The notes under the pieces were generated by a model that did not search any database, was not told where the DNA came from, and worked only from the letters and a program-made list of their open reading frames with translations. A stretch of 64,000 bases of DNA from Escherichia phage Baret. Below are positions 1-64,000 of the stretch, piece after piece (within the stretch, counting starts at the first letter, position 1; each line of letters starts with the position of its first letter). The DNA lies in sequence record OR896834.1; one strand, written 5' to 3'. The position numbers were made by a program, and so were the translations under genes.

Positions 1-668
1 TTTAATGTTCCAGATAGCCCAATCTTATAGCGAGCACATGATATTTCTAGGAAGTTAGTGAAAGTTGTAGCCACACAATGGTGAACTTCATCAACTATAA
101 CAGTACCGAATACTTTAGAAAGATTATTCGCATGTTTATTCACTGTTTGAATATTACTGACCACAATTGGTGGATCAATATTGTATTTCCCAGAACCTAT
201 TATACCGGGTTCAAACCCAAACCATTTACGAACTTCTGCTGCCCACATCTCACGAATAGATGTATTTGTACAGATTACCAAAGTTTTCTGGCCAAATTTA
301 TACGCAAGTGCAAGGGCTAGGATAGTTTTACCAAATCCAGGTTTACCATTAATAATACAGGTATCGTCACATTCTTCATATATTGGAAGCTGATCTTCTT
401 CACGCAGCTTGAACTTAGGTTCTGGTATAGCTACCGGAGCTAATGTGCGTTTATCTACTAATTCGTATTTTACTCCTTTAGCATCTAGTAAGTCCAGACG
501 CGTAATAGGAATCCACTTAATCTCTTTGGCAACAACACCACTATTCTTGTACATAATAGGGTATTTACTAGTCATTGTCTCTATGTGATAAGTGGTTTGC
601 TTGCTACAATAATCCCAAAGTTCATCATCGGGCTTGAAATAGGCTTTATTAGATATAACAACTTTCAT
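1..668 (-). CDS. SF2 DNA helicase, N-terminal portion (gene continues beyond window start)
   Basis: Minus-strand ORF open to position 1; ATG at 668-666; Walker A NGKPGFGKT and DEVH box (IVDEVHH) in translation; ATGA start/stop overlap with upstream ORF. Confidence 0.7.
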   Translation of the reverse strand, partial: MKVVISNKAYFKPDDELWDYCSKQTTYHIETMTSKYPIMYKNSGVVAKEIKWIPITRLDLLDAKGVKYELVDKRTLAPVAIPEPKFKLREEDQLPIYEECDDTCIINGKPGFGKTILALALAYKFGQKTLVICTNTSIREMWAAEVRKWFGFEPGIIGSGKYNIDPPIVVSNIQTVNKHANNLSKVFGTVIVDEVHHCVATTFTNFLEISCARYKIGLSGTL

Positions 669-1165
669 AATTTTATTCTAAGTCTAGGAATTTCAGGCTC
701 CTCTTGATGGACTTGATAAATAACAGGGCTATTATTTACCAGAATATAGCTTATATAAGCTGGAACATAGGATAATACAAATGGATATGGAACTTTAGCC
801 ACATAGCATTGGTATTTTCCATTATAAATTCTAGCTGAATGCAAAACTTTAGAGGTGACAACATCATAGAACGTAGTTTTCTTCCAATTAATAAGATTTC
901 CATCAGAATCTATAAATTGGTTACGCTTTGACCCCACTAATTGAGACAACATTGATATTCTACCCCTAATAGGATAGAGCTTGTATGGTAATTCTTTCCG
1001 TTTCTCAAATAGAATAAGCCTACGTTGAGAAAACGTGCCAGGCAACTTCCTGTTATCTAGCACATATTTATTATATCTTGTTGTAATTACGGAATAATCA
1101 CCTTCTTGCTCAATTGATACAAATGCCCGTAACGCATAGACGGGCAATTTGAAATTAAGCACCAA
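665..1165 (-). CDS. hypothetical protein (166 aa) between polymerase and helicase
   Basis: Track ORF; overlaps polymerase stop and helicase start (translational coupling); no recognisable motif. Confidence 0.5.
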   Translation of the reverse strand: MVLNFKLPVYALRAFVSIEQEGDYSVITTRYNKYVLDNRKLPGTFSQRRLILFEKRKELPYKLYPIRGRISMLSQLVGSKRNQFIDSDGNLINWKKTTFYDVVTSKVLHSARIYNGKYQCYVAKVPYPFVLSYVPAYISYILVNNSPVIYQVHQEEPEIPRLRIKL

Positions 1166-3722
1166 GAATCCTTTTCACGTTATCCAGATCTTTACATACA
1201 GCAATAAACTTATCATCCTTGTACTTGCTATGATCTGGATGCTCTTTATCCATTGCAGCTAGTTTCTTATACTCGAACTCTGCATCAAGTAATACACCCT
1301 TGACATAACGAGTATATTCATCATCATCAATACAAGCGATTGATGGATGCTGTTTCTTCATCTTACCACAGGAGTAGTCACGAGAACCCCCAGCCTCAGA
1401 ATCAGAATCAATACCAATCGGACAGCCAGGGATACTGATACCACGGTCTTTCTGAATATTACGAATCAGGATTTCATTGTATTGGTCGATCAAATCCTCA
1501 CGAACAATAGCAACTACGGAGTCATGAACCAGCATAACAATCTTCATCTCTTGTTCTAGGCCAAGAGAAATGATCTCATTATCTGCATCTACCGCACCTA
1601 AAAGGAGGCTATCAGAAGAAGCAGACTGAATGATTGCGTTAAATCCAGAACGGATTTCTTCACCCTGAACACCACGGTCTTCGGAGTGGATATTATGCAG
1701 ACGACGTTTACGACCAAAGTGACTATAGATAAATCCATGATTCTTGATCTGATCGTGGCACTTATCAATCCAACGCTTAAGCTGCGGGAACTGACCGAAG
1801 TAAGTTTCAATGTACTCTTTAGCATCTGCAACAGTACACTCTACAAACGGTTCGCCTGTCTTAGCAGCCTGTTCCAGAAGAGCTTCGTTAACAGAATGAG
1901 CTACTTTAGCTGGGCCAGAACCATACAGAATACCAAAGGTGATTGCTTTAGCTGCTTGACGCAGAGCTGGGAATAACTTTTTAACATCACGAGGTTCGCA
2001 TTGGAGCTTAAATACCATGTGTGCGATGTTAGAGTGGAAGTCAGGGTATTTATCAGGTTCATTTCTCATGTTGATAAATACCTGTTGCATATTTCTATCA
2101 CCAGATAGAACAGCAGCATAATAAACTTCCGCAGTTGTTAAGTCCCATGCGATTACACGGTATCCAGGTGGTGCAACCACACAACCCTTGATAATAGATT
2201 CATCACGAGGTAACTGTTGCAGGTTCAGTTTACCAGAAGAACTCAGACGACCAGAAGTAGTCATGTGTTCGTGGAAGCCAGTACGAATGCAACCATCAGC
2301 ATCAATGCTCAGAAGAATCTTCTCAACGTAAGTAGAGATCAGCTTAGTCAGCTTACGAATCTCTAGTAGAGTCTTAGCAATTGGATGCTGCGTAGCCAGT
2401 TCATTCAGAGCTTCTGCATCTGTAGAGTCTGCCCCAGTATCCGTCAATTTACCTGTTGGAGTTAAGCCAACATAATCAAACAGAAGAACACGCAGTTGCT
2501 TAACAGAGTTTGGGTTAAACGCCTCGTTCTGGTCTTTTTCTAGCTGAACGACTTCTGGATAAGTATACAGTTTCTCACGAGCCTTATTCAGATTATGGGT
2601 TAACTGGTACTGAGCTTCTTTTAAACGATCAATAGAAATAGGTACACCACGATCCTCAACACGCTGGAGAAATACACAACCAGGCATTAGGACATCATAA
2701 TACAGACTGCAAAGTTTTTCATTCTTCTCAATTTTTGGTAAGAAGAAGTTGTGCAAACGTATGGTGGCATCGGTATCTTTTGCAGCGTAAGGCCACATAA
2801 TATCAAACGGAATTAAATCATAGGTGAAATCTTCTTTCTTGATTTTATGTGCTTTGCAGTAATCCTCCTTGAACTTATCTAGTTCAAAGTCATAGTCGCC
2901 CATATCGGTATACTTCATTGCTAGAGATTTCAAGCCATGAGTACCACGACGCTCATCTAGAACATAATGCTGCAACATGGTATCATGGAGCCTGCGTTCT
3001 TTATGTGCTTTATCAAAAGTAAGTCCCAGATGGTACTTATAAAAGTGCATATCAAACTTCAAGTTGTGAAAAACAATAGTGTGGTTTTCACTATCCAGAA
3101 TTTTCTGGAGATAATATACTGCAACCTCTGTGAGACAATCAGAATCGATATATACACCCTGATACTCTTGGTGAGACATAGAAACACCAAGCAGATAACC
3201 ATCTCGACAGTATAGTGCTGAGGTTTCGGAGTCGAATGCGACAGGTCCGATAACCATATTATACACCATCTTGATATATTCTTCCGCCTCGTCAGGGTCA
3301 GTAATAGGACGGTAATCACCAGCTTTTGCAATCTTCTCACGACCATTGATAATATCGTGGATATTCTCTACTGTTGCATCGAAAACTGGTTTCATTTCAG
3401 GCTTAAAGTGTAACTGGGCTGGGCTGATACTCGCAATCCAGTTAGCATATCCATTATACTCTACACGTTTACCAGTATAGTCACCAATGCCTTTCTTACC
3501 TGCAAAGTACAGGAAAGGCTCGGCACCTACCAGTATAACAAAATCATAATCATTCGGGTCAAATGGGTTTTCCGGAGTCCCGATAGTAATATGCTTTTTG
3601 AGCAAACGACCGGATAACTTCTCGTTACACATATGGAATACATCAACTTCCTCGCCGTATAGCTGGAAATGTTTATCATAACGAGTGTTATTTAGAGCTT
3701 TATCAACTACTGCTATTTTCAA
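1155..3722 (-). CDS. DNA polymerase, family A with 3'-5' exonuclease domain (855 aa)
   Basis: Exo motifs FDSETSALY, HNLKFD, YAAKDTD; pol motifs DLTTAEV, RQAAKAITFGILYG, LVHDS; AGGAG RBS upstream of ATG at 3722; length matches T5 polymerase. Confidence 0.93.
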   Translation of the reverse strand: MKIAVVDKALNNTRYDKHFQLYGEEVDVFHMCNEKLSGRLLKKHITIGTPENPFDPNDYDFVILVGAEPFLYFAGKKGIGDYTGKRVEYNGYANWIASISPAQLHFKPEMKPVFDATVENIHDIINGREKIAKAGDYRPITDPDEAEEYIKMVYNMVIGPVAFDSETSALYCRDGYLLGVSMSHQEYQGVYIDSDCLTEVAVYYLQKILDSENHTIVFHNLKFDMHFYKYHLGLTFDKAHKERRLHDTMLQHYVLDERRGTHGLKSLAMKYTDMGDYDFELDKFKEDYCKAHKIKKEDFTYDLIPFDIMWPYAAKDTDATIRLHNFFLPKIEKNEKLCSLYYDVLMPGCVFLQRVEDRGVPISIDRLKEAQYQLTHNLNKAREKLYTYPEVVQLEKDQNEAFNPNSVKQLRVLLFDYVGLTPTGKLTDTGADSTDAEALNELATQHPIAKTLLEIRKLTKLISTYVEKILLSIDADGCIRTGFHEHMTTSGRLSSSGKLNLQQLPRDESIIKGCVVAPPGYRVIAWDLTTAEVYYAAVLSGDRNMQQVFINMRNEPDKYPDFHSNIAHMVFKLQCEPRDVKKLFPALRQAAKAITFGILYGSGPAKVAHSVNEALLEQAAKTGEPFVECTVADAKEYIETYFGQFPQLKRWIDKCHDQIKNHGFIYSHFGRKRRLHNIHSEDRGVQGEEIRSGFNAIIQSASSDSLLLGAVDADNEIISLGLEQEMKIVMLVHDSVVAIVREDLIDQYNEILIRNIQKDRGISIPGCPIGIDSDSEAGGSRDYSCGKMKKQHPSIACIDDDEYTRYVKGVLLDAEFEYKKLAAMDKEHPDHSKYKDDKFIAVCKDLDNVKRILGA

Positions 3723-3784
3723 ATTTAATCTCCTCTTGGTAAGTAAGTATAACTTCAGTGTTTCTTCTCTAACTTACCAATATA

Positions 3785-4675
3785 TTATACCAAATCTTTA
3801 AGCGATTCAGCAACTAAAATTTCAATACGTTTTGCTAACATATCAATTTCATCTTTGTTTAAATCACCCGGATCTTTGCCTTCAGGCAGGAGAAAGTTAG
3901 CAACTACAGGTGTTAGACGCGTTTTTGTACGAATTAGCTTAGCCAATGCTTGTGCAGCTTTATTACCAGAAGCATCATTATCTAGTAAGATAACAACAAC
4001 TTTTACACCAGCAATAATATAAGGACTGAACTTATCTGCAATGTTATCTGAAGTGAACTGATGTGTACCAAAGCAGCAAGAAGCATAATCTATACCATTA
4101 TCCTCTAGGTTCAGCATATCAAAGATACCTTCAACTAGAATAAGAACTGGAGTATTATATCGTACAGGGAAAATCGGTGGTGAAACTTGTTTTGGTTTTA
4201 CTAAGTATTTAGGAGGGGCAGAACTGTTTATAGAACGACCCAAAAATAGGATATTGCGTCCAACAGCATCTGTGATTGGGAATACAATTCTGCCTTCCCA
4301 GTTCTCTTGGTGTTGGAAAGCAAAATATTTCTTCAAGGTCTTAGAACTGATACCTCGGAAATCACCTTCAAAAAGAAAGGCAGATTCTGGGATTGCAAGA
4401 TTCGTAGATCCATTTCTAATCTCAGAAATTTTTTTACGTACTTGGGATAGTCTTGGAGATTGTCTATATTGAGTCTCATTAAAATAATGATAAATACTAG
4501 GTATACCTTTGCCAAAACCGCAACTCAAGCAGTGCATAATCCCGGTTTCAGGATCAATACGCAAACTTGGGTGTTTATCCTCGTGTTCAGGATTAAGACA
4601 ACAGATTAAAATATCCCCACCAGTATCTTTATACTCAATTCCTTTAAGATCAAGTAATTCTGTTATTCTACTCAT
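3785..4675 (-). CDS. DNA primase (DnaG-like: CHC2 zinc finger + TOPRIM)
   Basis: CCLNPEHEDKHPSLRIDPETGIMHCLSCG zinc finger; TOPRIM LVEGIFDM...LLDNDASG...DPGD. Confidence 0.85.
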   Translation of the reverse strand: MSRITELLDLKGIEYKDTGGDILICCLNPEHEDKHPSLRIDPETGIMHCLSCGFGKGIPSIYHYFNETQYRQSPRLSQVRKKISEIRNGSTNLAIPESAFLFEGDFRGISSKTLKKYFAFQHQENWEGRIVFPITDAVGRNILFLGRSINSSAPPKYLVKPKQVSPPIFPVRYNTPVLILVEGIFDMLNLEDNGIDYASCCFGTHQFTSDNIADKFSPYIIAGVKVVVILLDNDASGNKAAQALAKLIRTKTRLTPVVANFLLPEGKDPGDLNKDEIDMLAKRIEILVAESLKDLV

Positions 4676-5205
4676 GAATTTATCTCCTCTAATGCAGGAT
4701 AATTAGACGGGTCGAATATTTCTTGAATAGCATTTTCCCCATGAAATTGTAATCGTAGCTTATTAATCTTATCTACTGCTGATTCTAAATTCTGGTACTC
4801 AAAATATCCACCGAATACTTTCTTTTTATTGGTATCTCTTAGTTGAACTTGCCATTTTTGCCGTTGTTTATTCCAACTAACTCCTATATACCCTGATTTA
4901 CTTTTAGCTGCTTTATTCCTACTATTCTCTTGGTGAGAAGAATCTTTAAGATTAACCCAACGATTATCACTTCGTATACGGTTTATATGGTCTACTTCTT
5001 CAGGTAAATAACCTTCCATATAGAGAAAAGCTAGTTGATGCGCATAGTAAGGCTTTCCATCTACCCATATACATATATAACCGTCTTTTCTTAAAGAGCC
5101 AGCTATACTACCAGCTTTCTGATTGCCTCTAGATACTTTTCTAGTAAACTCCCCAGTTTCTGGGGAGTAATCAAATAACTCTTTTAGCCTTTTCTGTGTT
5201 ATCAT
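4672..5205 (-). CDS. HNH homing endonuclease with AP2 DNA-binding domain
   Basis: HNH core HQLAFLYMEGYLPEEVDHINRIRSDNRWVNL; AP2-like SGYIGVSWNKQRQKWQVQLRDTNKKKVFGGYFEYQNLESA; overlaps both neighbours by 4 nt. Confidence 0.8.
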   Translation of the reverse strand: MITQKRLKELFDYSPETGEFTRKVSRGNQKAGSIAGSLRKDGYICIWVDGKPYYAHQLAFLYMEGYLPEEVDHINRIRSDNRWVNLKDSSHQENSRNKAAKSKSGYIGVSWNKQRQKWQVQLRDTNKKKVFGGYFEYQNLESAVDKINKLRLQFHGENAIQEIFDPSNYPALEEINS

Positions 5206-6674
5206 ATATCGCTGGCCTGTTCACCTGTTGAATTTTCAGCTTTGTCTTTCTTAGCACGTTTAGATTGAGCCGGCTTATCCTTCTCAATAGGGATAACGAA
5301 CTCAGCTTCCATTTGAGATATATCTTCCATTGCTAGGTTGGTAGTGTTATCCATCCGCAGGGTTTCCCAGTTCATTTTAGGCATAAACTTCACGCTATCA
5401 GAAGAACGAGTCTTAACGAAGTCAAACATAATAGCACCTTGACCATTATCAGCTTTTGCAGCATTAAGATTAGCAGCCATGTCTGCGGAATCAAGAATCC
5501 CCTTTGACATACGTGTTCTACCATCTTGATCGATCTGGTAAGGAGCTACACCAGCTACGTTATGTTTCTGGCAGATAGATTTGAAAGACGAGCTAACAAC
5601 CATCTGTTCTTTCCAGTCATACATATCAATGGTTTTAGAGTCTGGGAGTCGGGTTTGGTTAATATAGTCCAGTAAAGCTACTGTAACTTTATCACCATAT
5701 CTAGCAACTAATTTATTTAATTCTACGTCAACTGTTGTAATGGACAGTTCAGGGTCATAAACGATAATCATAGGAGTATGTAGTTCATACCCTTCTATTA
5801 GTTTACTCTCCATATCGTAGAAATCACTCATCTTAGCCATTGTGTACTGTTTAACGAAGTTATCGAAAAGCTCTTCACCGCCATTAAACATCCTAGCTCT
5901 AGTTCTGGCTAATCTCAACAGAGCTGCACCTTCTAGAGTATTATTACGCATTGCTAGTGCTGATACACCAGCTAACATGGCTAGATTACGTCTAAATACT
6001 TCATGTTCTTTCATCTCAATTGAGAAGTATGGAGCAATATCTCCATTCAAATATTGCTGAACCTGTATGTTTGAACAGATAATGGATTTACCAGTACCAC
6101 GCCAACCACCAAGCAGTAACGTTTCTGTGCGAGCTAAACCAATTTGAGCGTCGAACTCATTACAAATACCAAGAGCGATTAAGTTCAGTTTGGTATCTTC
6201 TTCTCTCTGGAAAATACGCATGTTATCTGCGTTGAATACTTTTCCAGTATTCGTTACTTTCTCTTCTAATTTTAAGTGAAGGGAGGCAACTCGGTTGAGA
6301 ATTTCTCCCTGATCCAGCATTGTTAAATCTTGAAGCACGTCTGTTTCTAGAAGCTTCAGGAATAAATCCTGTGTATATTCAGCCTCTAGGACTTCAAGTG
6401 CCTGTTCCATGCTAACTTCTGGAATTTGAGTGTTAGCTAAAACGACTAGAGCTTGAGAAAGGCGGGCGTTCCTATTAGCCTCAAGCATCAGTGCGTCAAT
6501 GGACGGCATTGTGTTATATTTTTTATAATAATTCTGGACGGCTTGGTAAATTGAGGAGAAAGCGTCATTAAAATGATCTTTATGCAGTTTTGAGAATGTT
6601 TCCAATGCTATTTGCTTCTGTTCGGAAGCTAGAAGCATCTTCAACACTACAGCTTGCACGTTAAACAAGGTCAT
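5202..6674 (-). CDS. DnaB-like replicative helicase / P-loop ATPase
   Basis: Walker A GGWRGTGKS; start moved to internal ATG (MTLFNV) preceded by AAGGAG; track's longer ORF (to 6725) would overlap an upstream terminator hairpin. Confidence 0.7.
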   Translation of the reverse strand: MTLFNVQAVVLKMLLASEQKQIALETFSKLHKDHFNDAFSSIYQAVQNYYKKYNTMPSIDALMLEANRNARLSQALVVLANTQIPEVSMEQALEVLEAEYTQDLFLKLLETDVLQDLTMLDQGEILNRVASLHLKLEEKVTNTGKVFNADNMRIFQREEDTKLNLIALGICNEFDAQIGLARTETLLLGGWRGTGKSIICSNIQVQQYLNGDIAPYFSIEMKEHEVFRRNLAMLAGVSALAMRNNTLEGAALLRLARTRARMFNGGEELFDNFVKQYTMAKMSDFYDMESKLIEGYELHTPMIIVYDPELSITTVDVELNKLVARYGDKVTVALLDYINQTRLPDSKTIDMYDWKEQMVVSSSFKSICQKHNVAGVAPYQIDQDGRTRMSKGILDSADMAANLNAAKADNGQGAIMFDFVKTRSSDSVKFMPKMNWETLRMDNTTNLAMEDISQMEAEFVIPIEKDKPAQSKRAKKDKAENSTGEQASDI

Positions 6675-6707
6675 TCTCCTTTGCACGCTTTCGTGCCTTC
6701 TAAATGC

Positions 6708-6739
6708 AAAAAGGGGAAGGAGCATAGCCCCCTCCCCTT
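6708..6739 (-). terminator. Rho-independent terminator-like hairpin
   Basis: AAGGGGA/TCCCCTT stem with T-rich tract on minus strand, directly downstream of the 6757 stop. Confidence 0.45.
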
Positions 6740-6756
6740 AGGTTTAATTTACCAGA

Positions 6757-7524
6757 TTATTCAGCAGCCGCAGCTTTTGCATCCAGTTTAGCACGCTTAG
6801 CGGCACCATCATAGTCCTTAGCAACCAGACCACGACGAGACAACATAGATTTAACACCACGCTCAGACTTACCAGTTTTCTCAGCGATCTCAGCAACGGT
6901 CATGTTAACCAGATCCAGACCTTCTAGCAGATCTTCACGAGTTTTAGCACTTGAAGTTTCCTGTACCGGCATAGCAGCGATACGACCTTCACGAAGCAGG
7001 CTCAGAGCTTTACCACGGATCTGCTTGATATTACGACCGAAGTGAGCAGCGATAGCTTCAATAGTAGCTCCAGCAACAACCTGATTAACAAAATCGGTTT
7101 CTTCATCAGGAGTGAAGGAACGAACAGCAGCAGCTTTTTCAGTTGGTTTAACAGAGGCGGTCATTTCCAGACTCAGGATCTTACCCTGTACCTGCTTAGC
7201 ACCAAATTGACCACCAGCTACAGCAGCAGCGATTTCAGCATAAGTATACTGACCAGCATGAGCGTTCAGGAAATCAACCAGTTCAGCTTCCTGCTCAGGA
7301 GTCCATGGGGATTTCTGTACTTCGTTAGCTTTCTGTACTTCAAAACCTTCTTTACGCAGTTTAGAGCCAACAGAGCGAGCAGTAACATCTTTGCCAGTTT
7401 CAGCAGCCAGTTCAGCAGCAATAGCAGCTACTTGTTCTTGAGAGATTACAGAAACACCCAGAGCGGTGGCTTTTGCTTTCAGAGACTCGGTTACACCTTC
7501 TACGTTCCAGTTCAGTTTAGACAT
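6757..7524 (-). CDS. Ala-rich putative dsDNA-binding protein (possibly T5 D5-like)
   Basis: 255 aa, Ala/Gly/Lys rich, repeated helix-turn-helix-like segments; GC-rich codon usage unlike neighbours; position between ligase and helicase. Confidence 0.35.
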   Translation of the reverse strand: MSKLNWNVEGVTESLKAKATALGVSVISQEQVAAIAAELAAETGKDVTARSVGSKLRKEGFEVQKANEVQKSPWTPEQEAELVDFLNAHAGQYTYAEIAAAVAGGQFGAKQVQGKILSLEMTASVKPTEKAAAVRSFTPDEETDFVNQVVAGATIEAIAAHFGRNIKQIRGKALSLLREGRIAAMPVQETSSAKTREDLLEGLDLVNMTVAEIAEKTGKSERGVKSMLSRRGLVAKDYDGAAKRAKLDAKAAAAE

Positions 7525-8290
7525 TATTATTTTTCTCCAATAGTTCTTTAATCGACAGGATTTCTATCCCATTCGTTTCGGCTTTCTTATAAGATGAGGA
7601 AGAACGCTTCGATTCATCCTCACAGATTAGGTATTTGACGTCTTTGGTAACGGATTTCTTAACCGTGTATCCTAGACCTTCTAAATAGTTTGTTGCATCC
7701 GTTCGGTTTGCAAAGTCTTGCAAAGATCCGGTAATACATACCGCGATTCCATTTGGCTGGGCAACTAAATCATCAGTAACGACGGTTTTAGCTTTAGCAC
7801 CAGTTGAGAATTTCCACGGTAATTCGATAACATCCTTGCCTTGTGGGGAATTTAGCCAGGCTTTATAGTTTTCTCCAGCCTTGCCGTCAGCCTTCACATC
7901 GTGAAAGCCAGTGCAATTTTGGGATAATTTCTTTGCTGCAACCTCTCCAATTAGAGGGATTCCTAAAGAACCGAGAACTGAACCAAAGTCAATGTCTCCG
8001 CGAACTTTAGTATTTAATTCGCTAATTAACTTAGCGGCAACCTTGCTACCCACGGCTCTAACCAAATCTTCTTCGGTTAGGTAAAATAGTTCTGAAATCT
8101 TCGTCAGCTCCAGCTTCTCAATAGTTTTCGGGCCAAAGCCCTTTAACTTCATTTTTGTACAGAAGTTCTCAATTAACTTACTTGATTGCGCTGGACAGTT
8201 GGACTTATTCCGACAGAATAATTGTCCGTTGACAAGATCTAGCTTAGAACCACAAGAGGGACATTGTGTTGGAATTTCGATTTTCATCAA
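7517..8290 (-). CDS. NAD-dependent DNA ligase, C-terminal half (Zn finger, HhH, BRCT)
   Basis: CPSCGSKL...CRNKSNC zinc finger; BRCT-like CITGSL...YLICED; separate ORF from the adenylation half. Confidence 0.8.
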   Translation of the reverse strand: MMKIEIPTQCPSCGSKLDLVNGQLFCRNKSNCPAQSSKLIENFCTKMKLKGFGPKTIEKLELTKISELFYLTEEDLVRAVGSKVAAKLISELNTKVRGDIDFGSVLGSLGIPLIGEVAAKKLSQNCTGFHDVKADGKAGENYKAWLNSPQGKDVIELPWKFSTGAKAKTVVTDDLVAQPNGIAVCITGSLQDFANRTDATNYLEGLGYTVKKSVTKDVKYLICEDESKRSSSSYKKAETNGIEILSIKELLEKNNNV

Positions 8291-8317
8291 ATTTCTTCCT
8301 TATCAATTTATATAAAT

Positions 8318-8346
8318 ATTATAGCAAGTATTTAAGCATTTAGCAA
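8318..8346 (-). promoter_or_regulatory. sigma70 promoter (TTGCTA-17-TATAAT) for ligase C-terminal gene
   Basis: Minus strand reads ttgcta...17 nt...tataat followed by atttatataaattgataagg and ATG. Confidence 0.7.
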
Positions 8347-8489
8347 CTACAATTTTAACTAACTTTGCTTACCCTCGCCATAACTTTCTATCCCTCAACT
8401 GAATGATAATAGTATATACCTAAGCGGCGAAAATGTCAATAACCACTTTATAATTCCGATATGGTAGATGGGTAGCAAAGGGTTATGTA

Positions 8490-9461
8490 TTAATCATATA
8501 CTCGCTCTACTATGCACGGGATTACACCACCAGCACGAATCACTCGAATCTGGCAACCGATCTCTAGATCAAGAGAGTTAATATAATCAACGTTATTAAG
8601 AGTCGCTTTAACAATTGTAGCATCATCAATAATTACCGGTTCGAAATAACCAACTGGAGTTACTTTACCAGAGGCCCCTACCTGCCACTCAACTTTAGTA
8701 AGAGTAGTAATCTCACCTTCTTCATCCTCTTTAATAGCGAATGCTCCACGAGGGAATTTATTAGTCCAGCCTTCTCGGAAGAATTTGTTGTTGTCATTAA
8801 TACGAACAACTTTACCATCCGTTGGAATCCACTTAAAGAAGGAACGCACATTAACAACTGTTAAGAAATCTTCATTCTCTAGCCAAAGCATATCTTTTAA
8901 ATACGTTTCTGTAATACCTACAGATTCAGCAGAACACTGGATACCATATGCAACGAAGATTAAACCACCTTCCCCTATACGTTGTACGAAATCATCGCTA
9001 TCTTTGAGGTTAATAGCACCAGAGGCAAAGTTACGTTTATTTTCTACTTCTTTTGTAATTAGAACTTCACCAGTGATTTGAGTAGGTACTTTTTGGGAAA
9101 TCTTTTGAGGGATGTTCAGCAATCTTACGTTGCTTGTGACATCATTCCCTAGAATACCATTACCACGAGTTAGTGCTTGAACAAATTCGCCATTAATATA
9201 TAACAGAGAAATCGCACAACCATCTAACTTATCAGTTTCTACCTGACCTAATGGGTTAAACGGAGGTTTATCTCCACGATTATAATAAACTTTCTGTAAA
9301 GAATACATACGATACAGATGTGGAATATCGCCCTTAGGCCCGATCTCTTCTTCTAACGGAAATCTTTTAATCAGACGATCATATTCTTCGTCAGAGATTA
9401 AAGACATTCCCTGGTAATATGCTTCTTGGCAACGTTTAATAAAGTCTTTTACATTAGTCAT
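8490..9461 (-). CDS. NAD-dependent DNA ligase, N-terminal adenylation + OB-fold half
   Basis: KxDG adenylation motif (ETDKLDGCAIS); domain order matches LigA N-terminus. Confidence 0.8.
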   Translation of the reverse strand: MTNVKDFIKRCQEAYYQGMSLISDEEYDRLIKRFPLEEEIGPKGDIPHLYRMYSLQKVYYNRGDKPPFNPLGQVETDKLDGCAISLLYINGEFVQALTRGNGILGNDVTSNVRLLNIPQKISQKVPTQITGEVLITKEVENKRNFASGAINLKDSDDFVQRIGEGGLIFVAYGIQCSAESVGITETYLKDMLWLENEDFLTVVNVRSFFKWIPTDGKVVRINDNNKFFREGWTNKFPRGAFAIKEDEEGEITTLTKVEWQVGASGKVTPVGYFEPVIIDDATIVKATLNNVDYINSLDLEIGCQIRVIRAGGVIPCIVERVYD

Positions 9462-9492
9462 TTATTTGTATCTCTCATTAATTTATATAAAT

Positions 9493-9521
9493 ATTATATA
9501 ACAAAACTGAGTTGAAAGCAA
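9493..9521 (-). promoter_or_regulatory. sigma70 promoter (TTGCTT-17-TATAAT)
   Basis: Minus strand ttgctttcaactcagttttgttatataatatttatataaatt. Confidence 0.65.
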
Positions 9522-9548
9522 ATACATTTATAAAGAAAAAGCCAAGAA

Positions 9549-9857
9549 CTAGGCATTCTTGGCTTTGAGTTCTTCAGCTCGTTTCTGTACTTCATGTAAA
9601 ACCTCAGATTCGCTAAGAATCTGTGTAAACGCATAGAAAAGCTGCGATGTTGTTTCTAGGGTGTAAGGAAAAGAGAAGCCAGATTTCGTTGGAAACCATT
9701 CATCATTAATATCAAGAAGCCAGTAACGAATACCCATGTATAGATTCCCACGAAATTCAGATACTGTTAATCTTACTTGTTCTCCCTCCTTCTCCCAGAG
9801 TATGATGGACTGGTCATCAACGTGTCCTTCATAGTTTTGATTTACCTGTTCGCTCAT
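9549..9857 (-). CDS. PC4/Sub1-like ssDNA-binding protein
   Basis: VRLTVSEFRGNLYMGIRYWLLDINDEWFPTKSGFSF matches the PC4 fold signature (SEF-G-Y-DIR...P-KKG-S); a PC4 homologue is known in T5. Confidence 0.6.
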   Translation of the reverse strand: MSEQVNQNYEGHVDDQSIILWEKEGEQVRLTVSEFRGNLYMGIRYWLLDINDEWFPTKSGFSFPYTLETTSQLFYAFTQILSESEVLHEVQKRAEELKAKNA

Positions 9858-9873
9858 TTACATATCCCAAATA

Positions 9874-9897
9874 CACAAAAAGCCCCATATAGGGGCT
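9874..9897 (-). terminator. Rho-independent terminator
   Basis: AGCCCC-atata-GGGGCT hairpin followed by TTTTTGT on minus strand. Confidence 0.6.
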
Positions 9898-9907
9898 AAT
9901 TGGTTTC

Positions 9908-10204
9908 TTATCGGCCTACTGGAGAAGCACGATCTAACTCTGATTGGAGGCTAGTCACACGACGGACTTTCTCGACAGGAATAAAACGGAAGCTATCATT
10001 AGTACGAGAGAAGACAAGGATCTCATCATCTTTCGCTTTACGAATACGTTCACGTTTAATACGCTCAGCCAGATATTTATCTTGGGCTGGATCAAATTCC
10101 ATCGTACCCTGAAGGTACGTGGTTCCTTTCTGACGAAGTTTCTCGTAATGAAGATAAAACTCACCAAATTTTTCACATTGTGCGATAATTTCAGCTTTGG
10201 TCAT
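9908..10204 (-). CDS. hypothetical protein (98 aa)
   Basis: Track ORF, terminator immediately downstream. Confidence 0.5.
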   Translation of the reverse strand: MTKAEIIAQCEKFGEFYLHYEKLRQKGTTYLQGTMEFDPAQDKYLAERIKRERIRKAKDDEILVFSRTNDSFRFIPVEKVRRVTSLQSELDRASPVGR

Positions 10205-10240
10205 AACTGTGTTCCTTTTGTTGGTGGATTTATCTAAAAA

Positions 10241-10651
10241 TTACTTAGTGATAGCTCGGATTGCTTCTGCCAGATGAGCAGCCGCTTTACCAGTCAGTTT
10301 GTCGATAATTGCATCATCCAGAAAATCTGGTGCTAAGCCAGCATCAGAGAATGCTGAACGAAGATCGGCATGAGCTTGGGCTTTGGAAGTACGAGAACCA
10401 CCAGAAGCTTTTTCTCCAGTAGATGCGCTAGATTTAGAAGCAGAGCCAGCAGCTTTCTTGATATACACACCTGCTTTAGTTAGCTTCATACGAAAACCGT
10501 TCGGAGTTACACCATTTTCCTGGGCAATTTCGCTAACAATTTCCATGCTAACACCCGGACGTTCATCCTCTGGGAATTGCTCCATACGAGCAACGTATTC
10601 GGAAGACATTTTTTCGAACAGTTCATCAGTCCACTGAGTTGGAGTAGTCAT
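10241..10651 (-). CDS. hypothetical Ala/Gly/Ser-rich protein (136 aa)
   Basis: Track ORF; own promoter upstream. Confidence 0.5.
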   Translation of the reverse strand: MTTPTQWTDELFEKMSSEYVARMEQFPEDERPGVSMEIVSEIAQENGVTPNGFRMKLTKAGVYIKKAAGSASKSSASTGEKASGGSRTSKAQAHADLRSAFSDAGLAPDFLDDAIIDKLTGKAAAHLAEAIRAITK

Positions 10652-10708
10652 ATTTTATATTTCCTTAATTAATAATTAAACAGAATAGTTCTTTCAAACT
10701 ATGAGAAT

Positions 10709-10737
10709 ATTATACCAAGAATTATAGGATTAAGCAA
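10709..10737 (-). promoter_or_regulatory. sigma70 promoter (TTGCTT-17-TATAAT)
   Basis: Minus strand ttgcttaatcctataattcttggtataat. Confidence 0.65.
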
Positions 10738-10757
10738 CTGAAATTTTTCTGTAATTG

Positions 10758-11045
10758 CTACACATCTAGCTCAACGATCTCCCAATCATCCGCCAGAGCT
10801 TCTTCTAGGGTTAGGGAGGAGGTTTTCCATGTTGCGTCTTTTATATCGAACTTGGTATACCCATCTTCATTGGGCCACCAGGTAAACTCGACAATATCAT
10901 TATTATCAACATCTACTTTTATAATGGTAGAGTAATAAGTACGAGCGTCCCAATTACCCCAGCTATCCCGCTGGAGATATTTTACATCTCCATCTTTAAG
11001 CAAATCTGTTAGCTTACTCACGGCGTTTTCCTTTTTCTTTATCAA
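10758..11045 (-). CDS. hypothetical protein (95 aa)
   Basis: Track ORF; overlaps upstream gene end. Confidence 0.45.
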   Translation of the reverse strand: MIKKKENAVSKLTDLLKDGDVKYLQRDSWGNWDARTYYSTIIKVDVDNNDIVEFTWWPNEDGYTKFDIKDATWKTSSLTLEEALADDWEIVELDV

Positions 11046-11718
11046 GCTTCAGGGCGGCCTTAACAGCTTCGTTAATCAACGTAATAATTTCTTCACGAGT
11101 CCACTTGTACCCTAGAGATTTTACGTCAACCCCTAACTTTTCTAGATGCTTAACAGAGGCCAACTCGTAATTCATATAATGGACGTTCTGTTGTTTGCCT
11201 TCCGATAGAAGCCATACACGGTAACAACCAACAGGATTATCCATTGCTTTTTTGATTTCACCGATACACTGGTATCCAGGAACCCAAACAAGCTCACCAA
11301 CTGCAAATTCTTCTGCTACAGCATCATCAGGAATAATTGGAGGATTCAATGGATCTACAATATCGTTCAAACGAAGTAGAGCACCATATCGTTCCAGAAC
11401 AGATTTAACCATTGCTACAGAGCGGTAATTACGATCGGCAATTTCTTCAAAAGAATCACCAGATAAATACTGCTCAATAACGTTAGCTAACTCAATGCCT
11501 TCAATGAGTGTGCCACGTTTCTTTTTCTTCATTTCGGCAACTTGAATCTGGCGGTCTTGCCATTCTTCAATCATTCTTTCCATAGTTGGATTAGATGATA
11601 CGCCGAGCATTTCACACGCTGCTTTCTTAGTACCACCGTTCTCCAGATGCTCTATAACCTTTTTAAAGACTTCATCCGGGATTTCATGGATATGTTTCTT
11701 TCTACGAGAACCAGCCAT
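11014..11718 (-). CDS. HTH-containing early protein driven by PN25-like promoter
   Basis: Starts MAGSRRKK; HTH-like TKKAACEMLGVSSNPTMERMI; preceded by GAGAGGAG RBS. Confidence 0.6.
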   Translation of the reverse strand: MAGSRRKKHIHEIPDEVFKKVIEHLENGGTKKAACEMLGVSSNPTMERMIEEWQDRQIQVAEMKKKKRGTLIEGIELANVIEQYLSGDSFEEIADRNYRSVAMVKSVLERYGALLRLNDIVDPLNPPIIPDDAVAEEFAVGELVWVPGYQCIGEIKKAMDNPVGCYRVWLLSEGKQQNVHYMNYELASVKHLEKLGVDVKSLGYKWTREEIITLINEAVKAALKLDKEKGKRRE

Positions 11719-11749
11719 ATTTAAACTCCTCTCTCAAATTTATGAATCT

Positions 11750-11778
11750 ATTATACAGAAATTTTTTGCACTATGCAA
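11750..11778 (-). promoter_or_regulatory. PN25-like strong early sigma70 promoter
   Basis: Minus strand aaaaatttatttgcatagtgcaaaaaatttctgtataatagattcataaatttgagagaggagtttaaatATG; closely resembles the classical T5 PN25 promoter. Confidence 0.8.
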
Positions 11779-11786
11779 ATAAATTT

Positions 11787-12029
11787 TTACGATTCCTTGA
11801 GCAAAGAAGCAAGTTCAGCATAGACTTTATCTAATTCAAAGCCGATGCGAAGAGACACGTTTGTTTTCCGTTGTTTAAGTAACCACTCGGATATGTTAGG
11901 GATGCCAGCTAATCTAGCAGGAACCACCCTACATAGCTTTTCCGAAGTATCGTAAACAGGAACTTTACGCTCTTTTACTGGGAACTTCCTTGTTTCCCAT
12001 TTTTTATTCTTCACTGTCATTTCTAGCAC
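11787..12029 (-). CDS. hypothetical protein (80 aa)
   Basis: Track ORF. Confidence 0.45.
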   Translation of the reverse strand: MLEMTVKNKKWETRKFPVKERKVPVYDTSEKLCRVVPARLAGIPNISEWLLKQRKTNVSLRIGFELDKVYAELASLLKES

Positions 12030-14793
12030 CTAGCTCTGCCATTGCTTCATCATGCATATGTTTCTCCTCATCAGGCATAAACTTATAAGGAATTGGCATA
12101 CACTCGATTTTACAATAGGTTCTGTACCAGTCTACAATATTTTCAGTGTTCATATCCTTACCAATACCCATCATACCAAGATACATTCTAGCATATTTTG
12201 GGTTAGCACTCTGACCTGTTTTAAGGAAGAAGTCCTTCTTCTTACCTTTCAGAGCTTCTATGAATGGTTTGATAGTGACGTTTGAACACTTCTTAATATC
12301 TTCCCAAAACATCTCGTGCATTTTATGGAAGAATGCCGCTCGATCATTAGGTTTATCCTTGATATATTGTTCAACATGCTCAACTGTTACATCTTTAATA
12401 GACTCAAGATGATAATAGCGAACAAGAAGTAGTTTAGCTTCATACGCATCCGCATGACGTGGAGCACAATAATCAGGAGTTGAATGTAGAATAGCTTTGA
12501 TTCGCTCTTCCATATATTCTTTCCCTGCACCTTCAATAGTTCCCCAGCTTTCGCTGAAAATATCAATAGTTGCACCCTGATCAAGCAAGTAATAACGTAA
12601 AGTACTAGTATAATTTCTAGATTCCAGCTCTCTACGACGTGCATATAATTGCTGTGCTAACTCCAGCCAGCCCTCATCAATATTATATTGTTCAGAACCT
12701 GCAGAGAATCCACTCGTAGATTTATCAATAAAATAATAGATATTCTGAGCACCACGGTCGCGCCTGATTGCTTGAAAACGCATGTTTGGCGCTTGGTTAC
12801 TGGTTCTAGTAATAACGAATACGTTATCAAAATAGTTGAAGTCAACCCCACTCGTTACGGATGGACTACATAATAAGCAATCAATTTGTTGATCAATCAG
12901 CTCATTAGTTGTGTAATCCAGAATACGTCTAATATCCACATCAGACGTAGAATTTGAGTGGATTTCCTTAACTAACGCACCCGTATTACGACGTAATGCC
13001 ATACCCTTCTCATTCAGCTCATCAGGGGCACAATCAGATACCAGAATAGATTTCTCACCCATCTCTAGAGAAGTCTGAAGTGCAACCCAAATACTGGATT
13101 CATCAGGAAACTCATAAGCATGAGCTTTTGACAGCATTTTACGGTGATGATTATAAAATGCAACCGGTTTATCAAACTCGATCAAAGAACCATATGCTTC
13201 AATTGTTTCTGCACTAATATCACCATCTGATAATATAATGATTTTTGCAGTTGCAAGAATATCCCGAAGAACCTGAATACATTCACGACGTTGTTTAACA
13301 ACCGGGGCGAATAGTAGGTCATTCATTACTGCATCACATTCATCTATAAAGATTGCATCAATTTGACCAATAAAACTCTTGAACTTATGCAAAGAGTGAA
13401 TAGTTGTGGACATACGGTCAATAGCACCACGCTTAAAATTAAGCATATCTACAGACTTATCATATTGTCCTGCACTAAATTTCTTAGCATTGGAAGATAC
13501 CAGTGCTCGAGTATTGGTAATTGCTAAGAAATTACCTTTAATAACTCTTGAATCTAACCAACGCACAACCGCTGTAGTTTTACCTGTACCTAGACTCGCT
13601 TTTACAAAAGTCATATAACCTTCTGGTGGCACAGTATTTAATTTCAAGAAGTTATCAGTCTCTAAAGAGTTAGTTTCTAGCTTTTTGAGTGGAATACCTT
13701 TTAAAACATCCGGTATATCACGTTTAGAATTATTAACAAATGCTTTTAGAGCCTGTTTACGACCATTATTAAAGTAGTCTTGAATATTACGACTATTATC
13801 TTTAGTTGCAATATATTCTGATAAGGCTGGACGGATTTCTTTTTCTAGCCATGCAAAATCAACACCATCCTCTAAAGCCCTGTGATAGAGTTTAGGAATA
13901 ATACGTAGATACACTCCATCCTCAGCTTCTTCTAGTTCGCTGATGGTTTCTTCTACTTTATCAGAGGCAGCTTTTTTACCCTTAATTTGGTCGAGTAAAG
14001 AGTAGAACTCTTCTTTAAACTCACCTCTAGTTGTTTCATAGTCAACCAGATTATTGGGTAAATTTACTTTAGAACCCTTAACAAATACCAGACGTGAAGC
14101 ACCCTCCGCTTTAAACGGATCTACTATACCATCGGTAAATAACGGATCTGCAAAATAATGGAGCTGTACGGAAGAGTAATAAGCTAAGTCGGCAATATCA
14201 AAGCCATACTTTTGTCTACTACTTTCGTTGATAGATGTAAATAAGAATTTGATTTGACCCTGAGTTACTTTAACATTAGATTCTAGTATTAAGTGCATTC
14301 GGATACCTGGTTTTAGCCCAGCCGAAGATGATGCATGAGCGATAAACCCTGCATCAAGAGGAAACATATCCTCACTAATACTATTTAACATTCTAATAAT
14401 ATGTCGAGCCATGCCAACAAGATCAAACTTGTTACAACCACCTGTATCTACAATACCATCCACGTCCATTGCAATTATATGACTTGGGTTAGATACATTA
14501 AAGTTGCCCTTCTTACGTCGCACATTATTTTTAGGTGCAAGACATCGACCTCGTACCGCAACGATATGAGGGTCAGACGTTAAACGTCTCATAAGAGGAA
14601 GCATTTCTACTAGGGTTTGAGGATCAACTTCGTCAATTACATCAAACTTGAAGGGCATTGAAGCTGGTTTACCTTCAGGATGCTTTGAGGAAAATCTTTT
14701 AGCAAAAAGATAATCTTCTGCTTTAACTTCTCGCCAATTGCCTGTGGCTAAATCGCGATGAAATCCTGCATGACCTTGTAGGATTGAAAACAC
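12004..14793 (-). CDS. large P-loop/SF2-type ATPase, replication origin-binding-protein-like
   Basis: Walker A FVKASLGTGKTT and DEAD-like IFIDECDAV; start set at GTG preceded by AGGAG (track TTG start at 14871 lacks RBS); start uncertain. Confidence 0.55.
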   Translation of the reverse strand: MFSILQGHAGFHRDLATGNWREVKAEDYLFAKRFSSKHPEGKPASMPFKFDVIDEVDPQTLVEMLPLMRRLTSDPHIVAVRGRCLAPKNNVRRKKGNFNVSNPSHIIAMDVDGIVDTGGCNKFDLVGMARHIIRMLNSISEDMFPLDAGFIAHASSSAGLKPGIRMHLILESNVKVTQGQIKFLFTSINESSRQKYGFDIADLAYYSSVQLHYFADPLFTDGIVDPFKAEGASRLVFVKGSKVNLPNNLVDYETTRGEFKEEFYSLLDQIKGKKAASDKVEETISELEEAEDGVYLRIIPKLYHRALEDGVDFAWLEKEIRPALSEYIATKDNSRNIQDYFNNGRKQALKAFVNNSKRDIPDVLKGIPLKKLETNSLETDNFLKLNTVPPEGYMTFVKASLGTGKTTAVVRWLDSRVIKGNFLAITNTRALVSSNAKKFSAGQYDKSVDMLNFKRGAIDRMSTTIHSLHKFKSFIGQIDAIFIDECDAVMNDLLFAPVVKQRRECIQVLRDILATAKIIILSDGDISAETIEAYGSLIEFDKPVAFYNHHRKMLSKAHAYEFPDESSIWVALQTSLEMGEKSILVSDCAPDELNEKGMALRRNTGALVKEIHSNSTSDVDIRRILDYTTNELIDQQIDCLLCSPSVTSGVDFNYFDNVFVITRTSNQAPNMRFQAIRRDRGAQNIYYFIDKSTSGFSAGSEQYNIDEGWLELAQQLYARRRELESRNYTSTLRYYLLDQGATIDIFSESWGTIEGAGKEYMEERIKAILHSTPDYCAPRHADAYEAKLLLVRYYHLESIKDVTVEHVEQYIKDKPNDRAAFFHKMHEMFWEDIKKCSNVTIKPFIEALKGKKKDFFLKTGQSANPKYARMYLGMMGIGKDMNTENIVDWYRTYCKIECMPIPYKFMPDEEKHMHDEAMAELGARNDSEE

Positions 14794-14894
14794 AACAATA
14801 CTCCTGTGTTGAAAATGAAATAAGTTTTCTTTAGGACTATTCAGAAAGAATAGAACAACTGTTACTGTCAATTTCTCAACAAATTAATCGCAAA

Positions 14895-15290
14895 TACTGA
14901 AGGGGGGTGGCAACTTCCCCTTTCACGCTACACTGCCGCTTCACTATACCGCACAAATCCTTGAGGATGGCCGCTAAGCCAGATTTGCTCACCTAATGCT
15001 TCATGTACTAGCTCATACTAGATGCAGTATACCTTACGTCATCACTTCTCAGAGTTTTTCACTCTTCCCGTCTCACTTCACAACCACCTCACACTAGGTT
15101 GCTTCGAGGCCTTACCAGGGTTCCTACGGGATGTAGATCGCTAAGTATTCTATTAACTATTTGTTTAAAAACTAACACGTAACAGTTAAAACAACCCTTA
15201 ATGGGGCAGCCTAACTGTTCCGTATCGCGGATTGTAAACAAGAAAAATTAGCAAAATCAATTTTTACTAATGTCTCTCAATTCAATATAA
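14895..15290 (-). other. ORF-free promoter-to-hairpin unit (candidate ~370-nt noncoding RNA or long leader)
   Basis: Promoter at 15293-15321 fires into ~400 nt with no ORF over 10 codons; GC hairpin AAGGGG...CCCCTT at about 14893-14918. Confidence 0.3.
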
Positions 15291-15292
15291 AT

Positions 15293-15321
15293 ATTATATC
15301 AAGATTTTGGGCATCCTGCAA
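15293..15321 (-). promoter_or_regulatory. sigma70 promoter (TTGCAG-17-TATAAT)
   Basis: Minus strand acttgcaggatgcccaaaatcttgatataatatttatattgaattgagag. Confidence 0.6.
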
Positions 15322-15363
15322 GTAAAATTTTCCGGATGGTGCTATCATTGGTCTTGAGTACGG

Positions 15364-15390
15364 ATAAAACCGAGCCAAAATGACTCGGTT
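15364..15390 (-). terminator. Rho-independent terminator
   Basis: CCGAG...CTCGG hairpin followed by TTTTAT on minus strand. Confidence 0.5.
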
Positions 15391-15397
15391 ATGTGGA

Positions 15398-15595
15398 TTA
15401 GACGCTTAAAATACTTCTAATCTCTTCTATATACTTACCTACTTTTTTAGCATCTACTTTACTTAGTTTTCCTATATCAAAATCAGGATCAGTAAACATT
15501 CTAGCTATCTCTATCTCTAGAGACTTACTAATTTTCCCGGTAGTATTCCACTTAGAAATCTTACCTTTTATTTTCCAAAATTCCTTATTCATCAT
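15398..15595 (-). CDS. hypothetical protein (65 aa)
   Basis: Track ORF. Confidence 0.4.
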   Translation of the reverse strand: MMNKEFWKIKGKISKWNTTGKISKSLEIEIARMFTDPDFDIGKLSKVDAKKVGKYIEEIRSILSV

Positions 15596-15977
15596 TTAGG
15601 CCTGGAACATAAATCCCAACACGGTTTAATTGTTCTTTAGCTTCTTTGAGAATATCTGGAGTGTACTCCCAAATATCATCTTCTACCTGTAAAAGATGGG
15701 GCGAACAACCGTCATCAGGCACACGACATATGGCCAAACCACGTGGATGGAATATAGAGAAGTTTAGGGCAACAATTAAACCCATAGCAGACAATTCATT
15801 CCAATCCAATTCCCATTCCCTAGCGTAGCCTGATAGGAAAACACCAACACAGGGATCATCTATTTGCTGCTCTGGAAAAGTGAAGGAGGCTTGTCTTACC
15901 CCCAACCAACGTTGTAGCAGCTTCTCAGCACGCTTCACCAAACTAGGATCAATCTGACGCCAATATACTTGTTCCAT
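15585..15977 (-). CDS. hypothetical protein, tandem paralogue A
   Basis: Shares W-x-ELD-x-MGL-x-ALN...PGL pattern with adjacent ORF 15987-16415. Confidence 0.55.
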   Translation of the reverse strand: MEQVYWRQIDPSLVKRAEKLLQRWLGVRQASFTFPEQQIDDPCVGVFLSGYAREWELDWNELSAMGLIVALNFSIFHPRGLAICRVPDDGCSPHLLQVEDDIWEYTPDILKEAKEQLNRVGIYVPGLNDE

Positions 15978-15986
15978 TCTGCCTCC

Positions 15987-16415
15987 TTAAGCAGTTAAAC
16001 CTGGGATCATATACCCGAAATGGCGAAGTTTCTGAATCCCCTCATTCACTTCTTCCGGTGAGTAAGACCAACCATAACGTTCATTAACCTGAAAACCAGG
16101 AGATTCACTAGTTTTATAGTTAACAACTAGGCGATGCTTAGCAGGCATAAACAGCTTATAGTTTAACGCAAAAACTAAGCCCATTTCGTCTAACTCTTTC
16201 CAGCCCACAATCTCTTCAAGACCATCCTCTACCTGCACAATTAAACCAATACAGGGGGCCTCATCAATATCATCCTTAAAAGCAAAGGAGATTTCGTTAT
16301 TCTCACACCATATTTTCAAAGAGTTAATAGCCTCATTATACAGGCTAGCTGGGAGAGTACGCCAAAAGTTAACCAAAATTGGGTTAGCTTCTTTAGAGAA
16401 TACATTATTGAACAT
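15987..16415 (-). CDS. hypothetical protein, tandem paralogue B
   Basis: GWKELDEMGLVFALN...GYMIPGL aligns with the neighbour's WNELSAMGLIVALN...GIYVPGL. Confidence 0.55.
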   Translation of the reverse strand: MFNNVFSKEANPILVNFWRTLPASLYNEAINSLKIWCENNEISFAFKDDIDEAPCIGLIVQVEDGLEEIVGWKELDEMGLVFALNYKLFMPAKHRLVVNYKTSESPGFQVNERYGWSYSPEEVNEGIQKLRHFGYMIPGLTA

Positions 16416-16417
16416 AT

Positions 16418-16924
16418 TTACACCTTAAATTGTTGTAAGGATTTACACATTTCAATATCTGGGCTAAATTCTAGCATATAGCTAACAGCTTTTAAATCTT
16501 GAAGATTTATCCCAGTCCTACCGTTGACTATAACCGTTGGATACTGATACATCATAGCACCAGCATCATCAAGCACACACCAATGTTTGAGCTTATGCTT
16601 TTCAACGAAACGGAGAACAGAATTACCTCTAGATAGCCCACCCCCAGTAAAATCAGTTGTACCAAGAAAACGATCGATAAGACCTAATCCGGTCATAATC
16701 TGAACGTTCTCCATCTCATTCCTGACAGAGAACCATGAGGATACTCCAACAATCATTATCGGAGAAGGACGAATAAAATCCTGAAAAGCCTTGAGAAGCG
16801 GTTTGAAAACCCAGTCACTTCCAAAGAAAATCTTTTCATTATCAGGTGCATGATGATGGGAGATGCTCGAATTGAGCACCCCATCAATGTCTAGAAAAAT
16901 AATTGGAGTATTACTTATTTCCAT
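16418..16924 (-). CDS. HAD-superfamily phosphatase
   Basis: Motif I IIFLDIDGVLN (DxDG); later VLDDAG. Confidence 0.6.
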   Translation of the reverse strand: MEISNTPIIFLDIDGVLNSSISHHHAPDNEKIFFGSDWVFKPLLKAFQDFIRPSPIMIVGVSSWFSVRNEMENVQIMTGLGLIDRFLGTTDFTGGGLSRGNSVLRFVEKHKLKHWCVLDDAGAMMYQYPTVIVNGRTGINLQDLKAVSYMLEFSPDIEMCKSLQQFKV

Positions 16925-17093
16925 TTTTGTTCCTTTCTAAGAACGTATCATACTCAACCGTATCAACATATATAACACCATAGTCATCAGATTTATAGTC
17001 CATTTCCCACAGCTCACAACGATAGCACCAACTACCGTCCGCCCATACAAATATATCATCAGGGTGTGTATACACAGATTTAATTATGGACAT
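16911..17093 (-). CDS. hypothetical protein (60 aa)
   Basis: Track ORF, overlaps neighbours. Confidence 0.35.
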   Translation of the reverse strand: MSIIKSVYTHPDDIFVWADGSWCYRCELWEMDYKSDDYGVIYVDTVEYDTFLERNKNGNK

Positions 17094-17938
17094 ATTTGTT
17101 TCCCCGGCACATAAGGTCTACCCTCTAAATGGGCTTCTACACGAGCGATAAAATCAGGGTCATTGAAAGCATCTACCGCACCTTTACTCCAGTAAGAGAT
17201 ACCACGTTCTTCCAGCTGGTACATCTCACTACGAGTCATACCTTGATAGCCAGGTTCCGCTGCGAGGGCACTATCATAGTAGTTAACAACCATAAGTTTC
17301 GCAGCAGTCAAATTAAGAACAGGAAATAATTCCCAGTAGAAGTTAATTACTTGGTTAGAGCAACCAACCACAATGATCATATCTTGACTGGTAATACCAT
17401 CAAAAATATTGTACATTTCTGCATACGCTGGAGCATGCTCCCCAAAGAAGATTACATTAGGTTTAACCCATTTATAATCATCTGGATCAATAGAAGTGTA
17501 CCCTACATCAATAATCCGTTTATTGCTACTATTGTAGCTATCAGCTACAACAACCTCTTTTAAATATCCGTGAATGTGCAGAATGTCACTATGTGGAACG
17601 CCAGCACGCTCAATAAGGTCATCAACGTTGGTAGTCAAGTTTACTACCTGACCTGGATATTGTTTATACCATTCACCAATACGCAAATGTGCAAGATTGG
17701 GTTCAACAGTTTTTAGCTCTTCACGACGTTTGTTGTAAAACATATGGGTTTTATGGTAAAAATTACCACGAAAGGCATGAATATTACATACTTCTTCTAG
17801 ATCATAATCATCCCACAGTGCTTTACCACTAGCAGTATCAGTACGAAAAGCTCGTACACCACTTTCAACACTCAAACCCGCACCGCTAATAATAATTAAT
17901 CTACGCATTTTCCACCTGTTCTCTGAAGTTTTGCCCAA
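17084..17938 (-). CDS. Sir2-like NAD-dependent deacylase/ADP-ribosyltransferase family protein
   Basis: GAGLSVESGVRAFR, TTNVDDL and HIHG resemble sirtuin GAGIS-ESG-FR, TQNID-L and H-G motifs; no zinc-ribbon cysteines. Confidence 0.55.
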   Translation of the reverse strand: MGKTSENRWKMRRLIIISGAGLSVESGVRAFRTDTASGKALWDDYDLEEVCNIHAFRGNFYHKTHMFYNKRREELKTVEPNLAHLRIGEWYKQYPGQVVNLTTNVDDLIERAGVPHSDILHIHGYLKEVVVADSYNSSNKRIIDVGYTSIDPDDYKWVKPNVIFFGEHAPAYAEMYNIFDGITSQDMIIVVGCSNQVINFYWELFPVLNLTAAKLMVVNYYDSALAAEPGYQGMTRSEMYQLEERGISYWSKGAVDAFNDPDFIARVEAHLEGRPYVPGKQICP

Positions 17939-18122
17939 TACTGTCTAATAGCTCAGCTAATTCTTTATTGCCTTTCTCCATTAAGGTATTAGCAATAACT
18001 TCTAGCATATTAGCGCAGGATTCAACACCATCCTTATAGCCAGTTTCCCAATACTGCATTAATGCGTTTTCCAAAGCGGCATTTAAACCCTTATCTGGTA
18101 GCATCGGCTTCGAGAATGCCAT
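17901..18122 (-). CDS. hypothetical protein (73 aa)
   Basis: Track ORF. Confidence 0.4.
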   Translation of the reverse strand: MAFSKPMLPDKGLNAALENALMQYWETGYKDGVESCANMLEVIANTLMEKGNKELAELLDSIGQNFREQVENA

Positions 18123-18315
18123 AAAGTTTCTCCTCTAGTTCCATAACACGATTTTCATAAGAAGCACGCAACTTTTCAATTGCCAGCGCACGCACTGTAA
18201 CCTCATTAGAATTAATAGCTAACTGGGCTAGGTCTTCTGTTTCCATACGTCCGTTGTAAATTAAGCGATATTTAAGGTGTTTCACATTCTTAGTCATTAT
18301 TAAACTCCACTGCAA
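18091..18315 (-). CDS. hypothetical protein (74 aa)
   Basis: Track ORF. Confidence 0.4.
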   Translation of the reverse strand: MQWSLIMTKNVKHLKYRLIYNGRMETEDLAQLAINSNEVTVRALAIEKLRASYENRVMELEEKLYGILEADATR

Positions 18316-18670
18316 CTGTTTCTAGGTCTTCATCAGAAAAACTAGAGTATACATCTTTAAGATATTGTTTAATACTCCAAGTAATATCTTCGTACCCATG
18401 GGGGCTACGTTGGTACACTTTTAGCACTCTATTATACACAAATTCAAGATTACATTTTACTTCATCTCTGTCTTCATCAAACAAGCAATATGGATTATAA
18501 GGTGATACATCTAGATTTGTTCCCACCCAATCGCCAATAATTGATGAATATCCAATACCCTCTAGATGGGAATAATCTCCAGTAGATGCAAAAATAGCTT
18601 CTCTAAGATCGTCTACGCCAAGATGGAAACTACCACATGTAGACTCAACTATATAGGGCTTTAATTCCAT
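18290..18670 (-). CDS. hypothetical protein (126 aa)
   Basis: Track ORF; promoter upstream. Confidence 0.45.
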   Translation of the reverse strand: MELKPYIVESTCGSFHLGVDDLREAIFASTGDYSHLEGIGYSSIIGDWVGTNLDVSPYNPYCLFDEDRDEVKCNLEFVYNRVLKVYQRSPHGYEDITWSIKQYLKDVYSSFSDEDLETVAVEFNND

Positions 18671-18698
18671 ACCTTTCTCCTATCAAATTTATAAATCT

Positions 18699-18727
18699 AT
18701 TATATATAAATTTTTGGCTGAAAGCAA
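18699..18727 (-). promoter_or_regulatory. sigma70 promoter (TTGCTT-17-TATAAT)
   Basis: Minus strand ttgctttcagccaaaaatttatatataatagatttataaatttgatagg. Confidence 0.6.
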
Positions 18728-18769
18728 ATAAAATAAAAGCCAGGTCGACTAGCAACCCGGCTGATTAGC

Positions 18770-20644
18770 TTACTTAGCTCGAATATCCTGATGCTTCACC
18801 CTGCCCATCACCTCGTGCTGTTTGCCAGGGTTAAATGGACGAGCACCCGGATTTCCAAGATACCCACAAACCCGACGAGTTACTTCAAGAGTTTCAGGGT
18901 CATGATTACCACAGATAGGGCACTTGAATCCATCTTCGGATGCTACTGTTTCACCTAAGAATCCACATTTACCACAAGAATCCACTGGAGTATTAATACC
19001 AAAGTAATGAACCTTACTAGCAGCATAATTAATAACCCATTCCAGTGCATCTGGGAATCGTTTCATATCCGGTAGTTCTACATAGGAAATGCACCCACCA
19101 GAAGCAATCGGAGTAAAGTTAGATTCATAATCAAATTTGACGTTAGGAGCAACTTTACGTTCCACATCAAGGTGGTGAGAGTTAGTGTAGTAACCTTTGG
19201 ACAGAATATCTTCATGCTCCGGGAAATATTCACGGTCTAGACGACAAAAGCGATCACATAGGGACTCTGATGGTGTAGCATACAGACTATAGCCTAACTG
19301 AGTCTCTTCCTTCTTCTGATCGACTCTATCTCGCATGTACTGCAATACACGCTGAACAAACTTGATGCAGGTCTCGGACATTGTATCTACATCTTTGCCA
19401 AACATGAACTGTAGCATTTCATGGCAACCAATATACCCTAGAGATACAGAAGCACGGTTATAGAAATGATCGAATACATATTCATCAGGCCCCAAGCGTA
19501 ACCCAAAGGCTCCTGACATATAGAGGATGGGTGCAGCTTTAGCTTGAATGTATTTTAAGCGATCAACTCTCCACTCCAACGCTTTTAATGCTGTATCCAC
19601 ACGTAGCTCAAGCAAATCAAAGAATAGATCAATATTTCCTTCAGCTTCGATAGCAATTCTAGGCAAGTTTACAGAAACAACACCTAAGTTATTACGACCG
19701 GCAGTTTCACCATCTTCTGTAGCAGCTAGGAATGAACGGCAGCCCATAGAAACTTTGTAGTCTCCAGTAACCTCTACAACTTTGTCATAGCTGATATAAT
19801 CTGGATACATACGTTCAGCAGTACATTTCATAGATAACTTCTTGATGTCATAATTAACATCTCCTGGTTTCATATTAACGCCATCACGAAGTACAAATAC
19901 CAGTTTCGGGAAGATAGCTGTACGTTTATTGATACCTAAACCATCCATGCGTACTTTCAGTATTGCCCTCTGTACTAGACGTGCTTCCCAAGAAGTTCCT
20001 AGACCAAAACCAAAGGTAATAAATGGGCTCTGACCATTAGAGTTGAACATGGTATTGATTTCATATTCTAAACCCTGACAAGCGTCATAGACTTCTTTTT
20101 CAGTCATCTCCGTAGCCATTACGGATGCTTTGGCTTCATCCTTAGTCCAACGTTTTGCAAACGCATGATTTTTATCATAGGATTTACGAACATAAGGTGC
20201 TAATACTTCATCAAGGCGATCTACAGAAGTACCACCATACTGATGGGAGCTAACTTGAGTGATAATCTGAGCAGTGATAGCCGCCGCAGTAGTGATAGAG
20301 TTTGGAGTGCTAATTTCAGCATTACCAACCTTCATACCATTCTTCAACATATCTTCCAGAGCTACCAGGCAACAGTTAGTCATGCCTAATGCAGCATAAT
20401 CAGCATCATGGAAATGAATATCCCCAATCATATGAGCATTTCGAATCTGAATTGGCATTTCTTCTAGAATCAGATACTTACTCAATTCACCTGCAAGCAT
20501 ATCCCTTTGTGTAGGGAAACGTTCTGAGGGTTTATTGGCATTATTAAACAGCAGCTCTTCATCTGCTGACCCTTCGATAATCTCTTTGCAGTTTCTAATT
20601 AACGCCTGCATTTCTTTATACTTTAGTTCTTCATTGCGATTCAT
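18770..20644 (-). CDS. nrdD: anaerobic ribonucleoside-triphosphate reductase (class III)
   Basis: C-terminal zinc ribbon CGKCG...CPICG and glycyl-radical motif RRVCGYLG; AGGAGAG RBS. Confidence 0.85.
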   Translation of the reverse strand: MNRNEELKYKEMQALIRNCKEIIEGSADEELLFNNANKPSERFPTQRDMLAGELSKYLILEEMPIQIRNAHMIGDIHFHDADYAALGMTNCCLVALEDMLKNGMKVGNAEISTPNSITTAAAITAQIITQVSSHQYGGTSVDRLDEVLAPYVRKSYDKNHAFAKRWTKDEAKASVMATEMTEKEVYDACQGLEYEINTMFNSNGQSPFITFGFGLGTSWEARLVQRAILKVRMDGLGINKRTAIFPKLVFVLRDGVNMKPGDVNYDIKKLSMKCTAERMYPDYISYDKVVEVTGDYKVSMGCRSFLAATEDGETAGRNNLGVVSVNLPRIAIEAEGNIDLFFDLLELRVDTALKALEWRVDRLKYIQAKAAPILYMSGAFGLRLGPDEYVFDHFYNRASVSLGYIGCHEMLQFMFGKDVDTMSETCIKFVQRVLQYMRDRVDQKKEETQLGYSLYATPSESLCDRFCRLDREYFPEHEDILSKGYYTNSHHLDVERKVAPNVKFDYESNFTPIASGGCISYVELPDMKRFPDALEWVINYAASKVHYFGINTPVDSCGKCGFLGETVASEDGFKCPICGNHDPETLEVTRRVCGYLGNPGARPFNPGKQHEVMGRVKHQDIRAK

Positions 20645-20673
20645 TATACTCTCCTTCTCTAACTAAGACTACT

Positions 20674-20702
20674 ATTATAACTCATTCGAGGGCGGATGTC
20701 AA
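20674..20702 (-). promoter_or_regulatory. sigma70 promoter (TTGACA-17-TATAAT) for nrdD
   Basis: Minus strand ttgacatccgccctcgaatgagttataat. Confidence 0.65.
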
Positions 20703-20753
20703 CAATATTTTACTATAAAGTTCTGTAACATGATCTGAGTCAAAAAATTTTAT

Positions 20754-20782
20754 TTGCCAATCTCTATTAAAAATTGTATAAT
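20754..20782 (+). promoter_or_regulatory. sigma70 promoter (TTGCCA-17-TATAAT)
   Basis: ttgccaatctctattaaaaattgtataat. Confidence 0.6.
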
Positions 20783-20894
20783 CACGCACTCGTACACGCG
20801 ATATAAAATGATTATCTAGTATCACACATCTCACGTTAAAAGCAAGCAAATTTTTTATTTAAATGCAATATCATAGGCTTATTTAAAATTGTAG

Positions 20895-20923
20895 TTGCTT
20901 TTTACTGTATATATTGGTATAAT
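20895..20923 (+). promoter_or_regulatory. sigma70 promoter (TTGCTT-17-TATAAT) for phoH-like gene
   Basis: ttgctttttactgtatatattggtataat. Confidence 0.65.
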
Positions 20924-20996
20924 ATATTTGTAAGTTGATAAACAAGATCTTTTTGTTGATCCTCTGTTAGCGAAGTACACTATAGGAGTGTTATTT

Positions 20997-21749
20997 ATGG
21001 GAAAAGCACGTCAAAAAAGAGAGAACCGCAATGGTTCAAGAAAGCGTGGCAACAAATATGAGAATAACGTAATTCAGGCTGATTTTTCTAATGATTACGC
21101 TAACCCAGTTGCTAAATCCCTAGTAGGTAAAAACCGCGAGCAAAAATCATATATCAATATGATCAAGAACAACACAGTGACTGTGGGTATCGGTGAGCCA
21201 GGTACTGGTAAAACCTTTATTCCGTCCGTTCTTGCAGCTCAGGAACTCGTAGACATTCACTCAGATATTGAGCAAGTGATTCTCGTACGTCCTAATGAAC
21301 CTCTAGGTAAGTCTCTTGGTATGCTTCCTGGTGATCTGGCGGAAAAGCTAGAGCCTTGGTTAGAGCCAATAGCTGATGGTATGAAATGGGCCATCGGCGA
21401 TCATGCCTATAAGGGATATGTCGAACGTCAGAAAATTAAATTTTTGGCTGTCGAACATGCTCGTGGCAGAACTTTCAACAACTCCTATGTAATTGTCGAT
21501 GAAGCTCAGAATATTTCCGTTGAGGCAATGATTTGTCTCCTAACTCGTGTAGGGCAAGACTGCCGTTTAATTATCTGTGGAGATATAGCTCAGAAAGACA
21601 TTAAAGGTGACTCAGGTCTAGCACTCCTTATGGAAGTCTATGAGAAATATGAAAATGCCCCATTCTCAATGATCGAATTGATTGATAACGTTCGTTCTGT
21701 TGAGTCTAAAGCATTCTATGATATTTTTAAAGATATGGGAAAGGTGTAA
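20997..21749 (+). CDS. phoH: PhoH-like ATPase
   Basis: Walker A GEPGTGKTF, Walker B VIVDEAQN; TAGGAG RBS 8 nt before ATG at 20997. Confidence 0.8.
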   Translation: MGKARQKRENRNGSRKRGNKYENNVIQADFSNDYANPVAKSLVGKNREQKSYINMIKNNTVTVGIGEPGTGKTFIPSVLAAQELVDIHSDIEQVILVRPNEPLGKSLGMLPGDLAEKLEPWLEPIADGMKWAIGDHAYKGYVERQKIKFLAVEHARGRTFNNSYVIVDEAQNISVEAMICLLTRVGQDCRLIICGDIAQKDIKGDSGLALLMEVYEKYENAPFSMIELIDNVRSVESKAFYDIFKDMGKV

Positions 21750-21750
21750 T

Positions 21751-21993
21751 ATGGGAAACGTCGTTCATCTGAGCCGTAAAACTAAAATACATCGTACTTC
21801 ACTGAGTGCTGCTAATATGATTACACGTAAGGAAGGGGAAGAAAGTCCTAAGACAACCCTAGCGTGGAAAATTGTAACCTCAAATCCAAATAAACCATTC
21901 AATTATAACGAGCTGAGCACCTCTATAGATATTCTATTAAAAGAAGTAGCTAGAGCTAAAGTAATTGAACAAGCTAAAAAGCTAGACTGGTAA
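21751..21993 (+). CDS. hypothetical protein (80 aa)
   Basis: ATG overlapping phoH stop (TAATATG), AAGGTG RBS. Confidence 0.45.
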   Translation: MGNVVHLSRKTKIHRTSLSAANMITRKEGEESPKTTLAWKIVTSNPNKPFNYNELSTSIDILLKEVARAKVIEQAKKLDW

Positions 21994-21999
21994 TATACA

Positions 22000-22030
22000 G
22001 GGCCTGGGTATGAAAATACTCGGGCCTTTT
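22000..22030 (+). terminator. terminator-like hairpin
   Basis: GGGCC...GGGCC imperfect hairpin followed by TTTTC. Confidence 0.35.
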
Positions 22031-22047
22031 CTATCAGAAAATTTTAT

Positions 22048-22076
22048 TTGCCTAATGACAGATAATAAAGTAGAAT
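22048..22076 (+). promoter_or_regulatory. sigma70 promoter (TTGCCT-17-TAGAAT) for nrdA
   Basis: ttgcctaatgacagataataaagtagaat. Confidence 0.55.
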
Positions 22077-22114
22077 ATTCCTTAAATCCTGATAACTATA
22101 AAAAGGAAAGCCAA

Positions 22115-24445
22115 ATGAGCCATCGCATTGAAAAAGTAATTAAACGTGACGGTACTGTAGAAGACTTTGCTCCTGAAAAACTCAATGGTTGGGCAGAGTA
22201 TGGTTGCAAAACAGTTGATGTAAGTTGGTCAGCCATTACTATGGCTGCTCAAAAAACTCTGCCTAAGGGGGTTGTAGATTCCGACACTCTGATGGACGCA
22301 TTAATTAAAGCTGCTGAAAGTCTTATCAAAGATAACCCAGCATACGATGTGCCAGCAAAGGAATTACGTCTTGCGCAAATGCGTAAACGCCTTTACGACT
22401 CTTTCGAACCACCTTCTCTACGCTTCTTCCATGACCATATGGTTAGCGTAGGTGCATGGGAAGACATGAGTGCATGGATTACCGATGAGCAGTTCGAAGC
22501 TCTGAATCAGGTTATCGACCATGATCGTGACCGTCTTTTTACTAGTGGTGGACTGAAACAGTTCTTTGATAAGTATTCCCGTCGTAACATAGCCACTGGT
22601 GAAATTTATGAAACTCCGCAGTTTGCCTACATGGGTATGGCAATGGCGATGTTATCTCAACCTAGCTGGACAATTCTAGATGCAATCGACCTCTACAACG
22701 CAATGTCACTCCACAAAATCAACGTTCCTACGCCGCCACTGGTTGGTCTGCGCTCTAGTGACCGTGGATTTGCTAGTTGCTGCCTCGTGGATTCCACTGA
22801 CACGTTGGATTCAATCGACACCGCCGAGCACATCGTCTTCAAAATGGTCGCAGCCAGAGCGGGAATCGGGTATCATCTTGAAAGCCGATCAATTGCTGAT
22901 CCGGTGCGAAATGGGGCATTCCCGCATTCCGGAAAACTGCCATATTATCGACACATTGACCGCTCAGTAAAGGCCAATACTCAGCAAACTCGTGGTGGTT
23001 CTGCCACAGTGTCTTATCCGTACTTCGACCCTGAAATCATTCAATTGATGCAGGTTAAGCAACAACGTGCTACAGATGAGAATAAAATCGATAAGATGGA
23101 TTATTCTCTGAGCTTTAACAATCTTTTGTTAAAACGTTATCTTAAAAACGAAGATATTACGCTAATGTCATACTTCTATGCTCCAGAAGTTCATGAAGCG
23201 TTTTATAGTGATGACGAGGCTAAATTTGAAGAAATCTACGTGGCAGCGGAGAAACGTGTGGCATCTCTTACAAAGATCGACCACGAAGGAAAAACAGTTC
23301 CAGCAGCTCCTAAAGTCTCTGCAAAAGAAATCCTAGATACTTGGCTACGTATCCGAATGGAAACAGGACGTATGTATGCGCATCACATCGGGGAATCTAA
23401 TCGTCACGGTAATTTCCTTGATCCGATCCGTATGACAAACCTTTGTGTTGAGATTACTCAGCCTACACGCCCGTTCCACCATATCACGGAACTGTATAAA
23501 ACAAAAGAACAACTTGATCAAATGAAGCCGGAGGATATTGGTGAAGTATCTCTGTGTAACTTAGGTGGTGTTGTACTTGGACGCATGGAATCTCTGGCTG
23601 AGTGGGAAAAAACTTGCTACATCCTCCTGAAATTCGTTGATACAATTATTGAAATCCAGGATTATCCGTTCCCAACTATGGAATATACGGCTAAGAAACG
23701 TCGTAATGTTGGTATTGGACTGATGAACGCAGCAGGTGCAATGGCAGCAGAAGGTCTGGCTTATGAAGGTATTGAAGCCCGTAACTGGATTCACCGTGAG
23801 GCTGAAAAACTGTCTTACTTCCTGCATAAAGCCTCTGTACGCCTAGCTAAAGAACAGGGTGCATGTGAGTGGTTTGATCGTACTAAACCATCTAAAGGAA
23901 TTCTGGTAATCGACACGTACAAGAAAACTGTTGATGAGCTGGTATCCGTAGGTCTAGAAATGGATTGGGAGTCTCTACGTGCAGATATTCTGAAATATGG
24001 TATGCGTAACTCTGTTCTGACTGCTCAGATGCCGGGAGAAAGTTCTTCTGTTCTGTTAGGTGTTACTAACTCTATTGAACCACCTCGTAAGATTGTATCT
24101 ATCAAGGGTAGTGCAGTAAATAAAGTAATTGCAATTGCTCCAGGTGCAACCGATTGGGAAACGTTAATGAGCTATAAACTGGCCTATGATGTAGATCGTA
24201 TCGAGTGGATCAAGTGGGTAGCAACTATGCAGAAATTCTTCAGTCAGTCTATCAGTACTAATATGTACTATGACTACACCAAGTTTGAGAATGAAATCAT
24301 TCCTGGCCCAGTAGTAGTTCGTGATTTCATGACTGCTGTTAAGTATGGGTGGAAAACTTGGTATTATGCTAACTTCAATACCGCAAATGGTGGAGGTGCT
24401 GGAGAAGAAGCAGCCGGTTGTGCATCCGGTGGTTGTACTATTTAA
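22115..24445 (+). CDS. nrdA: ribonucleoside-diphosphate reductase large subunit (class Ia)
   Basis: 776 aa from ATG with AAGGAAAG RBS; ATP-cone N-terminus and C-terminal Cys pair CASGGC typical of NrdA. Confidence 0.88.
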   Translation: MSHRIEKVIKRDGTVEDFAPEKLNGWAEYGCKTVDVSWSAITMAAQKTLPKGVVDSDTLMDALIKAAESLIKDNPAYDVPAKELRLAQMRKRLYDSFEPPSLRFFHDHMVSVGAWEDMSAWITDEQFEALNQVIDHDRDRLFTSGGLKQFFDKYSRRNIATGEIYETPQFAYMGMAMAMLSQPSWTILDAIDLYNAMSLHKINVPTPPLVGLRSSDRGFASCCLVDSTDTLDSIDTAEHIVFKMVAARAGIGYHLESRSIADPVRNGAFPHSGKLPYYRHIDRSVKANTQQTRGGSATVSYPYFDPEIIQLMQVKQQRATDENKIDKMDYSLSFNNLLLKRYLKNEDITLMSYFYAPEVHEAFYSDDEAKFEEIYVAAEKRVASLTKIDHEGKTVPAAPKVSAKEILDTWLRIRMETGRMYAHHIGESNRHGNFLDPIRMTNLCVEITQPTRPFHHITELYKTKEQLDQMKPEDIGEVSLCNLGGVVLGRMESLAEWEKTCYILLKFVDTIIEIQDYPFPTMEYTAKKRRNVGIGLMNAAGAMAAEGLAYEGIEARNWIHREAEKLSYFLHKASVRLAKEQGACEWFDRTKPSKGILVIDTYKKTVDELVSVGLEMDWESLRADILKYGMRNSVLTAQMPGESSSVLLGVTNSIEPPRKIVSIKGSAVNKVIAIAPGATDWETLMSYKLAYDVDRIEWIKWVATMQKFFSQSISTNMYYDYTKFENEIIPGPVVVRDFMTAVKYGWKTWYYANFNTANGGGAGEEAAGCASGGCTI

Positions 24446-24454
24446 TAAAAACAA

Positions 24455-24478
24455 GGAGATCTTCGGGTCTCCTTTTTC
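24455..24478 (+). terminator. Rho-independent terminator
   Basis: GGAGATC-ttcg-GGTCTCC hairpin followed by TTTTTC. Confidence 0.65.
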
Positions 24479-24491
24479 TTTGAAATTTTAC

Positions 24492-24520
24492 TTGCTAATC
24501 GCTACCAGATTTGCTATAAT
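24492..24520 (+). promoter_or_regulatory. sigma70 promoter (TTGCTA-17-TATAAT) for nrdB
   Basis: ttgctaatcgctaccagatttgctataat. Confidence 0.65.
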
Positions 24521-24551
24521 ATTCCTGAAATAGTGAGAAAGAGGAAAATCA

Positions 24552-25697
24552 ATGACTACTTTACTAAACCTGAATTGGGATCATACTAACGCTGACCTTT
24601 TCCTGGGAGATTCTCTCGGTATCGCAGATTATGTACGTGTAGCACATCCAGAACTAGAACGTCTGGCACTTCTGCAACGCTCTCAATTTTGGACTGAAAC
24701 TGAAATTAGTCTGGAAGCAGATAAGAAACAGTGGCCTAATCTCCCGCGTGAAATTCAGGAAATTACACTCCTGAACTTAGCATGGCAGACTCAAACAGAT
24801 TCCTTTATCAGTCGTGCCCCTGAAGCAGCTATTATGCCGCTTGTAAGTCGTCCAGAGTTGGAAGGTATGCTCAAGCAGTGGAGCTACTTCGAAGATCTGC
24901 ATAGCCGTGCATATAGTAATATTATTCGTAATGTGCTGACTGATCCAGCAGAATTTATTGATTCTGTAACCAAAAACCAAGAAGCATTCGCACGCATCGC
25001 TGATTCTGTTGAACTATTCGATGAACTGTACCAGTTAGGTCAGTATTTCATCGCAGTACGCGATCATCGTGGCGACAATACATATCCAGAAACTGAGTTC
25101 CCTGAAGTTAAACGTGAAACTCAGGCTAAGCTATTAGATGCTTACTTTGCGATCTATGGTCTGGAAGCAATGCAGTTTTACGCATCCTTTGCATGTACCT
25201 TTGCATTAGCAGAGAACGATATTCTGCAAGGTATTGCTAAAAATCTGCAATTAATCGCTAAAGATGAAGCTCTGCACACTCAGATGTCCAAAGCAATCAT
25301 CCAGATTATGTTTCAACAATTTGACAAAGATCTGGTAGATGAAGCAGTGGCTAAAGCACCAGCACAGCTCCTGAAAACTCTGAAAACTGAAATTGAATGG
25401 GGTCATTTCATTTTCAAAGGTCGTAGTCTGATTGGTTTGAACGCAGAACTTCTAGAAGAGTATCTATATTTTGTGGGGCGTAATGCGTTTATGCACATTG
25501 GTGTAGAATGGCCTAGTCATTTACCAGTAATCACCAAAAACCCTATTCCGTGGATCATGAACTGGTTGGATACCACTTCTTTACAGCCTGCTCCACAAGA
25601 AATCCAGATTGGTGCAGCCTACCGTGTGGGTCAGGTAACTGAGACCTCTACTGATACTCTGAAAGATCTGGGTAATGAATTTGGAGATTTCTTATGA
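24552..25697 (+). CDS. nrdB: ribonucleoside-diphosphate reductase small subunit
   Basis: 381 aa, di-iron ligand pattern (E...EALH...E...H), follows nrdA. Confidence 0.85.
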   Translation: MTTLLNLNWDHTNADLFLGDSLGIADYVRVAHPELERLALLQRSQFWTETEISLEADKKQWPNLPREIQEITLLNLAWQTQTDSFISRAPEAAIMPLVSRPELEGMLKQWSYFEDLHSRAYSNIIRNVLTDPAEFIDSVTKNQEAFARIADSVELFDELYQLGQYFIAVRDHRGDNTYPETEFPEVKRETQAKLLDAYFAIYGLEAMQFYASFACTFALAENDILQGIAKNLQLIAKDEALHTQMSKAIIQIMFQQFDKDLVDEAVAKAPAQLLKTLKTEIEWGHFIFKGRSLIGLNAELLEEYLYFVGRNAFMHIGVEWPSHLPVITKNPIPWIMNWLDTTSLQPAPQEIQIGAAYRVGQVTETSTDTLKDLGNEFGDFL

Positions 25698-26227
25698 TAA
25701 CGGCATTATATGCAGTTGGGCCGAATGGGGAGTTCGGCCTCCGAGGTAAACTCCCTTGGGGTTCCTTCAAAGAAGAACTAGATGCTTTCTACTCTCAACT
25801 GGACGTGTTGAACCCAGATAACATCATCATTGGTGCGGGTACTTATTTAGCACTTCCAGAAGTTATTCGGCAACGTATGATTGGAGAATCTGACCTCTTT
25901 ATTCGTGCGGATCGTCCTCTGCCTGATGATATTAAACATGGTATCTATACCCCAATTTCTAAGATTGGGGATACATTACCTACGTTCTTAAAAGATCAGC
26001 AAACAGTAGTTCTAGGCGGAGCTAATCTTCTCCTAGAAATGTATCAGCATGGACATATAGAAAGTGCTTTTGTATCTACAATCTTTAGCGAGCAGAAGCT
26101 AGAGGCGGATATACACCTAGATAGTATGATACTGGATTATAACTACGAATCCACTCGATTAGTCTATGCAGTTGGCGCAAACAGTGATAACAGCCTGCGA
26201 TTTGTACAGGAATTGGTTACTTATTAA
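25694..26227 (+). CDS. dihydrofolate reductase
   Basis: N-terminal ALYAVGPNGEFGLRGKLPW matches DHFR M-PW signature; precedes thyA. Confidence 0.7.
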   Translation: MITALYAVGPNGEFGLRGKLPWGSFKEELDAFYSQLDVLNPDNIIIGAGTYLALPEVIRQRMIGESDLFIRADRPLPDDIKHGIYTPISKIGDTLPTFLKDQQTVVLGGANLLLEMYQHGHIESAFVSTIFSEQKLEADIHLDSMILDYNYESTRLVYAVGANSDNSLRFVQELVTY

Positions 26228-27066
26228 TGCAACAATACTTAAAAATTTTGACAGATGTAATTTTACTAGGTGAACCCCGTAATGACCGTACAGGAACAGG
26301 CACAGTTTCAATTTTTGATTCCTATGCTAAATTCGACCTACGTGAGGGGTTTCCGGCTGTAACTACCAAACGTCTAGCTTGGAAATCCGTAGTAGGAGAA
26401 CTCTTATGGTTCTTGTCTGGTTCCACAAATCTCCATGATCTACGTGTATTCACATTTGGTCGTGACGAAGGACAGTGGACCATCTGGACTCCAAATTATG
26501 AAGATCAAGCTATAAGTATGGGGTATGATAAGGGTAATCTAGGACCGGTATATGGTAAACAGTGGCGTAACTTTGGTGGGCGAGATCAGATTCTAGAACT
26601 TATTGAAGGACTCAAGAATAATCCTCATGGCCGCAGACATCTAGTTTCTGCGTGGAACGTAGCTGAACTTGATAAAATGGCATTACCACCTTGTCACTAC
26701 GGCTTCCAGTGCTATGTAAGTAACGATGGATACCTAGATCTTAAATGGACACAACGCTCTGTGGATTGTTTCCTCGGTTTACCTTTCAATATTGCTAGTT
26801 ATGCTTTATTAACACATATCCTGGCAAAACTGACTGGATTAAAACCTCGCTACCTTATCTTTAGTGGCGGTGATACTCATATCTATAATGACCATATGGA
26901 ACAGGTAGAAGAACAGGTAAAACGTAAACCTCGTTCTTTACCAACTCTAGTAATGCCAGAATTTGTAGATCTCTACGATTTACTGGAGAATAATACTGCA
27001 GCTTGGTCATTCCATTTAGAGGGGTACGATCCTCACCCAGCTCTTAAAGCTAAGATGTCTTCTTAA
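26227..27066 (+). CDS. thyA: thymidylate synthase
   Basis: 279 aa; RTGTGT and active-site region LPPCH, DLKWTQRSVD. Confidence 0.85.
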   Translation: MQQYLKILTDVILLGEPRNDRTGTGTVSIFDSYAKFDLREGFPAVTTKRLAWKSVVGELLWFLSGSTNLHDLRVFTFGRDEGQWTIWTPNYEDQAISMGYDKGNLGPVYGKQWRNFGGRDQILELIEGLKNNPHGRRHLVSAWNVAELDKMALPPCHYGFQCYVSNDGYLDLKWTQRSVDCFLGLPFNIASYALLTHILAKLTGLKPRYLIFSGGDTHIYNDHMEQVEEQVKRKPRSLPTLVMPEFVDLYDLLENNTAAWSFHLEGYDPHPALKAKMSS

Positions 27067-27071
27067 CTCAA

Positions 27072-27098
27072 ATAGCCCTTCGGGGCTATTATATTTAA
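27072..27098 (+). terminator. Rho-independent terminator
   Basis: ATAGCCC-ttcg-GGGCTAT hairpin followed by TATATTT. Confidence 0.7.
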
Positions 27099-27105
27099 AT
27101 TTCAT

Positions 27106-27134
27106 TTGCTTACTGAGTGAAATTTAGATATAAT
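27106..27134 (+). promoter_or_regulatory. sigma70 promoter (TTGCTT-17-TATAAT)
   Basis: ttgcttactgagtgaaatttagatataat. Confidence 0.65.
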
Positions 27135-27158
27135 ATATTTTATAAATCGGAGACAACT

Positions 27159-27413
27159 ATGGGACTATTTAAAAAGAAAGTTTATTTAACACAAAGTCAA
27201 GAACGTAGGTTCTTAGCTCTGTCTCAGTATTATCACTTACCTTTCGATCATTTTGTAGAACGGGCGTTAGAACAATTCATAGAAAAGGAATTAAAGGCAA
27301 TTAGACCTGAACCGCCAAGAGTACTAAATGATGCACAGAGAGGTCAACCATGTATTCCTCCTATGCCGCCAATTCCTCCAGCGACTAGGGTAATTATAGA
27401 AGGCGAAAACTAA
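27159..27413 (+). CDS. hypothetical protein, possible ribbon-helix-helix DNA binder
   Basis: ATG at 27159 after CGGAGA RBS (track start 27117 lies inside the promoter); C-terminal proline-rich tail. Confidence 0.45.
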   Translation: MGLFKKKVYLTQSQERRFLALSQYYHLPFDHFVERALEQFIEKELKAIRPEPPRVLNDAQRGQPCIPPMPPIPPATRVIIEGEN

Positions 27414-27682
27414 TGTCTATTCTTTTATCTGCTTTAGAAGCAAAACAAAATACTATTGCTGTTATTAAACAGGAAGTACTTAATCTAGAGTCACTTATTG
27501 CCGTAGAGATTGATAAAGCAATCAAAGAAAAAGAATTTAACTGCCATATTCAGGGATTAACTGAATATTCAGAAAACGCCAGAAACAGCGTTATGCAACG
27601 ACTCACTAAACTAGGCTACGTCGTAGAAGCTAAGTATGAGCAGCGTGAAGGTTTTTGGCTTGAAATTGACTGGAGCAAATAA
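27413..27682 (+). CDS. hypothetical protein (89 aa)
   Basis: Track ORF, start overlaps upstream stop. Confidence 0.45.
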   Translation: MSILLSALEAKQNTIAVIKQEVLNLESLIAVEIDKAIKEKEFNCHIQGLTEYSENARNSVMQRLTKLGYVVEAKYEQREGFWLEIDWSK

Positions 27683-28158
27683 TGTCGGTTTTCCACATTT
27701 ACACAGATGGTGCTTGTAAGTCTAACCCAGGTCCAGGTGCTTGGGGATTTATTGTCTATGATGATAACGATGATCGTTTAGGTTCTAAATCTGGATATAG
27801 TCCTAAAACTACAAATAATGAGATGGAACTCACGGCTATTGTAGAGGCTCTACGTTGGTCAGTTAAAAAAGATAATAGACCAATTGTTATCTATACTGAT
27901 TCTGCTTATTGCAAAAATGGTATGGAAAGTTGGATGTTTTCTTGGCAAAGGAAAGGCTGGAAGAAAGCAGATGGTGAAGTTCCTCTTAATCTAGAACTTT
28001 GGCAGGAAGCATTTAAATTAACACAGCAGTATATCAACTTTCATAATACTAACCCTACCTTTATTAAGGTTAAAGGACATTCTGGTATTAGTGGTAATGA
28101 AGCTGTAGACGCCTTATGTAACACAGTTATTACTGAAGCTGAAATGGCTGAGATGTGA
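27682..28158 (+). CDS. rnhA: ribonuclease HI
   Basis: IYTDGACKSNPGPGAWGFIV...ELTAI...IYTDS...VKGHSG; DEDD catalytic pattern of RNase H. Confidence 0.85.
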   Translation: MSVFHIYTDGACKSNPGPGAWGFIVYDDNDDRLGSKSGYSPKTTNNEMELTAIVEALRWSVKKDNRPIVIYTDSAYCKNGMESWMFSWQRKGWKKADGEVPLNLELWQEAFKLTQQYINFHNTNPTFIKVKGHSGISGNEAVDALCNTVITEAEMAEM

Positions 28159-28179
28159 TAAATAAATTAAAAAATTTTC

Positions 28180-28208
28180 TTGCTTAAAGCCCTCTAATTT
28201 AGTATAAT
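28180..28208 (+). promoter_or_regulatory. sigma70 promoter (TTGCTT-17-TATAAT)
   Basis: ttgcttaaagccctctaatttagtataat. Confidence 0.65.
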
Positions 28209-28235
28209 ATTCGTATTGAAAGTGAGGAGGGCTTT

Positions 28236-28514
28236 ATGAGAATTTATAACTCAAATTCATTAGGATTTAAACCGTTGAGAAAACGTGCACAATCACCTCG
28301 TCAAATAAGAAAGGCTAATATTGGTGAGCCAGAAACACGTCTTCCACCTCCTCCGGAACAACGTTTAGTTTATCTGGATGAAGAATTAGCTGAACGCGAA
28401 AGAAAAGCTCAAGAAGAGATTGAGCGTAAGAAAATGTGTACTGCTCCAGCATATAATAAAGGAGCGTATCAATATGTTTCCGATGCAGAACAAGCCAAGA
28501 TGGTTGGTAGATAA
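28236..28514 (+). CDS. hypothetical protein (92 aa)
   Basis: Track ORF, GAGGAGG RBS. Confidence 0.5.
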   Translation: MRIYNSNSLGFKPLRKRAQSPRQIRKANIGEPETRLPPPPEQRLVYLDEELAERERKAQEEIERKKMCTAPAYNKGAYQYVSDAEQAKMVGR

Positions 28515-28531
28515 TTTTTAAAAAATTCATT

Positions 28532-28560
28532 TGCTAAACGCTTCAAATTCTCGTATAATA
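28532..28560 (+). promoter_or_regulatory. sigma70 promoter (TTGCTA-17-TATAAT)
   Basis: aaaaaattcatttgctaaacgcttcaaattctcgtataat. Confidence 0.7.
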
Positions 28561-28597
28561 TACTTCATAAATTGATAAACAAAAAGGAAAATAAATA

Positions 28598-29113
28598 ATG
28601 GCTAAGCAGAAAAACGCAAAAACTCAAGCAGCCCCGGCAGTTAAAACTTTCCCTCAGACTGAGGCTAACCGCAAAGCTCGTCTGGAACGCCACCTGCGCA
28701 AGCACCCTACTGATGCTCAAGCTGCACAGGCACTGAATCGTCCGGCTCCGATTCGTCAAAAGCCGAAGGCTAAGAATACCACTCGTTCTGTAGCCCGCCT
28801 TGTGACCTATGTACAGGGTTATGGTCACAAATCTGTTCCAGTAGCACTGAGTTTCAATGCTGGAGCAGAATTGTTCCCTCGTAATGGCATGGCCATGAAA
28901 GATTACGAGAAAGCAGTTAACCAGAAACGCAAACCAACGGCAGATGTATTGCGTGATACTCGTGGACAGTTTGGTTCTGTTAAGCCAAATATCTTCGGTG
29001 TAGGGTATAGCAAAGATAATGTTCGTGCTCTATGTTACGGTGTAGGCATTAAGTTCACGGGTGATTCTGCTCGTAAATCTGCTAAACCAGCTCGTAAACG
29101 TAAAGCGAAGTAA
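28598..29113 (+). CDS. highly basic protein, possible nucleic-acid binder (171 aa)
   Basis: Track ORF; Lys/Arg-rich termini. Confidence 0.5.
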   Translation: MAKQKNAKTQAAPAVKTFPQTEANRKARLERHLRKHPTDAQAAQALNRPAPIRQKPKAKNTTRSVARLVTYVQGYGHKSVPVALSFNAGAELFPRNGMAMKDYEKAVNQKRKPTADVLRDTRGQFGSVKPNIFGVGYSKDNVRALCYGVGIKFTGDSARKSAKPARKRKAK

Positions 29114-29176
29114 TAGATAAATAGGGGCAGAAGCCCCTACAATCTACTAATTCTCTAACTAATCAAGGATATTTTT

Positions 29177-29392
29177 ATGTTCTCTAAGAAACCACGTTCC
29201 GTTACTGAAATCGTTGCTTCCTTTACCACTATCACTGATGAGCTTCAAGCTCGTATTGAGGCTGATCAAAAAATTGCGGCGGATATTCAGAAACAGCAGG
29301 AAGAACTCGCTTTAAAGTTGGCTGAAACCAACAAGAGTGAAAAATCTGCCCAAACTATTATGGAAAATATCCTTAAACTGCTGGGCAAGTGA
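29177..29392 (+). CDS. hypothetical protein (71 aa)
   Basis: Track ORF. Confidence 0.45.
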   Translation: MFSKKPRSVTEIVASFTTITDELQARIEADQKIAADIQKQQEELALKLAETNKSEKSAQTIMENILKLLGK

Positions 29393-29401
29393 TTTAAATC
29401 A

Positions 29402-29424
29402 GGGGGCGAAAGCCCCTCTTATTT
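29402..29424 (+). terminator. Rho-independent terminator-like hairpin
   Basis: GGGGC-gaaa-GCCCC followed by TCTTATTT. Confidence 0.5.
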
Positions 29425-29433
29425 GGAGAAACT

Positions 29434-29670
29434 ATGCGTAATTTTGTAGCAAAGAATGATTTTAACCGTGCTAGCACTCATAAGTCCGCTAGAGATTATA
29501 CACGACTTTCTAGTCATGAGGTAATGGACACCTGTTATGAAGAGCTGGAAGGTAGCTGGAATGAATGGCCCGACTTCTCTATGGAAGAGAACTGGGATGT
29601 CAGTGAGGATATGCTTCCTGGCTTTAAAGACCCCAAGAAGTGGGAGTCTATTAAAGAGACAGCTCTTTAA
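29434..29670 (+). CDS. hypothetical protein (78 aa)
   Basis: Track ORF. Confidence 0.45.
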   Translation: MRNFVAKNDFNRASTHKSARDYTRLSSHEVMDTCYEELEGSWNEWPDFSMEENWDVSEDMLPGFKDPKKWESIKETAL

Positions 29671-29698
29671 TAGTTTTCTACACAGTAAAGGATAAGTT

Positions 29699-30400
29699 AT
29701 GAAAGTAAAACCATTTGGTATGCTAGATATTGAATCTCTAGGAACTCCAGGAGATTGTGGTACTACTCATATCGTAATGCCTTCTTTCGCTTTTGTGGCT
29801 ATGCATGGGGTTGATAAAGACCCTGATCTAGTATTTGTTACTTTGGATGTGCAGGATCAGCTTAATTCTGGTGCCAAAGTTACAGCATCTACTCTAGCAT
29901 TCTGGATGGATCAAGCTAAAAATAGCCCCTCTGCTATCCACATTATGGAAGCTATGAAGGAACGTAATACAAAACTGATTGCCTTCCAAAATGGTAAACA
30001 TCATTGCACTAATAAATTAGGCTCAAACTATGCTGCCTTCTCTATGGCTCAAAATATTATGGAGTTGGCTCTAGGCGAAAATGCTTTGTATTATGGCAAT
30101 GGCCCAGAGTTTGATATGACTATCTACTCTGCAAACACGTTCCATGCTGGAACCAATGAAGAGGTAGTTCCATGGAAATTCTGGAATTTGGGTAATGTTC
30201 GATCTCTTCGTAATCTCTGGATGCAAGCTGGATACAGTTATAAGGCTCTAGAGACCGAAGGTATTAGCTGGGCAATAGCTAAAATGGAGAAGATGGACAC
30301 CATTCGTTATGGGATCTATCCGGTTAAGCACGACCCAGCATTCGATGCCCTAGTTGAGAGTTATTGTGTTGCAGCTATGATCGAAAAAATGAAAATTTGA
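29699..30400 (+). CDS. DEDDh-type 3'-5' exonuclease (DnaQ/RNase T-like)
   Basis: Exo I FGMLDIESLG; Exo III H-x4-D in YPVKHDPAFDAL. Confidence 0.55.
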   Translation: MKVKPFGMLDIESLGTPGDCGTTHIVMPSFAFVAMHGVDKDPDLVFVTLDVQDQLNSGAKVTASTLAFWMDQAKNSPSAIHIMEAMKERNTKLIAFQNGKHHCTNKLGSNYAAFSMAQNIMELALGENALYYGNGPEFDMTIYSANTFHAGTNEEVVPWKFWNLGNVRSLRNLWMQAGYSYKALETEGISWAIAKMEKMDTIRYGIYPVKHDPAFDALVESYCVAAMIEKMKI

Positions 30401-30401
30401 T

Positions 30402-30430
30402 TTGCTTCCGGCTCCAAAATTCTGTATAAT
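30402..30430 (+). promoter_or_regulatory. sigma70 promoter (TTGCTT-17-TATAAT)
   Basis: ttgcttccggctccaaaattctgtataat, within the 3' end of the upstream CDS. Confidence 0.65.
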
Positions 30431-30470
30431 ATATTCATAAATTTGAGAAAACAATAAAAGGAAAACAAAT

Positions 30471-30653
30471 ATGCCAGTATCTAAAAATGTTCGTAAAAAT
30501 GGTAAGAAAGCTACTCGTAATCTGGGTATCCGTCGTATGGCTGAACGTCAATCAGGTATCCAGAAAATCTTTGATCTGCTAAATCGTGCTAATCCTAAAA
30601 TTGATAACAGTAATGATACTGTTCTGCGCACTCTGCTGGCAATTGGTCTGTAA
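30471..30653 (+). CDS. small basic protein (60 aa)
   Basis: Track ORF. Confidence 0.45.
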   Translation: MPVSKNVRKNGKKATRNLGIRRMAERQSGIQKIFDLLNRANPKIDNSNDTVLRTLLAIGL

Positions 30654-30706
30654 TAGACCAAATTTAAACAAATTCAAATCTCAAACTTCATATAAGGAAG
30701 CAAATA

Positions 30707-31345
30707 ATGACTACTCGTATCTCTAAAACTCGCGCTCTAGCAACTATCAAATCTCTGGAAGCTAAAATCCGTAAAGCTACTGAACAACAGCTTCTGATCG
30801 CTGTTGGTGAAGGTAAGGATAAAAATAAGGTTGTAGTTGGCGCTGCAATCGAAGTAGATGATTTATCTGAGCGTATTAAGACAGATTTCCAGTCTCTGCT
30901 GGATATGATGTCTCAGCGTGATCGTATCAAAGCTGCTCTGATTAAGAGCAATGCGGAAACAGTAGTTGAGATTGGCTCTCGTAAGATGACTGTTGCGGAA
31001 GCAATTGAAGCTAAGCGTTCTATGGAGCTTAAAGCTCAACTGCTGGCTAACATGCGTAAGCAGTTCCATGCCGCTACGGTTAAATTTAATACGCAGAAAG
31101 CACAGTTTGATGCTAAATATGAGCGTTTGCAGGATAGCATGGCTACCCGCGATAAGAAAACTTCCGAAGATGAAGTTAAAATGCAGCTCAACCTGCTGGA
31201 ACTCAAGAATACTCCATTCTTGATTGATCCGCTGGAACTGGAGAAGCTGATTAAGCAGCATGACGAGGAATACCAGGACTTTGCAACAAATGTTGACTTT
31301 GTTCTGTCCGAGTCTAACGCCTCTACCTTCATTGAAGTAGAGTAA
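30707..31345 (+). CDS. hypothetical coiled-coil protein (212 aa)
   Basis: Track ORF, AAGGAAG RBS. Confidence 0.55.
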   Translation: MTTRISKTRALATIKSLEAKIRKATEQQLLIAVGEGKDKNKVVVGAAIEVDDLSERIKTDFQSLLDMMSQRDRIKAALIKSNAETVVEIGSRKMTVAEAIEAKRSMELKAQLLANMRKQFHAATVKFNTQKAQFDAKYERLQDSMATRDKKTSEDEVKMQLNLLELKNTPFLIDPLELEKLIKQHDEEYQDFATNVDFVLSESNASTFIEVE

Positions 31346-31728
31346 TAATTTAAAAGCTAGTAAATCGGTAGACGAAAGCCCAAGCATCTTACCTCGCAGC
31401 AGCGGTTGAAATACGAGGTTAAATAAGACCGCTGACCATACTATAAAGTATAATCTATTGGAGATTATGTTTATTACACCAGCCTTTTAAGCTGACACGT
31501 AAGAACAAAGCGTCGTTGATATTACCGACACAACTTCAAAGATCAACATTTAAGTATGAAAGCTGAAAAGTTTAAAGAACTCAAACTTCTAAACTTCTAA
31601 AGCTAAAAGATGCAAAGTATTCGTTGATGATTCAAACCCTAGATCAAAGGTACATGGCTCATAAGATATGGCCTGTGGCGCCTCTAGGCTGTTTATCGGT
31701 TTACTAGTTTCACAATTTAAAAATGTAT

Positions 31729-31757
31729 TTGCTAATCCACTAAATTATATGTATAAT
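31729..31757 (+). promoter_or_regulatory. sigma70 promoter (TTGCTA-17-TATAAT)
   Basis: ttgctaatccactaaattatatgtataat. Confidence 0.65.
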
Positions 31758-31787
31758 ATATTTTTAAATTGATGAAACGAGGCTATT

Positions 31788-32105
31788 ATGACTTTTCATA
31801 TTTTGATTGATGATGTGCGTAATCTTCATGGAATGGACATTATCATTCGAACCCCAGAAGCCGCTGTAGAGTTTCTGAATAAAACTGATACCACAGGCCA
31901 TTTCGTTTATATGGATAATGACTTGGCTGTAGATGGTATGGAAGGTTATCAAATTCTTCGTTTACTCTTAGAATTTGGGCAGAGACCAAAGAAAGTGGTA
32001 CTAGTAACCTCGAACCCAGTAGCTAAGCAAAATATGCGTAATGATTTGCTTGACTTAGGGTATAAAGAAAATCCCAATCGTGTTGAATATGATTGGCAGG
32101 AGTAA
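31788..32105 (+). CDS. hypothetical protein, receiver-domain-like (105 aa)
   Basis: Track ORF; HILIDD...YMDNDLAVDGMEGYQIL loosely resembles a CheY-like acidic pocket. Confidence 0.4.
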   Translation: MTFHILIDDVRNLHGMDIIIRTPEAAVEFLNKTDTTGHFVYMDNDLAVDGMEGYQILRLLLEFGQRPKKVVLVTSNPVAKQNMRNDLLDLGYKENPNRVEYDWQE

Positions 32106-32110
32106 AAAGA

Positions 32111-32560
32111 ATGAAGGCAGCTTTGCTTTTAGTAGCTGCCCTTACCTTCAGCTTTAGTAGTCAGGCATCGCACGATGCAAAAGAAATAGATTGCATTGCT
32201 AAAAATATCTATTTCGAAAGTCGTGGTGAGGGCATAAAGGGAATGACGGCGATTGCACATGTTACTAAAAACCGTGTAAACTCCGGTAAATTCCCAGATT
32301 CCTACTGTAAAGTAGTATATCAGTCTAACCAGTTCTCTTGGGTATCTAAGAGACCAAAAGTTGATAAAACTGATGAGGCTTGGCAAACCGCCAAGAATTT
32401 AGCTAGAGTGATATACTACGTTGATTTACCACAAGATCCTACACATGGAGCACTATACTTCCATAGTGGTAAAGATAAACCTTACTGGACAAAGAAGTTT
32501 AAGAAAACAACTAAGATTAAGGGACATACGTTTTATAAACCTGTTGTCACTAAAACTTAA
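32111..32560 (+). CDS. secreted cell-wall hydrolase, SleB/CwlJ (Hydrolase_2) family
   Basis: Signal peptide MKAALLLVAALTFSFSSQA; core IYFESRGEG...AIAHVTKNRV...FP...VVYQSNQFSW. Confidence 0.65.
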   Translation: MKAALLLVAALTFSFSSQASHDAKEIDCIAKNIYFESRGEGIKGMTAIAHVTKNRVNSGKFPDSYCKVVYQSNQFSWVSKRPKVDKTDEAWQTAKNLARVIYYVDLPQDPTHGALYFHSGKDKPYWTKKFKKTTKIKGHTFYKPVVTKT

Positions 32561-32568
32561 AAATTTAC

Positions 32569-32597
32569 TTGCTTAAATACTTAAATTTCCGTATAAT
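32569..32597 (+). promoter_or_regulatory. sigma70 promoter (TTGCTT-17-TATAAT)
   Basis: ttgcttaaatacttaaatttccgtataat. Confidence 0.65.
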
Positions 32598-32628
32598 ACT
32601 TCCATAAATTAATGAGAGGAAGCGAAAT

Positions 32629-32799
32629 ATGAAATCAGTTGTAATTATTGGTGTTAACACTCGCGGTATTCGTACTACGAAAACTGTTAAAACTTCTAAC
32701 GTTGCTGAGATCACTACGAACCCTAAAAAGTTTGATTTCGCCAAAGTCTCAGCAGTTATGACAGAACGATCTTTTAACCAAGCGTTAGGAATGAAATAA
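32629..32799 (+). CDS. hypothetical micro-protein (56 aa), not in ORF track
   Basis: ATG 8 nt after GAGAGGA RBS and downstream of promoter; stop overlaps next ATG (ATGAAATAATGG). Confidence 0.45.
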   Translation: MKSVVIIGVNTRGIRTTKTVKTSNVAEITTNPKKFDFAKVSAVMTERSFNQALGMK

Positions 32800-33242
32800 T
32801 GGAAGAGAATATTTTAGATGTTTTGCGTAGAGCTTTGCAGGATTCTAAGTTTAATGGTTCTGATAAAGAAGTCGCTAAAAGCTATCAGACCATAATCGGG
32901 GATCTTCAGCGTATTAATAAAGATTTCATCACTTCTGAACAATTTGTGTCTTATCTCAAAGCTCAACTAAAAAGCATTAACCAGATGAAAGCTAAACTTC
33001 ATGGTCAAGATCTTGATAGTTATAGCTTGCAGTCCGCTCAGTATGAATACATTCTAAATAAGTGGTTGCAGGAGTATCTGCCTCCTCAGTTATCTGATAC
33101 TGAGATTCGTAAATACTTTGCAGAATTAGTTAAGCTAAACCCTGGAATTACAAAAGGTATGCTAATGAAAGCGATTAAGGAAGAATTTCCTGGGCGTTAT
33201 GATGGTGGTACTGCTGCTCAGATTGCTGGCGAATTTAATTAA
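32799..33242 (+). CDS. hypothetical protein (147 aa)
   Basis: Track ORF. Confidence 0.5.
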   Translation: MEENILDVLRRALQDSKFNGSDKEVAKSYQTIIGDLQRINKDFITSEQFVSYLKAQLKSINQMKAKLHGQDLDSYSLQSAQYEYILNKWLQEYLPPQLSDTEIRKYFAELVKLNPGITKGMLMKAIKEEFPGRYDGGTAAQIAGEFN

Positions 33243-33250
33243 AAATTTAT

Positions 33251-33279
33251 TTGCTAAATGCTTATAAATTCTGTATAAT
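33251..33279 (+). promoter_or_regulatory. sigma70 promoter (TTGCTA-17-TATAAT) driving an ORF-free RNA region
   Basis: aaaaatttatttgctaaatgcttataaattctgtataat; no ORF downstream for ~800 nt. Confidence 0.65.
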
Positions 33280-33299
33280 ATATTCATAAATTAGAGAAC

Positions 33300-34090
33300 A
33301 GCGAGCCGATTACGCTGAACTTGTCTTAATGTAAGATGCGTCAAGCACTAAGATTCGTTGAATAGAGTCGGTGGGTTAGTTGTAAAACTAGTACACAGGG
33401 GGCGGCAATCCCGGTTAGTGGCTAGAACGTGTAAAATGAGGCGTCTGAAACCTCTCCCCTAAACTCTTCTCTAATTTATAAATAGTGGGGTGTGGAAATC
33501 ACTTATGTAGTAACACTGCCGTCCTAGTATAATTGGTATTATCAAGCCGTAACTGGTGGAAGATGTAGGTTCGAATCCTACGGTCGGTAAGAACTGGATA
33601 ACTGATGCTTTTAACGTAAAAGCTTCCGAGGTTAGTTGCGCACTGCCTAAACCACGCGGTAGTTGGTTCCAGACTAACCAACCAGTCTGCTGAATAGTTT
33701 TATTACGATTTAACTATGCCCAGGCTAAAGAAGAACTTTAGAAGGTATTCTAGGGTAGTGAAGTTCTTTCTCCATATCGGAGTAGTTTTTCAAGCTATCC
33801 ACAAAGTGGGAAATGCTGACATGAGAGATGTCACTAATGGTGCACAATAGCACAGGTAATTCGCGATAACTCCTGTTGAGTAGCAGCAAAAGGTGGGAAG
33901 TCATGACCCCAAGCCTAACCGAGTCCTCAATATACCGCAGGACATAACCACTAAGTCACCCTGACTTAAACTGGAAAATAATAGACGTTACCGTATTTTG
34001 TCTTGAAATACTTAATGAGTGAGACTTATGACTCTCCCGGTATCGTCTGTATTTTTAAGAGTTTTTACGAGAGTTCTTAAAAATACTTAA
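33300..34090 (+). other. ORF-free structured region (candidate noncoding RNAs) upstream of tRNA-Arg
   Basis: No ORF of 60 aa or more; stacked hairpins (GTTGGTT/AACCAAC, AAGAACTT/AAGTTCTT, TTTTTAAGA/TCTTAAAAA); DnaA-box-like CTATCCACA. Confidence 0.3.
33518..33589 (+). pseudogene. tRNA-like element (degenerate)
   Basis: Canonical T-arm GTAGG-TTCGAAT-CCTAC and 6/7 acceptor pairing, but no convincing anticodon arm. Confidence 0.25.
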
Positions 34091-34091
34091 A

Positions 34092-34166
34092 CGGGGTGTA
34101 GTCTAAGGGATAGGCAGGAGTCTTCTAAATTCCTTTATGCAGGTTCGAATCCTGTCACCTCGGCCA
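34092..34166 (+). tRNA. tRNA-Arg (anticodon UCU), CCA encoded
   Basis: Acceptor CGGGGTG/CACCTCG, D-stem GTCT/AGGC, anticodon loop CTTCTAA, T-loop TTCGAAT, 3' GCCA. Confidence 0.8.
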
Positions 34167-34200
34167 ATTTTATTAACTGTAACTAAAACAAAGGAAATAT

Positions 34201-35148
34201 ATGTTTAATACTAAAAATATGAAAGAACTAACTTCTGAGCAGAAAGTAATTCGTACTATTAAACGTTGGGGGATTGGTGCTGTAGTTGGTTTAGCAGGTT
34301 TAATCCTAGCTTTTAATTCATATACTATTGTTTCTGATGGTACGGTTAAAACCCAAACATTTCTTGGTAAAGTAGATCCTAACCCAGTATTACCTGGTTT
34401 CCATCCTGTAAACCCATTTGCATCTTTCGATACTTTTAGTACAAAAGATATTGCTGTAAAATTAGATAAACTTCAGGTTCCTAGCCAGGATAAGTTTAAA
34501 TCCACTGTTGACCTGACTGTTATGTTGCAGTTTGATGGTTCTAAGGCACCGATTAACCGTATTAATGCAGGTACTCAGGATCAAGCATTAGACAAATATG
34601 TAACTGAAAAATTACTGTCTACTATTCGTGAGTTTGGTAAGTCTGTACCTAAAGCACAAGATTTATTTGATGCTAAAATTCAGGCTCAATTGCAAACTGC
34701 AATTCAACAGGAAGTTGAAGAGTATGCACGCCCATATGGCTACACAGTTAAGCAGGTGTTTCTTCAGGATATTACTTTGCCACCAGTAATCATGGAACAG
34801 GTACAGAATACCAAAGTTCGTGAAGAGCAAGTTAATGCTGCAAAAGCTGAACTGGCTCGCGTTGAACAAGAAGCTCAGCAGAAAGTTAAACAAGCAGAAG
34901 CAGACCGTGAAGCTCGTAATAACCAAGCTATTGCTAACGAACGCGACGCAGATGCTAAACTGTATGCAGCTAAGAAAGAAGCTGAAGCTAACGCCGCGCT
35001 GCAACGTACCATTACTCCTGAGATGATTCGCTGGAAGCAACTAGAAGTTGAAATGATTCGTGCTCAGAAGTATCAAGGTGGTGTACCGCAGACTGTGGTT
35101 GGCACTGGTTACGATGGCCAGATGATTATGGATATGCGTAATAAGTAA
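34201..35148 (+). CDS. SPFH/band-7 domain membrane protein (HflC/prohibitin-like)
   Basis: N-terminal TM helix IGAVVGLAGLILAF; SPFH-like core; C-terminal Ala/Glu/Gln-rich coiled coil. Confidence 0.55.
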   Translation: MFNTKNMKELTSEQKVIRTIKRWGIGAVVGLAGLILAFNSYTIVSDGTVKTQTFLGKVDPNPVLPGFHPVNPFASFDTFSTKDIAVKLDKLQVPSQDKFKSTVDLTVMLQFDGSKAPINRINAGTQDQALDKYVTEKLLSTIREFGKSVPKAQDLFDAKIQAQLQTAIQQEVEEYARPYGYTVKQVFLQDITLPPVIMEQVQNTKVREEQVNAAKAELARVEQEAQQKVKQAEADREARNNQAIANERDADAKLYAAKKEAEANAALQRTITPEMIRWKQLEVEMIRAQKYQGGVPQTVVGTGYDGQMIMDMRNK

Positions 35149-35171
35149 TATCCACGCGTAATATTCGAAGT

Positions 35172-35206
35172 AAGCCCTGTGTTTCCTGGAGAGCGCAGGG
35201 CTTTTC
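35172..35206 (+). terminator. Rho-independent terminator
   Basis: AGCCCTG...CAGGGCT hairpin followed by TTTTCTG. Confidence 0.6.
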
Positions 35207-35245
35207 TGTATAATGTATTTATACAACTAACTAGGGGATCAAATA

Positions 35246-35764
35246 ATGACTGTTGATGAACTAACAGAACATCTCTTATCTAGAGGGTTTGATACAGATA
35301 AATATCACTGCTGGCTAAGCCCAGAAGGATGGCTAACAGTCCCATTGTATGACTTCTCTGGGATGTTGAGAGGCTATCAGACTTATAATCCTTCTGCTCC
35401 AAAAGGTCATGGTAAATGCCCCTTTGAAGCTAGATATTTTACTTATTCTACTACACAGTGTGTATGGGGACTAGAAACTCTCAATGGAGACGAAAAAGTA
35501 GTATTGATTGCTGAATCTGTATTTAAGGCAGTTGCGTTACATAACGCTGGTTATCCAGCCCTGGCAATGTTGGGTTCTTCCCCCGGAAAAGCGTTGTTAA
35601 AGCAATTGAAATTACTACCTTTTAAATTGGTAGCTGTTGGGGATAATGATCCTGCTGGTGAAAAATTTGCTAGACAATTAAATGGATTTGTTTCTCCTGT
35701 AGATGTGGATGAGATGTCTACCGAAAACTTGAAAAATTTTCTTGCTATGAAGCTAAATTTCTAA
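35246..35764 (+). CDS. TOPRIM-domain protein (172 aa)
   Basis: VVLIAESVFKAV (E) ... LVAVGDNDPAGEKFA (DxD) fits TOPRIM; promoter TTGCTA embedded in its 3' end. Confidence 0.5.
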   Translation: MTVDELTEHLLSRGFDTDKYHCWLSPEGWLTVPLYDFSGMLRGYQTYNPSAPKGHGKCPFEARYFTYSTTQCVWGLETLNGDEKVVLIAESVFKAVALHNAGYPALAMLGSSPGKALLKQLKLLPFKLVAVGDNDPAGEKFARQLNGFVSPVDVDEMSTENLKNFLAMKLNF

Positions 35765-35770
35765 TATAAT
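35742..35770 (+). promoter_or_regulatory. sigma70 promoter (TTGCTA-17-TATAAT) for tRNA transcription unit
   Basis: ttgctatgaagctaaatttctaatataat. Confidence 0.6.
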
Positions 35771-35784
35771 ATATTTATAAATTC

Positions 35785-35873
35785 GGAAGAATAGCATAAC
35801 GGTATTGCAGCAGATTGCTAATCTGTCGGTTTGAAATATAGCCTTGTGGGTTCGATTCCCACTTCTTCCGCCA
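35785..35873 (+). tRNA. tRNA-Ser (anticodon GCU), type II, CCA encoded
   Basis: Acceptor GGAAGAA/TTCTTCC, anticodon arm GCAGA-TTGCTAA-TCTGT, long variable arm, T-arm GTGGG-TTCGATT-CCCAC. Confidence 0.8.
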
Positions 35874-35879
35874 AATTCT

Positions 35880-35957
35880 GGTTCTCAAGCTCATATGGTA
35901 TGAGCACCCGGCTCATAACCGGAAGGTACGTAGGTTCGAATCCTCGGGGAGCCACCA
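35880..35957 (+). tRNA. tRNA with CAU anticodon (Met/Ile2-type), CCA encoded
   Basis: Acceptor GGTTCTC/GGGAGCC, D-arm GCTC...GAGC, anticodon loop CTCATAA; T-stem has mismatches. Confidence 0.5.
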
Positions 35958-35977
35958 ACTTAATTAGGGGATTACAA

Positions 35978-36166
35978 GTGGAATTATACATAGTTTATGT
36001 TGTGTTTATTCAAGATAGAGAATACCCTGATGAATATAAAAAAGGATATAGGTTAGCCAGAGCTACTTCTGAAGCCCAAGCTATGGATAAAGTGGCAGAT
36101 TATATGCTTACAGTAGAAAACGTACACTACATCGACTACCTTGAAGCCTCAAAAGTAATTGACTAA
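35978..36166 (+). CDS. hypothetical protein (62 aa, GTG start)
   Basis: Track ORF trimmed to exclude tRNAs; GTG after AGGGGA. Confidence 0.35.
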   Translation: MELYIVYVVFIQDREYPDEYKKGYRLARATSEAQAMDKVADYMLTVENVHYIDYLEASKVID

Positions 36167-36173
36167 ACTACAC

Positions 36174-36250
36174 GGGGGTGTAATCGAATTGGCATAGGTA
36201 CTGGACTTAAAATTCAGGTTTTGTGGGTTCGAATCCCACCACCCCTACCA
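36174..36250 (+). tRNA. tRNA with UAA anticodon (Leu by anticodon), type I length, CCA encoded
   Basis: Acceptor GGGGGTG/CACCCCT, anticodon arm CTGGA-CTTAAAA-TTCAG, T-arm GTGGG-TTCGAAT-CCCAC; D region GAATTGGCATA lacks a clear stem. Confidence 0.55.
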
Positions 36251-36265
36251 AATTAAGGAAATAAG

Positions 36266-36433
36266 ATGTATAGACACCCACCTCCGCCAACACGTCGTTC
36301 TAGAGAAGTTATCCTCATGGAATTGACTAAAAACTTCAAGGCAACTCTTGAGGATAGAGATTTAGGCACGGATGAAGACATTGATTTTATTTGTAGACTA
36401 TTAAAGATGAAACTGGAGAAACAACATGGCTAA
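36266..36433 (+). CDS. hypothetical micro-protein (55 aa), not in ORF track
   Basis: ATG after AAGGAA RBS; overlaps next ORF start. Confidence 0.35.
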   Translation: MYRHPPPPTRRSREVILMELTKNFKATLEDRDLGTDEDIDFICRLLKMKLEKQHG

Positions 36434-36632
36434 TCCTGAAATTACCATGCAACGATTCATGGCTAAAGGCATGATAGCTGAGGCAGGCATTGAACAAGAA
36501 GTAAAAAGTTATTACGAACAGATTAAGGGTATTGTAGACTCGGCTAAAAACACCGGAGAAAAAGAACATGGTGCGGCAATTATGGCTATAACTCTTATTA
36601 GTCTAGACTTGGCCGAAGAATCTGGAGTTTAG
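36426..36632 (+). CDS. hypothetical protein (68 aa)
   Basis: Track ORF, GGAG RBS. Confidence 0.45.
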   Translation: MANPEITMQRFMAKGMIAEAGIEQEVKSYYEQIKGIVDSAKNTGEKEHGAAIMAITLISLDLAEESGV

Positions 36633-36662
36633 CTCCTCCAAACAGAATTTTTAAAAATGTAC

Positions 36663-36692
36663 TTGCCTTTTGCCTTAAATTTCTGATATAAT
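36663..36692 (+). promoter_or_regulatory. sigma70 promoter (TTGCCT-18-TATAAT)
   Basis: acttgccttttgccttaaatttctgatataat. Confidence 0.6.
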
Positions 36693-36722
36693 AATTATAT
36701 AAATTGATGGAGGAGTTAACGA

Positions 36723-36998
36723 ATGCAAAATCGTGTTGTAGCAACTGGTATTGAAAGTGCAATCTGTAAATCCTGGGAAGGCTGGGAAGGTGAGATTGAA
36801 TGGCTTTATTTCTATGATGTAGAACTTCTACCGGAAGTTAAAGCTAAATGTATTGAAGCTGGCATGGCTCCAGATGCAAAAGCTGATATTGATATTTTAA
36901 TGTCTGAACTTAAAGGTCGTGTAGTTACCGTTAGTAATGAGGGCGAAGAAGTTTTCGAACTTCCATTTTCCTTAACTGTCACTCCTAAGTTCGACTAA
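36723..36998 (+). CDS. hypothetical protein (91 aa)
   Basis: Track ORF, GGAGGAG RBS. Confidence 0.5.
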   Translation: MQNRVVATGIESAICKSWEGWEGEIEWLYFYDVELLPEVKAKCIEAGMAPDAKADIDILMSELKGRVVTVSNEGEEVFELPFSLTVTPKFD

Positions 36999-37006
36999 CT
37001 AATACA

Positions 37007-37045
37007 GCACTGAGCAAGTTCTTTAAAATTTGACTTGCTCAGTGC
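37007..37045. repeat. 12-bp perfect inverted repeat enclosing the -35 of the next promoter
   Basis: GCACTGAGCAAG (37007-18) and CTTGCTCAGTGC (37034-45). Confidence 0.6.
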
Positions 37046-37063
37046 CTTAAAACTTGATATAAT
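37035..37063 (+). promoter_or_regulatory. sigma70 promoter (TTGCTC-17-TATAAT) for tRNA unit
   Basis: ttgctcagtgccttaaaacttgatataat. Confidence 0.6.
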
Positions 37064-37079
37064 AGTTATCTAATTCGGA

Positions 37080-37129
37080 AACATATTTAAAAGTGTTTAA
37101 ACTAGTATTTGAATACTTTTAAATATGTT
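37080..37129. repeat. 15-bp perfect inverted repeat (leader hairpin) abutting tRNA-Tyr 5' end
   Basis: AACATATTTAAAAGT (37080-94) and ACTTTTAAATATGTT (37115-29), 20-nt spacer containing GTTTAAAC. Confidence 0.7.
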
Positions 37130-37217
37130 GGATTAGTATCGTAGAGGTAGCGAAGCAGACTGTAAATCTGCCGACTCGGAAGGGTCTCGGGTGGTTCGAC
37201 TCCATCATCCAACACCA
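37127..37217 (+). tRNA. tRNA-Tyr (anticodon GUA), type II, CCA encoded
   Basis: Acceptor GTTGGAT/ATCCAAC, anticodon arm GCAGA-CTGTAAA-TCTGC, long variable arm, T-arm GGTGG-TTCGACT-CCATC. Confidence 0.8.
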
Positions 37218-37224
37218 AATTTAA

Positions 37225-37301
37225 GTCCTGTTAGACAAACTGGTAAAGTCACTACCCTTTCAAGGTAGGGTTTGCGGGTTCGATCCCCGCACAGGACGCC
37301 A
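37225..37301 (+). tRNA. tRNA-Glu (anticodon UUC), CCA encoded
   Basis: Acceptor GTCCTGT/ACAGGAC, anticodon arm CTACC-CTTTCAA-GGTAG, T-arm GCGGG-TTCGATC-CCCGC. Confidence 0.8.
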
Positions 37302-37310
37302 ATTAATAAT

Positions 37311-37381
37311 TGGGGTACGCATAGGTTGCAAATGGGCCTCCAAAACCCATGAAAAGGTTTCGAATACCTTTACCCCTGCCA
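37311..37381 (+). tRNA. tRNA, probable Trp (anticodon CCA), CCA encoded
   Basis: T-arm AAGGT-TTCGAAT-ACCTT, acceptor TGGGGTA/TACCCCT (1:72 mismatch), anticodon loop CTCCAAA with 4-bp stem. Confidence 0.45.
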
Positions 37382-37387
37382 AAATTT

Positions 37388-37462
37388 GCACCTTTAGCTG
37401 AGATGGATTAGCGCTTGCCTGAAGAGCTTGAGAGGTTCGTTCGATACGAACAGGGTGCACCA
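37388..37462 (+). tRNA. tRNA, possibly Phe (anticodon GAA), CCA encoded
   Basis: Acceptor GCACCTT/AGGGTGC, D-arm GCT...AGC, T-arm GTTCG-TTCGATA-CGAAC; loop CTGAAGA but anticodon stem has U-U mismatches. Confidence 0.45.
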
Positions 37463-37478
37463 AATTGAAGGAGATGCT

Positions 37479-37749
37479 GATGCATCCTGAAAACTTCTTT
37501 ATTTACTGCGCGGATAAGTTGCTGAAACGTAGAATTAACAAAGTCTATCATTATCGTGTTAGTCAACAGCCTTATGTATACGCTTTTGACGGTGATCACA
37601 TTTCATTAGAACAATTATCTTGTGATTACATGATATTGAAGAACTTTGACGAGACGAAGATCTCAAGCGTTCACAATCGACAGAATCCATTAACGTGGAA
37701 ATATAAGAAAAAGAAAGGCATCAAATTCTTAAAAAATGTAGTTGCTTAG
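37479..37749 (+). CDS. hypothetical protein (90 aa)
   Basis: ATG 6 nt after AAGGAG; track start adjusted. Confidence 0.45.
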
Positions 37750-37770
37750 TTTCCAAAAGTTCTGTATAAT
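37742..37770 (+). promoter_or_regulatory. sigma70 promoter (TTGCTT-17-TATAAT)
   Basis: ttgcttagtttccaaaagttctgtataat. Confidence 0.6.
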
Positions 37771-37799
37771 AAATACATAAATTGAACTGGAGAAGCAAC

Positions 37800-38018
37800 A
37801 TGACAGAACAAGAATTGAATGAACGTAAGCTAGTAATGCTTCGCTTACTAAATATTTTCTCTGGTATGGACGGTGGTGGTGATTTCTTAAGACTTAAGGT
37901 ATTTACAGAAACTGCCGAAGGTGATGCAATCTCTAGAGTTATTAGGAACATGGGAAGCCTGCTAGATGTGGCTGGAGTAGCTACTCAATACACCTTAGAT
38001 AATCCTACTGGAGAATAA
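37800..38018 (+). CDS. hypothetical protein (72 aa)
   Basis: ATG after GGAGAAG RBS. Confidence 0.45.
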   Translation: MTEQELNERKLVMLRLLNIFSGMDGGGDFLRLKVFTETAEGDAISRVIRNMGSLLDVAGVATQYTLDNPTGE

Positions 38019-38210
38019 ATGAGAAGATTAGTTAGATTTAAGTGTTGTAGTTCTGAACATATTTTCACACATCTTCGTGAATTTAAAATGTGTGATTGTG
38101 GTAAATCAGGCTATGACTCTGGAAATGGGTTCTACACCCGTACTCTAGGGAACTTCAATGATTTAGAATTTGAAGATCTCGAAAAACAAGATAAACCGAC
38201 CGTTGGCTGA
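38019..38210 (+). CDS. hypothetical Cys-rich micro-protein (63 aa)
   Basis: C-C...C-x-C pattern; start overlaps upstream stop. Confidence 0.4.
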   Translation: MRRLVRFKCCSSEHIFTHLREFKMCDCGKSGYDSGNGFYTRTLGNFNDLEFEDLEKQDKPTVG

Positions 38211-38272
38211 ATGGCTTAGGCGAAGGATTGCAAATCCTTTTTATGTGAGTTCAAATCTCATGCGGTCGTCCA
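38197..38272 (+). tRNA. tRNA-Cys (anticodon GCA), CCA encoded
   Basis: Acceptor CGACCGT/GCGGTCG, anticodon arm AAGGA-TTGCAAA-TCCTT, T-arm GTGAG-TTCAAAT-CTCAT. Confidence 0.75.
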
Positions 38273-38293
38273 AATTACTAAAGGAAAGAAGTA

Positions 38294-38812
38294 GTGCATA
38301 CAAAAGTTTTTGATAGTTTGGTAAAGAAAGGCGTTGTTACTAACGAGCCCTTCTATATAACCGCAGAACTAATCCAGAGATTTATGGAAGAATATATAAA
38401 TCTTTCAGGAACCAATGGTAATACCAAAAAGAATACAAATACTATGTATTCGAGAAAACTTGCTGCACTTTCCTTTATAAAGTTTAAGCAGGAAAATAAA
38501 CTTCCTATTTCTGAAGGTTTTGTATACTGTATTAGTAATCCTGCATGGAAAAATCAGTATAAAATAGGTATGAGTCAAAATCCAAAAGAGAGATTAGCTC
38601 AATATCAGACTTATTCCCCTTATAGGGATTATAAGTTAGAGCATTGGTCTTTTTGGTTTGACAAACGAAAAGGTGAAAAACTAATTCACCAGTATTTCAA
38701 AGATTTAAAAGAACATGAGTGGTTTAGTATAAATTCTAGGGATCTTAGTAAATATCTAGAACGTATTAACTCTAGTTCTGACTTATATGGTTCCTTAGCT
38801 CTAATTGGTTAG
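38294..38812 (+). CDS. T5orf172/GIY-YIG-like domain protein (172 aa, GTG start)
   Basis: GFVYCISNPAWKNQYKIGMSQNPKERLAQYQT matches the T5orf172 (MUG113) signature; 3' end overlaps tRNA-Asn by ~24 nt. Confidence 0.55.
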   Translation: MHTKVFDSLVKKGVVTNEPFYITAELIQRFMEEYINLSGTNGNTKKNTNTMYSRKLAALSFIKFKQENKLPISEGFVYCISNPAWKNQYKIGMSQNPKERLAQYQTYSPYRDYKLEHWSFWFDKRKGEKLIHQYFKDLKEHEWFSINSRDLSKYLERINSSSDLYGSLALIG

Positions 38813-38866
38813 AGCGGCATCTTGTTAAGTTGAGGGTTGCTGGTTCGAATCCAACAGGAACCGCCA
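38789..38866 (+). tRNA. tRNA-Asn (anticodon GUU), CCA encoded
   Basis: Acceptor GGTTCCT/AGGAACC, D-arm GCTC...GAGC, anticodon loop TTGTTAA (stem with mismatches), T-loop TTCGAAT. Confidence 0.6.
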
Positions 38867-38968
38867 AATTCTGTGTAGAGTTAAGTAAACCGGTAGCCAA
38901 CCAGCTATCATTGCTGACATCGAATTCAGCCATAGATACCATTTTCGTTAATAACTGAGGAAACAAGC

Positions 38969-39154
38969 ATGTCCAAGAATGTAATTGCGCAGCTAGAAGT
39001 TCATCGTGATAGCACTATCAACAATATTGAAGTTGAGAAGAAATACATAGAAGAACTTAAACATGATATACTGGTAAGTCTCAACCGTCTTAATGTACGA
39101 AAAGAGTTTCTTAAAGAACTTAATGCAGCTATTGAAAAACTCAAAGCTGAGTAA
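38969..39154 (+). CDS. hypothetical coiled-coil micro-protein (61 aa)
   Basis: Track ORF. Confidence 0.4.
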   Translation: MSKNVIAQLEVHRDSTINNIEVEKKYIEELKHDILVSLNRLNVRKEFLKELNAAIEKLKAE

Positions 39155-39163
39155 ATGAATTAT

Positions 39164-39240
39164 GCGACCGGGGCTGGCTTGGTAATGGTACTCCCCTGTC
39201 ACGGGAGAGAATGTGGGTTCAAATCCCATCGGTCGCGCCA
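39164..39240 (+). tRNA. tRNA-Asp (anticodon GUC), CCA encoded
   Basis: Acceptor GCGACCG/CGGTCGC, anticodon arm CTCCC-CTGTCAC-GGGAG, T-arm GTGGG-TTCAAAT-CCCAT. Confidence 0.8.
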
Positions 39241-39257
39241 AATAAGGTAGGTTAGCT

Positions 39258-39416
39258 ATGGAACGTAGGGAGTTTACTCCAGAAGAGATAGAGCAGATAA
39301 AAGAATCTGCTATGAAAAATGCTAGAATATCTCTGTCACTGGAAGGTATCATTATTAGTGATGTAAACTTTGAAAAAATCAAAGCCATAGCTGATGAACT
39401 GGAAAAAGTAATTTAA
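39258..39416 (+). CDS. VbhA/FicA-antitoxin-like micro-protein (52 aa), not in ORF track
   Basis: AAGGTAGG RBS; sequence NARISLSLEG contains the (S/T)xxxE(G/N) inhibitory motif of Fic antitoxins. Confidence 0.45.
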   Translation: MERREFTPEEIEQIKESAMKNARISLSLEGIIISDVNFEKIKAIADELEKVI

Positions 39417-39417
39417 T

Positions 39418-39493
39418 ACATCCATAGCTCAATGGTTAGAGCTACCGCCTCTTAAGCGGAGGGTTCTAGGTTCAAGTCCTAGTGGGTGTACCA
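39418..39493 (+). tRNA. tRNA-Lys (anticodon CUU), CCA encoded
   Basis: Acceptor ACATCCA/TGGGTGT, D-arm GCTC...GAGC, anticodon loop CTCTTAA, T-arm CTAGG-TTCAAGT-CCTAG. Confidence 0.75.
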
Positions 39494-39519
39494 AATTAAA
39501 CTAGCACGAGAAATATGCT

Positions 39520-39867
39520 ATGATTAATGCTAAAGAAGAATTGTTACTTGCCCTAAAGAATACTAATTCTGAAGTTAAGTGTATTAAGATAGAATTCGGT
39601 TATTATGGGGATAAAGAAGTTTGGGTATTACCCGTAGGTTATACAGAAAAAGATATTGAAGATTTTCTAGATAATCTAGACTTTAAATATGATTCTGGTT
39701 TCGGCGGACAATTGCTTTATGGTAACGTATGGTTTACCGATGGAACTTGGTTAGAACGTGGTGAATATGATGGTTCTGAATGGTGGGAATATAAGACTAC
39801 ACCAGCAATCCCAGAAGAATGCCGAACAATTAATGGTGAAGTAGATCGTACTTTACTATTAAATTAA
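39520..39867 (+). CDS. hypothetical protein (115 aa)
   Basis: Track ORF. Confidence 0.5.
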   Translation: MINAKEELLLALKNTNSEVKCIKIEFGYYGDKEVWVLPVGYTEKDIEDFLDNLDFKYDSGFGGQLLYGNVWFTDGTWLERGEYDGSEWWEYKTTPAIPEECRTINGEVDRTLLLN

Positions 39868-39869
39868 CA

Positions 39870-40250
39870 AAATTTCAGTGCAGAACACGGAGCTAGCAAT
39901 TCGGAAGTGCTGACTCATGATAAGCTGCCTATGTACTTGCGAAGCGGTCGTGTCCAAGACTCGGACTCTTGCACTGAAAACAATCAAACATTCTAGCGTG
40001 GTTGATGGGGAAACCAGCTTGGCGAGGGCAGAAGCTCGTTCGATTCGAGTGAAAGAATGGTTCTCGTAAGTCCGCACAAGTGATAACAGGTTCGAGTCCT
40101 GTCTAGAATGACACTATAAAGTTTACTTATTATGTAGGTTCCGATAGACCGGCGGGTCTATTCTGGCATTTAAGAGAGGTCTCGCAAACTTCTTTGTCAG
40201 CCGTGGGGTTGGTAGCCTCCAGGTGGCCTACACAATAAGTAAATTTATTA
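39870..40250 (+). other. ORF-free structured region with tRNA-like modules
   Basis: T-arm-like hairpins CTCG-TTCGATT-CGAG and ACAGG-TTCGAGT-CCTGT; 7-nt pairing ATTCTAG (39990-96) with CTAGAAT (40103-09) spanning ~120 nt. Confidence 0.3.
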
Positions 40251-40259
40251 AAAATTCAT

Positions 40260-40288
40260 TTGCTATTCTGCTTTATTATCTGTATAAT
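40260..40288 (+). promoter_or_regulatory. sigma70 promoter (TTGCTA-17-TATAAT)
   Basis: aaaaattcatttgctattctgctttattatctgtataat. Confidence 0.65.
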
Positions 40289-40320
40289 ATATTTTATAAA
40301 GTGAAGAGAAGGAAAGCAAA

Positions 40321-40479
40321 ATGAAACACAAGATAGCTCAAGTTTTTATGGCATTATGGTGTATACCAATAGCTATAACAGCATTTAATCTAGATACTTT
40401 TACTATAGAAGAAAAATGTATCGGATTAGTTAGCGGTTTTAGTATGCTGGGCTTATCTTTGCTGTGGTTAAAGAAATAA
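40321..40479 (+). CDS. small hydrophobic membrane protein (52 aa), not in ORF track
   Basis: ATG after GAGAAGGAAAG RBS; two predicted TM segments. Confidence 0.45.
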   Translation: MKHKIAQVFMALWCIPIAITAFNLDTFTIEEKCIGLVSGFSMLGLSLLWLKK

Positions 40480-40483
40480 TATT

Positions 40484-40561
40484 CTCCGTGTAGCTCAGTT
40501 TGGCCAGAGCGTTTCGTTTGGGGCGATAGGGTCGGGGGTTCAAATCCTCCCACGGAGACCA
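40484..40561 (+). tRNA. tRNA-Pro (anticodon UGG), CCA encoded
   Basis: Acceptor CTCCGTG/CACGGAG, D-arm GCTC-AGTTTGGCCA-GAGC, anticodon loop TTTGGGG, T-loop TTCAAAT. Confidence 0.7.
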
Positions 40562-40567
40562 AACAAT

Positions 40568-40645
40568 TGCGGGTTAGATCTCTGGTAGAGATCGCTAGTC
40601 TCATAAGCTAGAAAGAGGTAGGTTCGATTCCTGCACCCGCTTCCA
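40568..40645 (+). tRNA. tRNA-Met (anticodon CAU; could be initiator or Ile2), CCA encoded
   Basis: Acceptor TGCGGGT/ACCCGCT (1:72 mismatch), D-arm GATC...GATC, anticodon arm CTAGT-CTCATAA-GCTAG. Confidence 0.7.
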
Positions 40646-40665
40646 CTTTAATAGAGGATTTCGAA

Positions 40666-40833
40666 ATGAAAGTATTTCGATTAGTAGTAAGTGACAAACG
40701 TTTAGGTAAGAATACCTCAAAATCCTTACTTGCTCATTATGGAAAAGATGAGAAAGAAGTAATGGCGGAGTTTGGGATTAATCACCCTTACTTGAAAGTT
40801 CACTCTATTAAAGAAGTATATAATGGTTACTAA
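40666..40833 (+). CDS. hypothetical micro-protein (55 aa), not in ORF track
   Basis: ATG 8 nt after AGAGGA RBS. Confidence 0.4.
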   Translation: MKVFRLVVSDKRLGKNTSKSLLAHYGKDEKEVMAEFGINHPYLKVHSIKEVYNGY

Positions 40834-40834
40834 T

Positions 40835-40913
40835 AGATCGCTAGCTCAATAGGTTTAGTAGCATCCGACTTTTAATCGGAAGGTTCTGGGTTCGAGTCCC
40901 AGGCGATCTACCA
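40835..40913 (+). tRNA. tRNA-Lys (anticodon UUU), CCA encoded
   Basis: Acceptor AGATCGC/GCGATCT, anticodon arm TCCGA-CTTTTAA-TCGGA, T-arm CTGGG-TTCGAGT-CCCAG. Confidence 0.8.
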
Positions 40914-40931
40914 ATTTCAAGAAAAACGCAG

Positions 40932-40960
40932 TTGCTTGATGCTTAATTTCTTGTTATAAT
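40932..40960 (+). promoter_or_regulatory. sigma70 promoter (TTGCTT-17-TATAAT) for RNA-only unit
   Basis: ttgcttgatgcttaatttcttgttataat. Confidence 0.65.
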
Positions 40961-40972
40961 ATTTATATAAAT

Positions 40973-40994
40973 TGATGAGGATTTCTCCTCATCA
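40973..40994. repeat. perfect 9-bp hairpin at transcript 5' end
   Basis: TGATGAGGA-tttc-TCCTCATCA; the 5' arm is the conserved leader box that elsewhere provides the RBS. Confidence 0.6.
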
Positions 40995-41198
40995 TAGTTC
41001 ACTAAGGTATTAGCTCGACCTAGGACTGGCTGCCAAAAAGCACGATCCCTACGATTCGGGAGGAGTTCTAGATTAGTCCACTAGATTCAGCGGCAACTGA
41101 ATAGTGTATTGGGTTTGCGAGATGACGCGGTTCCTTCCGCTCGAAGCGAAGGTGCTGTAGTTACGCCGAGCTAATAGCCTTAGTAAACTAAAGAATTT

Positions 41199-41277
41199 GG
41201 GGGATGGGTCTGCTAGGGGTGGACACCTCGCTTGCACCGAGGACATCAGAACGATTCGAATTCGTTATCCTCCACCA
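41199..41277 (+). tRNA. tRNA-Ala (anticodon UGC), CCA encoded
   Basis: Acceptor GGGGGAT/ATCCTCC, anticodon arm CCTCG-CTTGCAC-CGAGG, T-arm AACGA-TTCGAAT-TCGTT. Confidence 0.8.
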
Positions 41278-41282
41278 AATAC

Positions 41283-41359
41283 GCGTGATTGATGGAATTG
41301 GCATACATACCGTCCTTAGAAGTCGGGTTTTGAGGGTTCGAATCCCTTGTCACGCACCA
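41283..41359 (+). tRNA. tRNA with UAG anticodon (Leu by anticodon), type I length, CCA encoded
   Basis: Acceptor GCGTGAT/GTCACGC, anticodon loop CTTAGAA, T-arm GAGGG-TTCGAAT-CCCTT; D region GAATTGGCATA shared with tRNA at 36174. Confidence 0.55.
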
Positions 41360-41484
41360 AATTTGATGGTCAGAGTAAATTAAACCTACTATCTCGGTTG
41401 AGCTGTTTTAATGGGTTCGAATCCCAGCGAGGCGTAACTGCCTGGTGTGATAGAGGCATCATTCCACTAACATTGGAAAAACTA

Positions 41485-41715
41485 ATGAAACGAAAATTAA
41501 AAAAGTCTTATATAATTAAGATAAATAAGCTACGAAGTAGGGCAAAAGGATGGCCACTTCGAATATTAATTGCGGATAACCATACTAGATACCATGCGGA
41601 ACAACGTCATTACAAACAGTGGGAGTCATACTGCCGCTCAAAAGCAGGTCGTTTAGATGGATCTTATGAGTTTCTATTTGGTAAGAAGCCTACTAGAGTA
41701 GCTTTAGGTAATTAA
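41485..41715 (+). CDS. hypothetical basic micro-protein (76 aa)
   Basis: Track ORF trimmed to ATG at 41485; upstream part of track ORF overlaps a tRNA-like T-arm. Confidence 0.35.
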   Translation: MKRKLKKSYIIKINKLRSRAKGWPLRILIADNHTRYHAEQRHYKQWESYCRSKAGRLDGSYEFLFGKKPTRVALGN

Positions 41716-41720
41716 TACTT

Positions 41721-41811
41721 GGAAGAGCAAATCGAATTGGCGACGAAAACCGCTTGGAAAGTGGCTGACTGGTAAAACGGCTTGAGAGTTCAAATCTCTC
41801 CTCTTCCGCCA
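41721..41811 (+). tRNA. tRNA-Ser (anticodon GGA), type II, CCA encoded
   Basis: Acceptor GGAAGAG/CTCTTCC, D-stem TCG/CGA, anticodon loop TTGGAAA, long variable arm, T-arm GAGAG-TTCAAAT-CTCTC. Confidence 0.65.
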
Positions 41812-41823
41812 AACAATTTATAT

Positions 41824-41918
41824 GGTAGGTCAATCCAACGGCTGGCGCTGGACTCCGACTTGAAATCGGTTGATCGTAGTGATACGGTGTAAGGGTTCGA
41901 TCCCCTTACCTACCTCCA
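41824..41918 (+). tRNA. tRNA-Ser (anticodon UGA), type II, CCA encoded
   Basis: Acceptor GGTAGGT/ACCTACC, anticodon loop CTTGAAA, long variable arm, T-arm AAGGG-TTCGATC-CCCTT. Confidence 0.7.
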
Positions 41919-41923
41919 AATCT

Positions 41924-42054
41924 TGGAATATGCCGGAATTGGTAGACGGGACTGCCGAATAGGTTTACTAGGAACATCCACTCCTAGAAATATACCTTAA
42001 AAGCGGTTGAGTTAAATGGTCTAACTCATGAAGGTTCAAGCCCTTCTATTCCTT
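41924..42054 (+). other. oversized tRNA-like element (~131 nt; alternative 85-nt fold from 41970)
   Basis: T-arm GAAGG-TTCAAGC-CCTTC; 3' TATTCCT pairs with TGGAATA (41924) or AGGAACA (41970); D-like GCCGGAATTGGTAGACGG; 7-bp internal hairpin TGAGTTA/TAACTCA; no CCA. Confidence 0.3.
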
Positions 42055-42283
42055 GATACATCAATGGCTCAAAGTGTAACGGTGCTATTTGATGCTCTTG
42101 GAAAGACTTTCCCGACATGCGTTCGGGGGTAAGCTTCTGAGGCTAGAATAGAAGAGTTTCTGAGAGCCGCCACAATTGAAAATTCGTACTCGTCTTGAGC
42201 TGCGTGCAATAGGAGATAACTTGATTAGTATTCTAGAACATGCTAATTGAGGATGGTTTCGCTAACCCTGCGAGTTTTCAATT

Positions 42284-42357
42284 GTGGCTATATCATAATT
42301 GGTTAATGATCCTGATTGTGAATCAGGCCTATGTGGATTCGAATTCCACTAGCCACC
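42284..42357 (+). tRNA. tRNA-His (anticodon GUG)
   Basis: Acceptor GTGGCTA/TAGCCAC, D-arm TCAT...ATGA, anticodon arm CCTGA-TTGTGAA-TCAGG, T-arm GTGGA-TTCGAAT-TCCAC. Confidence 0.75.
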
Positions 42358-42386
42358 CCCAAATTAACTTAAATAGGAAATAAAAT

Positions 42387-42581
42387 ATGGCTGATTTCTG
42401 CAAACAATGCTCCATTGATATGTGGGGCAGAGATACTGGTGATCTTTCTGGGCTGATTACAGAAGCCGAAGTCAAAGAAGGTTATGGTGCAGTTGTGGTT
42501 TGTGAAGGATGCGGAGTCATTCGAGTAGATCATGAGGGTAAGCGCCTTGAAGAATCTGAGCCAGTTACCCTATTTCCCTAA
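42387..42581 (+). CDS. zinc-ribbon micro-protein (64 aa)
   Basis: CKQC...CEGC pattern; AGGAAA RBS. Confidence 0.45.
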   Translation: MADFCKQCSIDMWGRDTGDLSGLITEAEVKEGYGAVVVCEGCGVIRVDHEGKRLEESEPVTLFP

Positions 42582-42594
42582 AGTAAAGAATTAT

Positions 42595-42670
42595 TGGGAT
42601 GTAGATCAATTGGCAGATCGTCGGCCTCTGACTCCGAAGGTTCCACGTTCGATCCGTGGCATCCCAGCCA
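42595..42670 (+). tRNA. tRNA-Gln (anticodon CUG), CCA encoded
   Basis: Acceptor TGGGATG/CATCCCA, D-arm GATC...GATC, anticodon loop CTCTGAC, T-arm CCACG-TTCGATC-CGTGG. Confidence 0.75.
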
Positions 42671-42676
42671 AATACT

Positions 42677-42752
42677 TGGAGAGTAGTGTAACGGTTAGCA
42701 CAACGGCCTTTGACTCCGTTAATGGTAGGTTCGATTCCTCCTTCTCCAGCCA
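42677..42752 (+). tRNA. tRNA-Gln (anticodon UUG), CCA encoded
   Basis: Acceptor TGGAGAG/TTCTCCA, anticodon loop CTTTGAC, T-loop TTCGATT. Confidence 0.7.
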
Positions 42753-42759
42753 AATTAAT

Positions 42760-42834
42760 GCGTGATTAGTTCAGTGGCTAGAATAACTGGCTTCCAACCA
42801 GTAGACACGAGTTCGACTCTCGTATCCCGCACCA
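42760..42834 (+). tRNA. tRNA-Gly (anticodon UCC), CCA encoded
   Basis: Acceptor GCGTGAT/ATCCCGC, anticodon arm ACTGG-CTTCCAA-CCAGT, T-arm ACGAG-TTCGACT-CTCGT. Confidence 0.75.
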
Positions 42835-42848
42835 AATAAGGAAACACT

Positions 42849-43100
42849 ATGCACGTTTTTGAGTTTCGTAATAAAAGTACTGATAAGCGAGTTATCATTA
42901 TTGGAGAAACATATCGAGCATATGAACAAACTGATGGCTCTGTTATCTTGAATGATGAGAAAGGAGGTTTTAGCTTTTATCCAGAAGAACCTTATGAAGA
43001 GTTTCGAAAACAATTTAACCTAGACTGGAGAAAGCATTTAAACACTGTTGCTTCATCTGTAGTATTGCCAACTACCAGTACTGTACTCTCTAATGGCTGA
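42849..43100 (+). CDS. hypothetical protein (83 aa)
   Basis: Track ORF, AAGGAAA RBS. Confidence 0.45.
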   Translation: MHVFEFRNKSTDKRVIIIGETYRAYEQTDGSVILNDEKGGFSFYPEEPYEEFRKQFNLDWRKHLNTVASSVVLPTTSTVLSNG

Positions 43101-43257
43101 CAACCTAAAAGTAAAGATTGATAAACAAAAGAAACGTGTAGAAGTAGAGATTGGTGAAGAACGTGTTGCCTTTACTTTTGAATTTCTACAGCAAATGGCA
43201 ATGGCAGTTATGACTGATAAGTCTCCTGTTATTGAAAAAGAAATCCCGTTGAAATAA
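43093..43257 (+). CDS. hypothetical micro-protein (54 aa), not in ORF track
   Basis: ATG overlapping upstream stop (ATGGCTGA). Confidence 0.35.
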   Translation: MADNLKVKIDKQKKRVEVEIGEERVAFTFEFLQQMAMAVMTDKSPVIEKEIPLK

Positions 43258-43267
43258 CGGGATCATC

Positions 43268-43342
43268 GCTCCTAAAGCATTGCTGGCGATGCAGTTGCCT
43301 TGTAAGCATCTGAACCGGGTTCGATTCCTGGTGGGAGCACCA
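43268..43342 (+). tRNA. tRNA-Thr (anticodon UGU), CCA encoded
   Basis: Acceptor GCTCCTA/TGGGAGC, D-arm GCAT...ATGC, anticodon loop CTTGTAA, T-arm CCGGG-TTCGATT-CCTGG. Confidence 0.7.
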
Positions 43343-43357
43343 AATTTAAAAATTCAT

Positions 43358-43386
43358 TTGCCTTCTCTCTTATTTATTGTTATAAT
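43358..43386 (+). promoter_or_regulatory. sigma70 promoter (TTGCCT-17-TATAAT)
   Basis: aaaaattcatttgccttctctcttatttattgttataat. Confidence 0.65.
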
Positions 43387-43416
43387 ATTCATATAAATTA
43401 ATGAGAGGGAAACCAA

Positions 43417-43707
43417 ATGAAACGTTATCTTTCTATTGTATTCCAAACTGGTGGTCAAAGATATACCTATGAATTTCCATCTTCTTGGAAAATCAAAGAA
43501 GGTGATCAAGTAGTAGTGTTAACACCGCGTGAAGGGTATAAAGTAGTAATGGTTAAACAAGTATTCCCAAAAGATCATGAACCAGCTAAAGGCATTCGCT
43601 ATAAGATGATTCATGGTGTGGTCCGTCAAGTACCACGAACTGAGGTAGAAGTAGATAAGACTGGAGAAACTAAATTCCATTATACTTCTTACTTAGATAG
43701 TGTGTGA
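43417..43707 (+). CDS. hypothetical protein (96 aa)
   Basis: Track ORF, GAGAGGG RBS. Confidence 0.5.
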   Translation: MKRYLSIVFQTGGQRYTYEFPSSWKIKEGDQVVVLTPREGYKVVMVKQVFPKDHEPAKGIRYKMIHGVVRQVPRTEVEVDKTGETKFHYTSYLDSV

Positions 43708-43722
43708 TGTAAATATTCTAAT

Positions 43723-43799
43723 ACTTCGGTAGCTTAGCGATCTAAAGCACCCGGCTGATAACCGAGAGATCGGGGGTTTAAATCCCTCCCGGAGTACCA
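43723..43799 (+). tRNA. tRNA-Ile (anticodon GAU), CCA encoded
   Basis: Acceptor ACTTCGG/CCGGAGT, D-arm GCTT...AAGC, anticodon loop CTGATAA, T-arm GGGGG-TTTAAAT-CCCTC. Confidence 0.7.
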
Positions 43800-43895
43800 A
43801 ATTTAGGAATTAAGACTATGCGTCCAGGAAAGTTTAAAAAAGCTAATTGGTCTAAAGAGTATAAAGAATACTTACTTAGTCTAGTAAAACATAAC

Positions 43896-43971
43896 AGTTA
43901 GTTGGCAGAGTGGTTATGCACCTCCTTCATACGGAGCGACTACAGTGGTTCAAATCCACTACTAACTACCA
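43896..43971 (+). tRNA. tRNA with CAU anticodon (third CAU tRNA; Met/fMet/Ile2), CCA encoded
   Basis: Acceptor AGTTAGT/ACTAACT, D-arm GCA...TGC, anticodon loop TTCATAC, T-arm AGTGG-TTCAAAT-CCACT. Confidence 0.7.
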
Positions 43972-44008
43972 TTAAAATAGCTAGAGATAGCTAAATTTAG
44001 GAGCAGCT

Positions 44009-44203
44009 ATGTTAACAATTAAAATAATGTCAGCCAAGAATGGTGAACATATCCATACAGGCAAAAGCGTAAGCTTTAATCCTAGAAATAAGAGATTGGC
44101 TATAGTTGGAGTAGATCAAGCCATCTTTTTAAAAGAAGATGAAGTAGCATACGTCATGAACCAAACTGGTAAGACAGTTTCCGTATACTATGGAAAAGTA
44201 TAA
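44009..44203 (+). CDS. hypothetical protein (64 aa)
   Basis: Track ORF, AGGAG RBS. Confidence 0.45.
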   Translation: MLTIKIMSAKNGEHIHTGKSVSFNPRNKRLAIVGVDQAIFLKEDEVAYVMNQTGKTVSVYYGKV

Positions 44204-44245
44204 AGAATAAAGAGCTGAGCCAAATTCTAGCATCGTGGAGATCTA

Positions 44246-44614
44246 ATGAAAGCATATCAAAATCTTAAGTCTGGCGTAATTAATCTTGTTCATGATAATC
44301 AGATTATTCAACTGTACTCTAAAAATGGCGAACTTAAACAAAAAGTTCTGGTTGAGGATCTAGAGGGTATTACACCCCATTTTGACCCCGAGTCCTTTCG
44401 TGAAGTCAAGGTGGAAGTCGCCCCTCAAATTGAAGGTGGTCAGCACCTAAATGTCAATGTGTTAAGTCGTGATCAGCTTTTGGATGCACAGAAACATCCT
44501 GAAAAATACCCTCAATTAACTATCCGTGTTTCAGGGTACGCTGTGCGTTTTAACGCACTGACGCGTGAACAGCAGAACGACGTTATTAGTCGTACATTTA
44601 CTCAGGCGATGTAA
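44246..44614 (+). CDS. grcA: autonomous glycyl-radical cofactor, GrcA/YfiD homologue
   Basis: C-terminus [60 protein letters not shown] is near-identical in pattern to enterobacterial GrcA, including glycyl-radical motif RVSGYAV. Confidence 0.85.
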
Positions 44615-44695
44615 TGGGGCTTGGATACGGTTTCTACGAACTACGTAAGGTAGTCGAGCAAACTCCATTTATCTCCCAAGTTTTAGGAGAAATGT

Positions 44696-45010
44696 GTGGA
44701 TCGAGCATTAAGACGTCATCACCGGCAACGTGTAAAGAACAACCGCAAGAAGTATTGGACAGTCTTCCCACATGAAGAAAGCCCTAAACGGTTAGGTATT
44801 ATCACTACTACTCCTTGTATCTGTTCTTGTTGGATGTGCGGGAATCCTCGCAAATACTTTAAGAATAGTAAAGCAGGGATGAAAACCTCGGAGATTAGGA
44901 AAATGGAAGCAATGATTACGGATATTTCAAATGATGAATTTGATGGCTTTGTAGGATTCGGAGAAGGAATTAGCTCAGGCTGTTTCGAAGATGTACGCCC
45001 CGATTTGTAA
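44696..45010 (+). CDS. hypothetical basic Cys-containing protein (104 aa, GTG start)
   Basis: GTG 6 nt after AGGAG. Confidence 0.45.
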   Translation: MDRALRRHHRQRVKNNRKKYWTVFPHEESPKRLGIITTTPCICSCWMCGNPRKYFKNSKAGMKTSEIRKMEAMITDISNDEFDGFVGFGEGISSGCFEDVRPDL

Positions 45011-45018
45011 TTAATAAC

Positions 45019-45055
45019 AAACCCCAGCTATTGAATAGGTAGTCTGGGGTTTTTC
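45019..45055 (+). terminator. Rho-independent terminator
   Basis: ACCCCAG...CTGGGGT hairpin followed by TTTTTCTG. Confidence 0.7.
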
Positions 45056-45131
45056 TGTATACAGGTAGATAATTTATGTATAATAAAATTCATCCACATT
45101 AGGTTAATTTAAAAAACTTAATGGAGGTAAT

Positions 45132-45479
45132 ATGAGCCGTACTTATCGTAAACAATCTGGTGATCAGTGGTGGAAGTCTAAAGAACAATTCTCTCAAGAA
45201 TATTCTTTCATCAAAGAAAATGGCTACTGGATTCGTGTTATTTATGCCAAATCTTGGGACGACATCAAAAAAGAAATGAAGGAAGCAACCATTCGTAATG
45301 AGAAAAAGGATGGTTATAACTGGAATTCTGTTAGTAAGAATGTTAAGTGGCATTCTAATAAAATGGTTCGTCAAGGGAATCGTCAAGAACTCCACCGCGT
45401 GATGAAAGATCCAGAAAATTACGACTATAATCGCGATCATGACATGCGTAAGCGTGGATTATGGTGGTGCTATGACTAA
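45132..45479 (+). CDS. hypothetical protein (115 aa)
   Basis: Track ORF, GGAGG RBS; extended -10 TGTATAAT at ~45076-84. Confidence 0.5.
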   Translation: MSRTYRKQSGDQWWKSKEQFSQEYSFIKENGYWIRVIYAKSWDDIKKEMKEATIRNEKKDGYNWNSVSKNVKWHSNKMVRQGNRQELHRVMKDPENYDYNRDHDMRKRGLWWCYD

Positions 45480-45496
45480 ATTCTGAAATAATTCAT

Positions 45497-45525
45497 TTGC
45501 TAAACCTCTCTTTTCTTGCTATAAT
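45497..45525 (+). promoter_or_regulatory. sigma70 promoter (TTGCTA-17-TATAAT)
   Basis: attcatttgctaaacctctcttttcttgctataat. Confidence 0.65.
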
Positions 45526-45555
45526 ATATTTATAAATTGATGAGAGAGGTTTGAA

Positions 45556-45837
45556 ATGAAAAATCGCCTAGACTGTGCCATTCATGTTCTTGAACATGAT
45601 GTTGTGGGAACCTGTATGTCTTACCACGAAGCAGGTCCTTTAATTAAAGAACGTGTGGCAGATGTGTGTGGATTGAAGATTACTGCTGAGGAAGCTGATG
45701 ATCTTTTAGGTCAAGCACTGGAAAAAACCGAAATGTTCCTATGCGATTCTTGTTCTTGGTGGTGTGAAGCTCACGAACGTTCTTTCAACGATTATGATGT
45801 ATGTCGTGATTGTAGTGGGGAGGATGAAGATGAATAA
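45556..45837 (+). CDS. hypothetical Cys-rich acidic protein (93 aa)
   Basis: Track ORF; CDSCSWWC...CRDCSG. Confidence 0.5.
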   Translation: MKNRLDCAIHVLEHDVVGTCMSYHEAGPLIKERVADVCGLKITAEEADDLLGQALEKTEMFLCDSCSWWCEAHERSFNDYDVCRDCSGEDEDE

Positions 45838-46129
45838 GTTTATTATTGCACTGATGATCTCCGCAGTTAGTTTCGGTTCTCTGGCATCTACCAAAGTTTC
45901 TATGAAAAACGGTAATGTTAAAGTCCAACAAAACGGCATCATTACTGAATATGGTAAAGTGCGTGATGTTAAGGAACGTAATGGCAAAGTAGAAATATAT
46001 ACTAATAAAAACTTCTCTACTCCGGCTGTTACTGTTAGCAAACGTGGTGAGATAACTACTCAACGTACTAATAGCTCTAGTTCTTTTACTTGTCGTTATG
46101 ATTGCGACTTTGAAGGTGAAGATGAATAA
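45830..46129 (+). CDS. secreted small protein with signal peptide (99 aa)
   Basis: ATG overlapping upstream stop; MNKFIIALMISAVSFGSLAST signal peptide. Confidence 0.5.
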   Translation: MNKFIIALMISAVSFGSLASTKVSMKNGNVKVQQNGIITEYGKVRDVKERNGKVEIYTNKNFSTPAVTVSKRGEITTQRTNSSSSFTCRYDCDFEGEDE

Positions 46130-46514
46130 TTTAGATCCTAGAATTAAATTTGCAATTACAGAAATCCAAGATCAAATTGATGAAGACTTCACTATTTGGT
46201 CAAGATCTGGTAATGGGGAATACTGCCAGCTTTACAGCATGAAAATGGGTATCTCAATTGAGCTTAATATCAACTCTGAAGGTAGGGTAGAAGCCCAACC
46301 CATGTTCAGTGTTCCAGGCTTCTCTGGGTTTGTTGCGGGTATGAAATTATGCCTACCAAATAACCATCTTCATCGAGTTATTTGTCAGCTAGAGACTATT
46401 AAGCATTTCTTGCCAGAAGATAATATTAATGACTACTACCATGAAGTTGTAGCAGCTCATATGATGAAAGAATGCAAACGTCGGAGAGAAGAACGTGAAA
46501 AGACTAAATATTAA
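46122..46514 (+). CDS. hypothetical protein (130 aa)
   Basis: ATG after AAGGTGAAG, overlapping upstream stop. Confidence 0.5.
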   Translation: MNNLDPRIKFAITEIQDQIDEDFTIWSRSGNGEYCQLYSMKMGISIELNINSEGRVEAQPMFSVPGFSGFVAGMKLCLPNNHLHRVICQLETIKHFLPEDNINDYYHEVVAAHMMKECKRRREEREKTKY

Positions 46515-46791
46515 TAGCACAGTGCAGATCCCAGCAACTAAGGATATTTTAACATTCCTACGTAGTGAGAATGCCCAGTTTTGGCATGACTATATCCAGA
46601 AAAATAAAAATAACCCAGATGTAGTTGCCTTTGCCAAAAAACGTATCGAAGAATATAAAGATCCAGAGATTAAAGATGGGATGATCACTATGCAATTGTG
46701 GGTAGCCATGAATACGTTTGGACCTACTATGAGTCTAGGATTTACTCCGCTGTTTACAAATATTCTAATTAATGAAAAGGATCTGAAATGA
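46495..46791 (+). CDS. hypothetical protein (98 aa)
   Basis: Track ORF. Confidence 0.45.
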   Translation: MKRLNINSTVQIPATKDILTFLRSENAQFWHDYIQKNKNNPDVVAFAKKRIEEYKDPEIKDGMITMQLWVAMNTFGPTMSLGFTPLFTNILINEKDLK

Positions 46792-47072
46792 TTATCTCTC
46801 CCTTTGCTCTTTGGTTCGTCATTGGATCCATAGTAGCTATTTATAGCTTGGTTGATGATCTGTATATTTCTAAGAACAAAGATGTAATATTATATGTTAT
46901 ACATAAAACCCGACCGTTAGACCTACCACCTCTTGATGATAAAACATTACTCAGATGTGCTAGATCTGTGATATTTATTATGGATATTCTTCTAGGCCCA
47001 ACATCTGTATTTTTCTATTACCGAAAAACTCGTAATATGAAAAAATTTAAAGCAGAAATGCAGAATAATTAA
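46788..47072 (+). CDS. hypothetical membrane protein (94 aa)
   Basis: Track ORF; N-terminal TM helix. Confidence 0.45.
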   Translation: MIISPFALWFVIGSIVAIYSLVDDLYISKNKDVILYVIHKTRPLDLPPLDDKTLLRCARSVIFIMDILLGPTSVFFYYRKTRNMKKFKAEMQNN

Positions 47073-47182
47073 AGAACTCGCGTAGGACCGAGTTGCGTCA
47101 CCTGCAACTGTTACGGATAAGGGAGTCGTGCCCCTTAGTGCGGTAAGTGGTGAGGTGGCTGCTAGCCCTAACTGGAGATGAT

Positions 47183-47527
47183 ATGACTATATTACTAATT
47201 CTTGTTACTACCTGGTTTTTAATCGGTGCTGGATATGCGATAGCTATTATTAGACATTTGGACGAATATTCTGCTGAATGGTTTATTAAGTATCTACGTA
47301 TTGATGATAAAGAACAGAAGTTTAAAGATGAAAAGCAGAAAAAAGCAGTAAATAATATGACAGCCAAAGAATGCTTGTTCTACATGCGTATTGTAGGGTT
47401 CTTTGGACTATTAGTTGCTGGCCCAATTGGTTCTACCATTGCTCCATATAAAGAAACAGTTGCTGACATCAAATTGTGGAGAAATGCAGGGGTACTGCGT
47501 AAAGCTAGAGAAACCAATATTACATAA
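47183..47527 (+). CDS. hypothetical membrane protein (114 aa)
   Basis: ATG after TGGAGA; two predicted TM helices. Confidence 0.45.
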   Translation: MTILLILVTTWFLIGAGYAIAIIRHLDEYSAEWFIKYLRIDDKEQKFKDEKQKKAVNNMTAKECLFYMRIVGFFGLLVAGPIGSTIAPYKETVADIKLWRNAGVLRKARETNIT

Positions 47528-47571
47528 GATTGATACTAAATCAACTTACTAGCAAAAGCAAATAATGACAA

Positions 47572-47607
47572 AGCCCAGCCTGCACTTTTGCGACTGGGCT
47601 ATTTTTA
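47572..47607 (+). terminator. Rho-independent terminator
   Basis: AGCCCAG...CTGGGCT hairpin followed by ATTTTTAT. Confidence 0.7.
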
Positions 47608-47621
47608 TAATAAAATTTTAA

Positions 47622-47650
47622 TTGCTTAGATGCCCAAACTTTTGTATAAT
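47622..47650 (+). promoter_or_regulatory. sigma70 promoter (TTGCTT-17-TATAAT)
   Basis: ttgcttagatgcccaaacttttgtataat. Confidence 0.65.
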
Positions 47651-47681
47651 ATGTTTATAGATTGAGGCAAGAGGATTAAAT

Positions 47682-48380
47682 ATGAGGATTATTTCTAAGT
47701 TCGCCGATGTGTATGATTTGCAGAACAGTTTGTTCGACCCAGATCGTGTGTGGGAACGTAAAACTGAGGAGTTACTGGTTAAAGTAACCGATGATGCAGA
47801 AAAGAACATTGTGCATACTCGCCAGGTATTTCGTGATGGTTCGCTATCTTTCCGTGGTGATTTCGAATACTTCGTAAACCCCCTATTTGTTGCAGGTGAA
47901 GTTTACTGGTTACACGAGCTGTACTGCTGGCATCCAGCATTTAGCTTCAAAACGTTTAATCTCGACACTATGTTCGATAAAATGGAAGAGATGGGATTAC
48001 ATGCTCGCTCTTACTTAAGGGATAAGAGTCGTGGAGATGTTCGTGAAACAATGCGTGATCTGCTAGCTGAAGCAAAACCTAAAGCAGAACGTATCTTATC
48101 CGAACTGCGTGTACCGATTGCATATGTGAAAGGTATTAAAAAGAACGATAACGATGATGTTCGTAACTTCGTAATTCAGACTAACATTCGTTTCCATCAG
48201 TCCGGTATTCCGTGGCAGGAAATTGAAAGTAACTTATACCGTTTACACCAAGTTCTCGAACAGTATATCTTCGGTGTACTAGGAACTGGTGAGCCTGATA
48301 TGATTAAAGTATCAGATAAAGACAGGTTAGCAGCGCATGGATTTGATACAAAAACTTCTTTCAGGAATATGGCGCGGTAA
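47682..48380 (+). CDS. hypothetical protein (232 aa)
   Basis: Track ORF, AGAGGA RBS. Confidence 0.55.
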   Translation: MRIISKFADVYDLQNSLFDPDRVWERKTEELLVKVTDDAEKNIVHTRQVFRDGSLSFRGDFEYFVNPLFVAGEVYWLHELYCWHPAFSFKTFNLDTMFDKMEEMGLHARSYLRDKSRGDVRETMRDLLAEAKPKAERILSELRVPIAYVKGIKKNDNDDVRNFVIQTNIRFHQSGIPWQEIESNLYRLHQVLEQYIFGVLGTGEPDMIKVSDKDRLAAHGFDTKTSFRNMAR

Positions 48381-48786
48381 GTGGTATATCCTGGGAGCAG
48401 GTCTAGCGATAGGCATCGGGTTCGGTGCTTATCACTTAATAAATAAAGTGGAGACTTTGTCGGGAGATCTTGCGGTAGCTACTAAAAAGATCTCTTCTCT
48501 AGAGACTTCCCTTAACAAGGTGAAAGCTGAGAGTGAACTTCGCGAGACTCGTATGAATCAGTATTTCACAATGAATAATGTTTCCCAAGCAGATCTAGAT
48601 AAGAAAATTAGTCAGCTTGATAAAGCACTTAGTCGTCAAGACATTATAGCTGCAAAGCCTGGATTGGTAACATTAATTGCTAAAAAGCAGAGTAAGGAGT
48701 TCGAGGAAAGATTAGCATGTTTAACTGGAAACTTGGAATACTGCTCGCAGCCGCAATCACAATCACAGGCTGTGCACAAGAAATAA
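48337..48786 (+). CDS. i-spanin-like protein (N-terminal TM helix + coiled coil)
   Basis: TM WYILGAGLAIGIGFGAY followed by coiled-coil region; next ORF is embedded in its 3' end in another frame. Confidence 0.45.
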   Translation: MDLIQKLLSGIWRGKWYILGAGLAIGIGFGAYHLINKVETLSGDLAVATKKISSLETSLNKVKAESELRETRMNQYFTMNNVSQADLDKKISQLDKALSRQDIIAAKPGLVTLIAKKQSKEFEERLACLTGNLEYCSQPQSQSQAVHKK

Positions 48787-49070
48787 AGACAGAATCTACA
48801 CATGAGCTACCAACAGCTCATGTAGACTGGCCCAAAGGACTTCAACCTTGTAGCTTTGACTTTAAGTTTGAAAAGAAATTAGCTACAAATGGAGAAGATG
48901 GTGTAGTAGTTGTTGTACCATATAAAGATTGGAATATGTTGGCAAAATGCCGTGAGGCAGAATATTCATATATTTCACGACTGACAAGTATGGTTTGCTT
49001 CTATCGCCAAGATTTACAAGAAAAACGTTGCTTAGTTTACTATCCACCCATTACAAATAGGAAAGATTAA
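48717..49070 (+). CDS. o-spanin-like outer-membrane lipoprotein
   Basis: Lipobox LLAAAITITGC; Cys-rich; starts 70 nt inside the upstream ORF (Rz/Rz1-like overlap). Confidence 0.45.
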   Translation: MFNWKLGILLAAAITITGCAQEIKTESTHELPTAHVDWPKGLQPCSFDFKFEKKLATNGEDGVVVVVPYKDWNMLAKCREAEYSYISRLTSMVCFYRQDLQEKRCLVYYPPITNRKD

Positions 49071-49822
49071 TGTCAGTATTAGTCGGTTTACATGGTGAAG
49101 CTGGTTCGGGAAAAGATACCGTTGCAAAATTAATTATCGATTGGTGTAATGACACGTATCCAACGTGTTTACCCCGTCGTTATAGTTTTGCTAAGCCCGT
49201 TTATGAACTTGCATCCGTAATCCTCGGTGTAACTCCAGAGTTTCTAGGAGAGCGCAGGGGAAAAGAGGTTGACCAATGGTTTACGATCACACAATCTCAA
49301 TTGGAGCGAGCCAGAGATGTGTGGGTTAAGTATGGTATCGATAAGTTTGAAGACTTCTCGTACGTTTGGCCTATTTTTGAGGAAAAATATCTTAATCCCC
49401 AACAACTTATCTCAGAGAGTAAAGAAGATGGTCTTTATAGTTTATTTATTTCTCCGAGAAAAATGTTACAGCTCGTAGGAACAGAGCTAGGAAGGCAGCT
49501 GGTGCATGAACGCATTTGGCTCATAATTCTGGAGCAATCCATCGCTAAAGACGACCCAGACGTCGCTGTAATAACAGATGTTAGATTCCCCAATGAAGGA
49601 GAGCTACTCAGAGAAACAAACCATTTAGATATGGATTCTTTGATAGTAAATGTAGTACCAGCTGAGCAGAAGTTCACTATTAAATCAGATCATCCATCTG
49701 AAAGGGGTATTCCTGCAAAATATATTACTCACGAATTAGTTAATAAATTCGATGGTATCAATAACCTTAAACTAGAAGTTTATAACTTCTGTGACTTAGA
49801 GCTAGAACCACTAGTTGGATAA
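49070..49822 (+). CDS. P-loop kinase, probable deoxynucleoside monophosphate kinase
   Basis: Walker A GLHGEAGSGKDT; 250 aa; T5 is known to encode a dNMP kinase. Confidence 0.5.
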   Translation: MSVLVGLHGEAGSGKDTVAKLIIDWCNDTYPTCLPRRYSFAKPVYELASVILGVTPEFLGERRGKEVDQWFTITQSQLERARDVWVKYGIDKFEDFSYVWPIFEEKYLNPQQLISESKEDGLYSLFISPRKMLQLVGTELGRQLVHERIWLIILEQSIAKDDPDVAVITDVRFPNEGELLRETNHLDMDSLIVNVVPAEQKFTIKSDHPSERGIPAKYITHELVNKFDGINNLKLEVYNFCDLELEPLVG

Positions 49823-49834
49823 TCAAGGATCGCT

Positions 49835-50434
49835 ATGACTAATAAAAAAGAAGAAAAGACTAACCTGTTTCACTCCATTCGCCAATCTAATGAGTATACC
49901 TTTTTCTTTGATGAAGAACTCGGTCCGCCGGATGAATACCGTGATTTATCAATGGTACTTATGCAAGCAAATGAGGACGACGAAATTAATCTGATGATTA
50001 ATGGTCCAGGTGGTTATGTTGATACTGCTGCACAGTTATCTAACTTAATTGCTAATTGCCGTGGAACAGTTATAGGACATCTGGTTGGTCCTAGTGCTTC
50101 TGCTTACTGCACAATTTTCCTATCCTGTCATGGATGGGTAGTACATCCACATGCTACGCTAATGGGACACACGTTCTCTGGCGGATTCTGTGAGAAAGGT
50201 CAAGAAATCAAGAAAGCCTATGAATCTTACAACAAGTTCGTAGAAGATATGATGCTAGATGTCTACTATCCGTTCTTCTCAATAGATGAAATAGACGAGA
50301 TGGTAAAAGACAACAAAAATATCTATCTAGATAGCAAGGAAATCCATAAGCGTATTGAAATCTTGGCGAAATATAGATCTGAGCAATATAATAAAATGCA
50401 GTTAACTCAATCTGAGGAGCACAACGAAGAGTAA
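49835..50434 (+). CDS. ClpP-like serine protease family protein
   Basis: INGPGGYV...GPSASAY...VVHPH parallels ClpP INSPGG...AAS...MIHQP. Confidence 0.55.
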   Translation: MTNKKEEKTNLFHSIRQSNEYTFFFDEELGPPDEYRDLSMVLMQANEDDEINLMINGPGGYVDTAAQLSNLIANCRGTVIGHLVGPSASAYCTIFLSCHGWVVHPHATLMGHTFSGGFCEKGQEIKKAYESYNKFVEDMMLDVYYPFFSIDEIDEMVKDNKNIYLDSKEIHKRIEILAKYRSEQYNKMQLTQSEEHNEE

Positions 50435-50444
50435 GTAATTTTAA

Positions 50445-50470
50445 GCCAGGGTTAAGTACCCTGGCTTTTC
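50445..50470 (+). terminator. Rho-independent terminator
   Basis: GCCAGGG-ttaagta-CCCTGGC followed by TTTTCTTTT. Confidence 0.75.
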
Positions 50471-50536
50471 TTTTATCTAAAATTCTTCTTGACAACGACA
50501 TAATTTTATGCTCCAAGTGTAACATTTAAAAACCCA

Positions 50537-50565
50537 TTGAAATTTTCCTCCAAAATTAGTATAAT
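50537..50565 (+). promoter_or_regulatory. sigma70 promoter (TTGAAA-17-TATAAT) for lysis cassette
   Basis: ttgaaattttcctccaaaattagtataat. Confidence 0.6.
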
Positions 50566-50590
50566 GGTACTGGTTAGAGGAGGTTACAAA

Positions 50591-51247
50591 TTGGAAAAGT
50601 TCTTACAATTATTAACAGTACTGCTCCAAGAAGCGAAAGACCCAGCATCGCTTCTTAAACGTCTGCTAACTATCTTAGTTGCTGTCATTATTTTCTTATT
50701 TGTTAGTAATACTAGTGAAGTAATGTCATTCTTAAAGACTTTTTCCACGTCTGCAGTTTTACAGGATTTACAAACCCAGAGGATAGATAACTTCCCTAAT
50801 GTGGCGAGGGAAAAGAGCATGGTTCTCTTCTCTCAGACGGGTGCAGATGCTGTTTTTGTAGTCAAGTATAAACCAGATGCTATCAATGATTATTCCAATA
50901 TTATTGCATGGGAAAGTAATGCGCAATTAGATAGGGCTGACTTGGCCGATAAAGCGGTAAATAAAACGTCTGAATTATACAGACGTCATTTAGAGGGCTT
51001 TAACTACGCATCGGATTTAAGTGTAAGAGTAAATAAATATATGGGGTTAAATATACCTGCGTTTAAAAACGTTACTTTTAATTACATATACACTTGTCCA
51101 TACTTCAATCTAAAAAATATCTATGCTGGGTACATTGGTATTGCTTGGAAAGATAATCCGGTAGATACAGCTGATTCTGAACAGTTCAAGGAATATTTAG
51201 CAAAGCTCTGTTCCCCACAACAGAGATCTTTAGGTAGGTCAATATGA
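50591..51247 (+). CDS. holin-like membrane protein (218 aa, TTG start)
   Basis: TTG 8 nt after AGAGGAGG and downstream of promoter (track ATG at 50537 lies in the -35); single TM LLTILVAVIIFLFV; immediately upstream of endolysin. Confidence 0.5.
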   Translation: MEKFLQLLTVLLQEAKDPASLLKRLLTILVAVIIFLFVSNTSEVMSFLKTFSTSAVLQDLQTQRIDNFPNVAREKSMVLFSQTGADAVFVVKYKPDAINDYSNIIAWESNAQLDRADLADKAVNKTSELYRRHLEGFNYASDLSVRVNKYMGLNIPAFKNVTFNYIYTCPYFNLKNIYAGYIGIAWKDNPVDTADSEQFKEYLAKLCSPQQRSLGRSI

Positions 51248-51657
51248 GTTTTAAATTTGGTAAAAATAGCGAAAAACAATTAGCTACCGTTAAGCCCGAG
51301 CTACAAAAAGTAGCTCGTAGGGCTTTAGAATTATCTCCGTATGATTTCACAATCGTGCAAGGTATTCGTACAGTAGCACAAAGTGCCCAGAACATTGCTA
51401 ATGGTACTTCATTTCTAAAAGATCCTAGTAAAAGCAAACATATTACTGGGGATGCTATTGATTTTGCTCCATATATTAATGGCAAAATTGATTGGAATGA
51501 CTTAGAAGCATTTTGGGCGGTTAAAAAGGCTTTTGAACAAGCTGGTAAAGAACTAGGCATTAAACTTCGTTTTGGTGCTGATTGGAATGCTTCAGGAGAC
51601 TATCACGATGAAATAAAACGTGGTACCTATGATGGCGGTCATGTCGAACTAGTTTAA
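51244..51657 (+). CDS. endolysin, L-alanyl-D-glutamate peptidase (M15-type zinc peptidase)
   Basis: 137 aa; zinc ligand pattern HITGDAIDF...GGHVE; length matches T5 endolysin. Confidence 0.8.
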   Translation: MSFKFGKNSEKQLATVKPELQKVARRALELSPYDFTIVQGIRTVAQSAQNIANGTSFLKDPSKSKHITGDAIDFAPYINGKIDWNDLEAFWAVKKAFEQAGKELGIKLRFGADWNASGDYHDEIKRGTYDGGHVELV

Positions 51658-51667
51658 TTAATAACTG

Positions 51668-51692
51668 AGGCGGGAATATTCCCGCCTTTTTA
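51668..51692 (+). terminator. Rho-independent terminator
   Basis: AGGCGGG-aatatt-CCCGCCT followed by TTTTT. Confidence 0.8.
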
Positions 51693-51735
51693 GGCAAAGG
51701 GGGCTTTAATAATTTTTTGAAGATAGGAGAAAGCC

Positions 51736-52152
51736 ATGTTTGCAGAGCTATTCACTATGATGCTGCTAGGTATCTGGAAAATAAGTCTAGTAGTATTCGT
51801 TTTAATGATAGTCTTTACTATCATTGCATTAACTACCCGAAATAGCTTATTAATAAAGGTTATTCACGGACTAGAGTATATAATTATGGGTTCATTCGGC
51901 GTTTGTAAATGCAATTGCCATAGAGATACGAAATATTGTTGGTTATGGATGGAACTAGAGAATCCCATATCCATAGCTTTGGCTGTTTCATTCGGTATGA
52001 TTCTTATGGCCCTTACTCTAGCATTAATACCTTTAATGTTAGCTGGGGGAGTTACAGCGTATTTCACCCTTTTCTCCCCGATACTTATGTACTCAATTTA
52101 CCCAATAACTATGTATCTAGTTAGGAAAAGATTTATACATGCAGTAGATTAA
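51736..52152 (+). CDS. polytopic membrane protein (138 aa)
   Basis: Track ORF; 3-4 hydrophobic helices; AGGAGAAAG RBS. Confidence 0.5.
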   Translation: MFAELFTMMLLGIWKISLVVFVLMIVFTIIALTTRNSLLIKVIHGLEYIIMGSFGVCKCNCHRDTKYCWLWMELENPISIALAVSFGMILMALTLALIPLMLAGGVTAYFTLFSPILMYSIYPITMYLVRKRFIHAVD

Positions 52153-52165
52153 TATAAAAAAGTAG

Positions 52166-52194
52166 TTGACTTTTAGCCCTAGTTATTATATAAT
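52166..52194 (+). promoter_or_regulatory. sigma70 promoter (TTGACT-17-TATAAT)
   Basis: ttgacttttagccctagttattatataat. Confidence 0.65.
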
Positions 52195-52227
52195 ATATAC
52201 ATAAATTAGTTAAGAGAGGTATATATT

Positions 52228-52659
52228 ATGTCTGATCGTTTCTACACTCAAATGGCGGAACATTTTCGTATACCACATTACGAGCTAAACATTGCACTCC
52301 GTGATCATGACTCTCCTGAGTACAAAAAGCTCGAAAAGAAAGCGGAAAAATCTATTGATACAAAGGTAGGTGCATCTATGTCTAAGGGCAAAAAGTTAAC
52401 TCGTCTTGATCTTAATAAAATTTTAACTGAACTTTTGGGTACTGATATTGAAGGTGCTAAATTACCACTTCTTGTACTAGAGACTATGATTAAAAAGGTC
52501 AAAAATAAAGAATATAAGAAGGTAGAAGTCCCAGAGGGCAGATTAAAGGCTCCTTATCAGGAAGCATTAACCGAGTGTTTGGGTGTAAATCTTGATCTGA
52601 GCACCGCAACCGTAAAAACTATGAAAAACTTCTTAGAGGCCATTAATAACTATGAGTAA
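52228..52659 (+). CDS. hypothetical protein (143 aa)
   Basis: Track ORF, AGAGAGG RBS. Confidence 0.5.
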   Translation: MSDRFYTQMAEHFRIPHYELNIALRDHDSPEYKKLEKKAEKSIDTKVGASMSKGKKLTRLDLNKILTELLGTDIEGAKLPLLVLETMIKKVKNKEYKKVEVPEGRLKAPYQEALTECLGVNLDLSTATVKTMKNFLEAINNYE

Positions 52660-52942
52660 ATTAGTATATCTATTAAAAGGTTCTACTTGCAATCCTTGCA
52701 AAATGTTTGAGCCAGTATTTGATAAAGTAGTCAATGAATATAATTTGGAAGTCCATAAAGAGACTGATAATGCAGAATTAATGCAGAAATTTGGTGTGCG
52801 CCAAGTACCTGTAGTAGTTCTGGCGGATCGCTTACCTAATGGTCGAGTAGAAGCTAATCATATTTTGATTGGACGTCAGCTTCGTAAAGAAACTATGCAC
52901 GAAGCTATTAAAAATTTCCTGGATGATAATCCAGAGGATTAA
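52652..52942 (+). CDS. thioredoxin/glutaredoxin-fold protein (possible RNR reductant)
   Basis: CxxC active site STCNPC near N-terminus, cis-Pro-like VPVVVL; 96 aa. Confidence 0.5.
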   Translation: MSKLVYLLKGSTCNPCKMFEPVFDKVVNEYNLEVHKETDNAELMQKFGVRQVPVVVLADRLPNGRVEANHILIGRQLRKETMHEAIKNFLDDNPED

Positions 52943-52948
52943 TAAACC

Positions 52949-52980
52949 AAGCCTGATCTTAGCGGATCAGGCTTTTATTT
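52949..52980 (+). terminator. Rho-independent terminator
   Basis: AGCCTGATC-ttagcg-GATCAGGCT followed by TTTTATTTT. Confidence 0.8.
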
Positions 52981-52983
52981 TAC

Positions 52984-53012
52984 TTGCTTTTTGCTAAAAA
53001 TTTTGGTATAAT
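52984..53012 (+). promoter_or_regulatory. sigma70 promoter (TTGCTT-17-TATAAT)
   Basis: ttgctttttgctaaaaattttggtataat. Confidence 0.65.
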
Positions 53013-53069
53013 ACTTATATAAATTGATGAGAAGGCTATCTACGCACTACAAGAAATAGGGGTATTCCA

Positions 53070-53447
53070 ATGAACTATGCATATCTAATTATTAATAATA
53101 ACGTAGTTTGTGGTACTCGCGCTGTTGAGATGGGTATTACAGAAGAAAAGTATAAGTCACTTCCAGAAAAGGAACAACAATATTATGTTGAAGAAGCTGC
53201 TTGGGAGTATGCTGAGGTTTATCCCGAAGAACGTGAAGATCGTCTTACTCTTGTTGTGTCTCTGGGTTTGGTTGGCTGTGATACCGAAGTTGATACAGAC
53301 TTAGAGACTTTGGAAGAGTGGGAAGAGTTAGATATCTCAGCTAAAAACTCCTTAATCCGTGAAGCCTTTTGGGAAGCTGTAGATTGCCACGTAGTATTTG
53401 AGCCTAATGATGAAGAGGCTGAAAAACATACCAACCATTGGAGATAA
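53070..53447 (+). CDS. hypothetical acidic protein (125 aa)
   Basis: Track ORF. Confidence 0.5.
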   Translation: MNYAYLIINNNVVCGTRAVEMGITEEKYKSLPEKEQQYYVEEAAWEYAEVYPEEREDRLTLVVSLGLVGCDTEVDTDLETLEEWEELDISAKNSLIREAFWEAVDCHVVFEPNDEEAEKHTNHWR

Positions 53448-53451
53448 TTAA

Positions 53452-53697
53452 ATGTTAGCGGAACAAGCAAAACGTTTAGCTAGGATAAATAGAGCCGCGT
53501 CCCTTAAGAGCCGAAAGAAAACGTATAGATGGGTTAAGCGGAGGATAGTATCTTCTGTAGAGATTGGAGGTTCTTTTGTACAGCTTAATCGTGACGAAAT
53601 TAGTTATGAAGCTATAAAAGCCCTCAATAAAGAGGGTTATACTCTAAAACTATCAAATAATTATGGTACAACTATTTTAAATGTTATTTGGGAATAA
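53452..53697 (+). CDS. hypothetical protein (81 aa)
   Basis: Track ORF. Confidence 0.45.
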   Translation: MLAEQAKRLARINRAASLKSRKKTYRWVKRRIVSSVEIGGSFVQLNRDEISYEAIKALNKEGYTLKLSNNYGTTILNVIWE

Positions 53698-53699
53698 TT

Positions 53700-54563
53700 A
53701 TGAAAAAAGAATTTAATGTGCATAAAACACTAGTAGTACCTGATGATGTTAACTTATTCTTTGTTGGTGATATTCATGGATGCAACGATTTGCTAGAAGA
53801 TGCACTACAATTAGCTGGCTATAACGGCAAGAAAGATTGCGTTGTATGCGTGGGAGATTTAATTGATCGAGGCACACAGAATCTGCAAGTTTTAGCCAAA
53901 TTCCTGTATAATCCACGCTTTATCAGTGTCCGTGGTAATCATGACCAATTTATGATTGTGGGAGATTGGGCTAACTGGATGTATAACGGTGGTATGTGGG
54001 CTATGAATGAACTAGATGCAGATACCATTAAAAATATTGCCGAAGACATGGCTGAAAAAATGCCAGTATTCCTAACTGTTAAACATCGTGGCAAGAAGTA
54101 TGGTGTTGTTCATGGTGGTGTACCTTTTACGTACAAAGAATGTGGTAACGAAGTAGAAACCCCAGTGTGGGATAACCTTATTGCACAAGTAGAAGCAGCT
54201 AAGGAAGACCCACATGACCACCCCGGATACCATGTTGAACCATACTTATGGGATCGAGATGTAATCCAAGAAATAGGTTTTCACTTAGCTAAAAATGGTG
54301 AAGAACACTCACATTTCCAGCGTTATGCAGGGTTTAAAGAGAAATACATGGTAGAAGTACCTCCGGTTAATGGAGTAGACTTTGTATTTCATGGGCATAC
54401 CGGAGTACCTTACCCGATTTTATACCAGAACCGTGTTTACCTAGATACTGGCGGTGTTTTCAACGGGCAGTTGACGGTTGCGCAGGTTAACGATGAAACT
54501 GGCAAAATCACCACATTTACCACAGACAAAAATGATAGCTGCGGTGTACAGAGGATCCTTTAA
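53700..54563 (+). CDS. Ser/Thr protein phosphatase (PPP-family metallophosphatase)
   Basis: GDIHG, GDLIDRG, GNHD motifs in order; ATG at 53700. Confidence 0.75.
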   Translation: MKKEFNVHKTLVVPDDVNLFFVGDIHGCNDLLEDALQLAGYNGKKDCVVCVGDLIDRGTQNLQVLAKFLYNPRFISVRGNHDQFMIVGDWANWMYNGGMWAMNELDADTIKNIAEDMAEKMPVFLTVKHRGKKYGVVHGGVPFTYKECGNEVETPVWDNLIAQVEAAKEDPHDHPGYHVEPYLWDRDVIQEIGFHLAKNGEEHSHFQRYAGFKEKYMVEVPPVNGVDFVFHGHTGVPYPILYQNRVYLDTGGVFNGQLTVAQVNDETGKITTFTTDKNDSCGVQRIL

Positions 54564-54850
54564 TGAATGATAGAATGAAAGAAGTACAAGAAGAATTACG
54601 AGCAATGCGTATTGATGCCCTTCGTTGGAGGGCATTAGCTAATGCTTTCGTCAAAGGAGATACCGGAGTAATATATTCTGGAATAGCAGTCAATTTTTGT
54701 TTTAATTCTCCTGCTGAAATAGAGATAGAAACAAGGCTTACTACCTACCTTAATGAGGTAGACCTTAAGGAAGGAGAGACTCCAAAGGAGTTTAAAACTA
54801 GAGTATTAACTACCTGGGTTGATAATTTAATACAAAAAAGGAGTAAGTGA
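54563..54850 (+). CDS. hypothetical protein (95 aa)
   Basis: Track ORF. Confidence 0.45.
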   Translation: MNDRMKEVQEELRAMRIDALRWRALANAFVKGDTGVIYSGIAVNFCFNSPAEIEIETRLTTYLNEVDLKEGETPKEFKTRVLTTWVDNLIQKRSK

Positions 54851-55440
54851 TGAAGGTTAAATTCTGGTCAGACTTGCACTTAGACCACCCTGGAGCACTA
54901 CGTTTCCGTCCGTGGTTTAAGAACATGAAAGAGCACGATGAGTATATTCTAGATACTTTGTCCAAGCATATTGGTAAACGAACAAAACTTATTTTGCTAG
55001 GAGATATTGCAGTAGGTCGTGAAGGTCTGGCCAAGTTAAAGTCGGTTATCCACAATGTCCCTAATCAACTCATTATGGGTAATCATGATGCGGAGCGTCA
55101 AGGACTGAGTATTAGGGACTTAGCGGAAGTTTATGACGATATTCAAGCTCTAGGCAAACAGACTGGAGGTGGCAAAAAGTTTTGGCTATCTCACTGCCCT
55201 TTGCATCCCAATGAACTTCGTGGCAAACTAAATATTCACGGACATGTACATACTACTTCTTTACGTGACCCACGTTATATTAATGTCTCATTTGAAATGA
55301 GTAGAACTCCAATTCCACTAGAGGATATTGTGTCTGGTAAGTTTACTAGTTACGATAGAGTGGTTAATTGTACTACCGGCGAGGTATTACAAATAGGAGA
55401 AGACGTAGCTGCTGTATTGCGTGGCGATATAAATGTCTAA
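54850..55440 (+). CDS. calcineurin-like metallophosphoesterase
   Basis: DLHLD, GDIAVG, GNHD, GHVH motifs; AAGGAG RBS. Confidence 0.65.
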   Translation: MKVKFWSDLHLDHPGALRFRPWFKNMKEHDEYILDTLSKHIGKRTKLILLGDIAVGREGLAKLKSVIHNVPNQLIMGNHDAERQGLSIRDLAEVYDDIQALGKQTGGGKKFWLSHCPLHPNELRGKLNIHGHVHTTSLRDPRYINVSFEMSRTPIPLEDIVSGKFTSYDRVVNCTTGEVLQIGEDVAAVLRGDINV

Positions 55441-55555
55441 GTATATAGCTGAGGTTATTATTAAACGAATCATACAGGCGATAGCAATACTTATAATCAT
55501 TTGTATTGCTGTTGGCACAGGATTAGGCATTTTAATTAAAAGTTTTATTTGCTAA
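55433..55555 (+). CDS. possible 40-aa hydrophobic micro-protein
   Basis: ATG overlapping upstream stop; strongly hydrophobic; 3' end overlaps next promoter -35. Confidence 0.25.
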   Translation: MSKYIAEVIIKRIIQAIAILIIICIAVGTGLGILIKSFIC

Positions 55556-55577
55556 AATGCTTAAGTTTCTGTATAAT
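55549..55577 (+). promoter_or_regulatory. sigma70 promoter (TTGCTA-17-TATAAT)
   Basis: ttatttgctaaaatgcttaagtttctgtataat. Confidence 0.65.
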
Positions 55578-55607
55578 TACTGTATAAATTGATGAGAAGG
55601 AATCAAA

Positions 55608-56039
55608 ATGAACAAAGTTGATAAAGCTCTAGTTTTTGCAGCAGCAGATAAGTTTGAACAAGTTAAAGCTACTTTCAGAACCCTGTTTCAGTCCTACGTT
55701 CAGGATAAGTCTAATCCTATTTCTGAACGCTTGATGGTTTGGGAGTGTCATGCTTGTAATGCCCTGCTAATTGCTGATTACCGTAGTGATATAGATAAAG
55801 ATCTTTGTGAAATCCTTATCCCCGAGGAAGCAGAACGTTATCAGTTAATCTCTTTTCAAGATTTAGCAGAACACATCATCCCAGATGATCTTTGGGACAA
55901 GTATTATGGTGATCCTGAAGACGAAGGAATGGCTCCAGAAGCATGTATTGAGTTAATCTGTAAAGATCATCCTGAAATTGCAGAAAAATTTGAAAAAGTT
56001 TTTGCTTCTGAGTTCTCAGGTTTCGTTAACGATTGGTAA
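55608..56039 (+). CDS. hypothetical protein (143 aa)
   Basis: Track ORF, GAGAAGG RBS. Confidence 0.5.
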   Translation: MNKVDKALVFAAADKFEQVKATFRTLFQSYVQDKSNPISERLMVWECHACNALLIADYRSDIDKDLCEILIPEEAERYQLISFQDLAEHIIPDDLWDKYYGDPEDEGMAPEACIELICKDHPEIAEKFEKVFASEFSGFVNDW

Positions 56040-56056
56040 GTAATTAAAAAATTCAG

Positions 56057-56085
56057 TTGCTTTAAGCCTTAAAATTCTGTATAAT
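56057..56085 (+). promoter_or_regulatory. sigma70 promoter (TTGCTT-17-TATAAT)
   Basis: ttgctttaagccttaaaattctgtataat. Confidence 0.65.
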
Positions 56086-56117
56086 AAGTTCATAAATTAA
56101 TGAGAGAGGAAATTCTA

Positions 56118-56369
56118 ATGGAAAACATGACTAAAAATGAAATGGCTAACGTTCTGGCAATTCTCCTCGACATGCAAGGATTTGAGGGGCAACTGATGAA
56201 AATGTCTATTCCGGCGATGAAGAAGATGTATGATTCCCTGAATAAGAATGCTATGGCATTCAACCTTGCAAAACAAGAAGCACGTTTTGCTAAAGAGCAT
56301 CAGGCAACTGCCGAACGTCGTGCAGCATCTTTTGAGCGTGAAGTTAAGCAACTGAAAGGTAAGAAATAA
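56118..56369 (+). CDS. hypothetical protein (83 aa)
   Basis: ATG 8 nt after AGAGAGG. Confidence 0.5.
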   Translation: MENMTKNEMANVLAILLDMQGFEGQLMKMSIPAMKKMYDSLNKNAMAFNLAKQEARFAKEHQATAERRAASFEREVKQLKGKK

Positions 56370-56533
56370 TGGAAAGAATATCCATTTTTATGCTATCACT
56401 CCTTTTAGGAGTGTTAATATATAGTATAGTTTCTCTTCACATACGTTTAGCAGAACTAGACAATTCTATCCACGAGTTAAATGTGGAGATGTGTAAACTA
56501 GTTCCAAACAATGAAAAATGTAAGGATATTTAA
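56369..56533 (+). CDS. hypothetical membrane micro-protein (54 aa), not in ORF track
   Basis: ATG overlapping upstream stop; N-terminal TM helix. Confidence 0.35.
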   Translation: MERISIFMLSLLLGVLIYSIVSLHIRLAELDNSIHELNVEMCKLVPNNEKCKDI

Positions 56534-56814
56534 TGTTGGTTGAAATTCTTATTGGGTTACTAATTCTTACTACGCTAGTAGCGATTGGTGGAGTTATTGG
56601 AGTTGTAAACGCACGAAAAAACATGGAAAGTATGCTCATTACTAATGATGGGCTACACCACCGTTTGCTAGAGCAAGAGCAAGATATTGAAATAGCCCAA
56701 AGACGCTCGGATATTCTTAAGGAAAAATTAAATAATATAGAAGCAATAGTTGGGAATAATAAATTACCTGCTAAAGTAATGCGTACACAGATAATCACGG
56801 AGATTAAAAAATGA
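56533..56814 (+). CDS. hypothetical membrane-anchored protein (93 aa)
   Basis: Track ORF. Confidence 0.45.
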   Translation: MLVEILIGLLILTTLVAIGGVIGVVNARKNMESMLITNDGLHHRLLEQEQDIEIAQRRSDILKEKLNNIEAIVGNNKLPAKVMRTQIITEIKK

Positions 56815-57056
56815 TGATGTTTATTCTAGCATTTTATCTAATCGTGGTGGGAGTTCTAGTTACTAAGTACCATACATGGGCACCAAAGAATGTAGTTAAG
56901 GTAGCACTATTTGTTATCCCAGTTCCACTTATTATACTTTCTATGTTACTGGTGATGTTAATCGGTAAAGTAACAAAAACAGATGTTAAGCGCATTGCTG
57001 ACGAATTGCAACAGTCCTGTGATATGATTGAGGATATTCTTAAAGATGAAACTTAA
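56811..57056 (+). CDS. hypothetical membrane protein (81 aa)
   Basis: Track ORF. Confidence 0.45.
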   Translation: MMMFILAFYLIVVGVLVTKYHTWAPKNVVKVALFVIPVPLIILSMLLVMLIGKVTKTDVKRIADELQQSCDMIEDILKDET

Positions 57057-57372
57057 TTTTAACGAATTAAATACTTTGCATGAGCTGTTACAGTTTGTAA
57101 ATAATAATATTAGTATTCCAGATGACACACTAGAAGTTCTCATGGTAATCGAGAAAAAGGTAGGAAATGAAATTGAGGACTCTTGGAAACCGCTCTCTGA
57201 ACTGACACCTCTCAAAATGAAGGTGGTTGTTAAAAATATTGAAACTGGAGAAGAACGTGAGATGGTTCGTACAGAACTGGCGAATAGTTACTCTCCAACG
57301 TCTGTAGTGATGCAACATGATGATGTTTCCGAAGTTCTACAGACAGCTAATTACGTATGGCGTCTCCCATGA
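57046..57372 (+). CDS. hypothetical protein (108 aa)
   Basis: ATG at 57046. Confidence 0.45.
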   Translation: MKLNFNELNTLHELLQFVNNNISIPDDTLEVLMVIEKKVGNEIEDSWKPLSELTPLKMKVVVKNIETGEEREMVRTELANSYSPTSVVMQHDDVSEVLQTANYVWRLP

Positions 57373-57471
57373 TTGATTTAGTACCAATTACTGCGTGGCT
57401 AATAGCACTATTAGTGCTCGCAGTTTTCATTATTGTGGAGCAGGCCAAAGTAATAAGGAGACTTAAAAACA

Positions 57472-57672
57472 ATGATAAAACGTCTTGTTTATCAGGCACC
57501 AAAGATTGTAACTGAGTATTTTGTATTACTGCCTAAGATTGTATTTCTAACAGCATTATTTAATATACTTTTTCGACATCTAGGAATAACGGAAAATATC
57601 TTCTACACTTCTGGACTACTTCCTTTTATGTACGAAGGCATCATCGTGGCAATTAACGGAGTTCGTAAATGA
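57472..57672 (+). CDS. hypothetical membrane protein (66 aa)
   Basis: Track ORF; an alternative overlapping small ORF from 57369 exists. Confidence 0.35.
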   Translation: MIKRLVYQAPKIVTEYFVLLPKIVFLTALFNILFRHLGITENIFYTSGLLPFMYEGIIVAINGVRK

Positions 57673-58130
57673 CAGCACTACAACAACTACAGAATTACTG
57701 GTTTGATAACCAATTTAATGATCTCTTCATCCAGTTGTTTGTCGAAACGAACGGACGCTTCAACTACCGATTCTTTAATAAGTTTCACGAAACAAAATTC
57801 TCGCATACAGAAATTAATGCAGCGATCCAAGACCTAACTGGTTCTAAAGTAGTTCAATATCGTGAAGTAGACTTTACACCAGATTGTTTTGGATTTGAAT
57901 TGTTTAAGAAAGCGTATAAATTTGGTAAGTTTGAAGACGCTCGTCAATGGGTTCACGATTTTTGGTATAACACCGATATTGTCCCTAGTCGCGTGCTGAT
58001 TCTTAACTGGATTGCTAAGCAACATCCACCTAAAACGCAATCATCCTTCTTACCGACTGACACAGGAAACCTCTACCATGACAGAAAAGAAAAATCCATT
58101 ATTGGAGCAGATGAAGGAGTGGGAGAGTAA
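57669..58130 (+). CDS. hypothetical protein (153 aa)
   Basis: Track ORF. Confidence 0.5.
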   Translation: MTALQQLQNYWFDNQFNDLFIQLFVETNGRFNYRFFNKFHETKFSHTEINAAIQDLTGSKVVQYREVDFTPDCFGFELFKKAYKFGKFEDARQWVHDFWYNTDIVPSRVLILNWIAKQHPPKTQSSFLPTDTGNLYHDRKEKSIIGADEGVGE

Positions 58131-58449
58131 TATTGAAACTGGTCTAATAGACGGTGAAGATATTGTCAACTCCATGCTAGAAGTAACAGTAGATAATATT
58201 AATCCTATTTTGGCTGGAGAAACCTCAGATCTTATAGGACTCTCTAGCACATTTGATTCTTTGGCTAAATTAGCTTTAGACGATGAAGAGATAACCAAAG
58301 AAGATCTCGCTACAGCTATGAATATGGCTATTAATGCTTACATCGGTAAACGTACTGATGAACTTGGTAAACAGATCAATAAGCGTGATGCTACGCTAGG
58401 TCTTATGGAAACGGCCACTATGTTAAGAAGTGGTAAACAACTTCATTAA
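58078..58449 (+). CDS. hypothetical protein (123 aa)
   Basis: ATG (MTEKKNPLL) after AGGAAA; overlaps upstream gene. Confidence 0.45.
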   Translation: MTEKKNPLLEQMKEWESNIETGLIDGEDIVNSMLEVTVDNINPILAGETSDLIGLSSTFDSLAKLALDDEEITKEDLATAMNMAINAYIGKRTDELGKQINKRDATLGLMETATMLRSGKQLH

Positions 58450-58457
58450 TTTTAGGA

Positions 58458-58486
58458 GGCCAGGACTTAATTGTTCTGGCCTTTTA
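58458..58486 (+). terminator. Rho-independent terminator
   Basis: GGCCAG...CTGGCC hairpin followed by TTTTATGTTTT. Confidence 0.65.
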
Positions 58487-58505
58487 TGTTTTCAAGGAAT
58501 ATAAT

Positions 58506-58703
58506 ATGAAAGCACTAGATAATTACTTAAAGGCTAAATATAGTCCTACAGAAGATCAATCTGCTGTAACTTGTGAAATAAGTCGAAATAATACAGTACG
58601 ATTGGCTCAAAAAGGCGGGGGAACATCTGCCAGTATTATTTGGCTATCCGAAGAACAAGCAAAAGACTTGTACCATAAACTAGACAAGTTATTTAACAGG
58701 TAG
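58506..58703 (+). CDS. hypothetical protein (65 aa)
   Basis: Track ORF. Confidence 0.45.
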   Translation: MKALDNYLKAKYSPTEDQSAVTCEISRNNTVRLAQKGGGTSASIIWLSEEQAKDLYHKLDKLFNR

Positions 58704-58704
58704 T

Positions 58705-59151
58705 ATGAGAGAAAAAGTAAATGAATTATTAATCGAGGAAGCTAACAACTTTCCAATAAATAGGTTCATCAAATCGGATGGATCTATTAATAGAACTAAA
58801 ATTAAACAGCTACATCCCGACTTCCAACAAGAAGCACTAAACCTTATATTTATCAAGAAAGCTGTTGCAGCTCATGGAGCTTTCTTCGGGTATGAGCGTG
58901 TAAATTATAAGACAATGCAACAGCAAGTTGAGATCTATTGTCCAGATCACGATGGTTATTACTGGCAGACTGCTAGATCTCATTTAGAAGGGCATGGTTG
59001 CCGACTGTGTGCACACAAGGTTGTGCAGCGTGTCACGGATTATGGAACTTATACCGTACCAGCATGTTACCATAAATTTGTAATTGACGATAATCATATA
59101 GTTTGGTATAATAAGTTTTCAAAGCTAAGAATGGAGATAAGTAGTGAGTAG
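58705..59151 (+). CDS. hypothetical protein with Cys/His-rich domain; paralogue of N-terminus of 61160-61888
   Basis: LHPDFQQEALNLIFI...YERVNYKT...QTARSHLEGHGC-x2-CA shared with downstream gene. Confidence 0.5.
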   Translation: MREKVNELLIEEANNFPINRFIKSDGSINRTKIKQLHPDFQQEALNLIFIKKAVAAHGAFFGYERVNYKTMQQQVEIYCPDHDGYYWQTARSHLEGHGCRLCAHKVVQRVTDYGTYTVPACYHKFVIDDNHIVWYNKFSKLRMEISSE

Positions 59152-59434
59152 CTATATTGTATGGTCAAACCCACTAGCAGCACTTAGTAACAAACTATTT
59201 AAAACAACGTGGGGATATAATGAAATAGACTTAGGTAGTCGCCCAATACCAAACAAACACCCCTTAGTTCCAGAGCTGTATAGGGTAGGGATAAATGGCA
59301 CGGAGTATTTGGTTGATAAATTTGACAGAAAACGTCTACTAGAGGGTATCTACGATAATTCTACATCGATAAATGAATTAGTAGAACATGCCCAAATATA
59401 TGATAAAAGCTGGATGTTAATATGGAGATCATAG
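59144..59434 (+). CDS. hypothetical protein (96 aa)
   Basis: Track ORF. Confidence 0.45.
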   Translation: MSSYIVWSNPLAALSNKLFKTTWGYNEIDLGSRPIPNKHPLVPELYRVGINGTEYLVDKFDRKRLLEGIYDNSTSINELVEHAQIYDKSWMLIWRS

Positions 59435-59646
59435 TAATTATTTTAGCAGTTATGTTATTTATTGTAACATTTGCTATTATGCGCAGAGCTAGAGAACTAG
59501 CGGAAGATATAACAAAATTACGTGGTGAGTTGGCTGCTCTTAAATTACAGCGAGAGGCTTTAAAGTTGTTTGTGGTTCAGGGTAGCGTAGAGCATACAGC
59601 AGAAGACTTCATCATATATCTCAAACGTTACATGGGAGTTAAATAA
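59422..59646 (+). CDS. hypothetical membrane protein (74 aa)
   Basis: Track ORF. Confidence 0.4.
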   Translation: MEIIVIILAVMLFIVTFAIMRRARELAEDITKLRGELAALKLQREALKLFVVQGSVEHTAEDFIIYLKRYMGVK

Positions 59647-59831
59647 TGGAAACTCTTTTTCTTTTAATGCTCGTAGGTTCCTTGCTAGTTATATTAGCAC
59701 TTCTACTGATCTGCAATATTCTTAATAATAAGAATCTAGAGCTAAAGTGTGAAAACCAAATCCTTAATCGTGAACTTAAACAATATAACATAGCAGCGCA
59801 CAAGCTACTAGACAAATTGGAGAATAAGTAA
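59646..59831 (+). CDS. hypothetical membrane protein (61 aa)
   Basis: Track ORF. Confidence 0.4.
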   Translation: METLFLLMLVGSLLVILALLLICNILNNKNLELKCENQILNRELKQYNIAAHKLLDKLENK

Positions 59832-60442
59832 TGACTTTATATGCACAACAACCTGTTCAAGTAGTACCAGACCATGAATTAAATACATGGGATTATGATT
59901 TTAAAGACTTAACTGCCACTGTACAGTTCAAATCTATGAAGCTAACCTTTGCGCACACTAATATTAAAGCATGTAAAGATTTTGAAGGTAGGCTCAACAA
60001 CGCTCGTAAGATTTTTGGCAAGGCTCGCATCCCAGCTGATAATCTAATTAATACACTAATCGATGCTGGTTATAAACTTGTAAAGACTGAGGTTAACCGT
60101 CCTAGTACTCCTGTGACTATTCGAGATCCGTGGCAGTCAGGGCCAATTACAATGTGGAACAGCCCTAAAATAACGTCGGATTTGCACAATGTTCCATGCG
60201 GTGGCGTTATAGAAAATAATTCCTCATATCGAGTTGGTGAAGATTATGGACCTTCTGCACAATTGAAACATACTCAAGAAGCTTTTGAATCTGATATGAA
60301 AAGCGTAGCGCCTGTGGATACTGAAGGTTTTAGAAGTCCCATCTATGTTACTCACTTTAATAATCTTAGGCCTGGGGGTATAAATGATACTATCCTTGAA
60401 GCGTTGGGAGCTGCTATTAATGAAGATAAGAGGGGTAATTAA
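59831..60442 (+). CDS. hypothetical protein (203 aa)
   Basis: Track ORF. Confidence 0.5.
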   Translation: MTLYAQQPVQVVPDHELNTWDYDFKDLTATVQFKSMKLTFAHTNIKACKDFEGRLNNARKIFGKARIPADNLINTLIDAGYKLVKTEVNRPSTPVTIRDPWQSGPITMWNSPKITSDLHNVPCGGVIENNSSYRVGEDYGPSAQLKHTQEAFESDMKSVAPVDTEGFRSPIYVTHFNNLRPGGINDTILEALGAAINEDKRGN

Positions 60443-61167
60443 TGAGTATAAAAAAGAATTTAGCAGAGATTATTAAGTTAGCTAGAGCTTGTAATGGAAA
60501 ATGTGTTTCTCAGCTTAATGAACTAGAGGCACATGCAGTAGCGTTTTGTGCAGAGTTTTACCCTGCATATATTAACGCTAGTGGACAGCCGAAATATAAT
60601 AAGGATGCCGAAGAAGTTACGTTAGCTCCTTCATATATTAGCTTGCGTCGTTTAATTCAAACCGTTGATCCTACTATTAAAGGATTCTCAGCAGATTCAT
60701 TCCACGTCTTTGCAGATAAAGAACTCCCGTATTTTAAAGAAGGAAATGCAAAGTCATGTTTAGAATGTTATCCTAATATACTGATGATTCCTCAAAAGCA
60801 ATGTAAATACGATCATCTTCCTAGACTTACAAAGAAAGTAGCACCACCTTATTCTTCTCTATCTGAATTAAAGCTAGGAATTGTATCTACACTTGCGCAG
60901 ATTCATCTAAGTATAGTTGACGACTCAACAACATCTAACCCTATTCTAGACGCTGCTCACTTTGAAATTTTACGTGATCCTGAACAAGCTAGAAAAGTTG
61001 CTAAGTCTGTTAAGTTTGATATATCAACAATTCTTGACACTAAACAAGAAACTAGACCTAGAGGAAGTGTAGATTATTCTGCGCTAAATTCCGAGTCATC
61101 TTACTTAGCAACATTCCTTTTCATGGCGTCAAAAGGGGTTATTCTAAAGGTTAATAAAGATGGATGA
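60442..61167 (+). CDS. hypothetical protein (241 aa)
   Basis: Track ORF. Confidence 0.5.
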   Translation: MSIKKNLAEIIKLARACNGKCVSQLNELEAHAVAFCAEFYPAYINASGQPKYNKDAEEVTLAPSYISLRRLIQTVDPTIKGFSADSFHVFADKELPYFKEGNAKSCLECYPNILMIPQKQCKYDHLPRLTKKVAPPYSSLSELKLGIVSTLAQIHLSIVDDSTTSNPILDAAHFEILRDPEQARKVAKSVKFDISTILDTKQETRPRGSVDYSALNSESSYLATFLFMASKGVILKVNKDG

Positions 61168-61888
61168 TTTACGTGCTGAAATTAATAAAAAGTTACGAGA
61201 GGAAGCCCGGAGGTTTCCTCTTAAAAACTTTTTGAAGTCAAATGGCTCTACTAATATAACGAAGATTAGGCAACTTCACCCTGACTTCCAACAAGAGGCC
61301 TTAAACCTTATCTTTATTAGGAAAGCTTTAAAAGTCCAGAAAGAAGAGTATGGGTATGAAAGAGTTAATTATAAGACAGCCAATCAGTTAGTAGAGATAT
61401 GGTGCTATAAACATAAAGGATACTTTATGCAAACTGCTAGATCTCACCTAGATGGGCACGGTTGTTTACAATGTGCTAGGGAAAGCAACCTAAATACACC
61501 TATCGAGAAACCGGAGGTAGAAGAAGATGTTCAGTCCCCCACATATCTCTATATCTTCTCTAATAAAGATCAGTCTAGGAAGAAATTAAAGACAAAGATT
61601 GGGGTTTCTAGAGAGCCACATCAAAGGTTTAAGAATCTAGAGTATGATAAATTGCGTGTGCCGGGTTTTGAAGATATGGAAGTATTTGGTATCTACCAGT
61701 ATAAGAAAGGATCGAAAGAACTCGCTTACAAAATAGAACACCAAGCACATAAATTTTTCGAGAATAAATTTGCTAACCATTATAAATTCGATGGAGCAAA
61801 AGAGATATTCAACATTAAAGCTGTAGAGGCAGAAGAATATCTATTAAGTCAAGGTTGCATAAAAATTTACCCAACTCCAAACTCATGA
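61160..61888 (+). CDS. two-domain protein: Cys/His-rich N-domain (paralogue of 58705) + T5orf172/GIY-YIG-like C-domain; possible homing-endonuclease-like
   Basis: N-domain shared with 58705-59151; C-domain TYLYIFSNKDQSRKKLKTKIGVSREPHQRFKNL resembles the T5orf172 signature also seen at 38294. Confidence 0.5.
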   Translation: MDDLRAEINKKLREEARRFPLKNFLKSNGSTNITKIRQLHPDFQQEALNLIFIRKALKVQKEEYGYERVNYKTANQLVEIWCYKHKGYFMQTARSHLDGHGCLQCARESNLNTPIEKPEVEEDVQSPTYLYIFSNKDQSRKKLKTKIGVSREPHQRFKNLEYDKLRVPGFEDMEVFGIYQYKKGSKELAYKIEHQAHKFFENKFANHYKFDGAKEIFNIKAVEAEEYLLSQGCIKIYPTPNS

Positions 61889-61915
61889 CAAAAATTTAAA
61901 AGTAACGAAATCTGC

Positions 61916-61945
61916 TTGACATTCGTGAGAATAATGTGTTATAAT
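61916..61945 (+). promoter_or_regulatory. consensus sigma70 promoter (TTGACA-18-TATAAT) firing into the repeat region
   Basis: ttgacattcgtgagaataatgtgttataat; no ORF with RBS downstream. Confidence 0.6.
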
Positions 61946-62353
61946 AATCTCATAGATTAAAAACATCAACTTGTTTTTACCTCTAGGCCGTAGATTTACA
62001 TCATTCCTCGTAGGAAAACACTTGATGACGGTTCTGTTCGCAGGTTCTCGTCAATTGTTCTTCCACACCGAGACTTAGGAGGATGTATCAAATCGCACGC
62101 GCCTAGAGGGACTAACTCTCATGAAATGGGGGTATATTTACTTTTAAATAACTAAAAAATATTTAAAGGCAATATCTGTGTTCAAGATGATACACCTGTT
62201 GCCGCTCATCTGCTAGGATGGCACAACACTTTCTTCTAGACTCCTAAGTTTCTAGGAATAGTTGAGCACTAACTCTAGAGTTTACATTAAACTTTAAATC
62301 TGCTTCTCTAGTTAACTCAGGCGGTTTTCATATTCCTAGAAACTCCAGCAATA

Positions 62354-62390
62354 GGCGGTTAATACAGGGCGGTTATAGGGAGGGCGGTTA
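62354..62390. repeat. three direct copies of GGCGGTTA
   Basis: taGGCGGTTAatacagGGCGGTTAtagggagGGCGGTTAttt. Confidence 0.6.
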
Positions 62391-62433
62391 TTTCTAAGAG
62401 ACATTTTTTGAAAACACATTTCCAGAAATTACT

Positions 62434-63034
62434 GTCGGATTTGCACATTGTGTTTCTAGAAATTTATGGTCGGATTTGCACAAACGCCTAAGTTTTTAGG
62501 AACTCTTACTCTCCTGAAAATACCAGCATTATTTCGGGCCGAAGGCCCGTGATTGCCTGAGTTTTTAGAGCCACAGAAATTTTCACTTGTCAAGCTATTT
62601 TGCCACCTTTAGCAAATAAAATCTTACTTTATCTCCACTAATCTCAAATTAACCCAAATCTTCTCAACTCTTCCCCAAAAACGCAGCAAATCAGGTGCTC
62701 CGCACCAAACATGCTGCTCCTCCAGTTTCTCCTCTTATTTTCTCTCGCTCTCTCATCTTCTCCTCAAACCTATACAATCACACACTCTCCAATCGAAGTC
62801 ACAAAAATCTTGTCGGTTTCGCACACCTCAACACATGTCGGATCTGCACATATTCTAGCTAATTCCACAGGATTCGAACGCAGTTCGTGATTGCTGGAGT
62901 TTCTAGAAAAATTCATTGTCGGATTTGCACACTATAAAAATTTTTCGGGTCGGATTTGCACACTACCAAAAATTGTCGGATTCGCACATACACGCCCACA
63001 CGTAACACCCGTGGAGCAATGTCGGATTTGCACA
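62434..63034. repeat. eight dispersed direct repeats, consensus GTCGGATTTGCACA
   Basis: Copies at ~62434, 62469, 62812, 62837, 62918, 62949, 62975, 63021 (variants GTCGGTTTCGCACA, GTCGGATCTGCACA, GTCGGATTCGCACA); irregular spacing. Confidence 0.8.
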
Positions 63035-63039
63035 AAAGC

Positions 63040-63057
63040 GCAGGGCAATTGCCCTGC
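63040..63057. repeat. 18-bp perfect palindrome
   Basis: GCAGGGCAATTGCCCTGC. Confidence 0.7.
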
Positions 63058-63063
63058 TCGCCT

Positions 63064-63267
63064 GAATGCGAATGATAATGAGAATCAATCTTATTTAAAA
63101 AGCGGAATGAGAATGATAATGATTCGCATTTAAGAAAGGGAATGAGAGCTATTCAAGAAGTGAAATGATTCTCATTTAAGAAAGGAAATGATTATCGGTT
63201 AGACAGTGGAATGCGAATGATAATGATTCGCATTTAAAAACGGAAGTGAGAAACACTGTTATTTAAG
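63064..63267. repeat. tandem array of ~30-35-bp imperfect repeats with internal palindrome
   Basis: About 7 units, consensus gGAATGaGAATGATAATGATTCGCATTTAAgaaag; inner inverted repeat AATGCGAAT...ATTCGCATT. Confidence 0.75.
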
Positions 63268-63360
63268 TTATCCACAGACTTATCAACAGCACGATTTGAC
63301 TTGACAGAATCCTAGCCATTTTGAGGCGTTATTAACAGACTTATCCACAGCTTATCCTAC
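63268..63360. promoter_or_regulatory. cluster of DnaA-box-like 9-mers
   Basis: TTATCCACA at 63268-76 and 63341-49 (exact consensus); TTATCAACA at 63280-88; TTATCCTAC at 63352-60. Confidence 0.6.
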
Positions 63361-63633
63361 TGTATAAATATACAGTATTCCTATGTAGTGAATAATTCTA
63401 ATATAGGCCTAAAACGTCCTGAATCGCATTCTAACGCGTTTAATTTTGATGGGGATACTAAAACAAGGGCAAAATTGGAGGAGGCTTAAAAATTAGTTAG
63501 CTTGCTAACGATCACACAAGGCGACATGTAACACCTTAATCATTAGCAGGCTAACCATCGCGGGCGCGGTTAAATGAGAATCACTCTCATTTGAGAATTG
63601 GGGGCACTCCCTGGTAGTTACGCCCCGTTATTA

Positions 63634-63828
63634 TTAGTCTGGTAGTCGATGCGTGATCTTTTCCTCCTCCCCGTAGGAATCCACCAAATGCTGATAATAA
63701 CCATCGGCATCATAAATAACGCTATCATATTCGCCACGCTCGACCGCTTGCCGATTCTCCGGCGTATCGGGCACGTAAAAAACATCAACCATTGTACTGA
63801 TTTTGGTTACAACAATTTTATTGTTCAT
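63634..63828 (-). CDS. hypothetical protein beyond the repeat region (64 aa from internal ATG)
   Basis: Minus-strand track ORF; start set at MNNKIVV preceded by AGGGG. Confidence 0.4.
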   Translation of the reverse strand: MNNKIVVTKISTMVDVFYVPDTPENRQAVERGEYDSVIYDADGYYQHLVDSYGEEEKITHRLPD

Positions 63829-64000
63829 AATAACCCCTAGTAAATATATTTTTGCCAATAGTGGCGAACGTTATCGCCACCAGCGGAATCATTTGCAGCC
63901 TCAACATTACCAGCGAAAATATATAATCTCATTGCGCCACCTTTCGAAACGCTGTTTCAATACTATCCGCAGTGGATTGAATATACGCGCCTTTCATTAT

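What the first reader, a model, noticed from the sequence alone, without database searches (positions are those of the whole stretch)
36174..41359. Two type-I-length tRNAs with Leu anticodons sharing a stem-less D region; three CAU tRNAs; CCA encoded
tRNAs at 36174 (anticodon UAA) and 41283 (UAG) are only ~74 nt, whereas bacterial tRNA-Leu is class II with a long variable arm. Both share the D-region GAATTGGCATA with no obvious D-stem, so they are paralogues of unusual architecture whose charging identity is uncertain. Three CAU-anticodon tRNAs (35880, 40568, 43896) likely cover initiator, elongator Met and lysidine-Ile2. Nearly all tRNAs encode the 3' CCA.
Basis: seen in the sequence. Interest (0 to 1): 0.5.

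Follow-up and report, generated by a model that had tools for sequence, protein, structure and literature searches.

The report
Short-armed leucine tRNAs in T5-like phage
A T5-like phage carries two leucine tRNAs that lack the long extra arm found on its host's leucine tRNAs but keep every feature the host charging enzyme is known to read; many other phages and some bacteria have the same short form, so it is a little-noticed variant, not a new kind of molecule.

Summary
ARAGORN and Rfam both call 36174-36250 (UAA) and 41283-41359 (UAG) as 74-nt + CCA tRNAs with a 5-nt variable loop. "Stem-less D region" is wrong. Both have a 3-bp D stem, G13·A22 and an 11-nt loop, the D-arm layout of E. coli tRNALeu.

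The window is a T5-like phage, 99.9% identical to vB_Eco_mar004NP2. Both tRNAs keep A73, U8-A14, A15-U48, G18G19, A20a and U54-A58, the published E. coli LeuRS identity set. That set does not include the long arm.

UUA and CUA make up 46% of the phage's Leu codons, against about 17% in an E. coli sample. These codons sit at Leu-conserved positions in NrdA, NrdD and ThyA. The tRNAs are therefore most likely leucine tRNAs charged by host LeuRS, but no charging data exist.

They are not unique. Identical genes annotated tRNA-Leu occur in hundreds of T5-like records. Homologues occur in Felixounavirus, Seunavirus and N4-like phages, and the short form is chromosomal in many Actinomycetota. Type I tRNALeu was described in Streptomyces in 2019.

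One tension remains: E. coli LeuRS failed to charge the Streptomyces type I tRNALeu.

The three CAU tRNAs match T5's annotated fMet, Met and Ile2 genes. CCA is encoded in 22 of 23 tRNAs.

The parts
36174..36250 (+). Class I tRNALeu(UAA), 74 nt + CCA. Features: G1·U72, U8, 3-bp D stem AUC/GGU, G13·A22, D loop AAUUGGCAU, anticodon loop CUUAAAA, variable loop GUUUU, T loop UUCGAAU, A73.
   Evidence: ARAGORN; RF00005 at 57.4 bits with alignment; 100% identical in about 290 phage records annotated tRNA-Leu.
41283..41359 (+). Class I tRNALeu(UAG), 74 nt + CCA. Features: G1-C72, U8, D stem AUG/CAU, G13·A22, the same D loop, anticodon stem with a U30·U40 mismatch, loop CUUAGAA (A37), variable loop GUUUU, A73.
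   Evidence: ARAGORN; RF00005 at 47.5 bits with alignment; at least 95% identical in about 161 phage records; homologues in Felixounavirus, Seunavirus and Pectobacterium phages.
41199..41277 (+). tRNA-Ala(UGC), 79 nt, atypical (G8, 7-nt variable loop, G3:U70). It lies 5 nt upstream of Leu(UAG) and forms an Ala-Leu(UAG) cassette with it.
   Evidence: ARAGORN only; not reported by RF00005 even at E<=0.5; homologous, with compensatory changes, to the tRNA-Ala that precedes a class I Leu(UAG) in Seunavirus SSE121.
35880..35957 (+). tRNA(CAU), orthologue of T5 tRNAIle2(CAU) (T5t23).
   Evidence: RF00005 at 40.3 bits; differs from T5t23 by a compensatory A-U to G-C change in the anticodon stem.
40568..40645 (+). 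tRNA(CAU), identical to T5 tRNAfMet (T5t14); U1·U72 mismatch, U73.
43896..43971 (+). tRNA(CAU), identical to T5 elongator tRNAMet (T5t01).
41924..42054 (+). Class II tRNALeu(UAA)-like RNA with a 40-nt insertion in the anticodon loop, U1·U72, U73 and no CCA. It is the orthologue of T5 'RNA1' (a tRNA-like stable RNA). It is context for the finding and probably not a decoder.
   Evidence: ARAGORN with introns allowed; alignment with T5 rna1 and the JLBYU40 'tRNA-Leu(taa)' of 134 nt, including a compensatory change in the variable arm.

Best explanation
Both genes encode functional phage leucine tRNAs that belong to a family of tRNALeu lacking the long variable arm (class I or 'type I' tRNALeu). 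Apart from the missing arm they have tRNALeu architecture. They have a 3-bp D stem, an unpaired N13·A22, A14, the A15-U48 Levitt pair, G18G19 in the Leu-specific register, A20a, U54-A58 and discriminator A73. Inferred step: host (E. coli or Salmonella) LeuRS reads exactly these elements, not the anticodon or the variable arm, and so charges them with leucine. tRNALeu(UAA) then reads UUA and UUG. tRNALeu(UAG) reads CUA and CUG, and possibly other CUN codons. These are the two Leu codon groups that this AT-rich phage uses far more than its host, so the tRNAs top up decoding capacity during infection. In T5-like phages the class I UAG gene and the classical class II T5 tRNALeu(UAG) are alternative occupants of the slot next to tRNA-Ala, which argues for the same job. 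Shown here: gene structure, family membership, conservation and covariation, codon usage and codon meaning. Inferred: expression in this phage, charging by LeuRS, and decoding range.
For: Structure.

Window identity: a T5-like phage.

Family-wide conservation: among 166 class I Leu-anticodon tRNAs from viral contigs, A73 is present in 164/166, U8 in 159/166 and U48 in 162/166. Among the 135 with a 17-nt D arm, A14 is present in 135, A15 in 133 and A20a in 134. None of these positions was fixed by the search pattern.

Covariation: on 86 distinct sequences the cloverleaf with a 3-bp D stem is 98.5% paired and all 20 pairs covary. The covariation score is 1.07, against 0.25 for shuffles and at most 0.20 for slid controls. 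A15:U48 is A-U in 84/86.

D arm: class II phage tRNALeu in the same contigs have the same D arm. E. coli tRNALeu have the same 3+11+3 D arm, GCG-GAAUUGGUAGA-CGC, and G1·U72 occurs in tRNALeu(UAA) and tRNALeu(GAG).

Other class II tRNAs: tRNASer stays long (84-97 nt apart from one 74-nt call) and tRNATyr mostly so (79-93 nt) in the same contigs.

[quoted passage not shown] Variants without the arm remain chargeable (PMC9976931; PMC2377443). tRNAscan-SE isotype models score Leu highest for the three short Leu tRNAs of the Ounavirinae phage Sf14 (PMC12482277).

Codon usage: the window has UUA at 22.2 and CUA at 18.3 per 1000 codons, 25% and 21% of Leu codons. An E. coli K-12 sample has 15.0 and 4.2 per 1000, 13% and 4%.

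Codon meaning: in NrdA, NrdD and ThyA aligned to homologues of 38-58% identity, columns at window UUA (29) are 63% Leu and at CUA (28) are 61% Leu. Other Leu codons give 52-61%, and no other residue exceeds 6%.

Slot equivalence: T5 has the 85-nt class II tRNALeu(UAG) next to tRNA-Ala where the window has the class I gene. The class II form occurs in 54 records. None of the 14 listed carriers of the class I UAG gene is among them.
Against: There are no aminoacylation or expression data for these tRNAs. In vitro, E. coli LeuRS did not charge the type I tRNALeu(CAA) of Streptomyces coelicolor, and the authors state that EcLeuRS charges only type II tRNALeu (PMC6614811). That tRNA, judged from actinobacterial homologues, also has A73, A14, A15 and U48, so the identity set may not be sufficient on its own. 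Single-sequence folding does not recover the cloverleaf. The UAG tRNA has a U30·U40 mismatch in its anticodon stem. It also has A37 where E. coli tRNALeu(UAG) has G37. One record annotates the same gene as 'tRNA-Pseudo-TAG' and another annotates the UAA gene as 'tRNA-Xle'. The covariation set was assembled from ARAGORN calls and a parser that optimises stems, which inflates the paired percentages. The D stem, however, was not used by the parser.
Confidence: 0.8

Rival explanations
1. The tRNAs do decode leucine, but the loss of the long arm is maintained mainly as a counter-defence. Under this view, arm-less tRNALeu escape host or competitor nucleases that recognise or cut the variable arm of class II tRNAs, so the phage keeps a leucine supply when host tRNALeu is destroyed.
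For: [quoted passage not shown] Phage tRNAs commonly differ from host tRNAs in ways proposed to evade anticodon nucleases (PMC10264068). The class I UAG tRNA also has an altered anticodon loop, CUUAGAA against host UUUAGGU. The class I form is recurrent in several unrelated virulent phage families.
Against: The literature searched describes no nuclease that targets the tRNALeu variable arm in bacteria. The same arm-less tRNALeu is a chromosomal single-copy gene in many Actinomycetota, so the form exists without any phage context. In a roughly unbiased viral sample most phage tRNALeu are still class II, 35 against 4.
Confidence: 0.12
2. The tRNAs are charged with an amino acid other than leucine, or are charged ambiguously, so that UUA and CUA are partly recoded during infection.
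For: The class I body is unlike host tRNALeu. EcLeuRS rejected another type I tRNALeu. In phage Sf14 the Leu(UAG) homologue scores nearly as well on the Ile2 and Lys isotype models as on Leu: 65.7 and 63.4 against 67.4.
Against: UUA and CUA make up 46% of the phage's Leu codons and sit at Leu-conserved columns as often as other Leu codons, with no second residue enriched. G3:U70 is absent and there is no long arm for SerRS. Most other synthetases read the anticodon as an identity element, and UAA or UAG would not fit them (PMC9976931; my general knowledge of aminoacyl-tRNA synthetase identity rules). A73, A15-U48 and A20a are conserved at 98-100% across the family.
Confidence: 0.03
3. The genes are decaying or unexpressed tRNA relics, that is, pseudogenes.
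For: One GenBank record labels the gene 'tRNA-Pseudo-TAG'. The D stem is weak and the MFE fold is not a cloverleaf. Decayed tRNA-like genes do exist nearby: Ser-like genes at 41721-41918 and the interrupted Leu-like RNA1 at 41924-42054.
Against: Rfam scores are 47-57 bits. CCA is encoded. The sequence is 100% identical across hundreds of phage genomes. All helices covary and the identity nucleotides are invariant across a diverse family. They are the only intact Leu tRNAs of this phage, and they match its most host-discordant Leu codons.
Confidence: 0.03

Closest known systems
Type I tRNALeu(CAA) of Streptomyces coelicolor (PMC6614811)
   Same: It is a bacterial-type tRNALeu with a 5-nt variable loop in place of the long arm. 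It coexists with class II tRNALeu and a single LeuRS, and the U8-A14 pair is important. Actinobacterial homologues found here share the AAUUGGYAGA D loop, U48 and A73.
   Different: The host system differs. ScoLeuRS does not use A73 and needs its own leucine-specific domain to accept the type I tRNA, and E. coli LeuRS did not charge it. The phage tRNAs must work with enterobacterial LeuRS. They have G13 and a GUUUU variable loop where the actinobacterial ones have C13 and variable loops such as CCAGU, ACAGU or CAAGU, and they carry UAA and UAG anticodons.
Classical class II tRNALeu: E. coli isoacceptors, T5 tRNALeu1(UAG), and the class II phage tRNALeu found in the same contigs
   Same: They share the D-arm architecture (3-bp stem, N13·A22, A14, A15, G18G19, A20a), U48, A73, frequent G1·U72 and an encoded CCA. 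In T5 the class II gene occupies the same genomic slot next to tRNA-Ala.
   Different: The window genes have no variable stem-loop: 5 nt against 13-15 nt. The UAG tRNA has A37 where the host has G37. They are not simple deletion derivatives of T5 tRNALeu1, because the stems differ throughout.
Animal mitochondrial tRNALeu(UUR/CUN)
   Same: These are class I tRNALeu, with identity set mainly by A73 and A14 (PMC9976931).
   Different: Mitochondrial tRNAs have relaxed D/T loops and a dedicated mitochondrial LeuRS. The phage tRNAs keep canonical G18G19 and a UUCGAAU elbow.
Engineered E. coli tRNALeu lacking the variable arm (Larkin et al. 2002, as summarised in PMC9976931)
   Same: They show that E. 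coli LeuRS can charge a tRNALeu body without the long arm, provided that A73 and the D/T tertiary pairs are intact.
   Different: These are artificial constructs, and I could not read their kinetics (the paper is not held). The phage tRNAs are natural and evolutionarily maintained.

Membership tests
tRNA (Rfam RF00005 cloverleaf) | Full-length match above the gathering score, with four helices. | tested here: met
   57.4 and 47.5 bits against a gathering score of 29, model positions 1-71; ARAGORN; family covariation in all 20 pairs.
Class I (type I) tRNA | Variable region of 4-5 nt with no stem. | tested here: met
   GUUUU (5 nt) in both genes.
Canonical bacterial class II tRNALeu | Long variable arm of more than 10 nt. 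| tested here: not met
   The variable loop is 5 nt. E. coli tRNALeu are 85-87 nt including CCA and T5 tRNALeu1 is 85 nt including CCA with a 13-nt variable region.
tRNALeu (E. coli LeuRS identity set) | Discriminator A73. | tested here: met
   A73 is present in both genes and is invariant in 86/86 and 164/166 family members.
tRNALeu (E. coli LeuRS identity set) | U8-A14, the A15-U48 Levitt pair, G18G19 in the Leu register of an 11-nt D loop on a 3-bp stem, A20a, and U54-A58. | tested here: met
   Read directly from the sequences. The family shows A14 in 135/135, A15 in 133/135, A20a in 134/135, U48 in 162/166 and A15:U48 in 84/86. The layout is the same in the E. coli tRNALeu sequences.
tRNALeu (function) | Leucylation by LeuRS and insertion of Leu at UUR/CUN codons. 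| not testable with these tools
   Only indirect evidence is available: UUA and CUA columns are 61-63% Leu in homologues. Against this, EcLeuRS rejected the Streptomyces type I tRNALeu.
Type I tRNALeu of the Streptomyces kind | A short variable loop whose length, not its sequence, matters, with charging that depends on a specialised LeuRS leucine-specific domain. | tested here: inconclusive
   The 5-nt loop is met. The dependence on a special LeuRS cannot be tested, and the enterobacterial host has the EcLeuRS type (PMC6614811).
Initiator tRNAfMet (40568) | A mismatch at 1-72, and three consecutive G-C pairs at the bottom of the anticodon stem. | tested here: inconclusive
   A U1·U72 mismatch is present. 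The anticodon stem is CUAGU/GCUAG, so the three G-C pairs are absent. The gene is identical to T5t14, annotated as initiator. T5 Met and fMet tRNAs were reported experimentally (Chen et al. 1975, cited in PMC4810235).
tRNAIle2 (lysidine, 35880) | A CAU anticodon on a tRNAIle-like body, with C34 modified by TilS. | tested here: inconclusive
   It is the orthologue of T5t23, annotated Ile2(CAU), with a compensatory change. Its anticodon stem CCCGG/CCGG resembles that of the window's tRNAIle(GAU). The modification cannot be tested.

The most novel reading that the evidence does not exclude
Loss of the variable arm in phage tRNALeu could be an adaptive escape from tRNA-targeting immunity, or from phage-induced host tRNA destruction, that keys on the long arm of class II tRNAs. 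If so, enterobacterial LeuRS must accept type I tRNALeu after all, provided they carry the E. coli-type D loop. That would overturn the statement that EcLeuRS charges only type II tRNALeu, and it would predict an as yet unknown nuclease acting on host tRNALeu.
Probability: 0.12. Interest if true: 0.7.

Novelty: new member of a known kind. Interest (0 to 1): 0.38.

Why it matters
Textbooks and the 2019 Streptomyces study treat bacterial tRNALeu as class II, with type I as a rarity confined to mitochondria and a few actinomycetes. The evidence here shows that arm-less tRNALeu are common. They occur in hundreds of T5-like genomes and in FelixO1-, rV5- and N4-like phages. They were about 4 of 42 tRNALeu in a roughly unbiased viral sample, and they are chromosomal in many Actinomycetota.

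These tRNAs keep the whole LeuRS identity set. For coliphages this creates a concrete, cheap experiment: does E. coli LeuRS charge a natural type I tRNALeu? The answer would refine the leucine identity rules. It also bears on orthogonal-tRNA engineering, on automated tRNA annotation (these genes are sometimes labelled 'Pseudo' or 'Xle'), and on the debate over whether phage tRNAs serve codon supply or defence evasion.

None of this changes what is known about T5 biology in a major way. The three CAU tRNAs and the encoded CCA are already documented for T5.

Tried and rejected
1. Class II refolding with another boundary. ARAGORN and Rfam give only the class I fold, and tRNA-Ala ends 5 nt upstream.

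2. Single-sequence thermodynamic folding as a test. It gives non-cloverleaf MFE structures with insignificant z-scores. E. coli tRNALeu(CAG) also fails this test, so it is uninformative.

3. A host origin. blastn found no match to the UAA tRNA in 5,426 E. coli genomes at E<=1.

4. A simple deletion of the arm from T5 tRNALeu1. The sequences differ throughout the stems.

5. Literature. Seven full-text searches and several papers (18, 26-28, 36, 73) gave no paper that remarks on class I tRNALeu in phages. Larkin et al. 2002 was not held, so the kinetics of arm-less E. coli tRNALeu are known to me only from reviews.

6. Expression data. The tRNA-seq supplement of PMC11555353 returned only E. coli tRNALeu entries in my search, so it gives no expression evidence for the phage genes.

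7. Census limits. The class I to class II ratio rests on 42 tRNAs from loci anchored on tRNA-Arg(UCU).

8. A mis-typed structure. My first structure string mis-specified one anticodon-stem pair. It was repeated correctly.

9. A phylogeny of class I against class II tRNALeu was not attempted, because the sample was selected for class I.

Full report
**What is there**

ARAGORN finds 22 tRNA genes on the + strand between 34092 and 43971. Rfam RF00005 finds 23 matches, including two that ARAGORN misses at 33518 and 35880. The two genes in the finding are called tRNA-Leu(taa) at 36174-36250 and tRNA-Leu(tag) at 41283-41359. Each is 77 nt including CCA.

Rfam aligns both end to end with the class I model, at 57.4 and 47.5 bits against a gathering score of 29. 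Both have a 5-nt variable loop GUUUU and discriminator A73. No class II alternative exists, and tRNA-Ala ends 5 nt before the UAG gene.

The two genes share GAATTGGCATA at the same position. They are identical at 55 of 77 positions, and their stems differ by compensatory changes.

**The D region is not stem-less**

Rfam pairs positions 10-12 with 23-25. The pairs are A-U, U-G, C-G in the UAA tRNA and A-U, U-A, G-C in the UAG tRNA. G13·A22 is unpaired and the loop has 11 nt.

This is the D arm of E. coli tRNALeu, GCG-GAAUUGGUAGA-CGC. The E. coli sequences come from supplementary file 3 of PMC11555353.

MFE folds of the single sequences are not cloverleaves (z = -1.2 and -1.4). The cloverleaf lies 1.5-3.8 kcal/mol above the MFE, and genuine E. 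coli tRNALeu(CAG) also fails to fold as a cloverleaf by MFE.

**Origin of the window**

The tRNA region is 99.9% identical to Escherichia phage vB_Eco_mar004NP2 and Salmonella phage EH4. Matches are found in 571 phage records, the top-ranked of which are T5-like Tequintavirus phages and their relatives.

In the curated T5 record the syntenic slot after tRNA-Ala holds the classical 85-nt class II tRNALeu1(UAG). The place of the UAA gene is occupied by the homing endonuclease gene hegA.

The class I UAA gene is at least 95% identical in about 324 phage records. The class I UAG gene reaches that level in about 161, nearly always annotated tRNA-Leu. One record uses 'tRNA-Xle' and another 'tRNA-Pseudo-TAG'. 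T5's class II gene is in only 54 records.

Some phages, including DaisyDussoix, Lindwurm and YZU-L1, combine the class I UAA gene with the class II UAG gene. None of the 14 listed carriers of the class I UAG gene is among the 54 class II carriers. The two forms therefore look like alternative occupants of one slot.

**A wide family**

Homologues occur outside T5-like phages:
- Felixounavirus KhF1 has three Leu tRNAs (UAG, CAA, UAA), all 78-79 nt.
- Seunavirus SSE121 has a class I UAG gene and a class II UAA gene.
- The N4-like Pseudomonas phage ZC08 has a class I UAA gene and a class II UAG gene.

The 124 loci held at that point (those 120 plus four phage-database loci) contain 166 class I Leu-anticodon tRNAs. 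Among them A73 is present in 164/166, U8 in 159/166 and U48 in 162/166. Among the 135 with a 17-nt D arm, A14 is present in 135, A15 in 133 and A20a in 134. None of these positions was constrained by the pattern.

The 3-bp D stem is paired in 98-100% of these tRNAs, with C-G and G-C almost equally frequent at 12:23. Position 13:22 is paired in only 5%. The 58 class II tRNALeu of the same contigs show the same arrangement. tRNASer stays long (84-97 nt apart from one 74-nt call) and tRNATyr mostly so (79-93 nt) in these contigs.

On 86 distinct 74-nt sequences the cloverleaf is 98.5% paired and all 20 pairs show changes on both sides. The covariation score is 1.07, against 0.25 for shuffles and at most 0.20 for slid partners. 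A15:U48 is A-U in 84/86. One caveat applies. The set derives from ARAGORN calls and from a parser that optimises three of the stems, so the percentages are somewhat inflated. The D stem was not used in that parsing.

In loci anchored instead on tRNA-Arg(UCU), a roughly unbiased sample, 4 of 42 Leu tRNAs are class I, 35 are class II and 3 are 81 nt.

It returned single chromosomal class I tRNALeu(UAA or CAA) genes in Mycobacterium, Nocardia, Gordonia, Rhodococcus, Arthrobacter, Bifidobacterium and Rothia. It also returned hits in Acidobacteriota, Planctomycetota and cyanobacteria, some inside tRNA arrays.

No close copy of the UAA tRNA exists in 5,426 E. coli genomes. All five E. coli tRNALeu species are class II.

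**Which amino acid**

According to the tRNA identity review (PMC9976931), E. coli LeuRS depends on A73, the A15-U48 pair, G18G19, A20a and the D/T tertiary pairs. [quoted passage not shown] Aquifex LeuRS behaves similarly (PMC2377443). Both window tRNAs carry the whole set, and the UAA tRNA even has G1·U72, as do E. coli tRNALeu(UAA) and tRNALeu(GAG).

Other synthetases that ignore the anticodon are excluded. There is no G3:U70 for AlaRS and no long arm for SerRS. That rule comes from PMC9976931 and my general knowledge of synthetase identity.

For the Ounavirinae phage Sf14, tRNAscan-SE isotype models score Leu highest for all three short Leu tRNAs (PMC12482277).

I also tested codon meaning directly. 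In 58 window ORFs, UUA and CUA are 25% and 21% of Leu codons, at 22.2 and 18.3 per 1000 codons. In 45 E. coli K-12 genes they are 13% and 4%, at 15.0 and 4.2 per 1000.

NrdA, NrdD and ThyA were aligned with 36, 65 and 86 homologues of 38-58% identity. The 29 columns at window UUA are 63% Leu, and the 28 columns at CUA are 61% Leu. The other four Leu codons give 52-61%. No other residue exceeds 6% at UUA or CUA columns. The codons these tRNAs read therefore mean leucine.

**The counter-evidence**

PMC6614811 reports that E. coli LeuRS did not charge the type I tRNALeu(CAA) of Streptomyces coelicolor. It describes EcLeuRS as charging only type II tRNALeu. Actinobacterial type I tRNALeu found here also have A73, A14, A15 and U48, so the identity set may not be sufficient in every body.

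The phage tRNAs differ from them. They have G13, as most E. coli tRNALeu do, where the actinobacterial ones have C13. They also have a GUUUU variable loop. Whether that matters is unknown.

The strongest indirect argument for charging comes from the phages themselves. Virulent enterobacterial phages of three families keep these genes with invariant identity nucleotides. In this window and in FelixO1-like phages they are the only intact Leu tRNAs.

**The other claims in the finding**

- 40568 is identical to T5t14, annotated as initiator tRNAfMet. It has a U1·U72 mismatch but not the three G-C pairs of the E. coli initiator.
- 43896 is identical to T5t01, the elongator tRNAMet.
- 35880 matches T5t23, tRNAIle2(CAU), apart from a compensatory A-U to G-C change in the anticodon stem.
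- T5-coded Met and fMet tRNAs were reported in 1975 (cited in PMC4810235).
- CCA follows the discriminator in 22 of 23 tRNA genes.

All of this is already known for T5.

**Comparison with what is known, and novelty**

The closest described case is the Streptomyces type I tRNALeu. Mitochondrial tRNALeu and engineered arm-less E. coli tRNALeu are functional analogues.

The window genes fail the defining feature of canonical bacterial class II tRNALeu, the long arm. They meet every tested feature of tRNALeu identity and of class I tRNAs.

Seven full-text searches found no paper that comments on class I tRNALeu in phages. The genes themselves have been in public records for years, labelled tRNA-Leu. 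I therefore rate this as a new, or at least unremarked, member of a known kind.

**Speculative extension**

[quoted passage not shown] Loss of the arm in tRNALeu could serve a similar purpose. No tRNALeu-arm nuclease is known, however, and the same form exists in bacterial chromosomes. I give this reading about 12%.

Noticed in passing
window 41924-42054 (+): A class II tRNALeu(UAA)-like gene with a 40-nt hairpin-forming insertion between positions 32 and 33, U1·U72, U73 and no CCA. It is the orthologue of T5 'RNA1' (a tRNA-like stable RNA of unknown function) and of the 134-nt 'tRNA-Leu(taa)' annotated in phage JLBYU40. Its variable arm shows a compensatory change between the window and T5.
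   Followed up: partly
window 41721-41811 and 41828-41918 (+): Two sub-threshold class II tRNA-like genes, Ser(GGA)-like and Ser(UGA)-like. They are found only with a relaxed ARAGORN threshold, and the second (41824-41914) also as a tRNA-Sec model hit of 38.3 bits (gathering score 47). They appear to be degenerate counterparts of T5 tRNASer2 and tRNASer1.
   Followed up: partly
window 41199-41277 (+); L003 3927-4005: An atypical tRNA-Ala(UGC): 79 nt, G8 in place of U8, a 7-nt variable loop, G3:U70 present. Rfam misses it even at E<=0.5. It is homologous, with compensatory stem changes, to the tRNA-Ala of Seunavirus SSE121, which also precedes a class I Leu(UAG). The Ala-Leu cassette therefore seems to be shared between unrelated phage families, and it differs from T5's Ala-Leu pair.
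   Followed up: partly
window 33518-33589 (+): A tRNA-like element found only by Rfam (35.5 bits), with an abnormal anticodon arm and no CCA. It lies upstream of tRNA-Arg, where T5 has the stable 'RNAX'.
   Followed up: no
window 42284-42362 (+): tRNA-His is followed by five C and then A, where T5 has four C. The CCA is therefore out of register by one C. It is the only tRNA in the cluster without an exact discriminator-CCA.
   Followed up: no
viral loci L005-L124; window 41283-41359: Class I Leu(UAG) tRNAs nearly always have the anticodon loop CUUAGAA with A37, which accounts for 56 of the 64 class I UAG tRNAs. E. coli tRNALeu(UAG) has UUUAGGU with G37. The phage tRNAs therefore lack the G36-G37 site for m1G37.
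   Followed up: no
genome loci L243-L362: Arm-less tRNALeu(UAA or CAA) is a conserved single chromosomal gene across many Actinomycetota genera, including Mycobacterium, Nocardia, Rhodococcus, Arthrobacter, Bifidobacterium and Rothia. It also appears inside large tRNA arrays in some genomes. This is broader than the 'rare' status given in PMC6614811.
   Followed up: partly

What the first reader, a model, noticed from the sequence alone, without database searches (positions are those of the whole stretch)
37007..37129. Nested inverted repeats around a tRNA promoter and the 5' end of tRNA-Tyr
A 12-bp perfect inverted repeat encloses the -35 hexamer, and a 15-bp perfect inverted repeat lies in the leader, overlapping the first 3 nt of tRNA-Tyr. 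Perfect repeats of this length in a ~61% A+T genome are unlikely by chance; they could be an operator, a terminator/antiterminator switch, or an RNase processing determinant.
Basis: seen in the sequence. Interest (0 to 1): 0.5.

Follow-up and report, generated by a model that had tools for sequence, protein, structure and literature searches.

The report
Hairpins flanking a phage tRNA-Tyr promoter
Two real, conserved RNA hairpins bracket the already known strong promoter of the tRNA-Tyr operon of a T5-like phage: one closes the upstream message, and the other folds the whole tRNA leader into a 20-bp stem that ends exactly where RNase P must cut, which is modestly interesting rather than a new kind of system.

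Summary
The window is a T5-like phage, 99.8% identical to vB_Eco_mar004NP2. Both repeats are real. IR1 is 37007-37019/37033-37045 (13 bp perfect). IR2 is 37080-37094/37115-37129 (15 bp perfect; 22 bp counting two G·U pairs). They are the two longest perfect inverted repeats in the 64 kb, and they lie side by side, not nested.

Between them sits T5 early promoter P14a: -35 TTGCTC inside the 3' arm of IR1, TG-extended -10 at 37058-37063. The SP15 homologue of this cassette was shown to drive strong expression and to yield functional tRNAs.

IR1 shows compensatory changes with G·U intermediates, so it acts as RNA on the + strand, in read-through transcripts of the upstream gene.

IR2 is the basal stem of the tRNA-Tyr leader. 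Relatives carry three leader forms (about 56, 118 and 128 nt). Each has a 19-20 bp stem starting near +12 and ending at -1/+1 of tRNA-Tyr, while the tRNA gene varies widely. The arrangement resembles T5's annotated "stable RNAs" such as RNAIII and RNAX.

Best reading: end-defining, protective RNA hairpins around RNase P processing. RNase III processing or RNase P gating remain possible. An operator or a terminator/antiterminator switch is not supported. No RNA ends were mapped, so function is inferred.

The parts
36723..36998 (+). Upstream ORF (91 aa, homologue of T5.072/ORF trn 2.5). Its stop codon TAA 36996-36998 lies 8 nt before IR1. It is transcribed from promoter P15c (about 36663-36692).
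   Evidence: ORF list; annotations of relatives; promoter scan.
37007..37019 (+). IR1 5' arm (GCACTGAGCAAGT). This is the only part of IR1 that is not also a standard promoter element.
   Evidence: covariation with the 3' arm.
37020..37032 (+). IR1 loop (TCTTTAAAATTTG). It is the A/T-rich block found upstream of the -35 in other T5-type promoters of the window (UP-element-like).
   Evidence: Comparison of 17 promoters in the window.
37033..37045 (+). IR1 3' arm (ACTTGCTCAGTGC). It contains the -35 hexamer TTGCTC (37035-37040) of promoter P14a.
   Evidence: AKFV33 promoter feature maps to window 37035-37064.
37035..37063 (+). Promoter P14a: -35 TTGCTC, 17-bp spacer, TG at 37055-37056, -10 TATAAT at 37058-37063. 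The transcription start is inferred at about 37070 +/-2.
   Evidence: Pattern TTGCTNAGTG-N13-TATAAT matches with 0 mismatches; the family has 13 matches against 0.25 expected. Annotated P14a in T5 and phage 5. The SP15 homologue is experimentally strong (PMC11555353).
37070..37079 (+). Conserved initial transcribed region (CTAATTCGGA), shared with other T5-type promoters.
   Evidence: Alignments.
37080..37101 (+). IR2 5' arm. C37082-A37101 form the 20-bp basal stem of the tRNA-Tyr leader.
37102..37107 (+). IR2 loop (CTAGTA). In relatives with the long leader forms this is the place where 60-70 nt of extra structured RNA sits.
37108..37129 (+). IR2 3' arm. It covers leader positions -19 to -1 and tRNA-Tyr nt +1 to +3. 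The RNase P site lies between T37126 and G37127.
37127..37217 (+). tRNA-Tyr (GTA), first gene of the Tyr-Glu-(Trp)-Phe cluster.
   Evidence: ARAGORN; Rfam.
34049..34086 (+). Analogous A/U-rich 17-bp hairpin ending 5 nt before tRNA-Arg. It is the 3' end of the homologue of T5 'RNAX', and it is homologous to the hairpin abutting tRNA-Tyr in Klebsiella phage KPN4.

Best explanation
The segment is the junction between two early transcription units of a T5-like phage. It contains the known sigma-70 promoter P14a and two hairpins that act as RNA on the + strand.

IR1 lies in the 3' untranslated tail of the upstream gene (T5.072 homologue) and is made only in transcripts that read through from promoter P15c. 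Its loop and 3' arm are also the A/T-rich block and the -35 region of P14a. Only the 5' arm is an added element. It most likely gives the upstream message a protected 3' end, as an exonuclease barrier and at most a weak terminator. It sits where other T5 promoters in this window have a canonical terminator.

IR2 is the 20-22 bp basal stem of the leader of the transcript that starts at P14a. It folds the leader from about +11 to position -1 (plus G+1) into one closed hairpin. RNase P cleavage at tRNA-Tyr +1 would then release a self-contained hairpin RNA with a blunt 3' end, about 56 nt here and 118-128 nt in relatives. On read-through transcripts the same cleavage would leave the upstream mRNA with that hairpin at its 3' end. 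This mirrors T5's annotated 'stable RNAs' that abut tRNA genes.

Shown: the repeats, their conservation, the + strand RNA signature, the three leader forms, promoter identity, and the activity of the homologous SP15 cassette. Inferred: the transcription start, RNase P cleavage at the helix end, accumulation of the leader RNA, and the protective role.
For: - Promoter: P14a is annotated at the homologous place in T5, phage 5 and AKFV33. It belongs to a family of 13 sites in the window against 0.25 expected.
- Published test: the 'phage tRNA-Tyr promoter' cassette of SP15 in Azam et al. 2024 is exactly IR1 + P14a + the IR2 leader up to -1. Fused to heterologous tRNA-Tyr, tRNA-Lys or RFP it gave strong expression and functional tRNAs.
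- IR1 as RNA: 96.8% of cells are paired. Three pairs change on both sides (C-G to U-A, A-U to G-C, G-C to U-A), with U·G and G·U intermediates that pair only in the + strand. The Proteus phage M4H10_20 ligB promoter has the same design, with a promoter about 60 nt upstream.
- Position of IR1: four other T5-type promoters in the window have a canonical terminator directly upstream.
- IR2: the + strand fold is -22.9 kcal/mol against -14.1 for the - strand, and + was more stable than - in all 16 variants.
- Three leader forms share a 19-20 bp basal stem that starts near +12 and ends at -1/+1 of tRNA-Tyr. The long form differs from the short by a paired 5-bp insertion, GAATG/CATTC.
- The leader is conserved while the tRNA-Tyr gene has at least 8 alleles that reassort with the leader forms. 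It is also kept in DT57C and Gostya9, where the tRNA is degenerate.
- Precedents: T5 RNAX runs up to tRNA-Arg and ends in the hairpin homologous to window 34049-34086. T5 RNAIII, RNA2H and RNAIV fold with 5' and 3' ends paired, and the RNAIII stem ends 2-3 nt before tRNA-His. Klebsiella phage KPN4 tRNA-Tyr has a 17-bp hairpin ending at -1/-2.
- Rarity: among 17 operon-first tRNAs in the window, only Tyr (22 bp) and Arg (17 bp) have such long adjacent helices.
Against: - No RNA ends were mapped. The transcription start and the RNase P product are inferred.
- Within the short-form alignment IR2 has no compensatory changes. Four stem sites changed to G·U and four sites are disrupted, and an A·C mismatch is present in 7 of 13 distinct sequences. 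That matches neutral expectation, so structural selection rests on the comparison across forms.
- The T5 record lists eight stable RNAs but none for the P14a leader.
- A leader paired up to -1 is expected to hinder E. coli RNase P. C5 protein binds single-stranded N(-3) to N(-6) (PMC5602109), and synthetic sequestor hairpins block cleavage (PMC7897497). Predicted probability that -1 to -6 are unpaired is mostly near zero; exceptions are 0.42 at -3 in L004 and the fully unpaired -5 (the A of the C·A mismatch) in T5.
- IR1 has no U-tract and a large loop, so termination is doubtful. A protective role needs a downstream cleavage that has not been shown.
Confidence: 0.45

Rival explanations
1. IR2 is an RNase III processing stalk. 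The roughly two-turn dsRNA stem is cut by host RNase III. That leaves a short leader whose A/U-rich partner strand falls off, and only then does RNase P mature tRNA-Tyr.
For: The basal stem length is held at 19-22 bp in three otherwise different leader forms. A 5-bp insertion in the long form is offset by the loss of 5 apical pairs. A paired leader should block RNase P, yet the cassette yields functional tRNAs in E. coli, so some other step may open the stem. From my own knowledge, T4 species 1 RNA from the T4 tRNA cluster is cleaved by RNase III in vitro.
Against: No cleavage data exist. RNase III antideterminant positions were not examined. A/U-only terminal pairs could simply fray to admit RNase P. 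The KPN4 and pre-tRNA-Arg hairpins are only 17 bp.
Confidence: 0.18
2. IR2 is a natural RNase P 'sequestor' that delays or gates 5' maturation of tRNA-Tyr. It would act as a timer, or as a reservoir of precursor that is opened by a phage or host factor.
For: The architecture matches the synthetic sequestor hairpin that blocks RNase P on E. coli supF tRNA-Tyr. In this window's allele the leader is also predicted to pair with acceptor nt +1 to +10, giving an acceptor-stem probability of about 0.01. tRNA-Tyr is an anti-defence tRNA under diversifying pressure.
Against: The SP15 cassette gives functional tRNAs in uninfected E. coli without any phage factor. The leader-acceptor pairing is specific to one allele and absent from the other alleles. 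No alternative pairing partner for a switch was found.
Confidence: 0.1
3. IR1 is primarily a transcription terminator or insulator that stops read-through from P15c before it can occlude P14a.
For: It occupies the place where four other T5-type promoters in the window, and KPN4, have canonical terminators. The stem is stable at -22.8 kcal/mol. The covariation shows RNA-level selection.
Against: The tail is CUUAAAACUU with no U-tract, and the loop is 11-13 nt. The terminator scan did not call it. None of the relatives' records annotates it as a terminator.
Confidence: 0.12
4. IR1 works at the DNA level, as an operator for a dimeric regulator or as a cruciform that modulates P14a.
For: It is a perfect palindrome overlapping the -35 and the upstream promoter region. 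The 5' arm lies at about -63 to -51, where activators or alpha-CTD bind (inference).
Against: Complementarity rather than sequence is conserved, through G·U intermediates that would be A·C mismatches on the other strand. Half-site centres are 26 bp apart, on opposite helix faces. The cassette is strongly active in uninfected E. coli.
Confidence: 0.07
5. The repeats have no function of their own. They are palindromic remnants of recombination or insertion events that hitch-hike with a conserved promoter.
For: Substitutions within the short-form IR2 fit neutrality. The region is a recombination mosaic.
Against: Three different leader forms keep the same stem length and position. IR1 has compensatory changes. 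Analogous hairpins occur in other genera. The chance expectation is about 0.03 per window.
Confidence: 0.06

Closest known systems
T5 early promoter P14a and the T5 early-promoter family (consensus TTGCTT-N17/18-TATAATA)
   Same: The position after the T5.072 homologue and before tRNA-Tyr is the same. The hexamers, TG-extended -10, upstream A/T block and conserved initial transcribed region all match. P14a is annotated in T5, phage 5 and AKFV33, and the SP15 homologue is experimentally strong.
   Different: None of the records or papers I read describes the complementary 5' arm (IR1) or the leader hairpin (IR2). Only this one of 17 promoters examined in the window has an upstream arm complementary to its -35 region.
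T5 'stable RNAs with unknown functions' co-transcribed with tRNAs (RNAX, RNAIII, RNA2H, RNAIV)
   Same: They lie between a promoter or gene and a tRNA 5' end. They are closed structures whose 5' and 3' ends pair. The stem ends 2-6 nt (RNAIII, RNAX) or 0 nt (this leader) from the RNase P site.
   Different: The tRNA-Tyr leader is not annotated as a stable RNA, and its accumulation is untested. The short form is a bare 20-bp hairpin. No sequence similarity to those RNAs was found.
Synthetic RNase P riboswitch 'sequestor hairpin' (Ender et al. 2021, PMC7897497)
   Same: The 3' strand of a hairpin is the proximal 5' leader of a tRNA-Tyr precursor, right up to the cleavage site.
   Different: The synthetic hairpin blocks processing until a ligand opens it. 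The phage leader has no aptamer, and the homologous cassette yields functional tRNA constitutively.
Phage T4 species 1 and 2 RNAs in the T4 tRNA cluster (from my own knowledge, not tested here)
   Same: They are structured non-tRNA RNAs co-transcribed and processed with phage tRNAs, with unknown function. Species 1 is an RNase III substrate in vitro.
   Different: The phage family is different, there is no sequence relation, and the T4 RNAs are longer with partly tRNA-like ends.
Intrinsic terminators and 3' stabilising stem-loops at gene ends
   Same: IR1 is a stable stem-loop 8 nt after a stop codon, conserved at the RNA level.
   Different: It has no U-tract and an 11-13 nt loop, and half of it doubles as a promoter.

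Membership tests
T5-type sigma-70 early promoter (P14a) | -35 close to TTGCTT, 17-18 bp spacer, -10 TATAAT(A) | tested here: met
   TTGCTC-N17-TATAATA at 37035-37064; the family pattern matches with 0 mismatches; it corresponds to the AKFV33 promoter feature.
T5-type sigma-70 early promoter (P14a) | A/T-rich block upstream of the -35 and conserved initial transcribed region | tested here: met
   TTTAAAATTT at 37023-37032 and CTAATTCGGAAA after the -10, as in the 16 other promoters examined in the window.
T5-type sigma-70 early promoter (P14a) | Promoter activity shown by experiment | not testable with these tools
   Published for the 95%-identical SP15 cassette, which gives RFP above the E. 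coli tyrT/tyrV promoters (PMC11555353). Not tested for this exact sequence.
Intrinsic (rho-independent) terminator (IR1) | G+C-rich stem with a short loop (3-8 nt) | tested here: not met
   The stem is stable (13-14 bp, -22.8 kcal/mol) but the loop is 11-13 nt; not called by the scan.
Intrinsic (rho-independent) terminator (IR1 or IR2) | U-tract directly after the stem | tested here: not met
   IR1 is followed by CTTAAAACTT and IR2 by GGATTAGTAT.
Conserved RNA secondary structure (IR1) | Compensatory base changes that keep pairing | tested here: met
   Three of 13 pairs change on both sides, with G·U intermediates. 96.8% of cells are paired against 25-42% for slid controls. The covariation score exceeds all 500 shuffles. 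Only 12 sequences were available.
Conserved RNA secondary structure (IR2) | Compensatory base changes that keep pairing | tested here: inconclusive
   No double changes occur within the short form. Across the three leader forms the 19-20 bp stem, its position and a paired 5-bp insertion are conserved.
T5 stable leader/spacer RNAs (RNAX, RNAIII, RNA2H type) | Non-tRNA RNA lying between a promoter or gene and a tRNA 5' end, with 5' and 3' ends paired | tested here: met
   The leader stem spans +11 to -1. The annotated T5 RNAs fold the same way. RNAX and RNAIII abut tRNA-Arg and tRNA-His.
T5 stable leader/spacer RNAs (RNAX, RNAIII, RNA2H type) | Accumulates as a discrete stable RNA in infected cells | not testable with these tools
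   No RNA data were available. The T5 record annotates no such RNA for the P14a leader.
RNase III substrate | About two turns (around 20 bp) of dsRNA | tested here: met
   20-22 bp in the short form, 20 bp in the long form and 19-20 bp in form 3.
RNase III substrate | Cleavage by RNase III; no antideterminant base pairs | not tested
   No enzymatic data, and the antideterminant rules were not applied.
RNase P sequestor hairpin / riboswitch | Proximal leader (-1 to about -7) base-paired in a hairpin | tested here: met
   Predicted probability that -1 to -6 are unpaired is 0.00 in the window precursor and at most 0.14 in most relatives. The exceptions are 0.42 at -3 in L004 and the fully unpaired -5 (mismatch A) in T5.
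RNase P sequestor hairpin / riboswitch | Processing blocked until a ligand or factor opens the hairpin | tested here: inconclusive
   No aptamer or alternative pairing was found. The published cassette gives functional tRNAs without phage factors, which argues against a full block.
Palindromic operator for a dimeric DNA-binding protein (IR1) | Half-site sequence conserved; spacing that places both half-sites on one helix face | tested here: not met
   Half-site bases change in a compensatory way through G·U states. Centre-to-centre spacing is 26 bp.
Any Rfam family | Match to a curated covariance model | tested here: not met
   Only tRNA hits were found. Nothing matched in the short, long or form-3 leaders at E<=1.

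The most novel reading that the evidence does not exclude
The flush leader helix is a processing checkpoint for an anti-defence tRNA. By hiding the RNase P site (and, in this window's allele, the acceptor 5' strand), it would make tRNA-Tyr maturation depend on a second step such as RNase III or a helicase. Alternatively the released 5'-triphosphate hairpin RNA could itself be a functional small RNA. Either way it would tune or protect the supply of the tRNA-Tyr that T5-like phages use against tRNA-Tyr-cleaving defences (retron-Eco7, Septu).
Probability: 0.12. Interest if true: 0.65.

Novelty: new member of a known kind. Interest (0 to 1): 0.35.

Why it matters
The promoter-leader cassette containing both hairpins is already used as a portable strong driver for tRNAs. 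It controls the phage tRNA-Tyr that defeats retron-Eco7. If the leader helix really ends at the RNase P site and tRNA is still made efficiently, it is a natural counter-example to the rule that RNase P needs a single-stranded leader. That is directly testable in vitro. It would also add a minimal member to T5's long-unexplained set of stable non-tRNA RNAs. If the hairpins only stabilise RNA ends, the finding is ordinary housekeeping in a densely processed mRNA/tRNA region.

Tried and rejected
- Rfam (E<=1) on the tRNA region and on loci carrying the long and form-3 leaders gave only tRNA hits.
- The terminator scan called neither hairpin.
- Literature searches for T5 transcript maps, leader or hairpin descriptions found nothing on these hairpins. 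They did turn up the SP15 cassette and RNase P leader requirements.
- The one metagenome scan returned only 8 loci and the IMG/VR scans about 24, so diversity is limited.
- Covariation within the short-form IR2 is absent.
- A search for paralogues of the long and form-3 inserts in the window and in T5 found none.
- Deriving the transcription start from the 75-bp 'promoter' features failed, because the T5 and phage 5 features are offset differently from the -10.
- The pairing of leader CTAATTC with tRNA GGATTAG is specific to one tRNA allele and was judged incidental.
- Vibrio phage Chester shows no flush hairpin before any operon-first tRNA that ARAGORN called. Its annotated tRNA-Tyr was not called and has no upstream hairpin.
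- TTGACT (37030-37035) was rejected as the -35 because of its 22-bp spacing to the -10.
- IR1-IR2 alternative pairing (pair I7, 79% over 14 nt) was rejected as a switch, because IR1 lies upstream of the P14a start.

Full report
**Identity of the window.** The 801 bases around the finding are 99.8% identical to Escherichia phage vB_Eco_mar004NP2. They match more than 300 Tequintavirus and Epseptimavirus genomes over most of their length. The window carries 22 ARAGORN tRNA genes at 34.0-44.0 kb, which is the T5 tRNA region.

**The observation.**
- IR1 is GCACTGAGCAAGT (37007-37019) / ACTTGCTCAGTGC (37033-37045): 13 bp perfect with a 13-nt loop.
- IR2 is 15 bp perfect (37080-37094 / 37115-37129). 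It extends to 22 bp (37080-37101 / 37108-37129, 6-nt loop) with two G-T oppositions.
- IR2 includes the first three nucleotides of tRNA-Tyr (37127-37217).
- In an exhaustive scan of the 64 kb for perfect inverted repeats with loops of 3-30 nt, these are the two longest. First-order Markov shuffles give 0.03 repeats of >=13 bp per window.
- Fold z-scores are -6.6 and -7.6.

**The promoter.**
- Relatives annotate a promoter exactly here: 'P14a' in T5 (AY543070) and Salmonella phage 5, and a T5-consensus promoter in AKFV33 that maps to window 37035-37064.
- The sequence is TTGCTC-N17-TATAATA with a TG extension.
- The motif TTGCTNAGTG-N13-TATAAT occurs 13 times in the window (up to 2 mismatches) against 0.25 expected.
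- The IR1 loop (TTTAAAATTT) is the A/T block that all these promoters have upstream of the -35. The IR1 3' arm is the -35 plus the first spacer bases. Only the 5' arm of IR1 is additional.
- Azam et al. 2024 (PMC11555353) used a 'phage tRNA-Tyr promoter' from the T5-like phage SP15. Their supplementary sequences show the cassette runs from CTAATATAGCACTGAGCAAG to CTTCTAAATAT, which is IR1, P14a and the whole IR2 leader up to position -1.
- Fused directly to tRNA-Tyr genes from T5, a Klebsiella phage and E. coli, and to phage tRNA-Lys, it rescued phages from retron-Eco7 or PrrC170. It also drove RFP more strongly than the E. coli tRNA-Tyr promoters.
- The promoter is therefore known and active. 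Neither hairpin acts as a strong terminator or attenuator, and a leader paired up to -1 is compatible with production of functional tRNA in uninfected E. coli.

**IR1.**
- Among 21 distinct homologous sequences, most are identical in the arms.
- One lineage reads GCATTGGGCAAGT/ACTTGCCCAATAC (C-G to T-A and A-T to G-C). Another has only the 5'-arm changes, which gives U·G and G·U. A third has both compensations plus a further U·G.
- On a 12-sequence alignment, 96.8% of cells pair, against 25-42% when partners are slid. Three of 13 pairs change on both sides, and no shuffle reaches the covariation score.
- The intermediates pair only in + strand RNA, so selection acts on an RNA hairpin.
- That RNA exists only in transcripts that start upstream. 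Promoter P15c lies at about 36663-36692 and reads through the 91-codon ORF ending at 36998.
- A Proteus phage of another genus (Novosibvirus) has the same design at its ligase-B promoter: CTTAGCAAGT / 13-nt A/T loop / ACTTGCTAAG, with another promoter about 60 nt upstream.
- Four other T5-type promoters in the window (24492, 27106, 47622, 52984) have a canonical terminator immediately upstream.
- IR1 sits in the same place but has no U-tract and a large loop. I therefore read it as a 3'-end hairpin (exonuclease barrier, at best a weak terminator) that has become merged with the promoter.

**IR2.**
- As + strand RNA the stem is 21-22 continuous pairs (-22.9 kcal/mol). The - strand gives -14.1 kcal/mol, with A·C mismatches.
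- The homologous leaders come in three forms:
  - a short form of about 56 nt, as in this window;
  - a long form of about 118 nt, as in T5 itself;
  - a third form of about 128 nt, in Spc35, phiLLS and PHB06.
- All three begin with the same initial transcribed sequence. All form a 19-20 bp basal stem that starts near +12 and ends at -1/+1 of tRNA-Tyr. All 16 variants fold better on the + strand.
- The long form equals the short form plus a paired 5-bp insertion (GAATG in the 5' arm, CATTC in the 3' arm) and about 57 nt of extra apical structure.
- The third form has unrelated stem sequence but the same stem length and position.
- Downstream, the tRNA-Tyr gene has at least eight very different alleles that reassort with the leader forms.
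- In DT57C and Gostya9 the tRNA is degenerate, yet the promoter and both hairpins remain.
- Within the short form there is no covariation. The 5' arm is invariant, four sites changed to G·U, four sites are disrupted, and an A·C mismatch occurs in 7 of 13 distinct sequences. The case for structural selection therefore rests on the comparison across forms.

**Context in T5 biology.**
- The T5 record annotates eight 'stable RNAs with unknown functions' interleaved with tRNAs.
- RNAX (719 nt) runs from promoter P16-17 up to tRNA-Arg. RNAIII abuts tRNA-His. RNA2H starts after promoter P13b.
- The third-longest perfect repeat of the window (34049-34086) is the 17-bp hairpin at the 3' end of the RNAX homologue, 5 nt before tRNA-Arg. 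It is identical in T5.
- When folded, RNAIII, RNA2H, RNAIV, RNAI, RNA2 and RNA3 all pair their 5' and 3' ends, leaving 2-5 nt 3' overhangs. The RNAIII stem ends 2-3 nt before tRNA-His.
- In Klebsiella phage KPN4 (Sugarlandvirus), tRNA-Tyr is preceded by a 17-bp hairpin ending at -1/-2. That hairpin is homologous to the T5 pre-tRNA-Arg hairpin, not to IR2.
- Among 17 operon-first tRNAs in the window, only Tyr and Arg have such long adjacent helices (Thr has 9 bp). Among 18 in KPN4, only Tyr does.
- A closed hairpin RNA lying against an RNase P site is thus an established, if unexplained, theme of this phage family. The tRNA-Tyr leader looks like its smallest member.

**Mechanism.**
- I infer that transcription starts near 37070 and that the leader folds into the closed hairpin.
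- RNase P then cuts between T37126 and G37127. This releases a blunt-ended hairpin RNA, or leaves read-through T5.072 mRNA ending in that hairpin. In either case the end offers little hold for 3' exonucleases.
- The difficulty is that E. coli RNase P contacts single-stranded leader positions -1 to -6 (PMC5602109), and engineered sequestor hairpins block it (PMC7897497). Predicted unpaired probabilities for -1 to -6 are 0.00 in the window precursor and mostly at most 0.14 in relatives.
- Either the last seven A/U-rich pairs fray on enzyme binding, or another nuclease acts first. The constant length of about 20 bp makes RNase III the obvious candidate.
- These alternatives cannot be separated with sequence data.

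**Comparison and novelty.**
- The promoter is already known.
- I found no description of the hairpins in the annotations or papers I could read.
- Both hairpins are of known kinds: a 3' UTR stem-loop, and a structured leader or stable RNA next to a phage tRNA.
- No Rfam family matches.
- I file the finding as a new member of a known kind. The interest is moderate and comes from the helix that ends exactly at the RNase P site of an anti-defence tRNA.

Noticed in passing
window 37127-37217 and homologous loci L001-L073: The tRNA-Tyr gene after the conserved leader is hypervariable in T5-like phages. At least 8 alleles were seen, with 5' ends GTTGGATT, GGGCGTTT, GGGGAAAT, GGGGGAGT, GGGGGATTGG, GAGGGATT, GCATCGTT and GTGGGAAT. 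They reassort freely with the three leader forms. This fits an arms race with tRNA-Tyr-cleaving defences such as retron-Eco7 and Septu.
   Followed up: partly
window 37310-37385: The tRNA-Trp (CCA) annotated between tRNA-Glu and tRNA-Phe in relatives is called here by neither ARAGORN nor Rfam. It may be degenerate in this phage.
   Followed up: no
window 35880-35954, 33518-33589, 41824-41914: Rfam finds tRNA or tRNA-like matches that ARAGORN missed. The first scores 40.3 bits, where relatives have tRNA-Ile2/Met (CAU). The second scores 35.5 bits, inside the RNAX-homologous region. The third is tRNA-Sec-like at 38.3 bits, below the gathering score.
   Followed up: no
window 34049-34086; L075 22800-22838: A 17-bp A/U-rich hairpin sits 5 nt before tRNA-Arg, at the 3' end of the homologue of T5 RNAX. 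It is homologous to the hairpin that abuts tRNA-Tyr in Klebsiella phage KPN4: same ends GTATTT...AAATAC, same ACGAGAG apex, and compensatory changes in between.
   Followed up: partly
L029 (DT57C) 1376-1470; L072 (Gostya9): In DT57C and Gostya9 the tRNA-Tyr is a degenerate or chimeric gene. Its first base is mutated and its 3' part reads CCTACACGGCCCGCCA, apparently from another tRNA. It is followed directly by RNA3, yet IR1, P14a and IR2 are retained.
   Followed up: partly
window 24440-24520, 27070-27134, 47570-47650, 52950-53012: Four T5-type early promoters have a canonical intrinsic terminator whose T-tract runs straight into the promoter's upstream A/T block. This terminator-promoter junction recurs across the region.
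   Followed up: partly
L060 (T5 26.5-34.2 kb): All annotated T5 stable RNAs (RNAI, RNAIII, RNAIV, RNA1, RNA2, RNA2H, RNA3) are predicted to pair their 5' and 3' ends. The stretch of the T5 record that I read lists RNAI, RNAIII and RNAIV but no RNAII.
   Followed up: partly
L058 770-898, L070, L071: The third leader form (Spc35, phiLLS, PHB06) contains GGCCCCCACCA, which resembles the 3' end of a tRNA (acceptor strand plus ACCA). It may be a remnant of a tRNA gene inside the leader.
   Followed up: no
L055 (Proteus phage M4H10_20) 640-790: Tandem promoters sit upstream of DNA ligase subunit B, with an IR1-like hairpin (CTTAGCAAGT/ACTTGCTAAG) between them that overlaps the -35 of the second promoter. 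The T5-like window has no such hairpin at its own ligase-B promoter (8318-8346, - strand).
   Followed up: partly
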